From a virus (lineage: Duplodnaviria; Heunggongvirae; Uroviricota; Caudoviricetes), in the IMG/VR virus record IMGVR_UViG_3300029288_000055, positions 170,764-234,763 of that record: a stretch of DNA of 64,000 bases. The stretch is one strand, 5' to 3'. The notes beneath the pieces are model-generated. The model saw nothing but the letters and a program-made list of their open reading frames with translations, searched no databases and had not been told where the DNA came from. Below, one piece after another: positions 1-64,000 of the stretch. Both the position numbers and the translations under genes were made by a program. Each line of letters begins with the position of its first letter. The first letter of the stretch is position 1.

Positions 1-1560
1 ATCAAATGGGTTATACATTACAGGTGTTAACTGCATAGGTACGTAAGGAGCGTAAATGTAACCTGTTTCCAAGATACTTGTTCCTTTATGTCCAACTAAT
101 ACTGTGTTAGCTGGTGCGTATGGGTCACGATATACCTGATATCTTCCACTAAGAGTACCGATTTTTTCAATACCCATGTTATACTTATCCTGTTCAGGAG
201 CAGCATTACTTACGTGGAAATATTCAAGGTCATCGAATACTGCACTTACTTCAGGTGATACAACAATCCAAGAAGCTCCACCACGAAGGGTTGACTTATG
301 AATTTGTGCTGAAATCTGGTTGATCTTTGTAATCAATGTTTGATTCCAGTCTTTCTGTACACCATAATATGTAACAGTTCCTTTACGAAGACCATTATAG
401 TCCCATCTTGCAGTCCAAGCAGCACCACGTCTTAAATCACGAAGGATTTCACGGTCAATTTCAGCAGCCATTTGTTCTGAAAGAAGAGCAGTTAACTCAG
501 CTTCAGCGTCAATGTTGTGGAATGCACTAACGTCCTGTGCCAATTCAGGTGTCCACATAGCACGCATTTTACGTGTTTCTACAGATACTGTTACTTGGTC
601 AAGTACGAAAGTTACTTCAGCCATTCTTGAATCTTCTTCAAGATCACTGTATACTCTGTAAGTTGCAGTGAAAGTGATACCAGAAGCTACGGTTGAAGCA
701 CTAAGTGCTTGATATCCGTTTGTTCCAGCGTATTGTACGTCAGCAATAAGAACGATTTGACCAAGTTTGTTAACAATAGCCTGTCCGTATTTCTGAACTT
801 TTACGTTAAAAGGAATTGCCTGACCAGCAGTGATACTACCATCAGTTGCATAAGGAGCAGGAGCAACTAAGTTTACACTTGCAGTTACTCTTAAACCAGC
901 AAGAAATGATTCAGTGTCCATCGGAACACCAGCAGGACCAATCAATTTACCTTCATTTGTGATACTGAAACCACTCAATGTTAATGTAACATATTTATCA
1001 ACACCAACTGTCCAAGAAGAAGCTACTGTTGCGCCTGTTACGACTGTTAATTCACCTTTTGAACGATCAAATAATGAAGTACCTTCTTCTGCGTATTCGG
1101 TTGCATAGAAAGCATCATACAATGAACGACTTTCAAATTGTGTTTTTGCACTAAGTGCAAGAGTTGCAGCATTTCCATATGCACCATCTGGTGATGTATG
1201 TTGTAGACCTTGTGGTGCTACTCTAACGCTTGCTTTTGGATTGATGTAGTACAATTTACCAATCGGTAAGTTAAGTGCCTGTACAGACACGATGTCATTT
1301 GCTAACAATTTAGCAAACACTCTACGAATTACAGGGAATGCAACGGTTTCAAATTGTCCGCTTGATGTAGAATCTGATGATTCGTTAATCATATGTGACA
1401 ACTGGTTTTCGAATAACTGTGCGCAGTTTTCTTTCACGTTACCTTCAAGACCTTCCAAAAGTCCGATCTTTTCCCAACGGTTTGTTGTTATTTCTCTTTG
1501 TTCACGGAGTTGTTTTAAACCAATATTACCAACTTCCGCACTTTCCATTAAAAATCCCAT
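1..1560 (-). CDS. major capsid protein, T4 gp23-like (runs off the left edge)
   Basis: Manual translation: MGFLMESAEVGNIGLKQLREQ...FPVIRRVFAKLLANDIVSVQALNLPIGKLYY...YAPYVPMQLTPVMYNPFD, typical gp23 motifs. Missing from the ORF track because it is truncated. Confidence 0.95.
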   Translation of the reverse strand, partial: MGFLMESAEVGNIGLKQLREQREITTNRWEKIGLLEGLEGNVKENCAQLFENQLSHMINESSDSTSSGQFETVAFPVIRRVFAKLLANDIVSVQALNLPIGKLYYINPKASVRVAPQGLQHTSPDGAYGNAATLALSAKTQFESRSLYDAFYATEYAEEGTSLFDRSKGELTVVTGATVASSWTVGVDKYVTLTLSGFSITNEGKLIGPAGVPMDTESFLAGLRVTASVNLVAPAPYATDGSITAGQAIPFNVKVQKYGQAIVNKLGQIVLIADVQYAGTNGYQALSASTVASGITFTATYRVYSDLEEDSRMAEVTFVLDQVTVSVETRKMRAMWTPELAQDVSAFHNIDAEAELTALLSEQMAAEIDREILRDLRRGAAWTARWDYNGLRKGTVTYYGVQKDWNQTLITKINQISAQIHKSTLRGGASWIVVSPEVSAVFDDLEYFHVSNAAPEQDKYNMGIEKIGTLSGRYQVYRDPYAPANTVLVGHKGTSILETGYIYAPYVPMQLTPVMYNPFD

Positions 1561-1580
1561 TTTATAAATGTTTTAAATTT

Positions 1581-3212
1581 TTACTTTATTATTTTTTTGC
1601 CTCTGTTTTCTATGGTTTCAATAAGTTTTCTCATTCTCTGAATGTGTTTATCGTCTGCATAGGCTGTTTTTTCAACTACTTCATCGAGTTTTTGTTTTGA
1701 AGACGGCTGTATAGAAGCAGATACTTTATTTTCAATACTTTCTGTAAGAGTTTTCTTACCTACCTTCATTTCTGAAATAAGGTTCTTATAAACTTTTACC
1801 GATGAAGCGATACTATCAACTTTTTTAAATTCATTGATAATTTTAATTTTATCCTCTTGTGTCAACGCCAGTTCTTCATTTACCAATAGGTTATTTACAT
1901 GAGCCAAATTGGTATTGAAAACTGCCATTTCTTTCAACTGTCCACGATATTTGTCCAGTGCGGATTTGTAACTTTCAACTAAAACTGTAACAGTTTCTTT
2001 ATATTTCTTAGTTTCGTTTAATTTTTTAGTCAATTTCTTGTTTTCTTCAATTAAACTACTAATCTTTTTCTGTGATTCTTCCATGCCTCCACGCATAGCG
2101 GGACGCATTTTGCTAACTGCACTTTGTTTGTATTCTACACCCGGTAAAGCAGCAGTTACTTTCTTTTGATTTCCAAGTGTACGTGTTTGACTTTCTTCAA
2201 CTGATGGTTCACTTGCACCCAATACTGCATTAATGTCTTCTTCTGAAATTTCCATTGTTTCTCCAAGTTCATCAATCATAGGTTGAGTAGGTCCGCCAGC
2301 ATTTACCTTGTTAGCACCTTGACCACCATTATTTTTTTGTTCTTCCATGCCTTTTTCGTCAATTAATTTGTTATCATATGCACCTTGATGCATTTGATCT
2401 AATGGGAAATTTCCTTGATGCATTTCACTAACGCCAGCACCTTTAATTATACTATCGAGTTTGTTTCTCATTTCAACAAGTTCATTATATGGAATACCAC
2501 TTTCTTTTGCACCTTGATCTTGACCAGCACTTGCATTAACGCCATCAAGTTCTTCAGCCATATTTCCCATATTTGCAATTTCTTCTTCGATTTGCTCCAT
2601 TGTAAGGAGTTCATCCATTGGTTGTGCACCATCTAAAGATTTATCCACACCAATTTGATCAAATTCTGATAAATTATAATTTTCAGAAACATCTTTTTTT
2701 GCATTTGCAATTGGTTTTCCTGAAGTTGGACCTTTAAGTTTTTCGTTAAAAATTTTTCCCTTTTCAGCTTCGCCTTTACCTTGATTTGGTGTATCGCCTT
2801 CAACATCTCCCATGAAATCTTTATCACGTTCTTCGTCAATTTTAGTAGCTTTTTTAGCCTTTTCATCAAATGGGTCACCCTTACCAACAGTATCAGTAAT
2901 TTTTACATCTTCTGCTACTTTTGCAACAGCTTTTGGCTTTTCTGCAAAAGGTTTTCCGCTACCAGCAGTTTCTTTAACAACCTTTGGGGTCTCTTTCAAA
3001 TTTTTCATATCAGATTCTTTATTTGTTTCAGCACTATCTATATTAGATTCTTTTGCTGATTTATTTTTATTTAATTCTTCTTTCAATATATTGTTGAATT
3101 CCTTTGGGAATTCATCAGCCAATCTTTTTTTAGCATTAGCATCCGCAGCCTGTTGAATATCTTTATAGTCAGCCAAGGCTTCTTTTACTATCGATTTTTT
3201 TTCGTCTTTCAT
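1581..3212 (-). CDS. prohead core/scaffold protein (gp22-like)
   Basis: Acidic, coiled-coil-like 543 aa protein located between the protease and MCP genes. Confidence 0.75.
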   Translation of the reverse strand: MKDEKKSIVKEALADYKDIQQAADANAKKRLADEFPKEFNNILKEELNKNKSAKESNIDSAETNKESDMKNLKETPKVVKETAGSGKPFAEKPKAVAKVAEDVKITDTVGKGDPFDEKAKKATKIDEERDKDFMGDVEGDTPNQGKGEAEKGKIFNEKLKGPTSGKPIANAKKDVSENYNLSEFDQIGVDKSLDGAQPMDELLTMEQIEEEIANMGNMAEELDGVNASAGQDQGAKESGIPYNELVEMRNKLDSIIKGAGVSEMHQGNFPLDQMHQGAYDNKLIDEKGMEEQKNNGGQGANKVNAGGPTQPMIDELGETMEISEEDINAVLGASEPSVEESQTRTLGNQKKVTAALPGVEYKQSAVSKMRPAMRGGMEESQKKISSLIEENKKLTKKLNETKKYKETVTVLVESYKSALDKYRGQLKEMAVFNTNLAHVNNLLVNEELALTQEDKIKIINEFKKVDSIASSVKVYKNLISEMKVGKKTLTESIENKVSASIQPSSKQKLDEVVEKTAYADDKHIQRMRKLIETIENRGKKIIK

Positions 3213-3353
3213 ACTATTTTGTATCGTATCTAATACTATAATTTTTATATAAATACATTATTTTTATGAAAAAGCATACTTTTTAATTAAAACATCTTTA
3301 ATTTTCTTGCTTTTCAAAAAAATAATGTTTATATTCTGCACTTATAAATTCCA

Positions 3354-4055
3354 TTATAATAAGAACTTATTAACAGCAGTTAATATTTTATTATCTTCTT
3401 CCTTAAGATAAATGCCATTCTTTAATACATAATTTTCACCAAATCCTTTACTACCTTTATGTTCTGGAAATAAAAATGCACCCGGAGTACTTGGTGTTGC
3501 AACTAAGTCAAAACCAATTAATTCAAAATCATTTTGAACAAGATTTTCACCATTTATTTCTTTAAGTGTACCAACTCCACGAGAAGATATTCCTAATTTT
3601 ATTTTGTTTTGTAAATACAATACAATCTTATCACCAACTACGGAAACAACACCATAACGAATGTAACCCGGTGATACAATAATTTTTAATTGTCCATATA
3701 AAACATTTTCTTGTTCACCTTCACCCCACCACATTTTTGTTATCATATGTGAGATATTCTGGAGTGAAATAATACTACTATCAGGGTGGTCTGCTTCTGA
3801 AACAGCACTATTGGTACTAACCAAATCCTGATAGATATTAACTTGTGGTACTAAAACATCTTTGGGGTAAATACGTCCATTTTTATTTTTTACTCCCCAC
3901 TTCTGTAATATACAGTTAATTAAAACAGGTTCATTTGGTTTAAGTTCAAAGTTTTCATTGAGAATATCTTTGTTGATCTCTGAATTAATATAACCAGCAT
4001 CTGTTTCTATTAGAATTCCAAATCCAGTTTCACCTTTTTGCAGTATTTTGCTCAT
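3354..4055 (-). CDS. prohead core protease (gp21-like)
   Basis: KNKNGRIYP, EADHP, GISSRGVG and FDLVATPSTPGA motifs. Confidence 0.92.
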   Translation of the reverse strand: MSKILQKGETGFGILIETDAGYINSEINKDILNENFELKPNEPVLINCILQKWGVKNKNGRIYPKDVLVPQVNIYQDLVSTNSAVSEADHPDSSIISLQNISHMITKMWWGEGEQENVLYGQLKIIVSPGYIRYGVVSVVGDKIVLYLQNKIKLGISSRGVGTLKEINGENLVQNDFELIGFDLVATPSTPGAFLFPEHKGSKGFGENYVLKNGIYLKEEDNKILTAVNKFLL

Positions 4056-4252
4056 GTTAAATTTCTTTATATATAAATAGTTATGTAAAGTATTTTAGCT
4101 CAACAACTACTTTAGGTTTTTCTTCTTGTACAGCAATTTCTCGGATAATTTCAATATCTTCAATGAATATGCGTGTTTCTAATTCTTTTAATATAGTGCC
4201 AAGCTGTAAGTTAACTTCTTTGAGCTTATCCAATTTTGTCATAATAAATATG

Positions 4253-4681
4253 TTAATCCTTCGATGTTAATTTTTCAATTTTTCCCTGAATCTCAATAAG
4301 TTTTTGCATAATCTTTTCTGATTCTGATTTACTAAGTTTGTCGGTTAAATCTAATAAAGTAGAAACACCGTTCAATACATGTAAGGTTTCTTTTTCTGAT
4401 TCCATCCATTGACGGGTTCTTTCTTCTTCACGTTTTAACATTTCCACTCTTATTTTTTCCAATGTATCAGTATGATCTTTTCTAATCAAATCAATTTTAG
4501 CTACATGTTGTTGTAATTGCATTGCTTTCATTTCTGCAGTCTTTTTTTTCAGCAACCATGTCATTCTTAAAAATATTAAGATTGAAATAATACTCATACC
4601 AATAATAAGTAAAGCGATAATTAAATGTTGATGAGCAAGCGATGCTGGTTCAGATTGTAATAATATTTCAAGAAGTATCAT
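4253..4681 (-). CDS. membrane protein with coiled-coil tail
   Basis: One hydrophobic segment near the N-terminus, then a charged helix. Confidence 0.5.
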   Translation of the reverse strand: MILLEILLQSEPASLAHQHLIIALLIIGMSIISILIFLRMTWLLKKKTAEMKAMQLQQHVAKIDLIRKDHTDTLEKIRVEMLKREEERTRQWMESEKETLHVLNGVSTLLDLTDKLSKSESEKIMQKLIEIQGKIEKLTSKD

Positions 4682-4776
4682 ATTTTTCTTTTTATAATAA
4701 ATAGTCAGAAGAACTCGTTTGGTACTTTAATTTATATGTTTTTTATTAGCACGTATTTATAGATAAAATTAAAAGA

Positions 4777-7700
4777 ATGGCAACAGTAAACACTGGAAAC
4801 ATAATCCTACTCGACCCTAATACGGTGAATACCAATCCTAACATTACAAATGGAGTTCCACAATATCAAGACATGTTCATTTTTGCAGAACTAAGAGCAA
4901 TACGTAAAGGAAGAACTGTGTTAGAAACAATGAGCGAAAGAGGTACTGGTGCTAACGTTATGATAACAGGATTAGAAGATATTAAAGAAGTAAATTTTCT
5001 TGGTATAAATCAAAATTCTAAAAGTCCTGATTATCGAAAATTTACCACAAGATATTATGATGGTAGCAATGACAACAATATTCAATATGAAGGTTTTGGT
5101 ATGAGTAATATTAAGGTAACTATTAATTCATCATTCATTCCGCAGGTAAGTATTCAGTTTATTGACGTAAGAGGTTTAGCGTTTTTTAATCGTGAAAATT
5201 CTCCATATAGAATACTGTTTGATTTTCCACCACCAATTTTTTATCTTAAGATTAAAGGTTATTATGGTAAGGCATTAGAATATAAATTACACCTTGTTAA
5301 ATACACTTCTAATTTTAAGTCAGAAAACGGTAATTATGTAATTGATGCACAATTTGTTGCAGTTACATATGCTCCTTTGACTGATGTTTTATTCAGGTAT
5401 ATTGTTAATTTTCCATTAATACCTCTATCAAATGGTGCAATATCATTAAGTGCAAATCCAAACGTTCCGCCTAAAAACACATATGAATTAATTTTAAAGC
5501 TAAAAAATTTATATGATAATGTTCAAAAGGAGCTTAAATCGCTTTCTGAAACACAAAAATATGACTCTACATTAAATCTATTAACAAATAATACTTCGGT
5601 TGTGTCAATGATTGCTGATTATAAACATAAATTAAGAGATAGTGCAGGTAATGCATATTTAGTATCAGTAGATACATCAGTGCCATATTCACAAACTGCT
5701 TCAAATGCAATGCCATTATATCCTTTTGTAATTAATAACAATAGCCAACCAACATTGGTTGACGAAAAAAATATTGTTACAATAACAAGTTTTTCTGATT
5801 ACGATAATATAATTAAATCACTTGGCATACCAGCCACTCAAACAAATACAACAAAAAGATTATATATTGTATGTGTTTCTGGTAAAATATCTACAATACC
5901 ATATACTGGTGTTGAAGATATTACAACAAAAGTTGGTTTAGCTATGGATACATATAAAGCAGAATTAATAAATGCATATAAAGATGCTGGTAATTCAAAT
6001 ACGAATATTAGTATACCTTCAGTATATTTTAGTAATCCATATGATGTAACAATATTTAGAGATAATAAACCTTCAACAATATATACTGGTCTTGATATTA
6101 CTAACTTTTATACGAAATTATATAAAGACAGAGTAGCATTAAATCAAACAAAAGCTACACTTAGCAATACAATTAACGGGATTATTAACAATATGATAAT
6201 GAAAAATCTTGGCATGATGCCAACGATCTATAACATATTCAATATAATTTTAAATGATGTTGACACATTTTTTCAAACATTAAGAGATACTTCAATTAGT
6301 TCAGAACAACATCACAATCAAGCTGATTACAATAAAATCATATTAAGTAAATCACCAGATCAATTTGCTGACATAAATCCACAAACAAATACAACTAAAT
6401 TATTTTCATTTCCATTAGTAATTGATACTCAAAATATCTGTGGTGGACAAAGACAAGTAAAGGTTTCACCAGTAAAAATCAGCCAATTATTGCCACAACC
6501 ATTTCCTGAACTTACATTGGTAGAAAGTTTTGTTGAAACATTTAATAAGCAGAGAAATTTTAGTCAGCTTATGAATGCAAAAAATGAATTAAATGATGAT
6601 GGTACATATAAATGGATACCTGTTTCACCGCTTGATTCAAAACTCGGAAGTCCTACTACTCAAACTGCTTATTCGGGTCCGTATTTTGGAGTAGATACCA
6701 TTGATGGTGGCGGTAGCGTAATGCCAGTTAACGTAAGTAACGAAAAGAGATTAGCTCAAGTAATAAAAATAATGTTGGATAGATTCTATATTATATCACA
6801 AAGTTCATATCCTACAAGTTTTTATGATACTGACAAAAAGGTTAGTAAAGCATATGTTGAATTCTTTGCAAAATCAGAAGCAGCCAATTTAGCAAACTCT
6901 ATTACTGAAACAAAATATTCAAACAATATAAAAGATAATGCTAATAAATTTAGTAATATTGATAATTTTTACGCATATTTAAGTAACCCAAAGAATAATA
7001 TTCTTGATCATTATATATTTACACAAGCTGAAAGAACCTCATTTCCATTAGCTGGCGACATACCAGCAGATAATGATGCTTATGTAGATAAAACTAATTC
7101 AAATTATATGGGTAGTATTGTAAAAAATGAAAAAATTGATATACAAACATTTACAAAGGACAATACAAAACCCGTTAATGCATTTCAAAATGATGTAATG
7201 AGAGGTTTATTTGGAAACATATTTAAAGGTAGAACTGCTGAAGATTTTTACAATTTTACGAACGAAAATTTATTGTATATTATAGATAAGTTCAGTAAAG
7301 ATCACGAAGAAGATAGTGATAAAGTTATTCTTGATAATAATAATACTAATATTAAAACAAGATTTTTGGATTCAAATGCATACGGAATAGTTCCAGATTT
7401 TCCAACCACAAAAGTACAAATTGGTGAAAATCAAGTTAATAAAATAGATGTAATTCCAAAATTATTAGCAAGTGGCAACACTTATTTTTATAATAAAAAT
7501 ATTGGTGGTTTTAATAAAAGTACGGCACAAAACCTAAAAAGTTTTGATAAGATCATCAATCCTTGGATAGATCAATTATCAAAACATGATGATGCTATAA
7601 AAAAAACAATATTTAGCGGTAATAACCCACTTTATAATCAAAAATTAAGTGCATTACTATTTTTATCAAATTATGGTTATACGTTAGGACCATTCAACCA

Positions 7701-10173
7701 ATATCCACATAAATTAAATCAATTAATTTTCAATATTGCAGGAGTTATAGAAACACCAACATACCTGCCAGCATATATCGGTGCAATATTAACTGCAATA
7801 GATGGCATTGACCCAACATTTACCGTACAAAAAATAGAAGATTTTTTTACTACTGGTGAAGGACAGGTTCTGGATAGTTTTGGTCTATTTATATTTGCTG
7901 ATATTCATGATATTGATAAATATTTATCTGCAAAAGATAAACAAGTTTATAAAGAACAGTTTGATCTGTTTATGAGTAGTGGTCAATATAATACAATCTT
8001 AACTGGTGTTCAAAATATGTATAAAGACGTAACTGGTAAAACTGTTACTTTAAATAATAGTGTTAATGAAATAATAGCACAAAAGAAAAAATTATATGAC
8101 TTTTATCTAAATCCAAAATCAACAGAAAGTGGTTCGGGATTTAGATATTATGAAATTCTTACACCATTAATTACCAGAACTAATATAATAAATTATAGTG
8201 ACATAACGTTTAGCACTGGCACAACCAAAACAGGATATATATCACTTCAAACTTTAAATGCAGATACTACACATCCAAAAATAAAAATGGTTAACGACTC
8301 ATTTTTCCAAACATTCTTTTCTGAATTATCTTCTAAGATAAGTACAAAACAATCTGATTTGAAAAAAGAAGAAATTGCAAACAACAAATTAAAAGGTGAT
8401 GAAGACATTATAACACAAACATATTATTCGTTCAAAAATATTAATGACAAGTGGCTTACAAACCCCGAAAATGCAAATGTTAGGGGTTATCCATCAAATG
8501 AGGTTGGTAAAAGTTTAATTGATTCATTTGCTTTTGTTGACAGGGCAATGAATCCAATTGGCGATACAATAATAAACGCTGAAATACTATTACAAATGCT
8601 TGATGACCCAAATATTTCAGTTTTCAGTGTGATATCACAAATATTGTCACTTAATGGCTTTGAATTTTTTCCATTACAAAACTTCATGTCTTATACTCAA
8701 GATAGTTGGACTGAATCATTTATGATCAGCACTGATGTAAATACAACACCACGAGCAACATTTGTCTGTATGCTTATTGGCGGTACTTCAAGTTATCCTA
8801 CAGGAGTAGCAAATGGTTTTGTTGATGATGGTATTACTGATTTAAGTACTCAAGCAACTGTTGACTTTAAAACAAAACCACCAATTGACTCTGTGACAAA
8901 ACAGTTAAATCCAAATATATCAATAAATTCTGAAGATGGTAAACAGGTTTCAAGAAATAATAAATTTCCTTGGGGACAAGTTAGAGCATTTAGAGTAAAA
9001 TTTGGCGAACAGAATCAGTCAATGTTTCTTGATATGAAAATTGATAGTAAAGAATATCCAGAAACAAATGAATCAATTCAAATTTTGGCAAGGTTAGCTG
9101 GTGATAATAAAATACAAGCACCTGTACCTAAAGGTCAGAATTTATTTAACTTATATGAAAATAGAGCATATAAAGCAACTATCATGGGTATGGGAAATGC
9201 TATGATTCAACCAACGCAATATTTTCAATTGGAAAATGTACCGCTTTTTAGTGGAGCATATATTATATTAGGTGTTGAACATATAATTGAACCAAATAAA
9301 ATGAACACAAATTTTTATGGTACAAAAATACTTAGATATCCAGTTCCAAGAGTATTAAATCCTGCAGCAATTATGGGATTTGATGGTGGCGATTCCGATG
9401 AAACAAGTCTTAGTGATAAGTCTGCTGGCGAACTTACAAAAGGAGTTCAGGCAATAACAATGTCACAACCAAGAATAGATAAACTAAATTCTGTTTTTGG
9501 TATAGATGTTTCTAAGTGGCAAGAAAATTTCAATTGGACTAATGCAGTTAAAAGCACCAATCCTGATTTTCCAAACCCTCAATTTGCACTAATAAAAGCA
9601 AGTCAAGGAGAATCTAAAGATAGATTTGTAATGATGAATGCTAATGGTGCAAAAACCGCTGGATTAAAAATTGGATATTATCACTATGCAAAACAATATA
9701 TTGGTGCAAATATTGAAGCAAATATTATTGCTGATGCAAAAACACAAGCAAATTTCTTTGTAAGCACTGTCCAAAGTTTACCACATGCACCAGATTTTCC
9801 GCTTATATTGGATATGGAAGATGAAACTGATGCTAATGGTAATATAATTCGTGGTTGGTCGGTAGATAAAAAGGTTAACGATAAATGGATTAATACATTT
9901 GTTGCTGAATTAAAAAATAAAGGATATAATACAATTCTTTATGGTGGTAAACCATTTTATACTGAAAAAACAAGCAATAATTTTGGTTCACAACCATTAT
10001 GGCATGCACAATATCCAGAAAAACCCGAACAAACCAACCCGACAATTGCAACAGGATGGAAAGACTGGACTATATGGCAATTTAGTTCTAAAGGTAAGAT
10101 TAATGGAAATAAAGGTGATGTTGATATAAGTGTAATGAGAAAAAATTTCTTTGATTCGCCTAATACAGCTTAA
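4777..10173 (+). CDS. baseplate hub-like virion protein with C-terminal GH25 muramidase
   Basis: C-terminal GIDVSKWQ, IKASQG, GYYHYA, LDME, WHAQY, WQFSSKG (GH25); hub-like GNAMIQPTQYFQLENVPLFSGAYIILGVEH segment. Confidence 0.75.
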   Translation: MATVNTGNIILLDPNTVNTNPNITNGVPQYQDMFIFAELRAIRKGRTVLETMSERGTGANVMITGLEDIKEVNFLGINQNSKSPDYRKFTTRYYDGSNDNNIQYEGFGMSNIKVTINSSFIPQVSIQFIDVRGLAFFNRENSPYRILFDFPPPIFYLKIKGYYGKALEYKLHLVKYTSNFKSENGNYVIDAQFVAVTYAPLTDVLFRYIVNFPLIPLSNGAISLSANPNVPPKNTYELILKLKNLYDNVQKELKSLSETQKYDSTLNLLTNNTSVVSMIADYKHKLRDSAGNAYLVSVDTSVPYSQTASNAMPLYPFVINNNSQPTLVDEKNIVTITSFSDYDNIIKSLGIPATQTNTTKRLYIVCVSGKISTIPYTGVEDITTKVGLAMDTYKAELINAYKDAGNSNTNISIPSVYFSNPYDVTIFRDNKPSTIYTGLDITNFYTKLYKDRVALNQTKATLSNTINGIINNMIMKNLGMMPTIYNIFNIILNDVDTFFQTLRDTSISSEQHHNQADYNKIILSKSPDQFADINPQTNTTKLFSFPLVIDTQNICGGQRQVKVSPVKISQLLPQPFPELTLVESFVETFNKQRNFSQLMNAKNELNDDGTYKWIPVSPLDSKLGSPTTQTAYSGPYFGVDTIDGGGSVMPVNVSNEKRLAQVIKIMLDRFYIISQSSYPTSFYDTDKKVSKAYVEFFAKSEAANLANSITETKYSNNIKDNANKFSNIDNFYAYLSNPKNNILDHYIFTQAERTSFPLAGDIPADNDAYVDKTNSNYMGSIVKNEKIDIQTFTKDNTKPVNAFQNDVMRGLFGNIFKGRTAEDFYNFTNENLLYIIDKFSKDHEEDSDKVILDNNNTNIKTRFLDSNAYGIVPDFPTTKVQIGENQVNKIDVIPKLLASGNTYFYNKNIGGFNKSTAQNLKSFDKIINPWIDQLSKHDDAIKKTIFSGNNPLYNQKLSALLFLSNYGYTLGPFNQYPHKLNQLIFNIAGVIETPTYLPAYIGAILTAIDGIDPTFTVQKIEDFFTTGEGQVLDSFGLFIFADIHDIDKYLSAKDKQVYKEQFDLFMSSGQYNTILTGVQNMYKDVTGKTVTLNNSVNEIIAQKKKLYDFYLNPKSTESGSGFRYYEILTPLITRTNIINYSDITFSTGTTKTGYISLQTLNADTTHPKIKMVNDSFFQTFFSELSSKISTKQSDLKKEEIANNKLKGDEDIITQTYYSFKNINDKWLTNPENANVRGYPSNEVGKSLIDSFAFVDRAMNPIGDTIINAEILLQMLDDPNISVFSVISQILSLNGFEFFPLQNFMSYTQDSWTESFMISTDVNTTPRATFVCMLIGGTSSYPTGVANGFVDDGITDLSTQATVDFKTKPPIDSVTKQLNPNISINSEDGKQVSRNNKFPWGQVRAFRVKFGEQNQSMFLDMKIDSKEYPETNESIQILARLAGDNKIQAPVPKGQNLFNLYENRAYKATIMGMGNAMIQPTQYFQLENVPLFSGAYIILGVEHIIEPNKMNTNFYGTKILRYPVPRVLNPAAIMGFDGGDSDETSLSDKSAGELTKGVQAITMSQPRIDKLNSVFGIDVSKWQENFNWTNAVKSTNPDFPNPQFALIKASQGESKDRFVMMNANGAKTAGLKIGYYHYAKQYIGANIEANIIADAKTQANFFVSTVQSLPHAPDFPLILDMEDETDANGNIIRGWSVDKKVNDKWINTFVAELKNKGYNTILYGGKPFYTEKTSNNFGSQPLWHAQYPEKPEQTNPTIATGWKDWTIWQFSSKGKINGNKGDVDISVMRKNFFDSPNTA

Positions 10174-10959
10174 TTATAATAATTCTTTTTTTAGTTCATA
10201 TAAACCAATAATATCATTATCTACTGTTTGCGGATTGAATTTCATTTCCTTTAATTTTTTAATGGCACTTGCAATTCTTTCTTTTGCAATAGCATCATTT
10301 TCATTTACATTTTCCAAGATATTTAAATTATCAATTTTATATGTTTCAAGAAGGTTAGCTTTTTCATTATCATCAGATTTTATTAATTTCTGAAGTAATG
10401 TTCTATCATCTTCAGTTAATGATTCATATTTAGTATTGAATTTATCAACGGCAATTTCAATAACATCCTCATTTACAAGATCAGAAACCTCAATACTTTC
10501 AGTAAGACTTTGCTTATTGTTTTTAACATGTTCTAAAACAAGTGTAAATGATTCGTGAATATTATCTACATCTATTTTATCATAATTACTCAAAGATTCT
10601 TTAATTAAATTACCTATAGCAATATATAATTGAACCCTATTATCGTCAACCTGAACATCTTCTGTAAGAAATGGTTTTAATTTTTGGTGTTCTTTTTCAA
10701 TTTCTTTAAGCGTCCAAACTTCAAATAATTTAATATTATTATCAATATAACGTGTTGCAACCAAATCATTATCAATATGTTTATTTTCGATATTATTAAA
10801 TACCTTGAATTCTAATTGTAAAATTGGTGAATTTTTTACGACAGCAAAAAAATCGTTTGTTAATTCTTTTGATTCCTCAATTAAAGTGTTACTAAAGTAA
10901 GCGTCTTTTAATTTTTTAGAAACCACTAAATTAACAATTCCTATATTAATGCTTTTCAT
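10174..10959 (-). CDS. hypothetical head-module protein
   Basis: 261 aa ORF downstream of portal, preceded by the GTATTTAT motif. Confidence 0.55.
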   Translation of the reverse strand: MKSINIGIVNLVVSKKLKDAYFSNTLIEESKELTNDFFAVVKNSPILQLEFKVFNNIENKHIDNDLVATRYIDNNIKLFEVWTLKEIEKEHQKLKPFLTEDVQVDDNRVQLYIAIGNLIKESLSNYDKIDVDNIHESFTLVLEHVKNNKQSLTESIEVSDLVNEDVIEIAVDKFNTKYESLTEDDRTLLQKLIKSDDNEKANLLETYKIDNLNILENVNENDAIAKERIASAIKKLKEMKFNPQTVDNDIIGLYELKKELL

Positions 10960-11014
10960 ATGATCTAATTTGATTTATTATAAATACTGTAATTAACTAT
11001 AAATGTATATTTTA

Positions 11015-13027
11015 TTATTCAATTAATTCAATGTTCTCAATTGATTCAAAATCAATCTCATCTGATTCATTAATTTTTTTAGGAACATTAATACTTTCAT
11101 TATTCTTTAATAAAAGATCAATTTCGTTAATCATATTGAGAGCATTTTTATTTAAAGTTGCATTAATCACATCGTTTTCTTTAATTATCTCTTTATTTCT
11201 ATTTTCTTTTTTTTGCACAGGTTCTGAAGTTGAACCGAATACTAATCTTTCAACTTGCAAATCATATTCTTCATCAGTCATTCTTGATTCAGCTAATGGT
11301 GGCATAGCACTGCCAGTAGCAGGAGCACCGCCACCAACAGCAGGAGGCATTCCGCCTCCACCAACAGGAGCAGGTGGAGCACCAGTTCCACCTTCAGGTG
11401 GCAAACCAGTAGCAGGAGCACCGCCAGCAGGTGGCATACCACCGCCTTCAGTTCCACCGCTTGCTGGAACACCCAGCATTGCAGCTTCAGGTTCACCGAA
11501 CCTTTTATCAATATCAGTAAATAAACCAGATTTCTTAATTGTAACAGGAGAGTCCATAAGTTCTTGCATAACAACTTTTTCCATTTTCTGTTGTTTCAAA
11601 TCATTTACAATTTCACGATCACTCATGTTGAATAACAAACGTTTTGCACCAGTATGTGACATTGCAGCAATACCAGCTTCCGCACGTGTTAATTCAGTAT
11701 AAGTTTGTGCCTTTTCACGCATTAATTCAGCTTTCTGTAATTCTTGCTGTGTTGATGGATTTGTTAAGGTAAGTGTAAAATTACTAAGGTCTTCACCACT
11801 ATAACCCAATAAATACAAATGTATCATTGCCATTTTATTGAGTTCTTGAATCATTGCTTGTTGAATACGATTTATTTTTTTTGAAAAACGAATATCATAT
11901 TGTGCCATGTTTTTACCAGCACCAGCAGCATCCTGAAAACTTAAGAAAGGTTTAGGAATACCCAAACCAACAAATAAGTTATCACGAAGGTATTCAATGT
12001 CCTGAATAGCATCCAAGTTTGTAGCACCCGGGAGAGTATCAATACCTGTTTGGGTATTTGCATTTCTTACTGGAAGAAAATAGTCTTCATCATTACCAAG
12101 TATATTAAAACGATAGTCAATTTGTCCGTCATTTGGAGCAACTGATGCAGTTTTTTTGAACTTGGTAGCTACTTTATAGATATATTCTTCAATATCATCT
12201 TCATCAATATTACCAACGTCAATTTTGAATACTTTTTTTTCACCAGCACGAATAATACGATAAGTTAACATAGCATCTTCAGCCATAACAAGCTGTCTGA
12301 AAACCCTACGTACTTTATTAAGTACTGATGAGCCATAAGGCAAATATTTATCATCACCAAGAAGTCTGAAGTGAGCAATTTCAAATACATTGAATTCATC
12401 ACCAGTCATTCTTTCTTTGAATTTAACAAGTGGTTTACCACCTTGGATTCTTTCAAATCTTTCTATTTCATAGTTAACCAATTGTTTTACATGAGTAATA
12501 CCTTTTTTTCTTTCGCCATATAATAATACAAAATTATCACCATATTTAACAATATTTCTTACCCAAAAAGGTAAGTTAACATTAACATTAACAGTATCAT
12601 AAAAAAATTCTTCCAATAACATTTTAATTCTTTCTTTATTGGAGTATATGTTAAGCATCTTACCATTTAAACCAATAGTGGTAGACTCTTCCATGAATAA
12701 ATCCAATGCACTGCTGATGATTGGATAATATTCCATACCTTCATAATCAATATACGCTGGAAGTCTGGCTGCTTCATACTGAAGTGCCTTTTGAAAACCT
12801 CTATCTGTAGTACGAAAAAATTTATTTTGAAGTTCTCTTTTTTGTTGTAGTTCTAAACCTTTTCTATGTATTTCTTCAGGAGATGTGCCCTTAATAATAA
12901 TTTTTGTTTCTTTTGCAGGTGTACTTGCAGACACCGTTGGTTGCGCTGTTTGTACATCAAAACCACCAAGATTCAAAAATGAACTAAGTTCCTGATATAT
13001 AGTTTTACTTTTTTTTTCTTCACCCAT
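11015..13027 (-). CDS. portal protein (gp20-like) with Pro/Gly-rich C-terminal region
   Basis: LVMAEDAMLTYRIIRAGEKKVFKIDVGN, EDYFLPVR, IDTLPGA, DIEYLRDNLFVGLGIP. Confidence 0.93.
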   Translation of the reverse strand: MGEEKKSKTIYQELSSFLNLGGFDVQTAQPTVSASTPAKETKIIIKGTSPEEIHRKGLELQQKRELQNKFFRTTDRGFQKALQYEAARLPAYIDYEGMEYYPIISSALDLFMEESTTIGLNGKMLNIYSNKERIKMLLEEFFYDTVNVNVNLPFWVRNIVKYGDNFVLLYGERKKGITHVKQLVNYEIERFERIQGGKPLVKFKERMTGDEFNVFEIAHFRLLGDDKYLPYGSSVLNKVRRVFRQLVMAEDAMLTYRIIRAGEKKVFKIDVGNIDEDDIEEYIYKVATKFKKTASVAPNDGQIDYRFNILGNDEDYFLPVRNANTQTGIDTLPGATNLDAIQDIEYLRDNLFVGLGIPKPFLSFQDAAGAGKNMAQYDIRFSKKINRIQQAMIQELNKMAMIHLYLLGYSGEDLSNFTLTLTNPSTQQELQKAELMREKAQTYTELTRAEAGIAAMSHTGAKRLLFNMSDREIVNDLKQQKMEKVVMQELMDSPVTIKKSGLFTDIDKRFGEPEAAMLGVPASGGTEGGGMPPAGGAPATGLPPEGGTGAPPAPVGGGGMPPAVGGGAPATGSAMPPLAESRMTDEEYDLQVERLVFGSTSEPVQKKENRNKEIIKENDVINATLNKNALNMINEIDLLLKNNESINVPKKINESDEIDFESIENIELIE

Positions 13028-13098
13028 TTTTATAATTTTTTATACTTTTTTATAAATACTATGATTTCCGTGAAAAGTCATGTGAATATAAATACATA

Positions 13099-15177
13099 TT
13101 AATTTTTCTTTTTCTCTTTTATACCATTAAATAACCAAGCATTAACGCCATATGGATTTAATGGTGATGTACTATTAGGCGAAATCATAGGTTTATGGGT
13201 TTTAGTATTACCAGTGGCTATTCTTTTTCCAATTTCATTCATTTCATTATTAGTGATAATAGCATTAAGCATTTTCTCTGTAATTCCTTTGCTTTGTTTA
13301 TAACGTGCCATATCAAAATTCAATACATATAAGCCTATAGACAATCCCATAATTGAATCATCATGAAATGAACGTTTATGATCTGCAACACGATTTCCAG
13401 CAACAGTTACAAATGTTTTTAATTCATTTAACAATCTGATAGAGTGAATAATAACATCTTCTAAATGAATTGCTCTTTGCATTTCAAGAACTACTGAGGC
13501 ACGATTTCCACCGATAAAGAAACCGGGTATTAAGTCTACGTTTACAATCGTACCATCAGCCATTGTCTTTTGACCTTTTTTAATATATCCCTGTAATCTA
13601 TCCCTTGAAGGTTTATGAGTTACTTCAGCATAATGAACATTATCATAACCATATTCAAGCATTTTTTCAACTGTTTGTACGCCATAACCACCAGTAATAT
13701 CGACAACACAATAAGCATTATTATATCTTTTACCATATTGATATGCAATTTCTGCAAGCATTTGTGGTGTTACTTTACCATAATATTCAGCAACCTGTTC
13801 AACTTTATGTCTTTTTAATTTATATTTTTTTGTTTTTCCGTTTTTAGTAATTATCTTTTCTTCAATAACTTCTTTTGTTTTTAACATATTCATAGTAGAG
13901 TTATCTTCTCCATGTCCCGGTGATGCATCAAGTGCCATTATATATGTTTCTCCTACAATTGGGTCTTCCCAAATCCATACATTTTTATCAAGATATTCTT
14001 GACGAATTGGTGGCAATACTTCTTCATCCTGAATACGTTTTAAATATTCTTCTGAAATAAAGTTATCACCAGAACCAAGGAAAGAACAAAGTAATTCTTG
14101 TGCAATCTTACGCATATCACCTTCTGCTTCTTTAACTTGATCTTCAAACCACGGAGAACTTGCTTCCCAACCTTCATCCATCATTTGAATTCTTTTTCTG
14201 TTGTCCCAATTTTCATCAAGTAATTTTATTTCATTTTCTTTGCCTTTATTTTTTAACCAACACAAATCTTTATTATATCTTGGGTCATTATACCACCATA
14301 ATTCTACTGCAACAAAGTTATTTTCTTTATTTCTTGCGCCATTAAATGTTTTATAGAATACAGCATCAAGACCTGAAGGAGTACTAACCATAATTGCAGC
14401 ACCACCAGTTTGCAGTGTTGGTTTTGCAGATGTCCAAAATTTATCACCTTTTTCTGTCCATGCAGTTTCATCCCAGAAAATAAGAGTTGGCGTATATCCA
14501 CGAAGACCTTTTGAAGAGAATGCACCTAATTTAGAATTATTATCATAAATTTTTAATTTCTGAGTATCTTTTAAGTTTTTATCAAATGTTTCTCTACCAG
14601 TTTTTGGTCTAAGCCATTTTGGACAACCATCAATAAAATCTACTACATCATTCATTAATTCATCACGAGCAACTTCAAGTTTATCAGCAACAATAGCAAC
14701 TTGTCTATTTGCATTGAACATGACATACCAAGCGATATACGCACAAGTGGTTGTTGATACACCTGCCTGACGATATTTGTTAGCAATAACAAATCTATTC
14801 TCTAAATATGTTTTAATTAATTCTTTTTGAAAATCAAATAATTTAAAAGGTACAATTTCACCAGCAATACCTTGCGTCTGGTCAAAAATTGTTAAATATG
14901 TTTCAATAAAATATATTGGATTCATACCGCAACGAATAACTTCATCTTCTTGTTCTTGTTTGGTTAATTCGCTGACCTTTTTTACACCATTATGCTTTGT
15001 AACAATGATAGCCTCAATTTTACCGCCTTTTTTTCTAAGTTCTTTAGCTAATTTTCTAATTGCTTCTTTTTCCTTTTCTCTTTGAGTATCAAGAGGAATT
15101 AACGGTACGTGATCGGGAAATATATCTTCATTGTTTTTTTCAGGAATATTATCAGGGTTTATATCTTTAGCACTCAT
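13099..15177 (-). CDS. terL: terminase large subunit (gp17-like)
   Basis: YRQAGVST (Walker A variant), LIFWDE (Walker B), VSTPSG, QELLCSFLGS, ALDASPG and HDDSIM motifs. Confidence 0.93.
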   Translation of the reverse strand: MSAKDINPDNIPEKNNEDIFPDHVPLIPLDTQREKEKEAIRKLAKELRKKGGKIEAIIVTKHNGVKKVSELTKQEQEDEVIRCGMNPIYFIETYLTIFDQTQGIAGEIVPFKLFDFQKELIKTYLENRFVIANKYRQAGVSTTTCAYIAWYVMFNANRQVAIVADKLEVARDELMNDVVDFIDGCPKWLRPKTGRETFDKNLKDTQKLKIYDNNSKLGAFSSKGLRGYTPTLIFWDETAWTEKGDKFWTSAKPTLQTGGAAIMVSTPSGLDAVFYKTFNGARNKENNFVAVELWWYNDPRYNKDLCWLKNKGKENEIKLLDENWDNRKRIQMMDEGWEASSPWFEDQVKEAEGDMRKIAQELLCSFLGSGDNFISEEYLKRIQDEEVLPPIRQEYLDKNVWIWEDPIVGETYIMALDASPGHGEDNSTMNMLKTKEVIEEKIITKNGKTKKYKLKRHKVEQVAEYYGKVTPQMLAEIAYQYGKRYNNAYCVVDITGGYGVQTVEKMLEYGYDNVHYAEVTHKPSRDRLQGYIKKGQKTMADGTIVNVDLIPGFFIGGNRASVVLEMQRAIHLEDVIIHSIRLLNELKTFVTVAGNRVADHKRSFHDDSIMGLSIGLYVLNFDMARYKQSKGITEKMLNAIITNNEMNEIGKRIATGNTKTHKPMISPNSTSPLNPYGVNAWLFNGIKEKKKN

Positions 15178-15360
15178 TATAAATTTTTATAATAAATACT
15201 CTCACCACATAAAACCGCAAAGCTCGGCAATAATCTTGTACTGTCGAGCTTCGAATTTCCTTCTTCCTAATATGGTAAGATGAACTCTTTTAAACCGAAA
15301 ACACATGCATACATTTTCTTTTCTGTTTTACCACATGGGCATTCAGATGATATAAATACT

Positions 15361-15846
15361 TTAAAATCTTATAGAAGACGTTTCTACAAATTCATTATTT
15401 TTTAATATGATTTTTCTTGCATTAAGCAAATCTTTAACTTTTGCTAATGACATGCCATAATGAAATACTAATAATGGTACGTCATCTTCTTGTCCGTTAA
15501 ACATGTTGTCATAGTCACTGGAAGGATTGCTATTTTCATCTTTCTTTTCAATTTCATATGCAAGAGCATGTATAGTGTGATAGCCATGCATATATGGTCT
15601 GTCAACAGCTTCATGTAAACAAAAAAGATCAAATGAACTTGTCTTTAAATTAAAAATAGCATTTATAAAAGATTCAGTTGGTGGCATTGCATTATCACAT
15701 GCTGGTGTAATATCCCAACACCAACCATCCACATCAATATTAGTTTCGTCAAGCGAAAAAATAAATTCAAATAACCCTTCATCCTTCGAATTGTAGCCAA
15801 TCTTTAGCACATAAATCAATTTTAATTTATTATCTTCGTATTCCAT
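15361..15846 (-). CDS. hypothetical protein
   Basis: 161 aa ORF with upstream GTATTTAT motif. Confidence 0.55.
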   Translation of the reverse strand: MEYEDNKLKLIYVLKIGYNSKDEGLFEFIFSLDETNIDVDGWCWDITPACDNAMPPTESFINAIFNLKTSSFDLFCLHEAVDRPYMHGYHTIHALAYEIEKKDENSNPSSDYDNMFNGQEDDVPLLVFHYGMSLAKVKDLLNARKIILKNNEFVETSSIRF

Positions 15847-15896
15847 AATGATTTTTTTATAAATACACCCCAGAAAAAAAAGCCATATTAAGTGGC

Positions 15897-16313
15897 TTAT
15901 ATTTTATCAAGATCGAGTCCCATAATTTTTTTTATTTCACTCAAAAGAATTGTTTGAGTTAGTTTATATGCCCTGAGAGAATTTTTTTCTTTTTTCTTAA
16001 AAATAAAATAGCCGATTTGAAATAAAATAGCAATACAAATGAAAAGATAAAAAAGTAATTGTGTCTTCATATATAATGCAGCAATAAATAAAAATGCATA
16101 ACTTTCTCTCAAGCAAAGTCCTTTCCATGAAGATAACACAGTTATCACATCATCCAAATATGTTTTTAATAGTCTTCTGTATTCAAGCCAGTCACAATCA
16201 GAATTATCTTCTTTCGTGCCTTGCACATTAAGAAAAATTTCTTTTTCTTTTTTCTTTGAACCGCCAATATATGTTCTGCGATATTTACTTTCAGTTATTT
16301 CAATTTCAATCAT
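15897..16313 (-). CDS. hypothetical membrane protein
   Basis: Two hydrophobic segments; upstream TGTAAC-N16-CGTATAA motif. Confidence 0.5.
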   Translation of the reverse strand: MIEIEITESKYRRTYIGGSKKKEKEIFLNVQGTKEDNSDCDWLEYRRLLKTYLDDVITVLSSWKGLCLRESYAFLFIAALYMKTQLLFYLFICIAILFQIGYFIFKKKEKNSLRAYKLTQTILLSEIKKIMGLDLDKI

Positions 16314-16350
16314 AATAATGCTTATACGGAAATAAATTATAAAGGTTACA

Positions 16351-16378
16351 AAAAAACCCGAATTTCTTCGGGTTCTTA
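16351..16378 (-). terminator. intrinsic terminator after the 883 aa gene
   Basis: aacccgaa/ttcgggtt stem followed by a U-tract on the minus strand. Confidence 0.7.
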
Positions 16379-16399
16379 TTTATTTAATTTGTTGGTTTA

Positions 16400-19051
16400 T
16401 TATATGCCAGATAATCCTGTGCTGCCACCACCTTGTGGAGTTCTTATACCAGTATCCTGATATTGTTTCGAACCGTAGATTAATTTTCCTGCTTTATCAA
16501 CTCTCAAAGTACCACCACCACCATCAACATATTGTTGAAGAAGAGCATATTTTTCTTGTGGTGTTGCTCTTTTTGCTGCAGTGCCAATAGCACTCATATG
16601 TGGATTAATTAAAATATTTTTGAATGCAGATTGAAATAATGTATCAACACCCACTTGATCATTTGGGTCTAATTTTGCTAATTTTTCTGCAACACTAAAT
16701 CCCAATATTTCATTTAATTTACTCTTTTTTTTTAAGGCAACAGCTTCAAATAACTTAAATTGGTTATCAATTACTGCATCAAGTTTCTTTAATGTTTCAG
16801 ACTTCTTACTTTCATTTAAACTTGGTTTTCTTATTCCAGCATGTTCTTCAAGACGAGTACGAATGTATTTTCTCAATTTCTGTTCTGATTCATTCATTTG
16901 TACATTTTCGTCTTCAATACCTTTTTTGAAACGTTTTGCTAATGCTTTACGTGCTGGTGTACATGTTGGCTTAGTCATAGGAGTACAATAACCTTTATGT
17001 TCTGGGTCTACTGCCTTTTGAATCCACTTTTCATCTTCTTTAAGAGGTTTTGCTTCAGCCATATAAGCATTCACACCTTCAGCAATTAATTTAATCAATC
17101 TTTTCTTTGCTTCATTCATTGCAATACTAACAGTTTTATCAGGCTGAATTGTAATATCAACGCCTGTTGTTGGAGCACCATCAGGTTTAACAACACCACC
17201 ACCTAATGACTGTGAATCTTGTGCAAAAGTAAATTCTGGCTTTGTTTCTGGAGTTACATCATCAGTATCATTATCTGGTTCAACATCAGTTACAGGAGTT
17301 TCTTCACCAGCTTCAATATCTACATCAGGTGTTTCAATTTCAGGTTCTTCTGTTTCGGGTTCATCATCTTCTTTTAACATGCCCGGTTGTACTTGAACCT
17401 GATCAACAGGAGTAACACCTTCAGCTTTATATTTGCTTAAGTTTGCTGCGCCTGAACCTCTAAGTTGATTAGACAATGTTTGAATTATACTATTTACATT
17501 AATTGGTTCTTGACCTGCTTTAGCAGCACCTGCATTTGCAGCAGCAATCTGTTTACCCAAATCTGCAGCAAGTGTTTCAAGTTTACCTAACGCTGAATTT
17601 CTTTGTTTTGTGCCTGTTTTAACATCTTGTGCTTGACTACCTGCCTGATATGCTTGTTTAGCAGCTTGAACACCTTGTCCAACTTTTTCTGCACCAGCTT
17701 TATAAAGACTTGATGCACCACCAGCAATACCTTTAGCAGCACCAGCAATACCTTTGCCAATACCACCAAGAGCTGCTTTACCTAAACCAACTAAACCGCC
17801 ACCCCATGCTTCTTTAAGTTGTGCTTTCAAATCTTCTTCAGGTGCTTCATTCATTGAATCTACTTGTGGCTGCATTTTTTCAGCATAATCATCACGACCA
17901 TAATCAGTTTTCAATTTATCAAGAACTTCTGGAGATAATTTAATAACTAAACTAATAGTTTTTTCATCACCATCATTCATACCTTCTTCGCTTGCGCCAA
18001 CATAACCATTTACAACGTTTGCTTGTTCTTCACTTCCACTTTCCATAAATGCTTCTGAAGTATCGTATCCACGTGATTTAGCATATTTACCAAAACCACC
18101 ACATTCTGCACAATCTTCTTCTTCAATACCAGCTTCTGGTTCTGCTTTTGGTTCATCTTGAGGTACACTTTGAGCTAAATCTTCAACTTCATCATCACCA
18201 AGAACTTTAAGAATACCGTCAGCAATACCTTTTCTGTCTTCAATATCCATATTTTTTAATTTAGGTCTATATGCAGCAATAACTGATTTTAAATTACCAG
18301 TAACCTGACTATCTTCCATATCAGTTTTTCTAACTTTTTCACCTAATTTACCAATCAATTTATCAACATCATTTGTGGGTTCTTCTGTAGTACCAGTTTC
18401 ATCACCAGCAGGTTTTTCAACATCATCAGTAGGTGGAACTTCATCATCACCAGCAGGTGGAACTTCTGTATCCGTTTCAGGAGCAGGTGTTTCATCACCA
18501 GCAATTACACCAGTATCTTCTGCATCAGGAGAAGGTTCTACTGGTTCTGAAGAAACTACATCAGGAGAAGAAGGTTCTAAAGGAGCACCGGGTGTTTCAG
18601 GACTTGTTGCTGCACTTGTTGCTGCATCCAAATCACCTAATTTACTTTCTGCATTATCAAGTTCTGTTTTAGCTACATCTTCATTAAGCATTTTTTTCTT
18701 CTTACTGCCGTTTATATCTGGTTTATTTGTAATACCTTCATTAATTGTTTGAAATATCATATTTCTTTGTTTATCAGCTTCTGATAATTTAGAATACTGA
18801 AAATCGGTAATATTAGATAAGCCACCAATATATGCAAAATCTGCAACATTTGGGTCTTGTTTAATTCCAGCTTTCTTAATATAATAGTTGTGCTGTTCTT
18901 TAACAATTCCATAAGCAATACCATCGGCTGCTCTTTTATAGTCAATCAAAGTACCCAAATTACGGGTATTATCCTTTAATATGGGTTTTTTAACTTCAGC
19001 CAATTCTTGAATTCTTTGAAGAAATGCTTCTTTTGTTACATGTCTTTTCAT
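16400..19051 (-). CDS. large low-complexity putative internal head protein
   Basis: Acidic Pro/Glu/Thr-rich linkers, Gly/Ala-rich segment, many (L/I/M)-x-E motifs. Confidence 0.55.
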   Translation of the reverse strand: MKRHVTKEAFLQRIQELAEVKKPILKDNTRNLGTLIDYKRAADGIAYGIVKEQHNYYIKKAGIKQDPNVADFAYIGGLSNITDFQYSKLSEADKQRNMIFQTINEGITNKPDINGSKKKKMLNEDVAKTELDNAESKLGDLDAATSAATSPETPGAPLEPSSPDVVSSEPVEPSPDAEDTGVIAGDETPAPETDTEVPPAGDDEVPPTDDVEKPAGDETGTTEEPTNDVDKLIGKLGEKVRKTDMEDSQVTGNLKSVIAAYRPKLKNMDIEDRKGIADGILKVLGDDEVEDLAQSVPQDEPKAEPEAGIEEEDCAECGGFGKYAKSRGYDTSEAFMESGSEEQANVVNGYVGASEEGMNDGDEKTISLVIKLSPEVLDKLKTDYGRDDYAEKMQPQVDSMNEAPEEDLKAQLKEAWGGGLVGLGKAALGGIGKGIAGAAKGIAGGASSLYKAGAEKVGQGVQAAKQAYQAGSQAQDVKTGTKQRNSALGKLETLAADLGKQIAAANAGAAKAGQEPINVNSIIQTLSNQLRGSGAANLSKYKAEGVTPVDQVQVQPGMLKEDDEPETEEPEIETPDVDIEAGEETPVTDVEPDNDTDDVTPETKPEFTFAQDSQSLGGGVVKPDGAPTTGVDITIQPDKTVSIAMNEAKKRLIKLIAEGVNAYMAEAKPLKEDEKWIQKAVDPEHKGYCTPMTKPTCTPARKALAKRFKKGIEDENVQMNESEQKLRKYIRTRLEEHAGIRKPSLNESKKSETLKKLDAVIDNQFKLFEAVALKKKSKLNEILGFSVAEKLAKLDPNDQVGVDTLFQSAFKNILINPHMSAIGTAAKRATPQEKYALLQQYVDGGGGTLRVDKAGKLIYGSKQYQDTGIRTPQGGGSTGLSGI

Positions 19052-19128
19052 GTGAATATTTTTAAAATGTGTATTATTTAACTTTATATTTTTTTTATAA
19101 ATACTTAATTAAGAGCAAAAAAATGCAA

Positions 19129-19380
19129 TTAGAGTATTATTTCATGCTTTTCGTTCATTATTTTATTATTAATAAGCATTTCAATTACTTTAGGGGTTAA
19201 CAAGTTTTTCCTTTTGTAATTCTCAATAATAGCAAGATTAGTTTTCTCACGTGAAACATTCTCATTTAAATATTTCACATTTTTGTGCAAATCTTCCAAT
19301 ATGTCATAAAAAATCTTCTCAGATTTTTTTCTTTCAACATATTCAAGCAACTGCGCTTCGGTTAAGATATATCTGTTCAT
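19129..19380 (-). CDS. small putative head protein
   Basis: N-terminal YILTEAQL; overlaps the stop of the upstream gene. Confidence 0.5.
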   Translation of the reverse strand: MNRYILTEAQLLEYVERKKSEKIFYDILEDLHKNVKYLNENVSREKTNLAIIENYKRKNLLTPKVIEMLINNKIMNEKHEIIL

Positions 19381-20189
19381 GACAAAAATTCATTTAAACT
19401 TAGTTCCTTGGTTAAATATTTGTTTTTGAATTCGACCATTTTTTCAAGATAACCAGTATTTCTCAATACTTTAAATACAAGATTTTCTGTTGAAAACTCA
19501 CCACCAGTATCAAGTCCAGATTGTCTATATTTTTTTATTTTATTTTTTAATTGTTCATGTTTCTTCAAAAAATCATTTTGATTCTTATTAGTTTCCAGAT
19601 CATCAATCGCATTCATAATGTCTGCAGACTTTAACTGAACATCAGCACTATCAATATTTACAATTTTTTTGGTTGGTTTTCTAATCCAATCATTTTTAAC
19701 TAAAGAATATGTACCTGATGAATGGTGTGGTTCATTCGCATCTTGAAAATACATTTCAACATCATGTCCTTTTACTTGTATTGGAAGATGATCTGCCCAA
19801 AGTTGCTTTTTCAACTTAAAAAAATCACCAACAAATTCTTTATTATCAGAAATTTGATTAAAATCCAATATAATATGAACATCCAAATCAGATTCATCGT
19901 TATAATTATAATTAGCCATACTACCAGTCAACATAACATCATTAAATTTCAAATTTTCAACATCACTGAATTCAATAAATCTCTTAGCGTTTTTAAGTAA
20001 AACTGCCCTAACATCTGGTTTTATTGTTTCATCATTTTCCCAAATAAGTGGACTTAATGTATCATTAAATTTTATTGATGATACATCGACAGTATCTGGT
20101 TCTACAACTTCTTTTAGTATATCTGAAATATTGTTTCTTGACCAATATCTGCTTGACCAAAACCTTGGTTTCTTTTCGTTTTCAATCAT
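19377..20189 (-). CDS. Pol-beta superfamily nucleotidyltransferase
   Basis: GSMANYNYNDESDLDVH (GS...DxD) plus a third acidic residue in VEMY. Confidence 0.75.
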   Translation of the reverse strand: MIENEKKPRFWSSRYWSRNNISDILKEVVEPDTVDVSSIKFNDTLSPLIWENDETIKPDVRAVLLKNAKRFIEFSDVENLKFNDVMLTGSMANYNYNDESDLDVHIILDFNQISDNKEFVGDFFKLKKQLWADHLPIQVKGHDVEMYFQDANEPHHSSGTYSLVKNDWIRKPTKKIVNIDSADVQLKSADIMNAIDDLETNKNQNDFLKKHEQLKNKIKKYRQSGLDTGGEFSTENLVFKVLRNTGYLEKMVEFKNKYLTKELSLNEFLS

Positions 20190-20190
20190 A

Positions 20191-20466
20191 TTAATATTTA
20201 TCTAACATTTCACTTATTTGTTTAACAGCAGCAGTAAATTTTGGCTTTCTTTCTACCATTAACCTATATAATGTATCAATTACATCATATTCTTGATCAT
20301 CAAACAACTGATCAATAGTTGCCTTTAATTTTTCAACTTTTATTGCATACATATTAGGGTCTTTCTCATAATTGCTCATATCATAACCTTCTGTTAATTT
20401 AAACTTAGGGTCTAATTTTGATATCATTTCAAACAATCGCTTTTTATTATCTTTAAAATTTACCAT
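20191..20466 (-). CDS. small protein with RLFE N-terminal motif
   Basis: DNKKRLFEMISKLDPKFKLTE. Confidence 0.6.
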   Translation of the reverse strand: MVNFKDNKKRLFEMISKLDPKFKLTEGYDMSNYEKDPNMYAIKVEKLKATIDQLFDDQEYDVIDTLYRLMVERKPKFTAAVKQISEMLDKY

Positions 20467-20589
20467 GCCTAATATCTTTTATTGTTTTGTTGTAGGTGTG
20501 CCAATTTTTTACCATCTCAACAACATTTTCTATAAATACAAAACTATTAATTAAAATGCGATAGTATTTATGATAAATTCTTGTACGAA

Positions 20590-22695
20590 ATGAATTTAGA
20601 ATGTTTAAATGGTATAATTACCGACAATCTTGCTATACACATAGACTTAACTCAATTGAAGTCATGGAACTTAAACAGTGGCTTTACATCAATTAGTTTA
20701 ACTAAATGGGCAGGTGCTGTTTCTGAGAACATTAACCTTATGGACTTTGGATTAACTGAGTTCGATAATGGAAGAACCAATCTTATGTGGAGTGGGATAA
20801 CTCTCACACCTGCGGATACATTGTTTCATATGTATAGAGTGGGATACAATCAAATTATAAATCCAAGTACTGGCAATACAAGTGGTTATACTGCAACAAC
20901 TGTGCACACTGGATATGCAATAACTGGCGCATCTGCCACAACTGGCAATTATTTTATACTTAATGGTGGATATTTACAAGGATTTTTCAAAGCAGAAGGA
21001 TATGGCTTTGAATTATTACCCAAAAGATATGGCACTGGTATTACTATTGAAACTCTCGTATATCTTTATCCTGACTCTCAGGGCATATTTTATATGATGG
21101 GTGCACGTTCAGAAGATAAATATAATCCGTATTTCAGTGGTGAAACAATAACTGGTTTAACAACAATTAATACTGGTTTAACTCCATCAATAAGACAAAC
21201 ATTTACTGGTGTTACCACAAGTTATGATAATTATTTAAATAGTTTTGAAAAGGTTCGAACGCTTAATAGTGGTTTCAGAGACGAAAGTTTAATATATCGC
21301 ACAGAATACGTACAGCCAGCAGCAAGTGCCAACACAGTAAATAATGTAATTGCTTTTGAATTAACTCAGGATAAACATATTGCTTATAAATATATTGATG
21401 TTAACGGAAACATTGTAATCAATACATCGGCAGCAAGAATTGCTGCAACAGGTTTCACAATGATTGATATGGTATTTACACCTAACAATATACTTATAAC
21501 ACCATTTGAATTAGAATGTACGCCACAAAGATTAGGTAAAATGATGTTCTATGTTAATGGTCGTCCAATTTGGATTATTCATGATTTTCCAGAATTCTAT
21601 TTTCACGCATTTAACACTGATAAAGAAAAACAAATAGGTGAACCATATTCAATTAGTTGGGGTGGTGGTTCATTTGGCTTAAAACATTCATGGCATTATG
21701 ATTTTCAAACATACCTTCTTTATGGTGGTCAGGATACTAATTATATAAATAATAACTTTTTCATTGAAGCAGACCCAATTTCAACAGAATGTTATACTGC
21801 ACCAACAGGAAGCACTTATTTAACTGGCTTAACATTAAGTGCTGATAGTACCACATTTAAAATTGTAGATAAATGTACTGCACTTGAAAGTCCACTTACA
21901 GTAATGCGTGTTGAATATACTGGAGCAACAGGTACTTCAGCAAATACATATTTTATTAAATTTAATCATCCTATCACAGTATTATCGAACAGAGAATATG
22001 AAATTAATCTATCAATGTTTAATAATGGTTTCTTTAAAACCATTGATAATAATGGTAATTTTATCACTAACAGAATTAGTATTTTGGTTTATGGCGATGT
22101 TGATATTAATATATTAAAAGAAACACAATATGTACTTCCAATGACAGTAGCAGAATTTGCAGCATTAACAAATCTTGGTTTACATCCAATTATTGATAAA
22201 CAAGAATTTCAATATTCATTAAATGGTATTATATATTTTGGCGTGACAGGCATACCAGTTATAAGTCAATATTTAATGTTATTTGGTGGTAATATTGATA
22301 ATATTGCAATGTTTCAATCACCGCAACAAATATTTATTACTGGTGAAGACACATGGATACCATTAAAAACTACTTTCAGTACTAAAGATAATACAGGCAA
22401 ACATCAAGTACATATCGGCATTTTACTTGAATCCAGCGAAACTTTTAATCAGAATAAACCGTTATTCTTTAACAATTTTACATATAGGGGTGCAGACATA
22501 TTAATACAGGATACAAGAAAGAATGATCTATTAATACAACAAAATTTTGATTCATCATTTATTGGTGGTATTCAGAAATTGAGAGTTTATAACAATGCAT
22601 TAACTTCACCAGAAGTATTACATAATGCACTAATAGAAGCAAATTTAAATCCAAACTTACTTGTGAGCAAAGGTGGTAGAATTATTTATAGATAA
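20590..22695 (+). CDS. virion structural protein, LamG/concanavalin-like
   Basis: Thr/Gly-rich beta-type sequence; C-terminal FIGGIQKLRVYNNALT. Confidence 0.55.
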   Translation: MNLECLNGIITDNLAIHIDLTQLKSWNLNSGFTSISLTKWAGAVSENINLMDFGLTEFDNGRTNLMWSGITLTPADTLFHMYRVGYNQIINPSTGNTSGYTATTVHTGYAITGASATTGNYFILNGGYLQGFFKAEGYGFELLPKRYGTGITIETLVYLYPDSQGIFYMMGARSEDKYNPYFSGETITGLTTINTGLTPSIRQTFTGVTTSYDNYLNSFEKVRTLNSGFRDESLIYRTEYVQPAASANTVNNVIAFELTQDKHIAYKYIDVNGNIVINTSAARIAATGFTMIDMVFTPNNILITPFELECTPQRLGKMMFYVNGRPIWIIHDFPEFYFHAFNTDKEKQIGEPYSISWGGGSFGLKHSWHYDFQTYLLYGGQDTNYINNNFFIEADPISTECYTAPTGSTYLTGLTLSADSTTFKIVDKCTALESPLTVMRVEYTGATGTSANTYFIKFNHPITVLSNREYEINLSMFNNGFFKTIDNNGNFITNRISILVYGDVDINILKETQYVLPMTVAEFAALTNLGLHPIIDKQEFQYSLNGIIYFGVTGIPVISQYLMLFGGNIDNIAMFQSPQQIFITGEDTWIPLKTTFSTKDNTGKHQVHIGILLESSETFNQNKPLFFNNFTYRGADILIQDTRKNDLLIQQNFDSSFIGGIQKLRVYNNALTSPEVLHNALIEANLNPNLLVSKGGRIIYR

Positions 22696-22747
22696 TTATT
22701 ATCCGTCTATATGCTATTTATATACTATTGAAAGATAATAAATAACT

Positions 22748-22951
22748 ATGAATCGATTATCAGAAATTTATGAAGGTTGGAAAAATCTTACATTTCCAAC
22801 TCCAGAAACAGAAAAGATTGCGAAAGAAAGAATTGAAATTTGTGTTGAGTGCAAAAAACTTAATCCTAAGAATTGGTGTATGGTATGCGGTTGTTATATG
22901 CCAGCAAAAGTTAGAAATCCCAAATCACACTGTAAATTAAAAAAATGGTAA
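22748..22951 (+). CDS. small Cys-rich protein
   Basis: CxxC...CxxCGC...HCxxxKW. Confidence 0.55.
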   Translation: MNRLSEIYEGWKNLTFPTPETEKIAKERIEICVECKKLNPKNWCMVCGCYMPAKVRNPKSHCKLKKW

Positions 22952-23368
22952 TTATTGTCTATTTGTTGTAAGAATATATGTATCTTCTAATGCAACACCT
23001 TGAAATTCATCAGTATCTAAGCAAAATTTATTAAAACCACTAATAAGTTGAATTATACCATTTAAATTAAGTTCAAGTTTACCACTCAAACATGCAATAT
23101 CTTTAATATATTCTCTTTTAAGTAAAACGACTTCCGCACCTTTAGGTAAGAAATAAAAAATTGTAATATCTTCAGGTCTTTTCTCGTCAATAATTTTTTT
23201 ATATCTGATTTGTTCGTTTGTATGGCAATTATCCCAATCAGTAAAAAAACGAATAATTATGCCATCATCAATTTCATGAATAGAGGGAAGATGCTTAAGT
23301 AATTCTTTTTTTCTTTTCAAAATTAATTCATTAACTTTATCTAATATAACTTTTCTTTCATTTGTCAT
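22952..23368 (-). CDS. hypothetical protein, possibly cupin-like
   Basis: 138 aa ORF with a beta-rich C-terminal half. Confidence 0.45.
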   Translation of the reverse strand: MTNERKVILDKVNELILKRKKELLKHLPSIHEIDDGIIIRFFTDWDNCHTNEQIRYKKIIDEKRPEDITIFYFLPKGAEVVLLKREYIKDIACLSGKLELNLNGIIQLISGFNKFCLDTDEFQGVALEDTYILTTNRQ

Positions 23369-23380
23369 ATCATTAATTAA

Positions 23381-23989
23381 TTAGCAATATGGTACATTTT
23401 GAATTTTATCTTTTATTTCGGGAGTACTAATATCCATACTTGTATAATTACCAATATATCCTTCAACATATTGTCTAATAAACAATACTTTTATTCTTGG
23501 TGGTGCTTTTTCAAAAGCAACAAATTTAACTTCATCACCGTCTGATGTATTTAAGTCCACATTTATATCATTCCAATTAAAACCATCAAACCACGCATTA
23601 CCTGATGGTGCAACATATCTACCCCAATCCCCGGGGTCATAATTGTCACTTTTACTGATTGAAATATTATTACTATAAAAACTTAAATCAAATACTACTG
23701 GTTCTTTTTTTTGATCATATTTATATTCAATTTTGAGAAAATATTCAAGTGTTAATTTTTTTGCATCTTCAGAATCTTTTTCCCAATCACCACCAATTTT
23801 TGAGTCAAAAACATCAATTTTTATTTTATTTTTTTGCTCTAAAAGTGAATCACAAATAAATTGCTTTTGAAAGTCTTCATTTTGCAATAAATCAATGATT
23901 TCCTGCTCTTTCAATTGTTCTTCATTGCCCAAAAAATCAAACCCAGAAACTTCTTCATTAATTATTTTTATTAAATTTTTGTCAAACAT
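23381..23989 (-). CDS. hypothetical protein with IINEE N-terminal motif
   Basis: 202 aa; upstream GTATTTAT motif. Confidence 0.55.
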   Translation of the reverse strand: MFDKNLIKIINEEVSGFDFLGNEEQLKEQEIIDLLQNEDFQKQFICDSLLEQKNKIKIDVFDSKIGGDWEKDSEDAKKLTLEYFLKIEYKYDQKKEPVVFDLSFYSNNISISKSDNYDPGDWGRYVAPSGNAWFDGFNWNDINVDLNTSDGDEVKFVAFEKAPPRIKVLFIRQYVEGYIGNYTSMDISTPEIKDKIQNVPYC

Positions 23990-24254
23990 GAGAATATTTT
24001 ACAAATAAATACTTAATACTTTATATAAACGCTAAATTATTCATTGCTTTCAAGTATTTATGATATGAAAAGTCATTGCTTAATTCACTAATTAAGTTAG
24101 GTCTGGTAAAACAGGAATGCCTTTAAATTTTTATTGCCAAATAGTGGTTATGCAAAATTTTAAGACTTCTGAAAAATTAATAGTAATTGCACCGCATAAA
24201 AAACGGTGCAATTTTTTTAAGTGGTAATTAAGTATTTATAGAAAATTCAATATC

Positions 24255-24917
24255 ATGAAGAATAATAGTACAAAAGAAAGATTGTTTGAAGTTATTGGTA
24301 GATTAGATAAAACATTTAAACCAATTGAAGATAAAACAATTGCCACAACATATCAACTTGTCACACCCGAAAGTGCTGAAGCTGGTGATTTTTCAGATCA
24401 AGGCTGGGTAAATCAAGAAGGTGAATCAATGCTTCCTAATAAATATGAAATAGAAGAAGGTATAACAGTAGTTGATAAAGCAGTTAAATTTTTAAAAGAT
24501 AATGGTGGTACTGAACCATCATCAAGTCAATTTCATGTTGGTGTATGGTATTCTACACCAGACCCAGATAGAGATTATAAATATATTCAAACTGGTGAAG
24601 AAAAATATTATTCATATCATTTAAAAGGATTTACTCTTGAAGAAGAAGCAGAAATTTATAAAAAAATTCAAGAAAAAGAAAAAATTATACCCGAACAACA
24701 AACAAATATGCAACAATCACAAGACGTAACATATACTGATAACACATATAAAGTAATTGCACCCATACTTAGAAGAGTTAGGACAGTTGATCAATTTCCT
24801 TTAGCATTTAAAGGTTGGTTTAGCTCATTGGGATATAATCCACAATCATCACCACTTACAATAGCACAGGCAAGAATAATGGTTGAACAAGTTATGAGAG
24901 AATTAGGCTATAAATAA
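24255..24917 (+). CDS. protein with RLFE N-terminal motif
   Basis: STKERLFEVIGRLDKTFK. Confidence 0.6.
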   Translation: MKNNSTKERLFEVIGRLDKTFKPIEDKTIATTYQLVTPESAEAGDFSDQGWVNQEGESMLPNKYEIEEGITVVDKAVKFLKDNGGTEPSSSQFHVGVWYSTPDPDRDYKYIQTGEEKYYSYHLKGFTLEEEAEIYKKIQEKEKIIPEQQTNMQQSQDVTYTDNTYKVIAPILRRVRTVDQFPLAFKGWFSSLGYNPQSSPLTIAQARIMVEQVMRELGYK

Positions 24918-24953
24918 AAAATTTACTTTTTTTTGAAAATAATTGTGATTTTG

Positions 24954-24984
24954 TTTGTATTTATGATTTTAATGTATATCTTTG
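24954..24984 (+). promoter_or_regulatory. Bacteroidota primary-sigma promoter, tRNA operon A
   Basis: TTTG(24954)-N19-TATCTTTG(24977). Confidence 0.8.
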
Positions 24985-25018
24985 CGAAGAGTTTTTAATA
25001 AATGTTATTTGTAAGACG

Positions 25019-25093
25019 ATGAAAAATTTAATAAACATAGTACCACAACCCCAACAGCATCCACAAAGTTTGGAATGGGGAAACTATGCTTAA
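25019..25093 (+). CDS. leader peptide A, MKNLINIVPQPQQHPQSLEWGNYA
   Basis: Eight consecutive Pro/Gln/His codons; located between promoter and terminator. Confidence 0.85.
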   Translation: MKNLINIVPQPQQHPQSLEWGNYA

Positions 25094-25124
25094 ATTTTTC
25101 ACAGGAAAATTTTTTAGGTTAGAC

Positions 25125-25155
25125 AAACCCCATTCATATTGAGTGGGGTTTTTTT
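25125..25155 (+). terminator. attenuator terminator A
   Basis: aaaccccattca-tat-tgagtggggttt plus T-tract; 5' arm complementary to leader gaatgggg (25073-25080). Confidence 0.85.
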
Positions 25156-25180
25156 ATGGTGTTCGTTGAAATATTTTTAT

Positions 25181-25275
25181 CAGGGTGTGAGCGAGTTGGT
25201 TGAAGCTGCTGGTCTTGGAAACCAGTCACGACACAAAGGTGTTGTCGTGCGTGGGTTCGAACCCCACCACCCTGA
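25181..25275 (+). tRNA. tRNA-Pro(TGG), long variable arm
   Basis: cagggtg/caccctg acceptor, ctggt-cttggaa-accag, C1-G72 and A73. Confidence 0.8.
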
Positions 25276-25331
25276 CGTTAGAGGATTAACTATATATGAC
25301 TGTACTTGGGACTGGCAAATTAGTAATATTT

Positions 25332-25407
25332 CGAGTAGTTGGGGAGTTGGTCACCCCGCCACATTTGGGATGTGGAGAACTCGCAGGTTCGAATCCTGCC
25401 TACTCGA
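25332..25407 (+). tRNA. tRNA-Pro(TGG)
   Basis: cgagtag/ctactcg, ccaca-tttggga-tgtgg. Confidence 0.88.
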
Positions 25408-25409
25408 CT

Positions 25410-25486
25410 GTGCTAAGTGTAGATGTTGGCATTCTTCACCTGACTGTGAATCAGGGTTTCGTGGGTTCGATTCCCATTTAGCACCA
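25410..25486 (+). tRNA. tRNA-His(GTG), irregular acceptor/D junction
   Basis: cctga-ctgtgaa-tcagg; T arm gtggg-ttcgatt-cccat. Confidence 0.7.
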
Positions 25487-25519
25487 AAAAGCGTGATAAA
25501 AGCGTTTATCACGGAATTA

Positions 25520-25595
25520 CGGGATATAGTTCAGTTGGTAGAATGGGTGCTTTGGGAGCATCAGGTCGTCAGTTCGAGTCTGGCTATCCCGACCA
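25520..25595 (+). tRNA. tRNA-Pro(TGG)
   Basis: cgggata/tatcccg, ggtgc-tttggga-gcatc, encoded CCA. Confidence 0.92.
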
Positions 25596-25598
25596 CAT

Positions 25599-25675
25599 GG
25601 TGATTGTAGAGGAATTGGTAAACTCGCCTGACTGTGAATCAGGTATTTGCGGGTTCGACCCCCGTCCTTCACCCA
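25599..25675 (+). tRNA. tRNA-His(GTG)
   Basis: G-1 start, cctga-ctgtgaa-tcagg, C73. Confidence 0.85.
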
Positions 25676-25755
25676 GCATCGTTTGGCGAACGATATGAAT
25701 CGGTTTCTTAATGCCCTGATCGCAGGGTGGCGTATAGTTGAAGCATCGCCTACAT

Positions 25756-25829
25756 TGCCACATGGCGCAATTGGCTAACGCACCTGACTCTGAATCAGAA
25801 GATTGTAGGTTCGACTCCTACTGTGGCAA
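25756..25829 (+). tRNA. tRNA-Gln(CTG)
   Basis: tgccaca/tgtggca, loop ctctgaa. Confidence 0.88.
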
Positions 25830-25836
25830 CAACAAA

Positions 25837-25941
25837 TTATACCCGATCAGGACTATGAATTCATATGAAATTTACATAAAATTCTGGGTATTAATGTCTT
25901 AGCAAAAACGCTAAAATTACGATAGTCCTGATCGGGTATAA
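25837..25941. repeat. perfect 20-bp inverted repeat in a tRNA spacer
   Basis: ttatacccgatcaggactat ... atagtcctgatcgggtataa. Confidence 0.9.
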
Positions 25942-25953
25942 AATAGTATAAAC

Positions 25954-26037
25954 TGTCCTTTGGCAGAATGGTTATTGCATCGGTCTTTGAAGCCGACACC
26001 CCCAACGGGTTTGTAGGTTCGAATCCTACAGGGACAA
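25954..26037 (+). tRNA. tRNA-Gln(TTG), long variable arm
   Basis: tgtcctt/agggaca, tcggt-ctttgaa-gccga, variable stem accc/gggt. Confidence 0.82.
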
Positions 26038-26085
26038 CTTTTTTAATGTTCTTTGATATTTCATAATTATTATTACCTTTGCAAA

Positions 26086-26862
26086 ATGTATTATGTAGTT
26101 CAGGAAAATGTATTCAGGGAAGAAAATTATGACAATTTAATATTGGCATTGGATAAACTTACCTTACCATATGAAATTGTCAAAGTTAAACCCTTTATTG
26201 AAACATTCAGAATACATACCAGAAGAAAAGATATCTTTCCTTTTGGTTCATTGAAAATGGCAAGAATATCAGCGAAACGTGGCTGGCGACCCGGTTCTCA
26301 AATGAATGCTAATCACGATTATTTGGTTTATCGTGACTATTATAAAGAAAATCTTTTGAATTATGATTCACACATACAGAAATTTGGTGATGATTTTTTC
26401 AGTAAAGAAACGTTCTTTGCACGACCAACACAAGATACGAAAGTATTTACAGGAAAGGTCTTTGACATGCAAGAATGGCGAGAATTTGTGGCATATTCTC
26501 TTACTAACGGTCATAGTACCTTATTGAATATTGACACTGAAATTCAAATATGTTCAGTAAAAAAGATTCAACAAGAGATCAGGTTCTGGATTGTTAAAGG
26601 TGAAATTGTTACCGCAAGTCAATATAGACTTGGAAACAGATTGGTGCTTAGTGAAAATGTTGATCAGGCAGCTTATGACTACTGTAAGAAAATGGTTGAC
26701 ATATTTCAATTGAACGATGCTTTTGTAATGGATTTAGCTTTAACTGAAAATGGATATAAAATCATTGAATGTGGTTGCATTAATTGCGCTGGATTTTATA
26801 AAGCAAATATGCAGAAACTTTTAATGAAACTTGAAGATAGTTTTAATTGTCCTATGGTGTAA
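26086..26862 (+). CDS. ATP-grasp protein (DUF4343/R2K-like)
   Basis: FFARP..DTKVFTGKVF, EIRFWIVKGEIVTASQY, FVMDLA...KIIECGCINCAGFY. Confidence 0.75.
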   Translation: MYYVVQENVFREENYDNLILALDKLTLPYEIVKVKPFIETFRIHTRRKDIFPFGSLKMARISAKRGWRPGSQMNANHDYLVYRDYYKENLLNYDSHIQKFGDDFFSKETFFARPTQDTKVFTGKVFDMQEWREFVAYSLTNGHSTLLNIDTEIQICSVKKIQQEIRFWIVKGEIVTASQYRLGNRLVLSENVDQAAYDYCKKMVDIFQLNDAFVMDLALTENGYKIIECGCINCAGFYKANMQKLLMKLEDSFNCPMV

Positions 26863-26921
26863 TTGGTTAACACGTTGGATTTTGATTCCAAAGAGTCGGG
26901 GTTCGAGTCCCTGTAGGACAA
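26848..26921 (+). tRNA. tRNA-Gln(TTG)
   Basis: tgtccta/taggaca, ttgga-ttttgat-tccaa. Confidence 0.9.
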
Positions 26922-27078
26922 CAAATTTTTATGGTTATGAGCAAATTAAGAGTAGGTAATAAACAAAATGCAATTCTAAATGGTGAATGGGCAGGACACA
27001 TGCGCAAGTGGGGAAAATTCTTCACCGCCAAAATACGTAGAAATGTAGATAAGAAAATAATAAGAAACGAAATTAAAA

Positions 27079-27453
27079 ATGAGCTATAATCTATTCCTTG
27101 ACGATTTTCGTGAACCAGAAGATGCATTTAATCACACAAATAATCAATTATATTTAATTGGTTGGGTTGTTGTTCGTAATTATAATGAATTTGTAAAAGC
27201 AATTGAAGAAAAGGGTATTCCTGAAATGATTTCATTTGATCATGATCTTGCGGATGAACACTATGAATCTTATAAACAATATGGCGAGTATAAAGAAAAG
27301 ACTGGTTTTCATTGTGCTAAATGGTTTATCAATTATTGTATTGACAACAAAAAAGAACTTCCAGCAACAATTCTTATACATTCAATGAATCCTGCTGGAA
27401 GTGCTAATATTAAATCTTTGTTCGATACTTATAATAAATATTTCAGAATTTAA
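27079..27453 (+). CDS. cyclic-phosphate-processing receiver-like domain protein
   Basis: LFLDDFR, ISFDHDL, TGFHCAKW, IHSMNPAG. Confidence 0.7.
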   Translation: MSYNLFLDDFREPEDAFNHTNNQLYLIGWVVVRNYNEFVKAIEEKGIPEMISFDHDLADEHYESYKQYGEYKEKTGFHCAKWFINYCIDNKKELPATILIHSMNPAGSANIKSLFDTYNKYFRI

Positions 27454-28449
27454 TTATCTTCTTCCTGAACTACCATTACTACCCGAACTCCTGCCACCGC
27501 TTGAGCCAGAGCCACTTGAACTATTCGAGTTATTTGAATAATTTGAACTTCTACTGTTGCTAAAATTACTTGAACCACCTGAATTATAACTTCTTGATGG
27601 AGTGTTATTATTGCTTCTTGAGGGCACAGAATAAGTACGTGTTTGAGTACTTCTTTGTGTATTTGGTTGTGAATAAGTACGTGTTTGTGTAGTTGTTTCC
27701 ACTCTTCTATTAGTTGTAACACCTATTCTACTATTATTATATTGTGGACGAGTATTTAAACGTGGATTTTCATAAGAAGGTGTATATGTTCTCCTATTTT
27801 CTTGATAAATTGCTCTATTTTGTGGACTGGTAGTACGTTTTTCTTGTGGTACAACTCTTTGTATATTGTTATTATATGTGCTTGATAATGTTGATGGTCT
27901 TTCTCTACGACCATATCTACCACTCCAATTATGATTATTACTATATCTCCAAGGACTCCAGTAATTATATCCAAAATAAAAATTATTGTAATACCAAGGA
28001 CTGTACCAGTTTCTCATAAATCTAAATTCCCAATACCAATCATAGCTATCATACATCCAATAATTCCCAAAATAAAAATTGTTATAAAAATAATAAGGAT
28101 TGTCATACATCCAATAATTAAATCCATTATGATAAAATCTTCCTATATTATATGAATAAAAGAAAGGGTCATAATTATATTCATATATAATTTTAATTTC
28201 AGAATTGTACTTTATAAGAGTATCTACAACCTCATTAACATCATTTATTTTTTGTTTTTTAATCTTTTTAGCATCTTTACTTGGTTGATAATAAAGGTCA
28301 TCATATTCTGGTTTATCAGATACAACTGTTTGATTATTATTTATTGAATCTTCTCTTGCTTGCCAATACTTCTCATAATTGGACTTTTTTTGTGCCGATA
28401 AAATACTTGTTAAAAGTATAAGGCAAATAATTATTAGTAATCTTTTCAT
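27454..28449 (-). CDS. exported Tyr/Trp-rich protein with Ser/Gly/Arg-rich tail
   Basis: Signal peptide MKRLLIIICLILLTSILSA; low-complexity C-terminus. Confidence 0.6.
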   Translation of the reverse strand: MKRLLIIICLILLTSILSAQKKSNYEKYWQAREDSINNNQTVVSDKPEYDDLYYQPSKDAKKIKKQKINDVNEVVDTLIKYNSEIKIIYEYNYDPFFYSYNIGRFYHNGFNYWMYDNPYYFYNNFYFGNYWMYDSYDWYWEFRFMRNWYSPWYYNNFYFGYNYWSPWRYSNNHNWSGRYGRRERPSTLSSTYNNNIQRVVPQEKRTTSPQNRAIYQENRRTYTPSYENPRLNTRPQYNNSRIGVTTNRRVETTTQTRTYSQPNTQRSTQTRTYSVPSRSNNNTPSRSYNSGGSSNFSNSRSSNYSNNSNSSSGSGSSGGRSSGSNGSSGRR

Positions 28450-28541
28450 AGTTTCATATATTATATTGCAATAGTATAAATAGCAATATCCGTACCAAAG
28501 TTTTTTTAACTTTGCTGTGTATTTATTATAAATTTCACATT

Positions 28542-28925
28542 ATGAGCAAACGTGCCACAAAAGAAAGACTTTTCGAAGTTACTGGTAGACTTGATAAAAC
28601 ATTTAAAATAATAAATGAAGAAGTTGCACCTGAAAATATTGCGGTTTCATCACTTGGTGGTGTTGTTGAAAAAACTGATCTTAATGAAGCATCATCAAAA
28701 TCACCAATTAATTTATATGTATATTTTGCATATAATTTTCCAAGCAATTTTATTGAAAAAACATGGGCAAATAACCCAAACATAATGGAACATTTGAAAA
28801 ACAAGTTCAATGGATACTATACCAAATATGGTGCTGAAGGGGTAATGAACAGATTTTATGTTGAATTAGATATCGAGAATCAAAGAATTTTAGAAGATTG
28901 GATATTACATAATTATAGCGGATAA
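28542..28925 (+). CDS. protein with RLFE N-terminal motif
   Basis: ATKERLFEVTGRLDKTFKIINEE. Confidence 0.6.
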   Translation: MSKRATKERLFEVTGRLDKTFKIINEEVAPENIAVSSLGGVVEKTDLNEASSKSPINLYVYFAYNFPSNFIEKTWANNPNIMEHLKNKFNGYYTKYGAEGVMNRFYVELDIENQRILEDWILHNYSG

Positions 28926-28945
28926 TAAAAATAAAATAATTAACT

Positions 28946-29275
28946 ATGAAAACAACAGATAACAAACAAAGACTTTTCGAAGTCTTGGGTAAAATAGACC
29001 CAACATTTAAACCAAGTGCACAACTTCTTACCGAATGGAACTTTGATAAGAAAAAAGGTGAAAACAAAGAAGAAGATAAAGACGAAGATGAAAAAGACAG
29101 CAAGAAAAAATTCAACTTCGAAAAAAAAGAAGATAAAGAATCCAAAAAACATGAGGAAGTTGAAAGTCCTGAAGAAGAAAAAGAAGAACATGAAGATAAA
29201 AAAGAATTAAAAGAAGCCGATGCACCTGCAGCAAAAAAAATACCTGTTAATGCAATAGCTAAAGTTGGTAAATAA
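28946..29275 (+). CDS. highly charged protein with RLFE N-terminal motif
   Basis: DNKQRLFEVLGKIDPTFK...LLTE followed by a K/E/D-rich tract. Confidence 0.6.
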   Translation: MKTTDNKQRLFEVLGKIDPTFKPSAQLLTEWNFDKKKGENKEEDKDEDEKDSKKKFNFEKKEDKESKKHEEVESPEEEKEEHEDKKELKEADAPAAKKIPVNAIAKVGK

Positions 29276-29325
29276 GATAGAATTATTCTAAATAACATTA
29301 TTTTGTGAATTTTTTTACGAAAAGA

Positions 29326-29355
29326 TTTGTATTTATGAAAAATTGATTATCTTTG
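29326..29355 (+). promoter_or_regulatory. Bacteroidota primary-sigma promoter, tRNA operon B
   Basis: TTTG(29326)-N18-TATCTTTG(29348). Confidence 0.75.
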
Positions 29356-29389
29356 CAAAGATATTTAAAACAAATTATGATTTAAAACG

Positions 29390-29482
29390 ATGAAAAATTT
29401 ATTCGACATATTGGTAGCAGTCCTCATGGTGGATGTCCTATTATGGGCAGCCGAAGAGGATGATCTATGCGTAGTCGGGTAA
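29390..29482 (+). CDS. leader peptide B, MKNLFDILVAVLMVDVLLWAAEEDDLCVVG
   Basis: Residues 8-26 are all L/V/A/M/D/W/E. Confidence 0.85.
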   Translation: MKNLFDILVAVLMVDVLLWAAEEDDLCVVG

Positions 29483-29519
29483 TACTTTGAATATTACAAC
29501 CTCCTTTCTTATAAAAAAG

Positions 29520-29559
29520 AAACCCGACTACCCTAAATTTAGTCGGGTTTTTTGTTTTT
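29520..29559 (+). terminator. attenuator terminator B
   Basis: aaacccgacta/tagtcgggttt plus T-tract; 5' arm complementary to leader gtagtcgggt (29471-29480). Confidence 0.88.
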
Positions 29560-29570
29560 AGTGGTTGTAG

Positions 29571-29582
29571 GTTCTTTGACAT
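29571..29582 (+). promoter_or_regulatory. boxA-like antitermination element
   Basis: GTTCTTTGACAT just after the terminator; near-identical copy at 55626. Confidence 0.55.
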
Positions 29583-29593
29583 GTTGGAATTTT

Positions 29594-29672
29594 GGTGCTG
29601 GGGTCTGCTTGGTGTGGACGCATGACTGTCACTCATGATATCAGGAGGGTTCGATTCCCTTCAGCACCGCCA
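29594..29672 (+). tRNA. tRNA-Asp(GTC)
   Basis: ggtgctg/cagcacc, catga-ctgtcac-tcatg, G73, CCA. Confidence 0.88.
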
Positions 29673-29781
29673 TTCTCAACCGAAAGCAAGTAGGTTACTG
29701 GTGAAGCGGAGATCGTGACTCCAACCTTGATGGTTCGTTCCTGAGAGGGCATGGTTGCAAAAAACAGTTTGGGGATATTTT

Positions 29782-29854
29782 CGAGGCTGTGGTGTAATGG
29801 CTAACATACCTGACTGTCACTCAGGTGTCTGGGGTTCGAGTCCCCCGGTCTCGG
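29782..29854 (+). tRNA. tRNA-Asp(GTC), apparent 8/4 fold
   Basis: cgaggctg/cggtctcg acceptor, gggg/cccc T stem, cctga-ctgtcac-tcagg. Confidence 0.8.
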
Positions 29855-30031
29855 CACATTTTTACTGCCAAAGCAGTAAAAAATAAAAATTTGAGGTAAA
29901 AAGTATCGTTAATATCACTTTTTTATTTACTTTTACCGTTTTGGCAGTAAAAAACGACTATTTGTTAAGAAATAATAATTTGTTTCAAATAAAGTGCATT
30001 ATTTTGCACTAAATAAATTAATAAAGTATTT

Positions 30032-30634
30032 ATGAATATGAATGAAAATATTATATATGGTTTAAAAGACCCAAGGACTGATGAATATAAGTATGTTGGT
30101 AAATCAATAAAAGGAATCGAAAGAGCAAACTCACACTTAACACATTCTCATAATCCATTGGTTAATGAGTGGATTAATGAACTTAAAATGGATAGTTATG
30201 TTCCACTTGTTGTTATTTTGGAAAATGTTTCTGATTGGACACAATTGATCGATAAAGAAAAATATTGGGTCGGGAAATTAACCGATGAAGAACACGATTT
30301 ATTTAACATTTTAATTACAGATTCATATAACAATACGCTGGATTCCTATAATAAGAAATTGATACAACAAATAAAAGATAGGGAAAAAGTGTTAAATGAA
30401 AAGTTAAATAAATCATTAATGCAATTCGGTAGTGAATCAGATGTTGGTGATTTAATAAAAAGAAGACGTAAAACTCTAAAAGTAACACAACAACAACTTG
30501 CAGATATTTCTGGGGTTGGGTTACGAACAATAAAACTAATTGAATTAAACAAATCAAATGCGACTATTAATACTTTAATGAAAATATTTGATACTTTAGG
30601 TTATGAACTTTTCATTAACTTAAAAACAAAATAA
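30032..30634 (+). CDS. GIY-YIG-like endonuclease fused to an XRE-type HTH
   Basis: IIYGLKDPRTDEYKYVGKS...R..H...EKYW; C-terminal TQQQLADISGVGLRTIKLIE. Confidence 0.7.
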   Translation: MNMNENIIYGLKDPRTDEYKYVGKSIKGIERANSHLTHSHNPLVNEWINELKMDSYVPLVVILENVSDWTQLIDKEKYWVGKLTDEEHDLFNILITDSYNNTLDSYNKKLIQQIKDREKVLNEKLNKSLMQFGSESDVGDLIKRRRKTLKVTQQQLADISGVGLRTIKLIELNKSNATINTLMKIFDTLGYELFINLKTK

Positions 30635-30637
30635 TAT

Positions 30638-30720
30638 GCTGCGTTATACAAGCGACTAAAGTAGACAGACCTTCAATCTGTCATCGAAAGATTTCGTGGG
30701 TTTGAATCCCACACGCAGTA
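30638..30720 (+). tRNA. tRNA-Glu(TTC), C33, long variable arm
   Basis: gctgcgt/acgcagt, acaga-ccttcaa-tctgt, variant T loop tttgaat. Confidence 0.7.
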
Positions 30721-30817
30721 CGATGTTGAGGTGGTATTACACGGGGAAAAGAAAGTCCCTGCTGATAATCTAAAAAATGTGGACAGCATGTGGGTATAAA
30801 TCCCGCCAACTACACCT

Positions 30818-30889
30818 GCTCGATTCTTCTAATGGAAAGGAAAGCTGACTCTCAATCAGTTAACGGCAGTTCGATTCTGCCATCGAGTA
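30818..30889 (+). tRNA. tRNA-Glu(CTC)
   Basis: gctcgat/atcgagt, gctga-ctctcaa-tcagt. Confidence 0.85.
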
Positions 30890-30894
30890 CAAAT

Positions 30895-30969
30895 GCTCGG
30901 TTCGTCTAAGGGTTAGGATGTAAGACCTTCAATCTTAAAATACGGGTTCGATTCCCGTACCGAGTACCA
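30895..30969 (+). tRNA. tRNA-Glu(TTC), C33
   Basis: gctcggt/accgagt, taaga-ccttcaa-tctta, CCA. Confidence 0.85.
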
Positions 30970-31084
30970 AAATGGGGCATAAAAACCCCAGATGTTAAGT
31001 AAATGGGGAAAATATGCCCCATACTACAAAAATGTAGTATATTATCAACAAAAATGCCAGTTATGATGATAATATACAACAAAT

Positions 31085-31173
31085 GCACTTTTAGCTCAGT
31101 CTGGTTCAGAGCGCAACCCTTACAAGGTTGAGGCGAATAGTTCACGGGGGTTCGAATCCCTCAAAGTGCACCA
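31085..31173 (+). tRNA. tRNA-Val(TAC), long variable region
   Basis: gcacttt/aaagtgc, caacc-cttacaa-ggttg, CCA. Confidence 0.85.
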
Positions 31174-31175
31174 AT

Positions 31176-31251
31176 GCTCTTTTAGCTCAGTTGGGTCAGT
31201 AGCGTCTGTTTTACAAGCAGAAGGTCGTAGGTTCGAAGCCTACAGGGAGCA
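31176..31251 (+). tRNA. tRNA-Val(TAC)
   Basis: gctcttt/agggagc, tctgt-tttacaa-gcaga. Confidence 0.87.
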
Positions 31252-31363
31252 CAAAGGTCCGCACACAGGGGCGGACCTTAAATATAGGTAAAATAACCGA
31301 TATAATGCATTTATCGGTTGTAGAGGCGATAAAGAGTATTTATCGTGTGTAGAATGCATAAAC

Positions 31364-31445
31364 GTCCATATGTTGTAATTGGTAGCCAAGCTGGTCTAAG
31401 AAGCCAGTGCCGTAAGGCGTGTCGGTTCGACTCCGACTATGGACA
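31364..31445 (+). tRNA. tRNA-Leu(AAG)
   Basis: gtccata/tatggac, ctggt-ctaagaa-gccag, variable arm gcc-gtaa-ggc, A73. Confidence 0.85.
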
Positions 31446-31454
31446 CAACAAAAC

Positions 31455-31529
31455 GCAGGTGTAGCCGAATGGTCAAGAGGCAGCAGTTTTAGAAACTGAA
31501 ATTTGCGGGTTCGACTCCCGCCACCTGTA
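31455..31529 (+). tRNA. tRNA-Leu(TAG), short variable loop
   Basis: gcaggtg/cacctgt, cagt-tttagaa-actg. Confidence 0.8.
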
Positions 31530-31594
31530 CAAACGTTCTCTTTGAGTAGTAATATTCATTAAATTTGGTAGCAATATCAAGTAGGGAACACCAA

Positions 31595-31670
31595 GCGGAT
31601 GTGCTGGAACTGGTATACGGGTTGGCTTCAGACACCAATATTAATGAGGGTTCGAGTCCCTTCATCCGCA
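31595..31670 (+). tRNA. tRNA-Leu(CAG), short variable loop
   Basis: gcggatg/catccgc, Leu-type D loop, ttggc-ttcagac-accaa. Confidence 0.75.
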
Positions 31671-31748
31671 CCGACCTTATTCTGGATAACGAAGCAAATA
31701 GTTCCAGACACTCAGTCCTGAAGTCATGGTTCAGGAGTAAGGACAACT

Positions 31749-31821
31749 GCCCCGTTGACGTAATCGGCAACCGTATCAGTCTTAAAAGCTGAGTTTCACA
31801 GTTCGAATCTGTGACGGGGTA
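31749..31821 (+). tRNA. tRNA-Leu(TAA), short variable loop
   Basis: gccccgt/acggggt, tcagt-cttaaaa-gctga. Confidence 0.8.
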
Positions 31822-31956
31822 CAAAGGTGAATGCTGTTACTTATTTGCAGTAGTAACACCACCTGTGCCGAATAACTTGTAGAGAGGAAAGTAGTACTTT
31901 TCAATACTTTGTGGATTGCAAATATACATTGGTTGAGTTATTAAAAAGGCACACAC

Positions 31957-32026
31957 GGGCGTAAGAGTAATTCTCTGTAAGTCGGGTTGATCACCGAAGT
32001 AGGTTAAAATCCTACTACGTTCACCA
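31957..32026 (+). pseudogene. degenerate tRNA-like element
   Basis: gggcgta/tacgttc acceptor plus ACCA; gtagg-ttaaaat-cctac T-like arm; irregular anticodon arm. Confidence 0.45.
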
Positions 32027-32027
32027 C

Positions 32028-32101
32028 GGGGTCGTGGCTCAATTGGCTAAAGCATCTGCCTTGCACGCAGAGGACTGTGGGTTCGAGTCCCACCGACTCC
32101 A
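32028..32101 (+). tRNA. tRNA-Ala(TGC)
   Basis: G3:U70, tctgc-cttgcac-gcaga. Confidence 0.92.
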
Positions 32102-32138
32102 CAAACAAAGGTCCGCAAATATTTGCGGACCTTTACTT

Positions 32139-32212
32139 GGGGCATTCGCTTAGTTGGCTAAAGCATCTGTTTTGCAAGCAGAAGATCGTGGGTTCAACTC
32201 CCACATGCTCCA
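32139..32212 (+). tRNA. tRNA-Ala(TGC)
   Basis: G3:U70, tctgt-tttgcaa-gcaga. Confidence 0.9.
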
Positions 32213-32329
32213 CACAATCCATAATAATAAGGCAAGTAACAAATCTTGTGTTCGTGGGAACAACATGTCCGTGCGTGCGCAGGGATAAATTGGTTGATGC
32301 TCCAATCGTGCCCACGAAGGGTTGCACTT

Positions 32330-32416
32330 GTAGGTGTATTCCGTAATGGCGAAATTGGTTATGTCATCCATGTAACAAGGGTTGGAATGTTAGAGGTTCG
32401 AGTCCTTTCATCTACA
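32330..32416 (+). pseudogene. degenerate tRNA-like element
   Basis: gtaggtg/catctac acceptor, agagg-ttcgagt-ccttt T arm, anticodon unclear. Confidence 0.45.
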
Positions 32417-32422
32417 CAAACA

Positions 32423-32501
32423 ACGGATTTAACATAGTGGCAAGTGTTGCACCTTAAGTCCTGCGTGGCTGGTAACGGTGGTTCGATTCCATCAATCTGT
32501 T
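32423..32501 (+). pseudogene. degenerate tRNA-like element
   Basis: acggatt/aatctgt acceptor, D stem acat/gtgt, T arm ggtgg-ttcgatt-ccatc, weak anticodon stem. Confidence 0.5.
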
Positions 32502-32510
32502 GTTAAAAAT

Positions 32511-32593
32511 ACGCAAGTTGCCGAGTGGTTAAAGGCACGGGTCTCCAAAACCCGCAGAGAAATCTTTCGTGGGTCCAAATCCTACCTTGCGTG
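32511..32593 (+). tRNA. tRNA-Trp(CCA), long variable arm
   Basis: acgcaag/cttgcgt, cgggt-ctccaaa-acccg, G73. Confidence 0.75.
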
Positions 32594-32604
32594 CAAATTA
32601 AAAT

Positions 32605-32676
32605 GCGTCTGTCGTCTAATGGCTAAGACAACGGCTTCCAAACCCGTGAATAAGGTTTCGATTACTTTCAGACGTG
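32605..32676 (+). tRNA. tRNA-Trp(CCA)
   Basis: gcgtctg/cagacgt, loop ttccaaa, G73. Confidence 0.78.
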
Positions 32677-32727
32677 CTAAAATCAGATAATTATGAAAAC
32701 GCAAAAAGCAATGTGCATCCTAAAAGG

Positions 32728-33144
32728 ATGCTTACCAGAGAAGAAAAAAGACGTAGAAGACATAGTGATGAATTCAACAGAATTTTCACATTTTTCTTAA
32801 AGTCTTATCGCTACAAAATACTTGATTTTTCAGGTATTGAAGTGAAAACAAATATGGACATTAATGAAGACGATGGTAAAGTCTGTTTCAAAAATTTTGA
32901 CAACGGTGAATACAAAAGCATGAATTCAATGCCAACCAGACATCCAAACATATTGAAGGGTGTAATTGTTGGAAAAAAATCATGGGGTTTACATGTAAAG
33001 ATGTGGTCTGAAGGTATCTCCGAAGGTACATTTACCAAAAGAGAAATCTTACAACAATTTATAGATAATAAGATTGAAATACCAGAGCCATTTCTAATTG
33101 ATCTTGATAACACAATATTAAAGAAATTTCGAATGAAGCAATAG
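32728..33144 (+). CDS. hypothetical protein
   Basis: ORF; ATG chosen downstream of the tRNA. Confidence 0.45.
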   Translation: MLTREEKRRRRHSDEFNRIFTFFLKSYRYKILDFSGIEVKTNMDINEDDGKVCFKNFDNGEYKSMNSMPTRHPNILKGVIVGKKSWGLHVKMWSEGISEGTFTKREILQQFIDNKIEIPEPFLIDLDNTILKKFRMKQ

Positions 33145-33613
33145 TAAAAATCGCAGGTATGTACTGCAGGTTGGCGTTCTATCCAAAAGAACTAAAAGCA
33201 CAATTACCACTGAGGGCAGTTAATTCTGTACCCAAGAGCAATATCAGTTAGCAGTACACTATTGTTTCAAAAAATTAGAATATTTTGTAACTTTTTGGTT
33301 TTTTCTTCGTATAAAGAGTATTAATTTAATAAGAAAGGAGCAAGTCTTCAAAACACGAATTAAATACAGAGGATGTTGGTGGTGGAAAATTGTACATTAC
33401 AATTATTTTCATAAGAAACTTTTTAAAAATTTTTATGTACAAAAGAAAAAGAAACCATTTACCAATAGAGAAATTAAAAAATATGAACTATATAAAAAAT
33501 TCGATGATTTAATTACATTGAGACGAGTGGATTGGTTAAGAAAGTTTATATTTCTCATTGAGCCATAAATTTTCAGTATTTATTTGTAACATTTTTAATT
33601 AAAAATTATAATA

Positions 33614-34006
33614 ATGAAAAAAATATTATCATTACTTTTATTACTGGTATCCTTGACAGCTTTTTCACAGAGACATCAACACGAAAAATACTATCAGGAT
33701 AAGTTTGCTGAATTAATTTATGGAAGAACAGAAGTTGTTCTTGATGACAGGGCACGTGTTGATATTGTAACTGATACATTTGCAATTGAAGTTGATTTTG
33801 CACCTAAATGGGCAGAAAGTATCGGTCAATCTTTGTATTATGCTGAAAAACTTCACAAAAAAGCAGGTGTTTTATTGATAATAAAAGGAAATGACGATCA
33901 AAGATATACTGAAAGATTAATTACTATCGCAAAAAAATATAATATTACTATTTGGTTTATAGACTATACATCTGAAAAATGGAAGACGAAAAAATTTATA
34001 TTTTAA
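33614..34006 (+). CDS. signal-peptide protein with PD-(D/E)XK-like fold
   Basis: MKKILSLLLLLVSLTAFSQ; RVDIVTDTFAIEVDFAPKWAESIGQSLYYA. Confidence 0.55.
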   Translation: MKKILSLLLLLVSLTAFSQRHQHEKYYQDKFAELIYGRTEVVLDDRARVDIVTDTFAIEVDFAPKWAESIGQSLYYAEKLHKKAGVLLIIKGNDDQRYTERLITIAKKYNITIWFIDYTSEKWKTKKFIF

Positions 34007-34047
34007 TTGTTGTTTTTCTCATTGTAATATATTAAATTTGAGGCATT

Positions 34048-34761
34048 ATGTATATCATTGCAAAGAAAAAGGATTATTATGATGGTGTCGTTGGCACAAT
34101 GGGTGTTGACAAAACATTGGTCTATGAGCGTGAAACTCAAGAATTTGAAGGTGATGACATACCCGTAATATTTGAAAGAAAAAGAGGTTATTGGGGTATG
34201 AATCGTACAAAAACTCCTTTTCATCAAATGAATTATCATCAAATAAAAAAAGAATTTCGAAATGTTTGTGACGAGCACTCATATTTCATTATTGGATTTT
34301 GTGGCAAACTCTACATTGGTTGGAAACTTTACAGAGTAATAAATTCAAATGATGAAGTCAGCACAGAATTCACATATGATAATGAATATATGAAGAAAAT
34401 CTTAGAAGATAAAAGCTGGGATGGTACTCTTAGTGATAGCATTAACTACGTTCAGTCATTTAATGCACTTCAGATTTTTAGGGATTTAAAAAGTCCAGCT
34501 TTTGTGTATGACAGCGATTACGGTAGAACAAAACGTAATAATAATCATCATTCGAAATTCATTATCAATCCATTGTTGAAAAACTATGAATTTTTCAAGA
34601 TGTTTGACAGTTTTCAAGCATTTCAGGAAGTTTCGATGTTTATAGGTGGAGTACTTGGTAAAGGTGAAAAAGAAATAACTGAAGTTGCTGATAAATATAA
34701 GATTACACAACATGGTTTTAATAAATGGTCATTCAGAAAAGAACCAAAAATAAAGAAATAA
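34048..34761 (+). CDS. hypothetical phage protein
   Basis: 237 aa ORF, KDYYD...HGFNKWSFRK. Confidence 0.55.
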   Translation: MYIIAKKKDYYDGVVGTMGVDKTLVYERETQEFEGDDIPVIFERKRGYWGMNRTKTPFHQMNYHQIKKEFRNVCDEHSYFIIGFCGKLYIGWKLYRVINSNDEVSTEFTYDNEYMKKILEDKSWDGTLSDSINYVQSFNALQIFRDLKSPAFVYDSDYGRTKRNNNHHSKFIINPLLKNYEFFKMFDSFQAFQEVSMFIGGVLGKGEKEITEVADKYKITQHGFNKWSFRKEPKIKK

Positions 34762-34762
34762 T

Positions 34763-36155
34763 TATGAGAAAAGAAAATAGAGATGCATTAATTGAGGCAT
34801 TGCAAACACATTTGGATACCAGAGATAAAAGGTTTATGTTTTTGAAAATAGAATTTAAAGATTTTGTTTCTCGAATAAACCTTGAAGGTTCTGCACATGA
34901 TACTGCTTGGAATATTTATTCTGAATTTGAAAAGAATCAAATGTTGGGTTCTTTAATGGCATGTATAAACCATGTTTTCGATACTGAATTATATTTGGAT
35001 ATTATTAAAAAACGAAACGTATGAAAGTAAAAATTGGTGATAAAATCGTTGATGCTGAAAATGAACCAATTATGTTGATTTTCAGTGATGAAAAAGAAAG
35101 AAAAGCAGTAGCTAAAAACATAAAAGATATGGCAACTCAAGCATTAAAATACTGTACATTTCCAAATGAAATGCTCGCAGCAGATGTGGTAAAATTTATG
35201 AAAACAGAATGAAAAAATCAATTGCAGAAAAATATAAAGACAGAAAGGTTAATCCAAAGTACTATCAGACAATTAAAATAAGTGGTGGTATAGAAGGCGA
35301 ACCAAAAACACTAACCAGAAAAGAGTTTCAAGAGGGTAAACAGGGTATAGTTTGGGCAGACAATGAAACAGGTAAACTCGTGTTTGAAGATGAAGAAAAA
35401 CCAATTGGATTAATAGAAGGCATAAGGCAATATGAAGCCAACAAGCCACCAGTAAGACTTGAATCAGAACTTAATAAGGCATATAAAGGACAAAACAATA
35501 TGACAATATATGGTGGCTTTGAGTTCATTGAAAAATTAAGAAAATTGTTACCAAAGAAATATTTTAAATAACATGACAAATTCAGGTGAAGATATGAAAA
35601 AGATGCTGGAAAGAATACAGCGTGAACAAACAGAAAGAATGAAAAAAATTAATGAAAGGGTTTGTGGTTCAGTAAAAAATCCTTACGTACCCACTACAAC
35701 AGCTTCTTTTCTCAATCCACAAAGAAATTCAAATGATATGTTTGAGCAACTGGCAAAAGAAAATAAAAAATTAACAGAAGAAAAAATTAAATTGAACCTT
35801 AAAATATTACAATTGGAAAAAGAAAAATATGAACTTATGGAAAATTACGCAAAACTTAAGTCATATATTGAAGCCAATAAAGGTCAATTTTGGACTGATT
35901 TAAATAAAAACATTAAAAGTATTTATCAAAGAATAATTAACTGGTTTAATACCTGACAGTATGAAAAGGTTTAATGTAGCAAAATTTGAAATCGAAGAAC
36001 GATTGGCACATATAGATTATACTGGTGATATTTCTGATATTGGCAACGAAATTGGTATTATTATTGGTAAATATATTGACAAAGAAAACACTGTTGAAGA
36101 TTTTATTCGTGGTTTAAAACACGGAATATCATTAACTGATGGCACACACGCTTAA
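34763..36155 (+). other. run of five small hypothetical CDSs (34763, 35021, 35209, 35573, 35961)
   Basis: Tightly coupled or overlapping ORFs on the + strand. Confidence 0.55.
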
Positions 36156-36219
36156 GGTCAAAATTTAAATAAACATTAAATAATTAATTTTTTAATGTTT
36201 GTGGTTCTTTAAAAATATC

Positions 36220-36583
36220 GGGGATGACTTGGCTTTGACTGAATGGTCAGACTGGTAACGTAAGCAAGTAGTAGTTGAATCAGACTACTTTAAAAAGGTT
36301 CAAAACAATAGATGAAGACATAATGTCTATCCCAACTTCTCTCACGAGAGGTAAAAGCGTTTTTGTAAGAAGTGCAGAACTTCAAATCGCTGCGTAAGCA
36401 AGGGACACGAAAAAATTTGCACAAAAGTTCCTAACTTGAAGGGAAGGTAAACAAATTCAAGACAGTTTTGTAGTTATTCTGGAATAATACAACTAATATT
36501 TCGCTGGCTTAGAAAAACCAGATAAACTTGTAGAAAACTTATTACTCGCATTCAAGACGGGGGTTCAACTCCCCCCATCTCCA
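36220..36583 (+). ncRNA. ssrA: tmRNA
   Basis: 5' GGGGATGACTTGGCTTTGAC, 3' GACGGGGGTTCAACTCCCCCCATCTCCA, G3:U70, internal tag ORF ending ...LQIAA-stop at 36397. Confidence 0.92.
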
Positions 36584-36598
36584 CTAATTTGAATTATT

Positions 36599-37021
36599 AT
36601 GGAAAATTATAATTGGGAAAAAACTGGTATGTTAGAAGGATTAACGGGTAATACTCGTGAAACCGTTATAAAACTTTTTAAAGAAATTGACTTCAAATCA
36701 ATACCAGAAATTAAAGATTCTGTTGGTGTAGACACACTCATTTGTCCAGTAATAAGACGAATAGTTTCAGTAATCACGCCTGATAATTTACTGGTTCAAA
36801 ACAGTATCATTAAAGATCATTCAAGAGAAATTACAGAAGAAGACGTGCTTCCATTGATTGATGTAAAAGAAATAACAGAACTATTGATTGAATATGTTCG
36901 TGTTTTTATTCCATACGCAGAAAAATATTTACCAGACCTTGACGCACAAGCGGAAATGTGCTTATTGTTTTGTGATAATTATGTAATGAAACTGATTGGT
37001 AGAACTGGAAAATGGAAATAA
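36599..37021 (+). CDS. small paralog of the major capsid N-terminal region
   Basis: NWEKTGMLEGLTGNTRE...CPVIRRI versus MCP RWEKIGLLEGLEGNVKE...FPVIRRV. Confidence 0.7.
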   Translation: MENYNWEKTGMLEGLTGNTRETVIKLFKEIDFKSIPEIKDSVGVDTLICPVIRRIVSVITPDNLLVQNSIIKDHSREITEEDVLPLIDVKEITELLIEYVRVFIPYAEKYLPDLDAQAEMCLLFCDNYVMKLIGRTGKWK

Positions 37022-37023
37022 TT

Positions 37024-37454
37024 ATGAAAGAGAATCAATATCAAAAATCAGAAAGATTACTTAAAAAATGGTTTGATTCTGATGATGCTAAAATCTATTT
37101 TGAAAAAGAACGAAAAAACAAGAGTTTAAGCTCAAACGTTTTGCTCGTTTTGAAAAGTGGCTGGAAAATAATGATTTTGAAGCACTAATGTATCGTTTAA
37201 TTCTTGAACATGGTGAAAATTATCGTGAAAAATGTTATCATAAAGGTTATGAACCATACCCAAACAATAAATTATCATTTCTTATTGATTATGTATCAGA
37301 AAGTCTTGAACCAATAAGTGTACCACAACTTGAAAATATGTTTGGAACAAGTATTTGGTTTTTTAAAGGATATTATTTTAGGCTTATGTACGGACAGGGA
37401 ACTGTTTTTGATTTATATAATGGTGGCGATTTTAAACATTTATTAAGCGCATGA
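37024..37454 (+). CDS. hypothetical protein, apparently split by a -1 frameshift near 37113-37118
   Basis: Frame starting at 37024 continues plausibly into the frame of ORF 37188 if one A is added to the A6 tract. Confidence 0.35.
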
Positions 37455-37759
37455 CAACTTACAATAAACTGGTTAGAGACAAGATACTTAAAATAATTAA
37501 AAAGTCTGGTTCAGGTTATAAGTATCATATAGCAAAAGACGACACAGAATTTCTTGAAAAACTTTATGAAAAACTTCAGGAAGAAATTACTGAATTTAAA
37601 GAAAAACCAAGTGTAGATGAATTTGTAGATATGTTAGAAGTATTGGAAGCTATAGCAAAATATTATAAATTTAAATTGAATGATATTAAAACTATAAAAA
37701 CCAAGAAAAAAATAGATCGTGGTGGATTTAATAACAGAATAATACTTGAAGAATCATGA
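37451..37759 (+). CDS. MazG-like/PRA-PH-like NTP pyrophosphohydrolase
   Basis: YNKLVRDKI, KLQEEITEF, EFVDMLEV, KKIDRGGF. Confidence 0.75.
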   Translation: MTTYNKLVRDKILKIIKKSGSGYKYHIAKDDTEFLEKLYEKLQEEITEFKEKPSVDEFVDMLEVLEAIAKYYKFKLNDIKTIKTKKKIDRGGFNNRIILEES

Positions 37760-37921
37760 CAACAACAGAAAAAATTATTACCGTAGTACTTGAAGAAGTA
37801 AATGGCTACACTAAAGAAGAAGCAGAAAAATATGCAAAAGATTGTGAAGGAAGTATTACGTGGGAAAGAATTGATGCAATTGTAAATAAAGCAATTAAGG
37901 AAGCAAAAAAGAAATAACAAT

Positions 37922-38007
37922 GGCGTAGTGATGGAACTGGTAGACATGTAGGTCTTAAAAACCTATGGGCAGTAATGTCCGTGTGGGTTCGACTCCCATC
38001 TTCGCTA
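37922..38007 (+). tRNA. tRNA-Leu(TAA)
   Basis: taggt-cttaaaa-accta, long variable arm, A73. Confidence 0.88.
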
Positions 38008-38029
38008 CTATTTATATAAAAATAAAATC

Positions 38030-38490
38030 ATGAAAAAATCAAGCATACCTATTGATATTCTTTATGAAGAATGTCTTAAAGCAGTAAGAAAAGAAATTCG
38101 AAAGGATTGCTATCAGGAAGCAAAAGAAATTATTCGATTGGCTTCGGATGAAGATCGTAAAGAATTTCTTAAATATTTCAAAGAAGACAAAGGCAATATT
38201 TGTTGTTTAGTTCTTGATAGAATAAAACGTGATCTAATTACTGCAGGAAAACTTGAAGCAAATGATAATGATAATTTCGGTAAACCACTTATGTTATGAG
38301 TATATTGTTTAGAAATTGGCTGGAAGAAGGATATTATGAAGAAGATTCTTGGGGTAATCTAACACGAATAGAAGACCCTGACAGAATTTTTCAGGCACAA
38401 AAAGAAGGAACACTATATCATAATGATGGTATGGCAACCACTCAAGTATATTTGGGTGATAAACTTGATTTAAATGGCGAAAGTGATTAA
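38030..38490 (+). other. two small hypothetical CDSs (38030-38299, 38296-38490)
   Basis: Overlapping ATGA coupling. Confidence 0.5.
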
Positions 38491-38603
38491 GGGTAAAAAG
38501 CCAATACCGCAAGAAGATGATTGTCATTGTGGCAACCCTCTTAGAGTAAATGACCCTGCAAGAAAAAAAATTATCAGGGTCATAAAGAAAAAATGATTTA
38601 CCC

Positions 38604-38685
38604 CCTCATGTGGTGGAACTGGTAGACACGCACGCCTCAAAAGCGTGTGCCGTAAGGCATGTCGGTTCGAGTCCGACCATGAGGA
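38604..38685 (+). tRNA. tRNA-Leu(CAA)
   Basis: cctcatg/catgagg, cacgc-ctcaaaa-gcgtg, long variable arm. Confidence 0.92.
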
Positions 38686-38725
38686 CAATTGAATAATTAT
38701 GAGTATTTATTTAAAACTGTAAACT

Positions 38726-38780
38726 ATGAAAAGACCTTGGATGTATTTCTTGTAACTTGCTCTAATGCGAGTACAAGAAA
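38726..38780 (+). promoter_or_regulatory. micro-uORF MKRPWMYFL with a hairpin occluding the next start
   Basis: uORF 38726-38755; stem tttcttgta-a-cttgc/gcgag-tacaagaaa ends immediately before ATG 38781. Confidence 0.5.
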
Positions 38781-39077
38781 ATGAAAGCAAAATCAATTGA
38801 ACAAACATCCACAAATCGTGGAGAATTTAATCGTGCATACAAGCACTATTTAGAAAAAAAAGGCAAGATTCACTGTTCATATTGTGCTTATCACCGTTGT
38901 GAAAACGGTTGCGGGACAAAAATGTACGGTAGTATTGGTAGTGAAAGAATGAGATATCCTAACTGGAAACTTGTTTCAAAGCAACCAAAACAGTGGATGG
39001 AAAAACCCATCAAAAAAAGAGTTAAATATTATGGTGGGTATCAAAGAACATATGTTGAGATTACATTCTCAACATAA
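38781..39077 (+). CDS. small basic protein with CxxCxxHxC motif
   Basis: HCSYCAYHRCEN. Confidence 0.55.
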   Translation: MKAKSIEQTSTNRGEFNRAYKHYLEKKGKIHCSYCAYHRCENGCGTKMYGSIGSERMRYPNWKLVSKQPKQWMEKPIKKRVKYYGGYQRTYVEITFST

Positions 39078-39080
39078 TAT

Positions 39081-39152
39081 TGCGACTTGGTATAATGGTT
39101 AGAACGTCTCTCTCATAAGGAGCAGATACCGGTTCGATTCTGGTAGTCGCAA
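39081..39152 (+). tRNA. tRNA-Met(CAT); Ile2 not excluded
   Basis: tgcgact/agtcgca, loop ctcataa. Confidence 0.8.
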
Positions 39153-39153
39153 C

Positions 39154-39182
39154 AAAAAAACCTGTCGAATTCGACAGGTTTA
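39154..39182. terminator. probable bidirectional terminator ending the + strand block
   Basis: aaaacctgtcg-aatt-cgacaggttt between convergent genes. Confidence 0.65.
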
Positions 39183-39195
39183 AATTTCCAACATG

Positions 39196-39441
39196 TTATT
39201 TCTTTTTGGTAAACCATTTCCAGCCACCAATTGCTGCTGATGCAAACAACCAAAGTCCTAACAGAACTTCTGCACCTACTACACCGTCTTTGCCATAGAT
39301 AATTGAATATGCTATAAAGATTATAAGGTAATTTAATACAATCATCCAATTTTTAATAAACCATGCTTTAACTGCAGGTATGGCAACGGTTGTTATCCAT
39401 GTCCAAATTTTTTTCCAAAGTGCTTTTAATTTTTCTATCAT
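39196..39441 (-). CDS. small membrane protein, holin-like
   Basis: Amphipathic N-terminus, two TM segments, basic C-terminus. Confidence 0.5.
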   Translation of the reverse strand: MIEKLKALWKKIWTWITTVAIPAVKAWFIKNWMIVLNYLIIFIAYSIIYGKDGVVGAEVLLGLWLFASAAIGGWKWFTKKK

Positions 39442-39466
39442 TTTTATGTGTTTTTAATTAAAATTT

Positions 39467-39919
39467 TTAATATTGATTTTCTTCATCAAAAAAAGTTACT
39501 GTACATATTTTAGTTTTAAAATCAAAATCTAACGTGTCAACATAAAGCGTTTTACCCAAACGTAAATTAGCTTCTGTTACTTTAAATTTCCAAGGAAATT
39601 CAGCAATATTTTTATCGTTTTCTTGTTCAACTTCATCAGACTGTTTATTAAGTAACACAACCTTATATGTACCATCAACGCCATCAATTTCAACAAAGAA
39701 ATTTTCAACGCCAAAATCATTTAACCAAAAACCAATATGCCAATTAATGAAAAGATCGCTTTCATTAACATCAACATCAAAGTCGTTTGAAAATGATTCG
39801 AAATTATAAAATGAAGAATTTTTTATTTCCTGACGAAATTTAAAGTTTTCGTGCTCCATTGAATATGCTTCTTTTAGCAACCTAACATATTCTTCACGAA
39901 TAATATTATTTATTTTCAT
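39467..39919 (-). CDS. hypothetical protein with IIREE N-terminal motif
   Basis: MKINNIIREEYVRLLKE; upstream GTATTTATA. Confidence 0.55.
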   Translation of the reverse strand: MKINNIIREEYVRLLKEAYSMEHENFKFRQEIKNSSFYNFESFSNDFDVDVNESDLFINWHIGFWLNDFGVENFFVEIDGVDGTYKVVLLNKQSDEVEQENDKNIAEFPWKFKVTEANLRLGKTLYVDTLDFDFKTKICTVTFFDEENQY

Positions 39920-39994
39920 TAAACGTCTAATTTTCTATAAATACTCTATGATATCTTAAAATTCTTTTATATGTTTGCGTTCTAATGTTATAAT

Positions 39995-40513
39995 ATGTTG
40001 GGAACACCAAAGCAAAAGTATACTTCAGCAAAAACATCTATAAAACAAGTACCAGCAGGATTTAAAATAGTTGAAAAATATTTCGGTTGGCAAGCAAACA
40101 CAATTAATCTGGATATTGGTGGGGGAAAATATGACTTGATGACTGAAAAATTATTAGAAAAAAATGTAACTAATTTGATTTTTGACCCGTATAATAGAAG
40201 TTTGAAGCACAACATTAGGGTTATATATAAAATTGCTAAGAACGATGTTGATACTGCAACTATTTTTAATGTGTTAAATGTAATCATGGAACATGAAATC
40301 CAGTTAAATGTATTAAAGCTGGCGAAATCTGCACTTAAAATTGGCGGTCATGTGTTTATCAGGTCAACATATAAGAATCCTGTAAAGGTCTCTGGAGTGA
40401 CAAAATCAGGCACATTTCAACATTATTTAACTCAAAAGGAATATTTGAAAATAGTTAAAGAAATTTTTCCAAATGCAAAATTAGAATACGGCATAATATA
40501 TGCAACAAAATGA
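39995..40513 (+). CDS. SAM-dependent methyltransferase-like protein
   Basis: LDIGGGKYD, FDPYN, NVLNVI. Confidence 0.65.
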   Translation: MLGTPKQKYTSAKTSIKQVPAGFKIVEKYFGWQANTINLDIGGGKYDLMTEKLLEKNVTNLIFDPYNRSLKHNIRVIYKIAKNDVDTATIFNVLNVIMEHEIQLNVLKLAKSALKIGGHVFIRSTYKNPVKVSGVTKSGTFQHYLTQKEYLKIVKEIFPNAKLEYGIIYATK

Positions 40514-41532
40514 AAGAAAAAAACGGCTTATTAATTAATGAAAATTACTGGCGTAATATGTCGCCAATGGAATTAGAAAATTTTGCTCAGAAAATTTTTA
40601 TACATTACAGAGAAAATGGTTTTCCTTATTATCCAACAGATATTGAAATAAGACAAAAAGATTTTGAGCAGTTAATGAATTATGATTTCAAAGCGTTATT
40701 TGAAAATAATATAATAAAGCAATCGATGCATGGTCTTGGACTTGCGTGGTCATATTTTCCACACTCATTCAATGTCAGGTCAAATGATAAAATGACTCCA
40801 TATGAAGCATTTATGGATGATGAAATTTTCATAAAAGTCATCAAAAAACGTTTACAGATGGGTACATATATATCAGACTCTGGCATAAGAAAGATGTTGA
40901 AAATATTTACGGGCGTACAGGGAGTATCGAATTTCAGACCAACAGCAGCAGCATGCATTTATAATACGTTTGCTAAAGACGGTGTAGTTTGGGATATGTC
41001 AGGTGGTTGGGGTGGAAGATTGCTGGGGGCAATTGCTGGTGGGGTTCAGAACTATATTACGACTGAACCTTCAGAGTTAACACATAAAGGCTTGACAGAA
41101 ATGGCTTATTGTTTTTGTCCCAAAGGCATGGATTACATGATCTTGAAAATGGGAAGTGAAGTATTTAGACCAGACAAGAACAGCTTAGATTTGTGTTTCA
41201 CATCACCGCCATATTTTGATCTTGAAAAATATAGTGAAGAACCTTCACAGAGCTATATCAAATTTAATACGAAAGATACATGGGTTGAAGGATTTTTGAG
41301 ACCAACATTTAAAAATTCTTATTATGGATTAAAACAAGGTGGATATATGTTGATTAATATTGCTGATGTAAAAGGCAAACACAATGTTAATTTGGAATGG
41401 GAAACTATTATAACTGCAGAAAGTATTGGTTTTACACATGAAAACACGCTTCAATTAGCACTTTCAAATGTAAATTTGCGTGATAAAGGAAAGAAGTTTA
41501 AGTATGAACCTATTTATGTATTTAAGAAATGA
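40510..41532 (+). CDS. DNA amino-methyltransferase (SPPY type)
   Basis: WDMSGGWGGRLLG motif I; FTSPPYFDLEKYS motif IV. Confidence 0.8.
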   Translation: MKEKNGLLINENYWRNMSPMELENFAQKIFIHYRENGFPYYPTDIEIRQKDFEQLMNYDFKALFENNIIKQSMHGLGLAWSYFPHSFNVRSNDKMTPYEAFMDDEIFIKVIKKRLQMGTYISDSGIRKMLKIFTGVQGVSNFRPTAAACIYNTFAKDGVVWDMSGGWGGRLLGAIAGGVQNYITTEPSELTHKGLTEMAYCFCPKGMDYMILKMGSEVFRPDKNSLDLCFTSPPYFDLEKYSEEPSQSYIKFNTKDTWVEGFLRPTFKNSYYGLKQGGYMLINIADVKGKHNVNLEWETIITAESIGFTHENTLQLALSNVNLRDKGKKFKYEPIYVFKK

Positions 41533-42614
41533 AAATGTTAGAAAAAATTGATTGGAAGGTTCTCTGCACATATGTAGAAAATAGCCTCATTATTGCAAAC
41601 AAACATCCAGAATTGGATATTTGGATACTTAATTATTCTCCAAAAGTTCAGTCAAAAAAGTTCTGGGATGAATATACCTTATCTTGTCGTGGATTGGTAA
41701 TTGATGCTGAAGGTAACATCTTAGCTCGTCCATTCGAAAAGTTCATGAATTACGAAGAATATGACCCATCAGAAATTGACTGGTCAAAGGACTTTGATGT
41801 ATTCGAAAAAATGGATGGTTCATTGATTATTATATTTTATTATGAACCAAGAATGAAATGGATAGTAGCTTCCAGAGGGTCATTTATTTCTGAACAAGCA
41901 CTTGAAGCACAAAAAATGATTACAGTTACAGATTATGGCAAACTGGATATTGAATACACATATCTATTTGAAGCAATTTATCCAGAAAACCGAATCGTTG
42001 TTAATTATGGTAATAGAAGAGAACTTGTGTTACTTACCAAAATTAATACAAATACTGGTGCTGAAATAAATAACGATGAATTGGTTAACAAGTATTCAAA
42101 GCATTTTACAGTTGTGAAGAAATTTCAACTTAAATCATTTGATGAATTAAAACAATTAATAAAAAATGGTGAAGATAATAGTGAAGGTTTTGTTATTAGA
42201 TTCTCTGATGGCTTAAGATTAAAAATGAAATTTGCTGAATACTGCAGATTGCATGCAATATTAACAAATGTTTCTAATTTAACTGTTTGGGAACATTTGA
42301 TAAATAATTATGATTTTGATGCATTATATGACAGAGTTCCAGATGAATTTTACAACTGGCTAAAAAGAACAATAAAAGCAATACAGTCAGAATTCAATGA
42401 GATCGAAAGAAAAGCATTGAAAGAATTCATTAGAATTTACTATGTAAATGGAATTACTGTTCGTAAGGATTTCGCAATGGAAGCGATAAAAACAGAATAC
42501 CAGTCAATATTATTTAAATTGTACGACAAAAGATCATATGATGAAATCATTTGGAAATTAGTGCGACCAGTTTACAGTAAGCCGTTTCGAGACGGTTTTG
42601 AATATAGCATATAA
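41529..42614 (+). CDS. RNA ligase, T4 Rnl1-like
   Basis: CRGLV, RPFEKFMN, EKMDGSL, SRGSF, FEAIYPENRIVV, EGFV, KMK. Confidence 0.88.
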   Translation: MKMLEKIDWKVLCTYVENSLIIANKHPELDIWILNYSPKVQSKKFWDEYTLSCRGLVIDAEGNILARPFEKFMNYEEYDPSEIDWSKDFDVFEKMDGSLIIIFYYEPRMKWIVASRGSFISEQALEAQKMITVTDYGKLDIEYTYLFEAIYPENRIVVNYGNRRELVLLTKINTNTGAEINNDELVNKYSKHFTVVKKFQLKSFDELKQLIKNGEDNSEGFVIRFSDGLRLKMKFAEYCRLHAILTNVSNLTVWEHLINNYDFDALYDRVPDEFYNWLKRTIKAIQSEFNEIERKALKEFIRIYYVNGITVRKDFAMEAIKTEYQSILFKLYDKRSYDEIIWKLVRPVYSKPFRDGFEYSI

Positions 42615-42640
42615 AAGCGAAGGTAACTTCGCTTTTTTTT
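42613..42640 (+). terminator. intrinsic terminator
   Basis: aaagcgaag-gtaa-cttcgcttt plus T-tract. Confidence 0.75.
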
Positions 42641-42665
42641 ATGTATTTATATGAAATATTGATTA

Positions 42666-43994
42666 ATGAACATCATTGACATTATAAAAGAAGAAATTGA
42701 ACAATTTGATTGGGGTAAAGAAAAAGTTGCAGATAGACCAATAAAACCAAATGAATTTATTTATCATAGTTCTGATATAAATAACAGAGAAGGCATATTG
42801 CGCAATGGATTAGAACTTAGAACGGGTGATAATTATTTAGGATATGTTGGTCGAGAAAAAAAAGCAATACCTGCGATTTTTGCAACGGCAACATATAATG
42901 ATGTAACTGGCGGTATGCCCAATACCCCTGAAGATATTTGGGAAATTAATACTCGAAAAATAGATAATGAATGGTTTGCGGATAAACATTTTTCTGATTT
43001 TGGTTTACCAAATAATCCACATATGGTAACATTTAAAAACATTCCAGCAAATGCATTAAAATTAGTTCATAAAGGATATGATTATATGGCACAATTAAGG
43101 CAAAAACAAAATATGGATGAAGATATTACTTCTCAGTATATACATTTGCAAAGATGCCAAACAGGTGAAGTAAATAATGTCTGGGATTTTAATGTTGTAA
43201 ATGGTCAAAACGGTGAAGGCATATACGCATTTCTTGCTGGCGACAAACCAATGAAAGATTATTACTGTAAAAATGGTGAGAATATTCATTCATTTAAAAT
43301 CGAAAAAAAATATATAAAAGACTTATCAAACCTTAAATTAGATTATTGGGATGTTAAAAAATTTATTTATAATAATTCACAATATAAAGCATTTATTTTT
43401 AAGCATGTGGGACATGGAATACCATCTTCAAAAGAAGTATTAATAACCGACCCCAAAATAATTATATTGGATAATTCAGACATAATGAACGAAGAATATA
43501 ATCACACTAATTATTTAAAGTGGAAAAGACAAAACGTAACCCTAAGAGGGGTGCGTAATAATGTCGGTACACCTAATAGCGAAGATGATGAAGGAAATTT
43601 CTTAACCGCCTTTGGTGATGTACTTGGTAAAGGATTATATACTGCAGCTTTAAGCAATAAAGGAATGGCAAAACAATATGGTAAAGTATATTATGTACTA
43701 AATGCCATACCCAAACATCCGATGGTTTTTAATACTTTAAATGATTGGCAAATCTGGTTTGGCAATACACTTGTGGGTGATTTTACAAAACAACGGGGTG
43801 CAAATTATCCAGACAAACGAATTTTTAATGCCGAAACAACCATTGAAAAAGAAATGATGAAGCGTAGTTATGACGGAATTATAATAAGAGGAAGAGAAAT
43901 GGTTAATTTTACGCCACCAGATAACGTACTGTATTTCAGCACTGAACAAGAACTAATGAATTATTATGAAATCGTAATTGAAAATAATGTGTAA
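42666..43994 (+). CDS. multidomain protein with tandem ADP-ribosyltransferase-like modules
   Basis: YHSS...ILRNGL; GEGIYAF...EVLITDP; GKGLYTA...AKQYG...YDGII...EMVNF. Confidence 0.5.
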   Translation: MNIIDIIKEEIEQFDWGKEKVADRPIKPNEFIYHSSDINNREGILRNGLELRTGDNYLGYVGREKKAIPAIFATATYNDVTGGMPNTPEDIWEINTRKIDNEWFADKHFSDFGLPNNPHMVTFKNIPANALKLVHKGYDYMAQLRQKQNMDEDITSQYIHLQRCQTGEVNNVWDFNVVNGQNGEGIYAFLAGDKPMKDYYCKNGENIHSFKIEKKYIKDLSNLKLDYWDVKKFIYNNSQYKAFIFKHVGHGIPSSKEVLITDPKIIILDNSDIMNEEYNHTNYLKWKRQNVTLRGVRNNVGTPNSEDDEGNFLTAFGDVLGKGLYTAALSNKGMAKQYGKVYYVLNAIPKHPMVFNTLNDWQIWFGNTLVGDFTKQRGANYPDKRIFNAETTIEKEMMKRSYDGIIIRGREMVNFTPPDNVLYFSTEQELMNYYEIVIENNV

Positions 43995-44010
43995 AATAAA
44001 TGTAATTTTA

Positions 44011-44042
44011 TTTGGAAATGTCGTATTTATAAAATACATTTG
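44011..44042 (+). promoter_or_regulatory. Bacteroidota primary-sigma promoter, tRNA operon C
   Basis: TTTG(44011)-N20-TACATTTG(44035). Confidence 0.78.
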
Positions 44043-44080
44043 TCATCTGAATTTTTAAGAAACAAATAAAGAATAAAGCA

Positions 44081-44173
44081 ATGAGAACATTTGGTACATA
44101 TTATTACGGTAAAAAATCTTATAAGAAACAGCTTATAGGAATCGGGAATACTATGACCAAAGGTAAAATATAA
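44081..44173 (+). CDS. leader peptide C, MRTFGTYYYGKKSYKKQLIGIGNTMTKGKI
   Basis: YYYGKKSYKK cluster. Confidence 0.85.
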   Translation: MRTFGTYYYGKKSYKKQLIGIGNTMTKGKI

Positions 44174-44202
44174 CTTTCGTACTTTTTTTCATAATTAAGA
44201 CT

Positions 44203-44234
44203 AACCCGATTCGCAAGATCGGGTTTTTTGTTTT
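44203..44234 (+). terminator. attenuator terminator C
   Basis: aacccgat-tcgcaag-atcgggtt plus T-tract; 5' arm complementary to leader gaatcggg (44139-44146). Confidence 0.85.
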
Positions 44235-44369
44235 GCATAAAAACGTATATTGTTGCATAAAAACTCTTAGAATATGAAAAACAGGTATAAAAAGGCATAT
44301 TTCATGAAAAACGTTTATTACCCGTGAAAAACGTTTAAAAAACAGTATGTTTCATGAAAAACGGGTTTT

Positions 44370-44442
44370 GCGCTCGTAACTCAGTTGGTAGAGTAACGGA
44401 CCTTTAATCCGTGAGTCGTGGGTTCGACCCCCACCGGGCGCA
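44370..44442 (+). tRNA. tRNA-Lys(TTT), C33
   Basis: gcgctcg/cgggcgc, acgga-cctttaa-tccgt. Confidence 0.88.
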
Positions 44443-44499
44443 CTTAAGGTATAGTTTAGGTATTTTCTGTATCCATATTAACTGAAATATCCACAAGTT

Positions 44500-44570
44500 G
44501 TACCCGTAGCAAAGGGGATATGCCCTTGGCTTTTAACCAAGTGACGTAGGTTCGATTCCTACCGGGTACA
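44500..44570 (+). tRNA. tRNA-Lys(TTT)
   Basis: gtacccg/cgggtac, cttgg-cttttaa-ccaag. Confidence 0.88.
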
Positions 44571-44576
44571 CAAATT

Positions 44577-44657
44577 GGGTACGTTGAGCAATTGGTTGGC
44601 TCGCCTGACTGTAGATCAGGTTCTTCGGACGTAGGGGTTCGAGTCCCTTCGTACCCA
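44577..44657 (+). tRNA. tRNA-Tyr(GTA), G37
   Basis: gggtacg/cgtaccc, cctga-ctgtaga-tcagg, variable arm. Confidence 0.88.
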
Positions 44658-44663
44658 CAAATA

Positions 44664-44739
44664 GACTCCGTAGCTTAATTGGTGAAGCTGCACTCCCTTA
44701 AAGTGAGGATTATGGGTTCGAGTCCCATCGGGGTCACCA
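44664..44739 (+). tRNA. tRNA-Lys(CTT), C33
   Basis: gactccg/cggggtc, cact-cccttaa-agtg, CCA. Confidence 0.85.
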
Positions 44740-44750
44740 AATTTTTTATT

Positions 44751-44987
44751 ATGGAAACAATTAAAACAATTGTAAACGGAACACAAGCAACTTTAAGCCA
44801 CGTATGTAATGGCAAAGCATGCTATAAAATTATGACTGCAGATCACATATATCAACTTGAAATCAATTTGATGGATTCTGAATGGAAGGATGTATACGTA
44901 TATCCTGAATACAAGACGATTACCTTAATGCGTTGGATACGCAAGGGCATCGAGAATGATGACGGTTCATTCATTATGATGAAATAA
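44751..44987 (+). CDS. hypothetical protein
   Basis: METIKTIV... ORF between tRNAs. Confidence 0.55.
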   Translation: METIKTIVNGTQATLSHVCNGKACYKIMTADHIYQLEINLMDSEWKDVYVYPEYKTITLMRWIRKGIENDDGSFIMMK

Positions 44988-44993
44988 TATGCT

Positions 44994-45075
44994 GGGTAGG
45001 ATGGTAAGTGGGCGAAATCAATGGTCTGTAAAACCCCCGCCTTTGGCTATGCAGGTTCGAATCCTGCCCTACCCA
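44994..45075 (+). tRNA. tRNA-Tyr(GTA), weak anticodon stem
   Basis: gggtagg/cctaccc, ggt-ctgtaaa-acc, variable arm. Confidence 0.75.
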
Positions 45076-45223
45076 CACTAATCTTACAAAATTTATTTTT
45101 TGTAAGATTTTTTATTTCAGTCACTTATAATTTTTATTTAGTCTAAATAAAAATAACTCTTGCATTTTTAATTAAAAGTATTTATATTTACAAAAATAAT
45201 TTTATGCTTAAGTATTATGAAAA

Positions 45224-46093
45224 ATGGCTAAAAACAAAAAGAAAGTAACTACAACCGTAGTTACAACCGTTGTTACGGAAACAATAATTCCTACCAACGA
45301 GAAAACACACATTATTTGTATTCTTGATCGCAGTGGTTCAATGGCAGGTATTATGACCCCTTCTATTAGTGGATTCAACGAATTCCTTGGAAAACAAAAA
45401 GCACTTCCAGATAAAGCAACTATTACAGTTGTATTATTTGATGATCAATATGAAATACTTTATAATAATGTTGATATTAAACAAGCTGAGTTGCTTACTG
45501 AGAAAGTTTGGTTTGCAAGAGGTATGACAGCATTGTATGATGCAATTGGTAAAACAATTAACACTGAGAGAGCAAATCTTAATCGTCTTGGTGCTGAAAA
45601 ACCTTCAAAAGTATTGGTTTGCATAGTAACTGATGGGTTAGAAAATGCAAGTGAAGAATATAAAAAAGAAGAAGGTAGAAAAAGAATTATTTCTCTTATT
45701 AGAGAATGTGAAAAAGAGGACTGGAATTTCTTGTATCTTGCAGCAAATCAAGATGCATTCGCAGTTGGTACAGGATTCGGCATAAGCGGTGGTAATACTA
45801 TCACATATAGTGCTACACTACAAGGTGTTTCACATATGTCACAAACATTGAATTGTGTTTCAACTTCATATAGGGGTATGAGTGCAAATAGTGGTGATTT
45901 TCAAAAAAAATCAAAATCTTTGATTGATGATAACGAACCTGAAGAAGATAAAAAAGATGAACCACAAAACCTAACAGGTAATATTATTACAAATGGTGTT
46001 AGTGGAAATTTCACTCTTGGCGGTGGTAATAGCGGTGGTAATACTATTACTTCTTCCAACACAGCAGTTATTGATTCAAAAGACGTAAAATAA
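45224..46093 (+). CDS. vWA domain protein
   Basis: ILDRSGSM MIDAS, TALYDAIG, IVTDGLENAS. Confidence 0.85.
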   Translation: MAKNKKKVTTTVVTTVVTETIIPTNEKTHIICILDRSGSMAGIMTPSISGFNEFLGKQKALPDKATITVVLFDDQYEILYNNVDIKQAELLTEKVWFARGMTALYDAIGKTINTERANLNRLGAEKPSKVLVCIVTDGLENASEEYKKEEGRKRIISLIRECEKEDWNFLYLAANQDAFAVGTGFGISGGNTITYSATLQGVSHMSQTLNCVSTSYRGMSANSGDFQKKSKSLIDDNEPEEDKKDEPQNLTGNIITNGVSGNFTLGGGNSGGNTITSSNTAVIDSKDVK

Positions 46094-46282
46094 TTTTCTG
46101 TTTTTATATTAAATCCGCTTTTTTGAGGGGTACTTTTTAGTACCCTTTTTTATTTAAAAGTGTATGCCTGAATTGATTAAAATTTATTTGAATATTATTG
46201 ACGATATTTGAATAAAACCTTGTATTTATGAATGCTTATCAATATATTTGTAACCCATAATTTATAAAAAATTATTATTCTT

Positions 46283-48835
46283 ATGACAGATAAAAATCTT
46301 AAAAGTTTTCCCAAACAAGAAGTCGAAAAATCAACATTACAATATTTTAAAGGCGATGAATTAGCAGCACATGTTTGGATGAAAAAATATTGCTTAAAAG
46401 ACGAAAAAAATTATTACGAACTCAACCCAGACGATATGCATCATCGTATTGCAAAAGAAATTGCAAGAATAGAAGCAAAATATCCCAATCCAATCCCCGA
46501 AGAAGAAGTTTACAATACAATAAAAAATTTTGAACGAATCATACCACAAGGTTCACCAATGTCAGGTATTGGCAATAATCTTCAGGTAGTTTCTCTTAGT
46601 AATTGTTTTGTTGTTGGTAATGACGGCAATGGTGATAGTTATGGCGGGATTATTAAAATCGATCAAGAAATAGCACAATTAGAAAAAAGACGTGGTGGCG
46701 TAGGTACTGATATGTCATTCGTTAGACCTTTTGGTAGTCCTGTAAAGAATAGTGCAATTACCAGTACTGGCGTTGTGCCTTTCATGGAAAGATATTCAAA
46801 TACTACAAAAGAAGTGGCACAAGATGGTCGCAGGGGTGCATTAATGCTTAGTATTTCAATTAAACATCCAGATTCAGAAAGATTTATTGATGCGAAATTT
46901 GAACAGGGTAAAGTTACTGGTGCAAACGTATCAGTAAAAATTGATGATGATTTTATGAATTCTGCAATACAGGGAACTACATATTTTCAACAATATCCAA
47001 TTATTGGTACACCAAAAATGAGCAAAGATATTGATGCACAAAAACTTTGGAAAAAAATTATATTTAATGCTTGGCGTTCAGCCGAACCCGGTGTGCTGTT
47101 CTGGGATGCTATCATGCGTGAGAGTGTGCCCGATTGTTATGCAGACTTAGGATTTAAAACCTTATCAACAAATCCTTGTGGTGAAATACCTTTATGCCCC
47201 GATGATAGTTGTCGATTACTTTCACTTAATTTATTTGGTTATGTGAAATATCCATTTACAATAAATGCATATTTTGATTGGGAATTGTTCAAGAAAGATG
47301 TACAGATTGCTATGCGTTATATGGATGATATTGTCGATCTTGAAATAGAAAAAATTGATGCAATACTTGTTAAAATATATTCAGACCCAGAAGATGAATT
47401 TCTCAAACTATATGAAATAAAACTTTGGGAAAGAATTAAAGATAAAACAATTAGAGGTCGTAGAACTGGATTGGGAGTAACTGCAGAAGGTGACATGCTT
47501 GCAGCAATTGGACTTCGTTATGGTACAGATGAAGCCACCAATTTTAGTGAAAAAGTTCATAACACACTTAAATTAAATGCTTATCGTTCAAGTGTTATAA
47601 TGGCACAAGAACGTGGAGCATTTCCGATATATGACGCTGAAAGAGAAATAAATAATCCTTTCATTACAAGAATATTGAAAGAGGATGAAGTATTATATGC
47701 CGAAATGGTTACTTATGGTCGTAGAAATATTGCTTTATTGACCATAGCACCAACAGGTACTGCCAGTTTAATGACACAAACTACTTCAGGTATTGAACCT
47801 TGTTTTTCACCTGTATATAAAAGACGTAGAAAAATTAATCCACAAGAAAAAGATGTAAGAATTGATTTTGTGGATGACGAAGGTATTGCTTGGCAAGAGT
47901 ATCCAGTATTTCATCATAAATTTGAAATGTGGCTTGAAATAAATGGATATGACGCAAATGTTGTCAAAAGTATGAGTGATGAACAACGCAATGAAATCGT
48001 TAAGAAATCTCCATATTATAAAGCAACTTCTGAAGACGTTGATTGGGTAAAAAAAGTTGAAATGCAAGGTCGTATACAGAAACAAGTAGATCATAGTATA
48101 TCAGTAACCGTTAATCTGCCAAAAGATATTACAGAAGAAATGGTTGCAAAAGTATATGAAACTGGCTGGAAAAGTGGTTGTAAAGGCATTACTGTTTATC
48201 GTGATGGCTCACGTAGTGGAGTTCTGGTTGCGGATGACTCAAAAAAAGATGCAGAATTTCATGAAAATCATGCACCGAAACGTCCAAAAAGACTTAAAGG
48301 TGAAATTCATAGATTTCAAAATAATTTAGAAAAATGGATTGCTGTTGTAGGCATGAAAGACGGCAGACCATATGAAATCTTTACTGGTAAACTTGAAAAT
48401 GGATTAAGTAAATTACCACCACATGTAAAAGAATGTGAAGTAGTTAAAAATCTTATTGACGGTCTTGATGCAGAAGGTAAACCCACCAAAATCAAGAGGT
48501 ATGATATTGAATATATTGATATTGATGGAGTAAAACAAATTCATACTGGATTGAATCATGCATTTAATCCTGAATTTTGGAATTATGCTAAATTGATCTC
48601 AGGTATTATGAGACATGGAATGCCAATTGTTAAACTTTATGAATTAATTGATTCATTAAACTTTAAAGAAGATTATATCAACACTTGGAAGAATGGTGTT
48701 GCACGTGTGATCAAAAGATATGTTAAAGACGGAGAAAAGGGCAAAGGCAAGTGTCCTGAATGCGGTAGTGATCATCTTGAATTCAAAGAAGGTTGTTTAA
48801 CATGCATGGCTTGTGGAAATAGTAAATGTGGATAA
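46283..48835 (+). CDS. nrdJ: class II (adenosylcobalamin-dependent) ribonucleotide reductase
   Basis: SLSNCF, TNPCGEIPL, TIAPTGT, GCKGITVYRDGSR, C-terminal CPECG...CLTCMACGNSKCG; no beta subunit nearby. Confidence 0.9.
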   Translation: MTDKNLKSFPKQEVEKSTLQYFKGDELAAHVWMKKYCLKDEKNYYELNPDDMHHRIAKEIARIEAKYPNPIPEEEVYNTIKNFERIIPQGSPMSGIGNNLQVVSLSNCFVVGNDGNGDSYGGIIKIDQEIAQLEKRRGGVGTDMSFVRPFGSPVKNSAITSTGVVPFMERYSNTTKEVAQDGRRGALMLSISIKHPDSERFIDAKFEQGKVTGANVSVKIDDDFMNSAIQGTTYFQQYPIIGTPKMSKDIDAQKLWKKIIFNAWRSAEPGVLFWDAIMRESVPDCYADLGFKTLSTNPCGEIPLCPDDSCRLLSLNLFGYVKYPFTINAYFDWELFKKDVQIAMRYMDDIVDLEIEKIDAILVKIYSDPEDEFLKLYEIKLWERIKDKTIRGRRTGLGVTAEGDMLAAIGLRYGTDEATNFSEKVHNTLKLNAYRSSVIMAQERGAFPIYDAEREINNPFITRILKEDEVLYAEMVTYGRRNIALLTIAPTGTASLMTQTTSGIEPCFSPVYKRRRKINPQEKDVRIDFVDDEGIAWQEYPVFHHKFEMWLEINGYDANVVKSMSDEQRNEIVKKSPYYKATSEDVDWVKKVEMQGRIQKQVDHSISVTVNLPKDITEEMVAKVYETGWKSGCKGITVYRDGSRSGVLVADDSKKDAEFHENHAPKRPKRLKGEIHRFQNNLEKWIAVVGMKDGRPYEIFTGKLENGLSKLPPHVKECEVVKNLIDGLDAEGKPTKIKRYDIEYIDIDGVKQIHTGLNHAFNPEFWNYAKLISGIMRHGMPIVKLYELIDSLNFKEDYINTWKNGVARVIKRYVKDGEKGKGKCPECGSDHLEFKEGCLTCMACGNSKCG

Positions 48836-48837
48836 TT

Positions 48838-49310
48838 ATGCCAAAGACAAAACTTAGTGACATATTAAAACATGGGAAAAATTTTAAAGTAAAAATATTA
48901 AACCCTGATGACCCCGAAGTAATTGAAATGTTTCGCAAAGTAAAAGAAGAACAAGAAAAATGCTTGGCGAGAAAGAAAATTGATTGGGAAAAAATGCGTA
49001 ATACTGTGATTAATATTTAATTTGTGAGTATTTATACGAAAGTTCTTTGAAATTATAAAATATTGTAATATATTTGCTTCTTAATATCATTTCTATGATC
49101 ATACTGGAAAGTAAACTTGTTAGAAAAGATTCACCTGCACATAGTGAATATCAAAACTATGGGTATGTTGACGGATACTTTCTAACCATTCATGATTTGG
49201 CTGCTCTGGTCAGAGATTTTCAAGTCGATTGTTTTGATGGATTTGTCAGCAATGATCATTCTTACATTGAAGAATGGTTAAAGAAGCATAACCAAATTGT
49301 AAAAAAATAA
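48838..49310 (+). other. two small hypothetical CDSs (48838-49020, 49096-49310)
   Basis: ORF track, with ATG starts chosen by eye. Confidence 0.45.
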
Positions 49311-49331
49311 CTGTAATATAAATTAAATTGT

Positions 49332-51572
49332 ATGAAAAAAAATGTAAAATTCGATGAAAACTATTATCTCATTTCTCAAGAAGCTAATAGTACCGTAACT
49401 GTAGAAGTTGCAAAAAAAACAAACCACATTTTCGTGGTAGACGTATCTGGCTCAATGTCATGGGAACTCCCAAAAATTAGAACACAATTGAAAAATAAAC
49501 TCTCCAATATTATGAAGGAAGGTGATACTATTACTATTGTGTGGTTCTCAGGCAGCAGGGATGCTGGAATCCTCAAAGAAGAAGTTGAAGTAAAATCACT
49601 TAAAACTTTATCCGACCTACATGATGCAATTGACAAATGGCTTCGTCCAGTTGGCTTAACTGCATTCTTAAAACCACTTGAACTCGTTAAAGAAGTTATT
49701 GGTAGAATCAGAAAGAACAGACCTGACAGTGTGTTCTCAATGATATTTCTTACTGATGGTTGCAACAATGATTGTTCTTGGAATGATGTAATTAAAACGC
49801 TCAAAGGACTTGAAACTGAGATTGCTTCTTCAACATTTGTTGAATACGGTTATTATGCCGATTCACGTGCATTAACCCAAATGGCAAGTGTTCTTGGTGG
49901 AGAAAAAATCAGTTGTGATGGTTTCGATGATTTCGAACCAATGTTTGATGCTAAAATTTCTTCAAGCGTTTATGGTGGTAAAAAAGTCGTTGTTAATATT
50001 ACCGACAAATACCTTTATGATTTCGCATTCAGTGTTGGTAAAGACGGTAGTGTATTGCTTTACAACATTCAGGATGGTAAGATCATGGTTGGTAGTGATG
50101 TTAAAGAAGTTTATTTCTTCAGTCCCAATGGAGTTGGTGGTGGAACAATCATTGATGGTGCACTTTACGCAGCAATATATGTTCTTTCAGATAAACTCAT
50201 GAATGACGATGCGGAAAAAGTCTTTTATGCACTTGGCGATAATCATTATTATAGGATGTTAGCTAATGCATTTGGAAAGCAGAAACTCAATGCATTTAAA
50301 GCAGCTATCAAAGAATGTGTTGCTGATGTATCAAAAAGATTTCCTGACGGTGGAAGAGCAGCAATTCAAAAAGTTCCCGATGATGCATATTGCTTAATGA
50401 ATCTTATTGAAGACTTGGGTAATCTGGAAGGTTGTTTATTCTATAAAGGACATTCAGATTTCAATTATAATCTTATTGGCAGAAAACGTGTTGCAAGGGG
50501 TGAAAATTTATCAGAAGCTGATAAAAAAAGATTATCTGAAGCTAAGAATGTTGAAGAAATTAGTAAGATCACCGAAGAACTTAAACAAAAGAATGTTGAA
50601 ATTAGTTTTGTAGATTCTGACCCAAACAGGGGTTATCCGCTTACTGACTTAGTATGGAATGAAAAACGTGCAAACCTTTCTATTCGTATTTACATTGAAG
50701 GTGAAGCAATTACACCTAAAAACAAATTCAGTATTGAAAAAGTTGCTTCTTTCAGGTACAAAACATACACTCTTATCAAAGACGGTATCGTAAATATTAA
50801 AAAACTTCCAGTAAGTTTTTCGCCAGAATTAGATCAATTATTGGTGAAATATAATGTTAGTCACACCATAGATGTGGTTAACAAAGTGGTTGTTATTGAT
50901 CTTACCAGTTTGCCACTTATTAACAGGGGTATGGTAAAAAGTATTTCAGCTAAAGGTCTTGCAATTCAAGAGTGGGAACTTCAGAAACTTCAGGCAGACA
51001 AAAAGGTTTACGATTATTTCAGAAAATCATTGTTTCCAAAAGAAAGTAAGTCTTTTGTTGAACTGCTTGGTCAGGAAGCTGCAGATTGGCTTAAAACAAT
51101 CGGAATTACTGACTACAATGGTTTTACACCATTGACAGATGCTGAAGAATCAACTGACTTTTACTTGTCAGTCAATCTTGAAACTAAAATTAAAGGTTTC
51201 TCTTCATTACCAAAGGTTGAAGATGTTATCGCTAAACTTAAAAGCGGTACTTCATTAAAACCAAGTGAAGCTATTATGTCTGATGCAGTTAAAAAATATC
51301 AAGCACAACTTGAATCTGAAATGTATCAATCATTAAATGAAGAACAGCAGAAGGGTGTGTTGAAAACATATCTTATCACCAAGTCTGACATTCTGAACAA
51401 AAAGAGAAGAAAAGCATTACAGGAGATCGCACAGATCAAATTCTCGCTTATTCTTTCTAAGAAATGGTTTACTGAATTTAAAACATTTGATGAAAATAAA
51501 CTAAGTCTTAAACTTGACGGTCAGGATTTAGAATTTACTTTCGATTTAAGTGAAAAAGAAGAAAAAATCTAA
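49332..51572 (+). CDS. large vWA domain protein
   Basis: VVDVSGSM MIDAS, IFLTDG. Confidence 0.75.
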   Translation: MKKNVKFDENYYLISQEANSTVTVEVAKKTNHIFVVDVSGSMSWELPKIRTQLKNKLSNIMKEGDTITIVWFSGSRDAGILKEEVEVKSLKTLSDLHDAIDKWLRPVGLTAFLKPLELVKEVIGRIRKNRPDSVFSMIFLTDGCNNDCSWNDVIKTLKGLETEIASSTFVEYGYYADSRALTQMASVLGGEKISCDGFDDFEPMFDAKISSSVYGGKKVVVNITDKYLYDFAFSVGKDGSVLLYNIQDGKIMVGSDVKEVYFFSPNGVGGGTIIDGALYAAIYVLSDKLMNDDAEKVFYALGDNHYYRMLANAFGKQKLNAFKAAIKECVADVSKRFPDGGRAAIQKVPDDAYCLMNLIEDLGNLEGCLFYKGHSDFNYNLIGRKRVARGENLSEADKKRLSEAKNVEEISKITEELKQKNVEISFVDSDPNRGYPLTDLVWNEKRANLSIRIYIEGEAITPKNKFSIEKVASFRYKTYTLIKDGIVNIKKLPVSFSPELDQLLVKYNVSHTIDVVNKVVVIDLTSLPLINRGMVKSISAKGLAIQEWELQKLQADKKVYDYFRKSLFPKESKSFVELLGQEAADWLKTIGITDYNGFTPLTDAEESTDFYLSVNLETKIKGFSSLPKVEDVIAKLKSGTSLKPSEAIMSDAVKKYQAQLESEMYQSLNEEQQKGVLKTYLITKSDILNKKRRKALQEIAQIKFSLILSKKWFTEFKTFDENKLSLKLDGQDLEFTFDLSEKEEKI

Positions 51573-51593
51573 CTATTTTTGCAACTTAATATT

Positions 51594-51622
51594 AAAACCC
51601 ATCAATTCAGATGGGTTTTTTT
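51594..51622 (+). terminator. intrinsic terminator
   Basis: aaaacccatc/gatgggtttt plus T-tract. Confidence 0.75.
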
Positions 51623-51657
51623 GTTATGAAAACTATTTATAAAAAATATATACTCAT

Positions 51658-54600
51658 ATGAGTTTATTATCCGAAAGTAAACGCTTTAATGATTTCACGC
51701 CAGAAGAGAAACGTCAAATATTTAATGTTTTCACACAATCATATGTAAAGGCAACTGGTGTTTCATGGGATGAAAGAAAATTTTATAGCAGGGCGGGAGA
51801 ATGGATATTTTTTGGCGACCCATTAGGATTTGTTACAGTCAGACCACAAAAAAGTGGGTTTTATAAGCTAACTGGTGTTGCTGGTAACCCAAAATCCATA
51901 TTAAGGAGCTTACAAGAACTCAATAGTACCAATTACCCAATATGGGGCATGCTTACAAAAGAACTTGCAAACATTTTAGTTAAAAGATATGGCTTCAGAA
52001 TGCCAAATAGACTTGAAGGATTTGTAATTGGTAAATTAATAACAAAGAATGTATTTGGAAATGTTGAATATACTCGTAATCCTGACGGTAGTTTAACATT
52101 TAAATATGGTGATGTCGGTGAAGCCACAAAAGTTTTCGTTGGCAATAGAGAATACTATAAAAAGATCAGACGTGATGCACTTAAAAGGGTATTTTCTCCA
52201 AAACAAGCAGTAAGCGAAGATGTTCTTACCGAAAAAAGAGCAATTGAACATTATTTTGAAGATAGTTTTAAGGCAGTATCAGAATATATAAGAAGATATG
52301 GTTATGAACACACATATGTTTCATTCAGACAAACAGCAAACACCACATTTATTAATCGTAGTAATAAATATAATACTCCGACAGGTTTTTATATGTATCC
52401 TTTGAAAAATTATCAAGAAAAAATTGCACAAAGTATTGACATGCAGAGTTTTATGAAAGCATTTCCATATACTCCTGAAAGTAAATTTGCTTTTCTTTTT
52501 ACAATAACAAATACTGAAAATTTCTTATCTTCATTAAATATTAATGTTGAAAAAATTCATAGATATGTAAAAAAAATTAAAGAATTATATGGCGAAAAAA
52601 AACCTGCAATCAAAACATTGTGTGATTTATATTTTACTACCGAAGGTTTTACACCAAGAGGAGGAAGCGATTATCAATATAAAAATGAATTTCAAAAATT
52701 TTGGTTATTTTTATATGAAATTGCATTTGAATTAAGAGCAAACAACACAACATACAATTCTGACAGAAGTTCAAGTCATTATAAAGAATATCCTTCAACA
52801 ATTACTATAATTGCAGACGATATTGGTCTTGAAGGATTTATTGATGATGCATGCACATCAACCATACATTCTGGTGAACCATGTCAAGGGGTTTTACTTA
52901 GTAATTTAAGAAAAAGTATTGGTAATTTGAAAATAGTACCAATATATCAAAAATATGATGCTCCATTAAATATTGATAATCCAAATGCGCCAACAGTTGA
53001 CCCATCAGAATATAAAAACAAATATGAAAAATATTTGAAAGGTAAATTAAATGCTAAAGAAGTTTATATTGCCGATAATAATTATCAATTAGCAATAAAA
53101 AATCGTTTACCATTTATTGTTATTGCAAATAGTTATACACCATATTATGTTGACAGGGATGGAAATAAAACTGTAAGAGGTCTTGATACAACAAAAATAC
53201 TTTCTAATGACCCACATGAGGATACATATGATGATACTTTAAAACAAAAACGTACTGCATATATTAATTCTTTATTGAATACAAAATATGATGAAGTGCG
53301 CCCATTTGGAAAATATGGTGGAGATGTTGCATTTGCAGTTCATGATAACGGAAGTTATGCATTTATTAATAAAGAAGGCAAACCAGATATTACAGGTGTT
53401 GATATTCTTAAAATTGGTGACGGTAAAACACGTGCAGTATATTTTAATCAATTACTTGGCAAAGAAATATTTGATCAAATTAATAGTTTTAGTGATTATG
53501 GCGGAGAAATTGCACTCGCACATCCACTTTCTGGTGGTCAATCATACTTTATTGATAAAATGGGTAATCCTGATATAATAAATGTAGATGTTACCAAAGT
53601 TAGTGATAGCAATACACGTGCAATAATTATAAACCAAAAATTAGGAAAAAAATATTATTATTCAATTGGTACATATAATAAATATGGTCAAGGTATTGCA
53701 GTTGCAACAAAAAATAATGGTGATAAAGTCTTTATTAATATTGAAGGTAAACCAAGTATTGCCAAGGTTAATATAAATAATATTGATGACGGTGATTTAC
53801 GTGCAATATATCTTAATCAGAGATTACATAAAAAAATCTTCAGTTTTATTGGTATATTTGATAAATTTGGTACAGGAATAGCATTAGGAAGATATATAGA
53901 TGGTACTTTAAAATTTGTAAATGCTTTAGGACAACCTGATCTTGAACATGTAGATTTTGATGCAATTGATGATACTAACACTCGTGCATTATATATAAAT
54001 CAAAAATATGGTACTGATTTTAAATCGGTTGGTATATTTGATAAAATTGGTGATGATGTAGCTCCTGCTGTTCGTGATGATGGTACAATCGAATTTATTA
54101 ATAGAGAAGGTAAACCAAGCATGGGTAATGTTGATATTAACAGAATTGACGATAGTCATGTTCGTGCACAATTTATAAATAAATTATTAGGTACTAATTA
54201 CACGCATGTTACAAAATTTGGTGAATTTGGTGGCGATATTGCACTTGCAGGTAATCGTGACACTAATACTCATGAATTTATTAATAGAGAAGGTAAACCA
54301 GATGTATCAACAGTTGATTTAGATAAAATCGGAGATAGAACAACAAGAGCAGTATATTTTAATCAAAAATATGGTACAGATTATAATGGTGTTTATGATT
54401 TTGGTACATACGGTAATGATGTCGCATTAGCATATAATAATGAAATAGGAAAAGTTTTTATTAACAGAGAAGGAATGCCAGATACTTCTGGTATAGAAGA
54501 AAAATATCTTGACGAACCACCTGTACATGCAGCATATTATAATCAAAAATTTGGCACACATTATGCTGAAATTAGTCCGTTTGGAGTATATGGCAAAGAT

Positions 54601-55191
54601 ATTGCAGTGGCTTCTGATGATAATGACAACAGAATGTTTATTAATAGGAAAGGTAAAAAAAGCACTATTGGTGTTAATGTAGATGAACTTACTGATTCAC
54701 TTCGTGTTGTATATTATAATCAAAAATTTAAGAAAAATTTTAAATCAATTGGTACTTTTGGTCAATATGGCGAAAATATTGCTGTTGCAAGAGATAAAGA
54801 CAATAAAAATGTTTTTATAAATAGAGAAGGTAAACCAGATGTTAGTGGTGTTGACCCTAATAGTATAAAAAATATGAATAGTAATATAAAAGCAGCATAT
54901 TTTAATACTATAAACGGTACTAATTTCACGGATATTTATGACTCTTTAACAAATAATCAAACCAATGTATTATTTGGAAGTTTACCAAGCGGTGGGTATG
55001 CTTTTATTAATAATAAAGGGAAACCAACAATAAAAATTAAAAATTTACAAATGCTTAAAGATCAATATGGCGAAAACACAGTTAATGATATAATTAAAAA
55101 TACAAAAAAAATATTAACTGGTGAACTTAAGGAAAATTATTCTATTTTACATTCAATTATAAATGAAGAAGTTATGAATTATTTTCAATAA
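51658..55191 (+). CDS. 1177 aa multidomain protein with about ten 60-aa WG-like repeats
   Basis: Repeated YxxxGxFGxYGxDIA...FINREGKPD; C-terminal SIINEE. Confidence 0.65.
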   Translation: MSLLSESKRFNDFTPEEKRQIFNVFTQSYVKATGVSWDERKFYSRAGEWIFFGDPLGFVTVRPQKSGFYKLTGVAGNPKSILRSLQELNSTNYPIWGMLTKELANILVKRYGFRMPNRLEGFVIGKLITKNVFGNVEYTRNPDGSLTFKYGDVGEATKVFVGNREYYKKIRRDALKRVFSPKQAVSEDVLTEKRAIEHYFEDSFKAVSEYIRRYGYEHTYVSFRQTANTTFINRSNKYNTPTGFYMYPLKNYQEKIAQSIDMQSFMKAFPYTPESKFAFLFTITNTENFLSSLNINVEKIHRYVKKIKELYGEKKPAIKTLCDLYFTTEGFTPRGGSDYQYKNEFQKFWLFLYEIAFELRANNTTYNSDRSSSHYKEYPSTITIIADDIGLEGFIDDACTSTIHSGEPCQGVLLSNLRKSIGNLKIVPIYQKYDAPLNIDNPNAPTVDPSEYKNKYEKYLKGKLNAKEVYIADNNYQLAIKNRLPFIVIANSYTPYYVDRDGNKTVRGLDTTKILSNDPHEDTYDDTLKQKRTAYINSLLNTKYDEVRPFGKYGGDVAFAVHDNGSYAFINKEGKPDITGVDILKIGDGKTRAVYFNQLLGKEIFDQINSFSDYGGEIALAHPLSGGQSYFIDKMGNPDIINVDVTKVSDSNTRAIIINQKLGKKYYYSIGTYNKYGQGIAVATKNNGDKVFINIEGKPSIAKVNINNIDDGDLRAIYLNQRLHKKIFSFIGIFDKFGTGIALGRYIDGTLKFVNALGQPDLEHVDFDAIDDTNTRALYINQKYGTDFKSVGIFDKIGDDVAPAVRDDGTIEFINREGKPSMGNVDINRIDDSHVRAQFINKLLGTNYTHVTKFGEFGGDIALAGNRDTNTHEFINREGKPDVSTVDLDKIGDRTTRAVYFNQKYGTDYNGVYDFGTYGNDVALAYNNEIGKVFINREGMPDTSGIEEKYLDEPPVHAAYYNQKFGTHYAEISPFGVYGKDIAVASDDNDNRMFINRKGKKSTIGVNVDELTDSLRVVYYNQKFKKNFKSIGTFGQYGENIAVARDKDNKNVFINREGKPDVSGVDPNSIKNMNSNIKAAYFNTINGTNFTDIYDSLTNNQTNVLFGSLPSGGYAFINNKGKPTIKIKNLQMLKDQYGENTVNDIIKNTKKILTGELKENYSILHSIINEEVMNYFQ

Positions 55192-55215
55192 TTGTGTAAA
55201 AAAATAATAAAATAA

Positions 55216-55246
55216 TTTGCAGAAATCAAAACTTTATTTACCTTTG
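55216..55246 (+). promoter_or_regulatory. Bacteroidota primary-sigma promoter, tRNA operon D
   Basis: TTTG(55216)-N19-TACCTTTG(55239). Confidence 0.8.
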
Positions 55247-55287
55247 CAGAGTATTTAAATGAAAATGAACTTATAATTTTAAAACAA

Positions 55288-55422
55288 ATGAAAACGTACA
55301 GGAAAATATCAGAAGATTCTACATCGACCTCAAGTCGCAATGGAAATGGTATATTCTGTTCAATTTTTACAGGCAGAAATAATGCAGATACGGGTTCTGG
55401 TTTTAAAGACATTGATTTGTAA
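55288..55422 (+). CDS. leader peptide D, MKTYRKISEDSTSTSSRNGNGIFCSIFTGRNNADTGSGFKDIDL
   Basis: Residues 11-32 are exclusively S/T/R/N/G/I/F/C. Confidence 0.85.
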   Translation: MKTYRKISEDSTSTSSRNGNGIFCSIFTGRNNADTGSGFKDIDL

Positions 55423-55441
55423 TTTTTAAAACTAATATAAG

Positions 55442-55473
55442 AAGAACCCGTATCGCAAGATTCGGGTTTTTTT
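55442..55473 (+). terminator. attenuator terminator D
   Basis: aagaacccgtatc-gcaa-gattcgggttttt plus T-tract; 5' arm perfectly complementary to leader gatacgggttct (55387-55398). Confidence 0.88.
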
Positions 55474-55486
55474 GTTCTTTACATAT

Positions 55487-55557
55487 GTCGGGATAGTTCA
55501 GGGGTAGAACGTCTGTGTGGTATTCAGGCAACATCGGTTCGAATCCGATTCTCGGCT
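55487..55557 (+). tRNA. tRNA-Thr(GGT)
   Basis: gtcggga/tctcggc, loop gtggtat. Confidence 0.78.
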
Positions 55558-55649
55558 CAAAAATATAACTCTTACAGGTTATAAACACAAAACATAACCT
55601 TTGCAGGTTATGCAAACTGTAAGACGATCTTTGACATGTTGGAATTTCT

Positions 55650-55730
55650 GAAGGGTTGCCTGAGTGGTTGAAAGGGACGGTCTGCAAAACCGTTAGGAAA
55701 CTCACGTGGGTTCGAATCCCACACCCTTCT
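55650..55730 (+). tRNA. tRNA-Cys(GCA), extended variable arm
   Basis: gaagggt/acccttc, acggt-ctgcaaa-accgt, U73. Confidence 0.85.
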
Positions 55731-55784
55731 CGAAAATTATTTTTGCATAAAGGACTGAAATTCGGTACTTTGTGCAAAAAATCT

Positions 55785-55859
55785 GTTTCGGTAGTGCAAT
55801 AATGGTAAAACGACAGTCTGTTAAACTGCAAGATGTAGGTTCGACTCCTACCCGAAACG
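55785..55859 (+). tRNA. tRNA-Asn(GTT)
   Basis: gtttcgg/ccgaaac, cagt-ctgttaa-actg, G73. Confidence 0.8.
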
Positions 55860-55865
55860 CAATAT

Positions 55866-55942
55866 TGGGACGTATTCCCTCTGTCTGATAAGCAGTTGAA
55901 AGGATAATTGGTCACATGTGGGTTCAATTCCCACCTTCCCAA
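55866..55942 (+). tRNA. tRNA-Ile(GAT)-like, lacking a D arm
   Basis: tgggacg/cttccca, ctgt-ctgataa-gcag, intact T arm, only about 7 nt between acceptor and anticodon stems. Confidence 0.55.
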
Positions 55943-55958
55943 CATAAAAATTTAAAAT

Positions 55959-56031
55959 GGGCGTATCGTCTAACTGGTTAGGATGTGTCTCTGATAAGGA
56001 TACGATGAAGGTTCAAGACCTTCTATGCCCA
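55959..56031 (+). tRNA. tRNA-Ile(GAT)
   Basis: gggcgta/tatgccc, tgtct-ctgataa-ggata. Confidence 0.82.
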
Positions 56032-56158
56032 CAAATCGCAGACGTGCGATCTTATGTTGCAACATAAAACGATTACTTATTGTTAGCATAGCTGGCAATG
56101 CTGCTCTGTGAATGGGTGAAGGTGAGTTCAAGTCTCACAGGTAAGAGTCGTTTTGTAT

Positions 56159-56245
56159 GGAGAGTTGTCCGAGTGGTTGATGGTGGCAGTCTTGAAAACT
56201 GCTGGGCACGCAAGTGCCCCGTGGGTTCGAATCCTACACTCTCCG
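56159..56245 (+). tRNA. tRNA-Ser(TGA)
   Basis: ggagagt/actctcc, gcagt-cttgaaa-actgc, long arm, G73. Confidence 0.92.
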
Positions 56246-56349
56246 CAAATTACAAATGGGAAAGTAGTTAGCGGTACTTAGTTGAGATAGTACTAAGTCG
56301 AGATGCACTGACCACTATTATCGAGTATAATAAAAAGTTTGTAATATTT

Positions 56350-56443
56350 GGATGGTTAAGCAGTTACATTGGAGTGGCGACATGCTTTGAATACATGGTT
56401 TCGATCTAAACAATCGGACGGGGGTCGGGTCCTCAATCATCCG
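56350..56443 (+). pseudogene. degenerate tRNA-Ser(TGA)-like element
   Basis: ggatggt/atcatcc, catg-c-tttgaat-a-catg, long arm, aberrant T loop. Confidence 0.45.
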
Positions 56444-56512
56444 CAGTGCTTTTGGTGTTAACTACTCACAACCGTTTAGCATTTATAATTATAATGGTAA
56501 AAGAGTAGACTT

Positions 56513-56599
56513 GGAGAATTGACAGAGTGGTTATTGTGCCAGTTTGCTAAACTGTGGGCGGTGAAAGCTGCCCCGGGGGTTCGAATCCCTCATTCTCCG
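56513..56599 (+). tRNA. tRNA-Ser(GCT)
   Basis: ggagaat/attctcc, cagt-ttgctaa-actg, long arm. Confidence 0.9.
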
Positions 56600-56673
56600 C
56601 AAAGTCAGGTGCACTGGATTACATCACTTGACCTATGTATCAATATGGTGGTCATGACACTATTGCGGTATAA

Positions 56674-56831
56674 AAGTTCTGGCTTGCATAAGAGGCTGCC
56701 CTAATGTTCGTTGAAGTGAAGGTTTTGTGTTTGTGACTGGCATCACAGAAAACGCAAACTGATTCAGAGAGACATTTAAGAAAGTTGCAATACTATCGGG
56801 AAACGTGAGTATAAGGCTCACACCAGAACTT
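56674..56831 (+). ncRNA. candidate rod-shaped structured RNA
   Basis: Closing stem aagttctgg/ccagaactt; inner stems aatgt/acatt, tttgtgttt/aaacgcaaa, gtga/tcac. Confidence 0.35.
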
Positions 56832-56836
56832 AATTT

Positions 56837-56908
56837 GGAACGGTAACTCAGTGGCAGAGTGCTTCCCTGAAGAGGAAGTGGTCGTGGGTTCGACTCCCAT
56901 TCGTTCCA
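56837..56908 (+). tRNA. tRNA-Phe(GAA), G37
   Basis: ggaacgg/tcgttcc, cttcc-ctgaaga-ggaag. Confidence 0.88.
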
Positions 56909-56914
56909 CAATTT

Positions 56915-56987
56915 GGTGTCGTAGCTCAGTTGGTAGAGCAGTGGACTGAAAATCCACGTGTCACAGGTTCAAATCCTGTCGATACCA
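56915..56987 (+). tRNA. tRNA-Phe(GAA)
   Basis: ggtgtcg/cgatacc, gtgga-ctgaaaa-tccac. Confidence 0.92.
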
Positions 56988-57102
56988 CTCTCTCCGATCT
57001 TGAGGGACTATCCACGTCCCCAATCCAAGGTTGCACGAAGCAAGAATGCCTCCTGCCTCTGTTGCAGGTGAATCCAAGAGGTTCAGCAAAAAGTCGTGGC
57101 AC

Positions 57103-57175
57103 GCAGAAGAAGCTCATGTGGTCGAGTGTCAGCCTTCCAAGCTGAATGTAGCGGGTTCGAATCCCGTCTTCTGCT
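57103..57175 (+). tRNA. tRNA-Gly(TCC)
   Basis: gcagaag/cttctgc, tcagc-cttccaa-gctga, U73. Confidence 0.9.
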
Positions 57176-57283
57176 CAACAATGCTTCCCACGCCTCTGAC
57201 CGATGCCTGTGCAGGTTAGGTTATGCGCATCAGGGTCGCTTTCAGTAGAACTCACTTAATGCACAACAAGTGAGTTCGCCCAT

Positions 57284-57355
57284 GCGGGTATAGCACAACG
57301 GTTAGTGTGTCAGTCTTCCAAACTGAAAATGAGGTTTCGATTACCTCTACCCGCA
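57284..57355 (+). tRNA. tRNA-Gly(TCC)
   Basis: gcgggta/tacccgc, tcagt-cttccaa-actga. Confidence 0.88.
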
Positions 57356-57419
57356 CAAAAATCCTTGTTAATCAAAAAAGAATCGCTATCTTTGTGTTTA
57401 GTTTATAAGATAGCAATAT

Positions 57420-57493
57420 AGTGACGTAGCTAAATGGTGACGGCAGTTGTCTTATAAGCAAAAGATGTGTGGGTTCAAGTCCCACCGTCACTA
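57420..57493 (+). tRNA. tRNA-Ile(TAT)
   Basis: agtgacg/cgtcact, ttgt-cttataa-gcaa, A73. Confidence 0.8.
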
Positions 57494-57497
57494 CAAA

Positions 57498-57707
57498 ATG
57501 AAAGAAATTAATTTGAAATTAGATCACGTACATGTTGAACCAAGAGTAATTAAAACAAATATTACTTGGAAAATTTGTGAATGTCTTTATGATTGCCTTG
57601 ATGATGAATGCGCACAAACACTTGGATTCAGTAACAAAGAAGAATACCGCAGAAAAATGAATAGCAAAAAAGGTTATAAAGAAGTGATCAAAATGATGGG
57701 TAAATAA
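57498..57707 (+). CDS. hypothetical protein
   Basis: ATG after the tRNA. Confidence 0.45.
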   Translation: MKEINLKLDHVHVEPRVIKTNITWKICECLYDCLDDECAQTLGFSNKEEYRRKMNSKKGYKEVIKMMGK

Positions 57708-57708
57708 T

Positions 57709-57780
57709 GCTTCGGTAGCTCAGTGGTAGAGCGTTTGTCTGTTAAACAAAGGGTCGCAGGTTCAATCCCTGCTCGGAGCG
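57709..57780 (+). tRNA. tRNA-Asn(GTT)
   Basis: gcttcgg/tcggagc, tttgt-ctgttaa-acaaa, G73. Confidence 0.9.
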
Positions 57781-57923
57781 CAAATTGAAATAAAAATGTT
57801 TGAATATTCAAAATTAACAGAAAAGCATTTTTTTTGGCTTAGAATTGTACAACTTTTAAATAAAAAGAATGAAAAAGTATTTATTCGTAGGGGAAGAAAG
57901 AAGTAAAATGGACACATAATTAT

Positions 57924-57997
57924 GCCAGAATAACTTTAATTGGTAGAGTAGCTCATTCGTAATGAGAATGTTGCAAGTTCGAGTCTTGCTTCTGGCT
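57924..57997 (+). tRNA. tRNA-Thr(CGT)
   Basis: gccagaa/ttctggc, ctca-ttcgtaa-tgag. Confidence 0.85.
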
Positions 57998-58053
57998 GGC
58001 AATCAATATCAACTTACTTGCACGTAGTGGTTGTTGCACATCAGAAATGATGA

Positions 58054-58719
58054 CTAAATGGTTGATGAGCGTTCTTTGATAATATTTATTATAATATCAA
58101 GATATTTTTGTGACGTTTCAATTTTAAAATATTTTTGTTTTGATGTGTCAATAATACATAAATTGATATCTTTTTCAATACATGCTTGAAATTTACGATT
58201 ATCATTATTTTGAATTTGATTAAGTTTATCTTGACCATAAATAGGTTCATAATGAAATACACCATTTAATTCAAATGCGAGTTTCAATGAAGGTATATAA
58301 ATATCCAATTCAGAATTAATGGCATCTTTATGATTGAATAATATTTTCAATTCGGGATATAATAACTTCAGTTGGTCTTCAAGAAATCTTTCAAGTTTCG
58401 ACCTGCGATTACCATTTGTTTTATGTTTATTATTATATGTTGCAGCACACGAATTTGAACAGAAATTATTTTTATGTATTTGGGATGGTATTTTATAAAA
58501 TAGTGTACCACAATTAATACACACAACTTCTTTCTTTGTTGTTCTACCAATACTTTTACATGTCTTAGAGCAGTATTTTCCAGTGCGTTGCCCATTTAAG
58601 ACTTTTAAAATATCTCGTTTGGACTTATAAAAAATACTTGAACATATTTCACATTCACATGGAAATTTATTGGTTATGTTTGACGTATCGAATTCTTCTT
58701 GGTCGTATAATGAAATCAT
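58054..58719 (-). CDS. free-standing endonuclease (Zn-finger repeats plus Vsr/DUF559-like nuclease)
   Basis: CEIC/YCSKTC/CINC/FCSNSC; SKLE...ELDIYIPSLKLAFELNGVFHY...DNRK. Confidence 0.75.
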   Translation of the reverse strand: MISLYDQEEFDTSNITNKFPCECEICSSIFYKSKRDILKVLNGQRTGKYCSKTCKSIGRTTKKEVVCINCGTLFYKIPSQIHKNNFCSNSCAATYNNKHKTNGNRRSKLERFLEDQLKLLYPELKILFNHKDAINSELDIYIPSLKLAFELNGVFHYEPIYGQDKLNQIQNNDNRKFQACIEKDINLCIIDTSKQKYFKIETSQKYLDIIINIIKERSSTI

Positions 58720-58794
58720 ATTATAATTTTATAATAAATACTTAAAAATTTTCGAAAAATTATTTTCGAATCTTCTTTTTGGCTCAAAATAAAT

Positions 58795-58881
58795 GCCTTC
58801 TTCCTATAGTTGGTCGATTAGACGGGATTTGTAACCCCGCTTTCCACAAGAAACACGTCAGTTCGAATCTGACAGAAGGCT
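58795..58881 (+). tRNA. tRNA-Thr(TGT), long variable arm
   Basis: gccttct/agaaggc, cggga-tttgtaa-ccccg. Confidence 0.8.
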
Positions 58882-58896
58882 CAAATACAAATAATT

Positions 58897-59199
58897 ATGA
58901 GAAACTATCATTTTAGTGAAAAAGAAATTGAAGAATTTTTGAAAAACAATAAAAAAGCAGGTTATGGTGAGCTTAATCATCCATCACCAAATCATGAAGA
59001 AAAGTTTTTAAAGAAACTTCAACTCAGAATGAAAAGTTTTGTTGATCTTACACCTTATTTTGTAAAAGTTGCAATTGTCACAATTATTGTGTTTCTTTGC
59101 TCAATGTTTGTATGGTACAGTTTTATGAGACCAGACAAAAGTAAACCAATAATTGAGAACATTATTGAACAATTTGAAAAGAAAAAAATGCCCTCATAG
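58897..59199 (+). CDS. hypothetical membrane protein
   Basis: One TM segment; stop codon lies inside the downstream tRNA. Confidence 0.5.
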   Translation: MRNYHFSEKEIEEFLKNNKKAGYGELNHPSPNHEEKFLKKLQLRMKSFVDLTPYFVKVAIVTIIVFLCSMFVWYSFMRPDKSKPIIENIIEQFEKKKMPS

Positions 59200-59261
59200 T
59201 TCAACGGATAGAACGGATGTCTTCTAAACAACAAATCGTGGTTCGATTCCACGTGGGGGTA
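59190..59261 (+). tRNA. tRNA-Arg(TCT)
   Basis: gccctca/tgggggt, loop cttctaa, A20. Confidence 0.88.
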
Positions 59262-59576
59262 CTAAAAAAATAAAAAATGAGAACTGTAATTTGTCCCAAA
59301 TGTAACCAAGTAATTGCAGTACCAGATCATAAAGATTTTGTGATTTGTTGTAATGAAGTAATTTATGCGCCTTATGAAACACACGATTGTAAAGATGCAA
59401 TACCCGATGGTGTATGTAGAAAATAAAAAAGAATTTTCAATGGAAGGTTATGCCTTTCTTGATGAAGCAGGAAATACAATAATAATTGTTTACGGAGAAG
59501 GACGCAGAGACGACATGGACAAGTATTTAACTAATGACGGTGATTTAATTAATATCAAATATAAAATTATTGATTT

Positions 59577-59931
59577 ATGCCAAAAACAAAAATCACAATA
59601 ACAATTGAAAGAGACTTTCCATTGAGTGATGAAGAAATTCAAATTGCAATGAATGATATTCAAGCAAAATTACAAGGTTATTATGAAAAAACACCTGACT
59701 GCCTGAAGAAAGTAAAAATGAGTATTGGTTACGATAAAAAATATAACAATGAATAGAGTAAAACTTACGATTAATATCGACAGCGAAAATGAATTAACCG
59801 AAGAACAAATTGTGGAAGCAATGGTTAATATGAAATTCAGATTAGAAGGTTATAGTACTCCATGTCCAGAATTTTTAAAGAATGCGGAAATAGCGATAGA
59901 TAAAAATTATAAAATAACAATGCTCCCATAG
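59577..59931 (+). other. tandem pair of small paralogous CDSs (59577-59756, 59749-59931)
   Basis: TKITITIERDFPLSDEEIQIAM..LQGY..TPDCLK versus VKLTINIDSENELTEEQIVEAM..LEGY..CPEFLK. Confidence 0.55.
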
Positions 59932-59993
59932 TCCAAGGGATAGGGCAACGGTTTCCTAAACCTTAAATGCAGGTTCGAGTCCTGCTGGGAGTA
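59922..59993 (+). tRNA. tRNA-Arg(CCT)
   Basis: gctccca/tgggagt, loop ttcctaa. Confidence 0.88.
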
Positions 59994-60106
59994 CGAAGAA
60001 TAAATTAATATGACACCAAATATTGAAGAATATCAAAAGAAATTAACATTAGAAATAAAAGTTATGACAGTAATTCTCATAATTGTTTTATTTTTGTGTT
60101 TATAAT

Positions 60107-60181
60107 GCCTTTGTAGCATAACGGATAATGCGCTTGTCTTCGAAACAAGGTCTTATGGGGGTTCGAGTCCCTTCAGAGGTA
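60107..60181 (+). tRNA. tRNA-Arg(TCG)
   Basis: gcctttg/cagaggt, cttgt-cttcgaa-acaag. Confidence 0.88.
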
Positions 60182-60306
60182 CAAAATGAAAAAGAAAAAA
60201 ATTATAACAGGAATTACTGTTGCTGAACAAATGCGTAGAGCAAGAAAAATATTAAAAGAACAAGTAATACCTAAAGAAAAATTATATCAAAAACTAAAAA
60301 ACAAAT

Positions 60307-60380
60307 GCTCTCATAGCATAATTGGATAATGCATTTCGCTACGAACGAAAAGAGTGGGGGTTCGAGTCCCTCTGGGGGTA
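60307..60380 (+). tRNA. tRNA-Arg(ACG)
   Basis: gctctca/tgggggt, tttcg-ctacgaa-cgaaa. Confidence 0.9.
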
Positions 60381-60394
60381 CTAATAAAAATAAA

Positions 60395-60888
60395 ATGGAT
60401 GAAGAAAAAGAAGTTGATGAATTATTTGAATTTCTTGCATCTTGGGGAGCACGAAATAATTTTAAATTTGTAGTGCCACATGATGACGAAAAAAATATTG
60501 ACTTTATCAATATTAATTTCAAAACCAATATTATTTATGTTGACGAATTAGGTATTGATGAACCATTAACTGAAGTTGGATAAAAAAAGTAAAAATATGA
60601 AGTATCTCAACACATCGTAATTATCAAGCTACTTTGATAAATGCGATTGAAATGTTATTTAGACAGACAAGTAGCAAAAAACAACTCGTACCAAAAGTAC
60701 CAACAGCAAATGAAGTGGGTATGAAGTACTGGTTGGTGGAAATCACGCTTACGGGTGGTGAAATCCAAAAGTTTTACGTTAGTGCCGAAACACGATTCTT
60801 TGCCGAAGAAAAGGCATATGAGTACACGTATTGGATGGCTAACGAGAAACTTAAAAATAAGTTGAGTACTTTTAGGCTTATGCCTTAA
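60395..60888 (+). other. two small hypothetical CDSs (60395-60583, about 60651-60888)
   Basis: ORFs between tRNAs. Confidence 0.45.
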
Positions 60889-60921
60889 AGGATTAAAATT
60901 GCAGAGGAAACTCTGCAACAT

Positions 60922-60995
60922 GCAGGTGTAGCATAGTGGTAGTGCGTTGGCTTGCCGAGCCGAGGACGAGGGTTCGATTCCCTTCACCTGCTCCA
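60922..60995 (+). tRNA. tRNA-Gly(GCC), G37
   Basis: gcaggtg/cacctgc, ttggc-ttgccga-gccga, U73, CCA. Confidence 0.9.
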
Positions 60996-61051
60996 ATTAA
61001 GTTCGAAAATCTTTTTTCGCATTTCACAGTATTTATGTTAAAGTAAATATT

Positions 61052-61729
61052 ATGAAATGGTTAAAAGAAGATGTCGAAAAAGCAATTGTACTTCATACGG
61101 AAGGAAAAAGGTTTCAAGAAATTGCAGAAGCATTAAATAGAAATTTTAGGTGTGTTCAGATAAAATTAAATAAACTTGGATACCATCAAAATTATGTCGA
61201 GACCAAAGAAATCAAAGCGTGTCTTAACTGCGGTAATGTGTTCACATCGTTAATAAGTAAAAACAGAAGATTTTGTTCACAGTCATGTGGTGCAGAATAT
61301 AACAATAGAAAATACCCCAAACGAGCCAACATAAACAAACTGAAAAATTGTTTACATTGCGGTCAGCCATTAAATTCACATCAAACAAAATTTTGCTCAC
61401 CCAAATGTAGTGGCGAATATTTTCAACAAGAAAATTTCAAGAAAATTGAAAATGGGGATGTGTCATTTCCCGCTACAATGTATAAAAAGTACCTCATACA
61501 TAAGCACGGTAATAAGTGTATGAAATGTGGATGGCATGAAGTTAATATGGTTACGGGTTTAGTGCCAATTCAGTTAGAGCATAAAGATGGTAATTCTGAA
61601 AATCATAATTTAAATAATTTGGAGTTACTGTGTCCTAATCATCATTCATTAACCCCGACATTTGGTGCATTGAATAAGAGTAACGGCAGGACTAAAAGAA
61701 GGGAAAAAAGAAAATCATTTGCATATTAG
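61052..61729 (+). CDS. HNH endonuclease with Zn-finger repeats
   Basis: CLNC/FCSQSC/CLHC/FCSPKC; QLEHKDGNSENHNLNNLELLCPNHH. Confidence 0.85.
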   Translation: MKWLKEDVEKAIVLHTEGKRFQEIAEALNRNFRCVQIKLNKLGYHQNYVETKEIKACLNCGNVFTSLISKNRRFCSQSCGAEYNNRKYPKRANINKLKNCLHCGQPLNSHQTKFCSPKCSGEYFQQENFKKIENGDVSFPATMYKKYLIHKHGNKCMKCGWHEVNMVTGLVPIQLEHKDGNSENHNLNNLELLCPNHHSLTPTFGALNKSNGRTKRREKRKSFAY

Positions 61730-61769
61730 AAAATTTAATGCAATATTTGCAGTATAAATAATTTAAATT

Positions 61770-62048
61770 ATGAAAACAAAAAAATTCTTTAAAGGAAAAC
61801 TAATTAAATTAGTGATTGAAAATTTTTGTAAATGTGATTTTGCTTGGATTTCACAAACCACATTGCAGGAATATTTGGATAAACATCTGTCATTTAAAAC
61901 AGAAGTTTCGAATTTCACGCAGGATGAAGATAAGTTTACAAAAAATGCTCAAATAAAATTCACTGATGAAGATAATAAATTTCGTGTAATTGATATTCAT
62001 GTTGCACAAATCGAAAAATCAGTTAACGAACTTGTGGCAATACAATAG
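61770..62048 (+). CDS. hypothetical protein
   Basis: 92 aa ORF. Confidence 0.5.
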   Translation: MKTKKFFKGKLIKLVIENFCKCDFAWISQTTLQEYLDKHLSFKTEVSNFTQDEDKFTKNAQIKFTDEDNKFRVIDIHVAQIEKSVNELVAIQ

Positions 62049-62063
62049 ACCTACCCGCCACAC

Positions 62064-62318
62064 AAAAAATAACAAAGAGGATTCATCGCTGCGTGCCATT
62101 GCCATTAGTTGCATTGAACCTGCAGAGGAACTTCAGAACATCGCTGCTTAATGCGGGAGCATAAATATCTACGGCAATGCTGTAAGGAGAATATGCGTTA
62201 ATACCGCAGAGGATGCAAGCCAAATTTGCTTAGTCGGTGAGCAGGACGTAAAGCGTGGTTGGTGCATAGATAAATGATGAAATAAAACAAAATTCTGGGT
62301 ACGCTCATGTTATTTTTT
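62064..62318 (+). ncRNA. rnpB: minimal RNase P RNA
   Basis: P1 aaaaaataaca/tgttatttttt; P2 ttcatc/gatgaa; CR-I GAGGAACTTCAGA pairs with CR-V AACAAAATTCTGGGTA to give P4 with a bulged U; TAGATAAATGA (CR-IV). Confidence 0.8.
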
Positions 62319-62366
62319 GAAATTTTTTAGTATGTAGTAATAATTATAGTTATCTTTGCAATTATT

Positions 62367-62954
62367 ATGAAATACACAAAATATTTAATAAACGGAAAAT
62401 TTGTTGATATTGATTCTTTACAAACAAATAATTTTTATTTTAAAATACCAATAAGATTAATTAGCATATCAGTTGCATTTATGGGAATTACCATAATACT
62501 TGGAGTATTACCAATGGCTTTAATAGTTGATGAATATCGAAACACTAAATGTAGATTAATTCATTTTAAAAGAAATAAATATAAATTGTAACTATTATCA
62601 AATATTATTCGTATAATAATGTATAATTAAAATAATTAATCAATGGCAACATTATTACAAAAAGATGTTAAGCGTGAAACATTCGCAGTTATGGATATGA
62701 AAGGAAATAAAATGATTGTTACATTAAAAGCGGGTGATAACGTTGAATTCAGACCAAAAGGCAAAAGATATAAATATGAAGTACCACTTGCAGCATGTTT
62801 TAATCTTGCAATGATTTATACGGCAAGCGAACGCTATAAAGAACGAATAAAAAGATATGAAGAAGGTCGTAAAGAAGGTCGTAAAATGAAACGTCCAAAA
62901 CTGATGCCAAAAATATTTAATGAAAAACTATACCAAGCATTGAAATTAATTTAG
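62367..62954 (+). other. two hypothetical CDSs (62367-62591, 62643-62954)
   Basis: ORF track; promoter-like motifs upstream of each. Confidence 0.5.
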
Positions 62955-62999
62955 TATATTTGCAACATGAAAAACTTTTTAATTAATTTTTGAATAAAA

Positions 63000-63739
63000 T
63001 GAAACTATTTGAAAAATTTAAAATGACGACCCAAAGCGATTTGGAGAAAGTAAAATCAGCATTAAAAGCAAGTCCTATTTGCAAATCAATGAATGATTTA
63101 AGAGAATCTAAACTTGATACTGATGGCAATGGTAAGATAACTCGTATTTGGTTAAATCCACATAATCAGAAGTGTTTTAATTGGGGTTGGTTTGTACATC
63201 AAGACTTTTTTGACTGGACACAAGGCAAAGGTAAGATTATTAAAGGTAAAACCGATGAAGAAAAAAAGAAATTTTGGGATGTGGCAATGTTTGAATTACA
63301 ACATGATTATGCATGGGCAATTGGTTACAATAAAAAATATTTTGATTGCATCGATGAAACTTATCATCCAAAATCAAAACCGAATTATTATAGTATTGAA
63401 AGGTATGTTGAAAAACCATTGAAGATTACCAAAACCAATCACGAAGAAATTATTGCAAAAGTATTTGGTGATATTTGTGCATATTATAGCGATACCGAAT
63501 TAACTTATGAATCAAATCTTCACAGAAGAATTCGTAATGAAGTCGATGGTGCAAAACAAGTATTATTTGCATTGGGCGTTGGTTATTATGGCGCATGCAA
63601 CACTCCTGAAGAGCCATTAAACCTTTCTTGGGTTTCAGATATTTGCATTTATAAAGCAGTATATTTGTATTTTCTAAAAAATAATGTACCTTTGCCAGAC
63701 TTTGATTTCGTTTACAACTATAAAGATCAAGTAAAATGA
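63000..63739 (+). CDS. hypothetical protein
   Basis: Long ORF, followed by another ORF (from 63736) that runs off the right edge. Confidence 0.55.
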
Positions 63740-64000
63740 ATTTTGAAATGTGGGAAATATTAGTACCTGCCTCTAATAACAGAGACCAAGAATTTTCATA
63801 TGAACATCATAAGAAATGGGATGCTTTTGTGAAAGAAATCACTGGTGGTGTCACTATCATGAAAACTGCAAAAGGTGAATGGGTCAGTCCAAATGGAAAA
63901 ATTTACATTGATAAAATGATTCCTTGCAGAATTATTTGTAATGAAAATCAAATAAAAGAAATTATTGATTTCACACTAATACATTACAATCAGGAAGCAG

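Follow-up and report, generated by a model that had tools for sequence, protein, structure and literature searches.

We describe here a short leader preceding an array of 20 tRNA genes in a huge phage, a locus that very likely acts as a ribosome-mediated transcription attenuator, reporting a shortage of usable cognate tRNA and having the tRNA genes themselves as output. Since the leader of cognate codons is wired to a switchable stop, the 20 tRNAs are probably made only when ribosomes decode those codons slowly, in the style of the trp operon. The locus has the anatomy, the composition match, the conservation and the modelled switch geometry of such a device (Table 1). The attenuator reading, already put forward in the initial annotation, gains from four independent lines of evidence, which together point to this function: promoter, start codon and terminator are conserved in homologues; in each of the four leaders of this phage the modelled switch point falls where the cognate run ends; these leaders partition all 20 amino acids; and leader composition tracks different tRNA groupings in distant phages.

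Results

The phage and its tRNA array

The window, that is the whole 64-kb stretch of DNA analysed, sits within a 363-kb contig with Bacteroidota-type promoters. The contig exceeds 200 kb, encodes a major capsid protein and a terminase and carries no cellular RNA polymerase, as is expected of a huge tailed phage; two proteins of the sigma70 family are encoded on it. The capsid and terminase genes, and the absence of RNA polymerase beta from the contig, led us to reject a bacterial chromosome as the source. The best matches of the RNR are uncultured phages (63%, 61% and 54%), followed by crAss-like Bacteroides phages (39%).

Table 1. Features of locus D and of the three sister loci, in positions of the window.
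Feature	Position	Strand	Remarks
Sister attenuator A	25019..25155	+	Pro/Gln/His leader, ahead of Pro/His/Gln array
Sister attenuator B	29390..29553	+	Asp/Glu/Val/Leu/Ala/Trp/Met leader, ahead of matching array, which includes tmRNA
Sister attenuator C	44081..44229	+	Lys/Tyr leader, ahead of Lys/Tyr array
Sigma-ABfr-type promoter (Bacteroidota)	55216..55246	+	-33 TTTG 55216-55219, 19-nt spacer, -7 TAnnTTTG 55239-55246
GTATTTA motif	55251..55257	+	candidate phage-sigma promoter element
Leader ORF D	55288..55422	+	44 codons, ATG 55288 to TAA; in-frame ATG in 80/80 homologues
Sensor run	55318..55383	+	22 consecutive codons (11-32), Ser/Thr/Arg/Asn/Gly/Ile/Phe/Cys
Sensor hairpin	55354..55378	+	small, conserved; candidate RNA-polymerase pause hairpin (RNAalifold consensus, 36 homologues)
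Antiterminator	55387..55454	+	55387-55398 with 55443-55454; inner A/U-rich helix 55399-55408 with 55424-55433
Intrinsic terminator	55440..55473	+	stem 55447-55454/55459-55466, U-U mismatch 55451/55462, U-tract 55467-55473
tRNA array D	55487..60995	+	20 genes, 16 anticodon species; small ORFs interspersed

All of the 20 tRNAs and eight isotypes initially annotated downstream of leader D, including tRNA-Ile(TAT), were recovered by ARAGORN; the isotypes are Thr, Cys, Asn, Ile, Ser, Phe, Gly and Arg and no others, with the Ile(TAT) gene at 57420. Eighteen of the genes lie above the Rfam gathering score, the Ser(TGA) tRNA at 56076 is degenerate (17.6 bits) and the Thr(TGT) tRNA at 58795 has a long arm of an unusual kind. 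Compared with annotated phages by blastn, the array gave single-tRNA matches only. In some relatives genes with a CAT anticodon occupy the Ile(TAT) slot, the leader still bearing an invariant ATA codon. A candidate internal promoter at 57387 could separately drive the distal tRNAs, which counts against a single gate; as a conserved feature it was rejected, being missing at 26 homologous sites.

Codon composition of the leaders

Leader D is a short ORF between the promoter and the tRNA genes, and its control codons match the products of these genes. As the initial annotation had claimed, codons 11-32 hold all eight isotypes of the array and nothing else, with an ATA codon corresponding to tRNA-Ile(TAT); codons 2-10 also include Lys, Tyr, Glu and Asp, which lie outside the eight. 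This composition proved to be significant: the eight residues account for 43.7% of the phage proteome, a run of 22 has a p of ~2.7e-7 (0 of 200,000 simulations), and permuting amino acids among the arrays reproduces the match of leader D in ~7-8 per million cases. Across its six frames the contig has four other runs of at least 22 of the same residues, so the run in leader D carries weight because of its location. At the level of anticodons, codons 2-32 offer cognates for 15 of the 16 species against 12.1 expected (P=0.006), although CGA and CGG are both absent from the leader and Arg(TCG) belongs to the array; among 70 homologues the mean is 14.4 against 12.1. An alternative-frame ORF from 55340, also listed by the finder, was rejected as leader for lack of cognate composition.

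Searching both strands of the 363 kb, the finder returned locus D, the three sister loci and one weak match, and nothing else. Between them the four leaders divide up all 20 amino acids, each fitting its own array, and a joint match of all four arose in 0 per million permutations. Array C, which is exactly Lys/Tyr, adjoins a T4-type RNA ligase.

By means of the peptide core pattern alone we found 80 metagenome homologues of leader D, whose downstream tRNA calls fall within the eight isotypes in 530 of 566 cases. The fraction of in-set residues is 0.89-0.90 on either side of the core versus 0.58 in the tail; many homologues have shorter pure runs (7-31 residues, at least 22 in 19 of 70), with intrusions of Asp and Glu. 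In two distant huge phages, LR745206 and LR756500, presumably among those of Al-Shayeb et al. 2020, the tRNAs are grouped differently and the leaders follow their own arrays. Ten leaders of these two phages, partly chosen by eye, match their arrays with an exact permutation value of 1 in 3,628,800. LR745206 also has a similarly built, Asn-rich leader ahead of a class II (D/K/N) tRNA synthetase.

Terminator, antiterminator and modelled switching

An intrinsic terminator stands ahead of the first tRNA gene, as it does in 73 of 74 homologues, and is the sole GC-rich terminator seen by the finder in 55000-64000. Its energy is -16.0 kcal/mol including the A/U extension and -8.0 for the core alone. 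The antiterminator (-25.8 kcal/mol, z -6.0) is mutually exclusive with it in silico, and the leader contributes its 5' strand, directly beyond the control codons. The perfect 12-nt pairing noticed at the outset is exact, 55387-55398 being the reverse complement of 55443-55454; as a conserved tuning feature it does not hold, since the contiguous helix is typically 6-9 bp and reaches at least 12 in only 5 of 70 homologues. Likewise, the T-T mismatch of the terminator, which had been read as consistent with tuned competition between the folds, is present here, and we reject it as a conserved tuning device because 27 of 69 homologous terminators lack any mismatch and the modelled switch survives its removal. 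Covariation between antiterminator and terminator arm reaches 257/400 among homologues versus 226.7 +/- 5.5 in shuffles, in counts uncorrected for relatedness.

The ribosome was modelled as a mask on the leader RNA, with footprints of +8 to +13. In this model the termination probability is ~0 with the A site at codon 30 or before and at least 0.9 from codon 33 on, the flip point shifting between codons 30 and 33 over the range of footprints, where the cognate run ends. In full-transcript equilibrium folding the terminator wins in many homologues despite a stalled ribosome, and therefore switching in them would require an order of folding. Folding carried only as far as the 5' arm, a co-transcriptional model used because the equilibrium analysis was uninformative for many homologues, places the switch where the cognate run stops in 13 D leaders and in almost all of the A, B and C leaders.

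Protector and pause hairpins are not universal among ribosome-mediated attenuators. Leader D has no protector hairpin of the trpL kind, and its naked RNA forms the antiterminator in the model (P ~1); for this reason the untranslated leader is predicted to be ON by default. This behaviour, together with the read-through that a simple model also permits for stalls at codons 2-10, would suit a real switch that reports general translation failure, either no initiation or any stall, the codon match only adding sensitivity. We regard that interpretation as improbable, given that a generic sensor would have no use for four disjoint compositions or for their re-sorting in other phages; it can nevertheless coexist with attenuation by cognate codons.

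Conservation at the codon level

The order of the D peptide core is strongly conserved, which might suggest an arrest peptide or small protein of the TnaC/ErmCL type, sensing a metabolite or drug in a sequence-dependent manner. The core was, however, itself the search pattern; synonymous codons are fixed too (AGT 70/70, ATA 60/60, GGC 68/70), substitutions outside the core remain among the eight residues, and unrelated leaders in other phages track array content, all of which makes an arrest peptide very improbable. Over 7 phage pairs, conserved residues keep the same codon in 98 of 116 cases in the sensor; for the RNA ligase of these pairs the figure is 1000 of 1690. Part of this constraint may stem from the hairpin within the sensor, which is weak alone (-4.4 kcal/mol, z -1.1) and nearly invariant, and hence without support from covariation.

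Promoter

The promoter fits the sigma-ABfr consensus of Bacteroidota (PMC6847099), and its -7 box is kept in 76 of 79 homologues. The TATTTA core of the adjacent motif is found in 79 of 79, and sense-strand GTATTTA is enriched ahead of genes of the contig (58 vs 17 of 303). A generic scan found neither promoter nor terminator, because it used the E. coli consensus and tolerated no stem mismatch. Antitermination is common in phage late programmes, and a phage-type motif overlapping the start site would be in keeping with a constitutive terminator, or one overridden by a phage protein in lambda N/Q style, next to an incidental short ORF; this is the least probable reading, as it leaves unexplained the composition match, the conserved reading frame and a built-in antiterminator whose spacing from the last cognate codon is constant (52 of 70 with 14 or 17 nt).

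Discussion

We propose that host RNA polymerase would initiate at the Bacteroidota-type promoter and a ribosome would translate leader D. With plentiful usable tRNAs for the eight amino acids the ribosome would pass about codon 31 and cover 55387-55398, allowing the terminator to fold and transcription to end ahead of the first tRNA. Should any of these tRNAs run short, through cleavage, lack of charging or the rarity of an isoacceptor, the ribosome would lag in the sensor run, 55387-55398 would capture the 5' arm of the terminator and array D would be transcribed; the newly made tRNAs would then speed up decoding, closing a feedback loop. Four such units together would span the whole genetic code. 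The mechanism presupposes that the leader is translated, that termination operates in vivo, that ribosome and polymerase are coupled in the host and that all 20 genes are co-transcribed, each of which we infer. Direct evidence for transcription-translation coupling in Bacteroidota was not found in the literature searched. The natural trigger may be loss of tRNA, for example by host anticodon nucleases.

The multivalent leaders of thrL and ilvGMEDA, and pheM ahead of pheST, are leader-peptide attenuators. As in the trpL attenuator of an amino-acid operon (PMC6614838), locus D combines a short control-codon ORF with mutually exclusive antiterminator and intrinsic terminator, and stalling at cognate codons is predicted to give read-through. 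It differs in that the regulated genes are tRNAs and lie in a phage, that four leaders partition the code and one of them senses eight amino acids and 15 anticodon boxes, and that the untranslated RNA, lacking a protector, is predicted ON. With Thr_leader at 22.6 of 55 bits and the trpB motif at 26.3 of 59, all Rfam leader families stayed below threshold; this is expected for a non-homologous leader and makes membership less likely for the families so named alone. T-box riboswitches also read tRNA status through a terminator/antiterminator switch; unlike leader D, they bind tRNA directly via a specifier codon and need no translation (PMC7583486), and the window has no Rfam match to a T-box, with its Stem I specifier loop and antiterminator bulge.

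The L-array trn operon of Anabaena is likewise a silent tRNA array induced upon impaired translation, but it is a single cellular array, described without leader or attenuation (PMC8421152), whereas here the blocks are codon-matched. A T5-like tRNA-Tyr counters retron Eco7 PtuAB and a tRNA-Lys counters PrrC (PMC11555353), and phage tRNAs resistant to anticodon nucleases are known (PMC10264068). Refilling a depleted tRNA pool is a likely purpose in common with the present arrays, of which C supplies exactly Lys and Tyr; the expression of those tRNAs is credited to a strong promoter, with no feedback sensor described. The huge phages of Al-Shayeb et al. 2020 resemble this one in their large tRNA sets, having up to 67 tRNAs, synthetases and tRNA repair genes, and the main text leaves leaders and attenuation unmentioned (PMC7162821). 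We found no paper on attenuation of tRNA genes or phage tRNA arrays, most subscription journals lying outside the search.

Taken further, it seems reasonably likely that these loci belong to a widespread, unpublished phage system in which tRNA operons are gated by anticodon-sampling leaders, so that all decoding boxes of the host's translation machinery are monitored and only the block lost to host defence or stress is replaced, the partition being re-drawn between lineages and the leaders re-written with it. Why phages carry tRNAs has been an open question for more than 50 years (PMC10264068), and a sensor that opens tRNA genes upon slow decoding of their own codons would point to replacement of the pool rather than constant codon compensation. 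Attenuation, familiar for amino-acid and synthetase genes, would thereby also cover tRNA genes, in the form of a feedback loop. Each leader could be used as a reporter for the loss of specific tRNAs during infection, and leader composition may predict or check tRNA identity, as for the CAT-anticodon genes that face an invariant ATA codon.

Results

Leader D and its tRNA array

The putative attenuator D is a real sequence feature of the phage. The initial annotation had described a leader with a 22-codon run of eight amino acids, 20 downstream tRNA calls, a 12-nt complement to the terminator 5' arm and a U-U mismatch in the terminator, and all of these were borne out (see table). The leader has 44 codons. 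The leader is biased relative to proteome frequencies (run of 22, p ~2.7e-7), and when the amino acids were distributed at random over the arrays, the run was reproduced 7 times per million. The eight amino acids make up 43.7% of the phage proteome. Four further runs of this kind are present in the six reading frames of C1, the contig containing the window, so that position counts as part of the evidence. The Rfam threshold was passed by 18 of the 20 array D tRNAs.

Locations of the features (window positions unless stated)
Feature	Position	Strand	Description
Attenuator A	25019-25155	+	Pro/Gln/His
Attenuator B	29390-29553	+	Asp/Glu/Val/Leu/Ala/Trp/Met
Conserved ACCTCCTTTCT	29497-29510		between leader B stop codon and terminator
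tmRNA	36220-36584		inside block B
Attenuator C	44081-44229	+	Lys/Tyr
1177-aa protein	51658-55191		just upstream of leader D promoter
GTATTTAT motif	55251; 61029		also upstream of many C1 genes
Leader D	55288-55422	+	Ser/Thr/Arg/Asn/Gly/Ile/Phe/Cys
Cognate run	55318-55383		codons 11-32
Small conserved hairpin	55354-55378
Antiterminator	55387-55454
Terminator	55440-55473
Terminator 5' arm	55443-55454		common to both folds
Array D	55487-60995		20 tRNA genes
Atypical/degenerate tRNA-like elements	55866-55943; 56076-56146; 56353-56443; 58795-58882		in array D
HNH homing-endonuclease-like gene	58054-58719	-	antisense in array D
HNH homing-endonuclease-like gene	61052-61729	+	after array D
tRNAs beyond array D	C1 236173-237385 (stretch L159)		Ser(GCT), Met(CAT), CTA anticodon (amber suppressor-like)
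Phage sigma factor	C1 34194; 268308
Asn-rich leader and synthetase gene	LR745206, stretch L068:42-1364

Of the 16 anticodon species of the array, 15 have a cognate codon within codons 2-32, Arg(TCG) alone being missed, against 12.1 expected from phage codon usage (P=0.006). When restricted to codons 11-32, the coverage was not significant (13 vs 11.3 expected, P=0.12).

Relatives were collected from IMG/VR via RNA ligase and the leader, and from metagenomes via a nine-residue core pattern of the D peptide, the homologue set comprising 70 distinct D leaders; conservation of the core is ascertained by the search and hence not counted as evidence. The in-frame ATG (80/80), the -7 box (76/79) and the terminator (73/74) recur among the homologues, and anticodon coverage exceeded expectation in 70/70, which are not independent (mean 14.4 vs 12.1). 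The cognate residue fraction is 0.89 over the eight codons that precede the core and 0.90 on its other side; in the tail it is 0.58. Uncommon codons are fixed by position: AGT (usage 34%) in 70/70, ATA (32%) in 60/60, TTC (20%) in 68/69 and GGC (13%) in 68/70. Where a leader residue is conserved, its codon is identical in 98/116 cases vs 1000/1690 in RNA ligase for the same seven phage pairs, and the small hairpin may be partly responsible for this fixation. Downstream of the homologous leaders 530 of 566 tRNA calls belong to the eight isotypes, and a further 18 have a CAT anticodon, many of them standing where Ile(TAT) would be.

In many relatives (stretches L040, L062, L076, L096 and others) a CAT-anticodon tRNA replaces Ile(TAT) between the Gly/Thr and Asn genes. 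This tRNA is probably of the lysidine-type Ile2, and two ways of reading ATA probably alternate within the clade.

Array D also contains odd elements: two genes resemble Ser(TGA), one that was not called resembles Ile(GAT), and a Thr(TGT) gene has a long variable arm. Duplicated odd copies are present in relatives too, and the tRNAs beyond the array likewise recur there. No further GC-rich terminator was found downstream up to position 64000, and promoter-like sites are present at 57387 and elsewhere. The 1177-aa protein matches no Pfam family and has internal repeats of ~60 residues. Upstream of genes the GTATTTAT motif shows a strand bias (55 vs 11 of 303), and it may be a promoter used by a phage sigma factor.

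The proposed RNA switch

The two folds earlier proposed to compete have the terminator 5' arm in common; their free energies are -25.8 kcal/mol for the antiterminator and -16.0 for the terminator with its A/U extension (-8.0 for its core). Perfect 12-bp pairing and the mismatch did not prove general, the helix being usually 6-9 bp in homologues and 27 of 69 homologous terminators being perfect. Removing the mismatch in silico strengthened the terminator by 4.7 kcal/mol and made the ON state leakier, with the switch retained. In 52/70 leaders the distance from a fixed point at the run end to the antiterminator core is 14 or 17 nt. The flanks of this core show covariation with the arm (257/400 pairs vs 226.7 +/- 5.5, uncorrected for relatedness).

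The ribosome was modelled by masking the RNA beneath it, with footprints of +8 to +13. The modelled termination probability is ~0 with the A site inside the run and at least 0.9 just beyond it, the flip falling between codons 30 and 33. With the modelled transcript ended beyond the 5' arm, this arm remained sequestered until the ribosome left the cognate run; this held for 13/13 D leaders examined and for nearly all leaders of types A, B and C. Equilibrium folding of full transcripts favours the terminator in many homologues, and the model there therefore depends on the antiterminator forming first.

Four leaders, four arrays

Within the window, a finder requiring an ORF, a complement to the terminator arm and a terminator returned four loci and no others; across all of C1 it gave just one more, weak match. 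All four head a tRNA block and match its amino acids, and together they cover all 20 amino acids, each once (3+7+2+8); the joint permutation gave 0 per million.

ACCTCCTTTCT, or a near variant, is found in 6/7 B leaders and resembles the Bacteroidota 16S 3' end. The tag peptide of the phage tmRNA in block B is unusually long, and this tmRNA is conserved among the relatives. The B leader of stretch L009 lacks an internal Met codon, and its block likewise yielded no call of a Met tRNA; in L016 the Met codon is present without a Met tRNA, the two making a single, mixed case of co-loss.

Distant phages

Two distant huge phages found via ribonucleotide reductase group their tRNAs differently: LR745206 as His/Phe/Trp/Lys; Arg/Ser; Glu/Tyr; Ile/Gly/Ala; Asn/Arg/Leu/Val/Ile/Thr/Met; Pro/Asp/Gln, and LR756500 as His/Glu/Val/Trp/Leu; Lys/Met/Phe; Asn/Asp/Arg; Ala/Leu/Pro/Tyr/Gln/Gly/Thr. 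A short ORF and a terminator precede every block, the ORFs being unrelated to D in sequence and enriched in the residues of their own block. With some of these leaders chosen by eye as the ORF before a terminator, the true leader-array pairing was the best among all 3,628,800 permutations. Scored singly, 13 of 14 leaders did best on their own array. In LR745206 an Asn-rich leader with terminator and antiterminator also stands ahead of a class II D/K/N tRNA synthetase gene, probably AsnRS.

Contig and host

C1 (362,763 bp, 30.5% GC) lies within a 1.27-Mb assembly and carries a Gp23-type major capsid gene, a terminase, two sigma70-family genes, 55 tRNA calls and a tmRNA; RNA polymerase beta was not found on it. 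The remaining contigs are mostly of 32-43% GC with a separate, scattered tRNA set, and we infer that C1 is a huge phage binned together with a small bacterial genome. The assembly is scored 100% complete, and contig C6 (60 kb, 29.9% GC, without tRNAs) may be additional phage DNA.

Leader D has a perfect TTTG-19 nt-TAnnTTTG promoter, the Bacteroidota consensus (PMC6847099), and an A-rich start region without Shine-Dalgarno (A at -6, -12 and -13; C at -3, where 58/70 homologues have A). Because of these signals, the host is probably a member of the Bacteroidota.

Discussion

We consider it very likely that ribosome speed across the cognate codons would select between antiterminator and terminator, that this choice would gate the tRNA block, in whole or in part, and that the output of the block would feed back negatively on the pool of usable tRNA. 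Extra tRNA is useful if tRNA is limiting and hardly so if the amino acid is missing; thus we infer that the selected signal is either the loss of tRNA or a host isoacceptor that is rare. The anticodon nucleases known from hosts and the tRNA-based counter-measures of phages (PMC11555353, PMC10264068) fit a tRNA-loss signal, as does the RNA ligase adjoining array C.

The D leader has no homologue among the Rfam families, and T-box identity was rejected. Attenuation of tRNA genes was not found in the literature searched, which took in few subscription journals; it is not mentioned in the main text of a huge-phage paper (PMC7162821) or in the Anabaena array paper (PMC8421152). The proposed mode of action is that of the trpL, thrL and ilv leaders, whose sequence-level hallmarks are present in D. 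In trpL the absence of translation leads to termination (PMC6614838), whereas untranslated D RNA is predicted by the folding model to form the antiterminator. The Asn-rich leader before the LR745206 synthetase ties the design to the classical synthetase attenuators.
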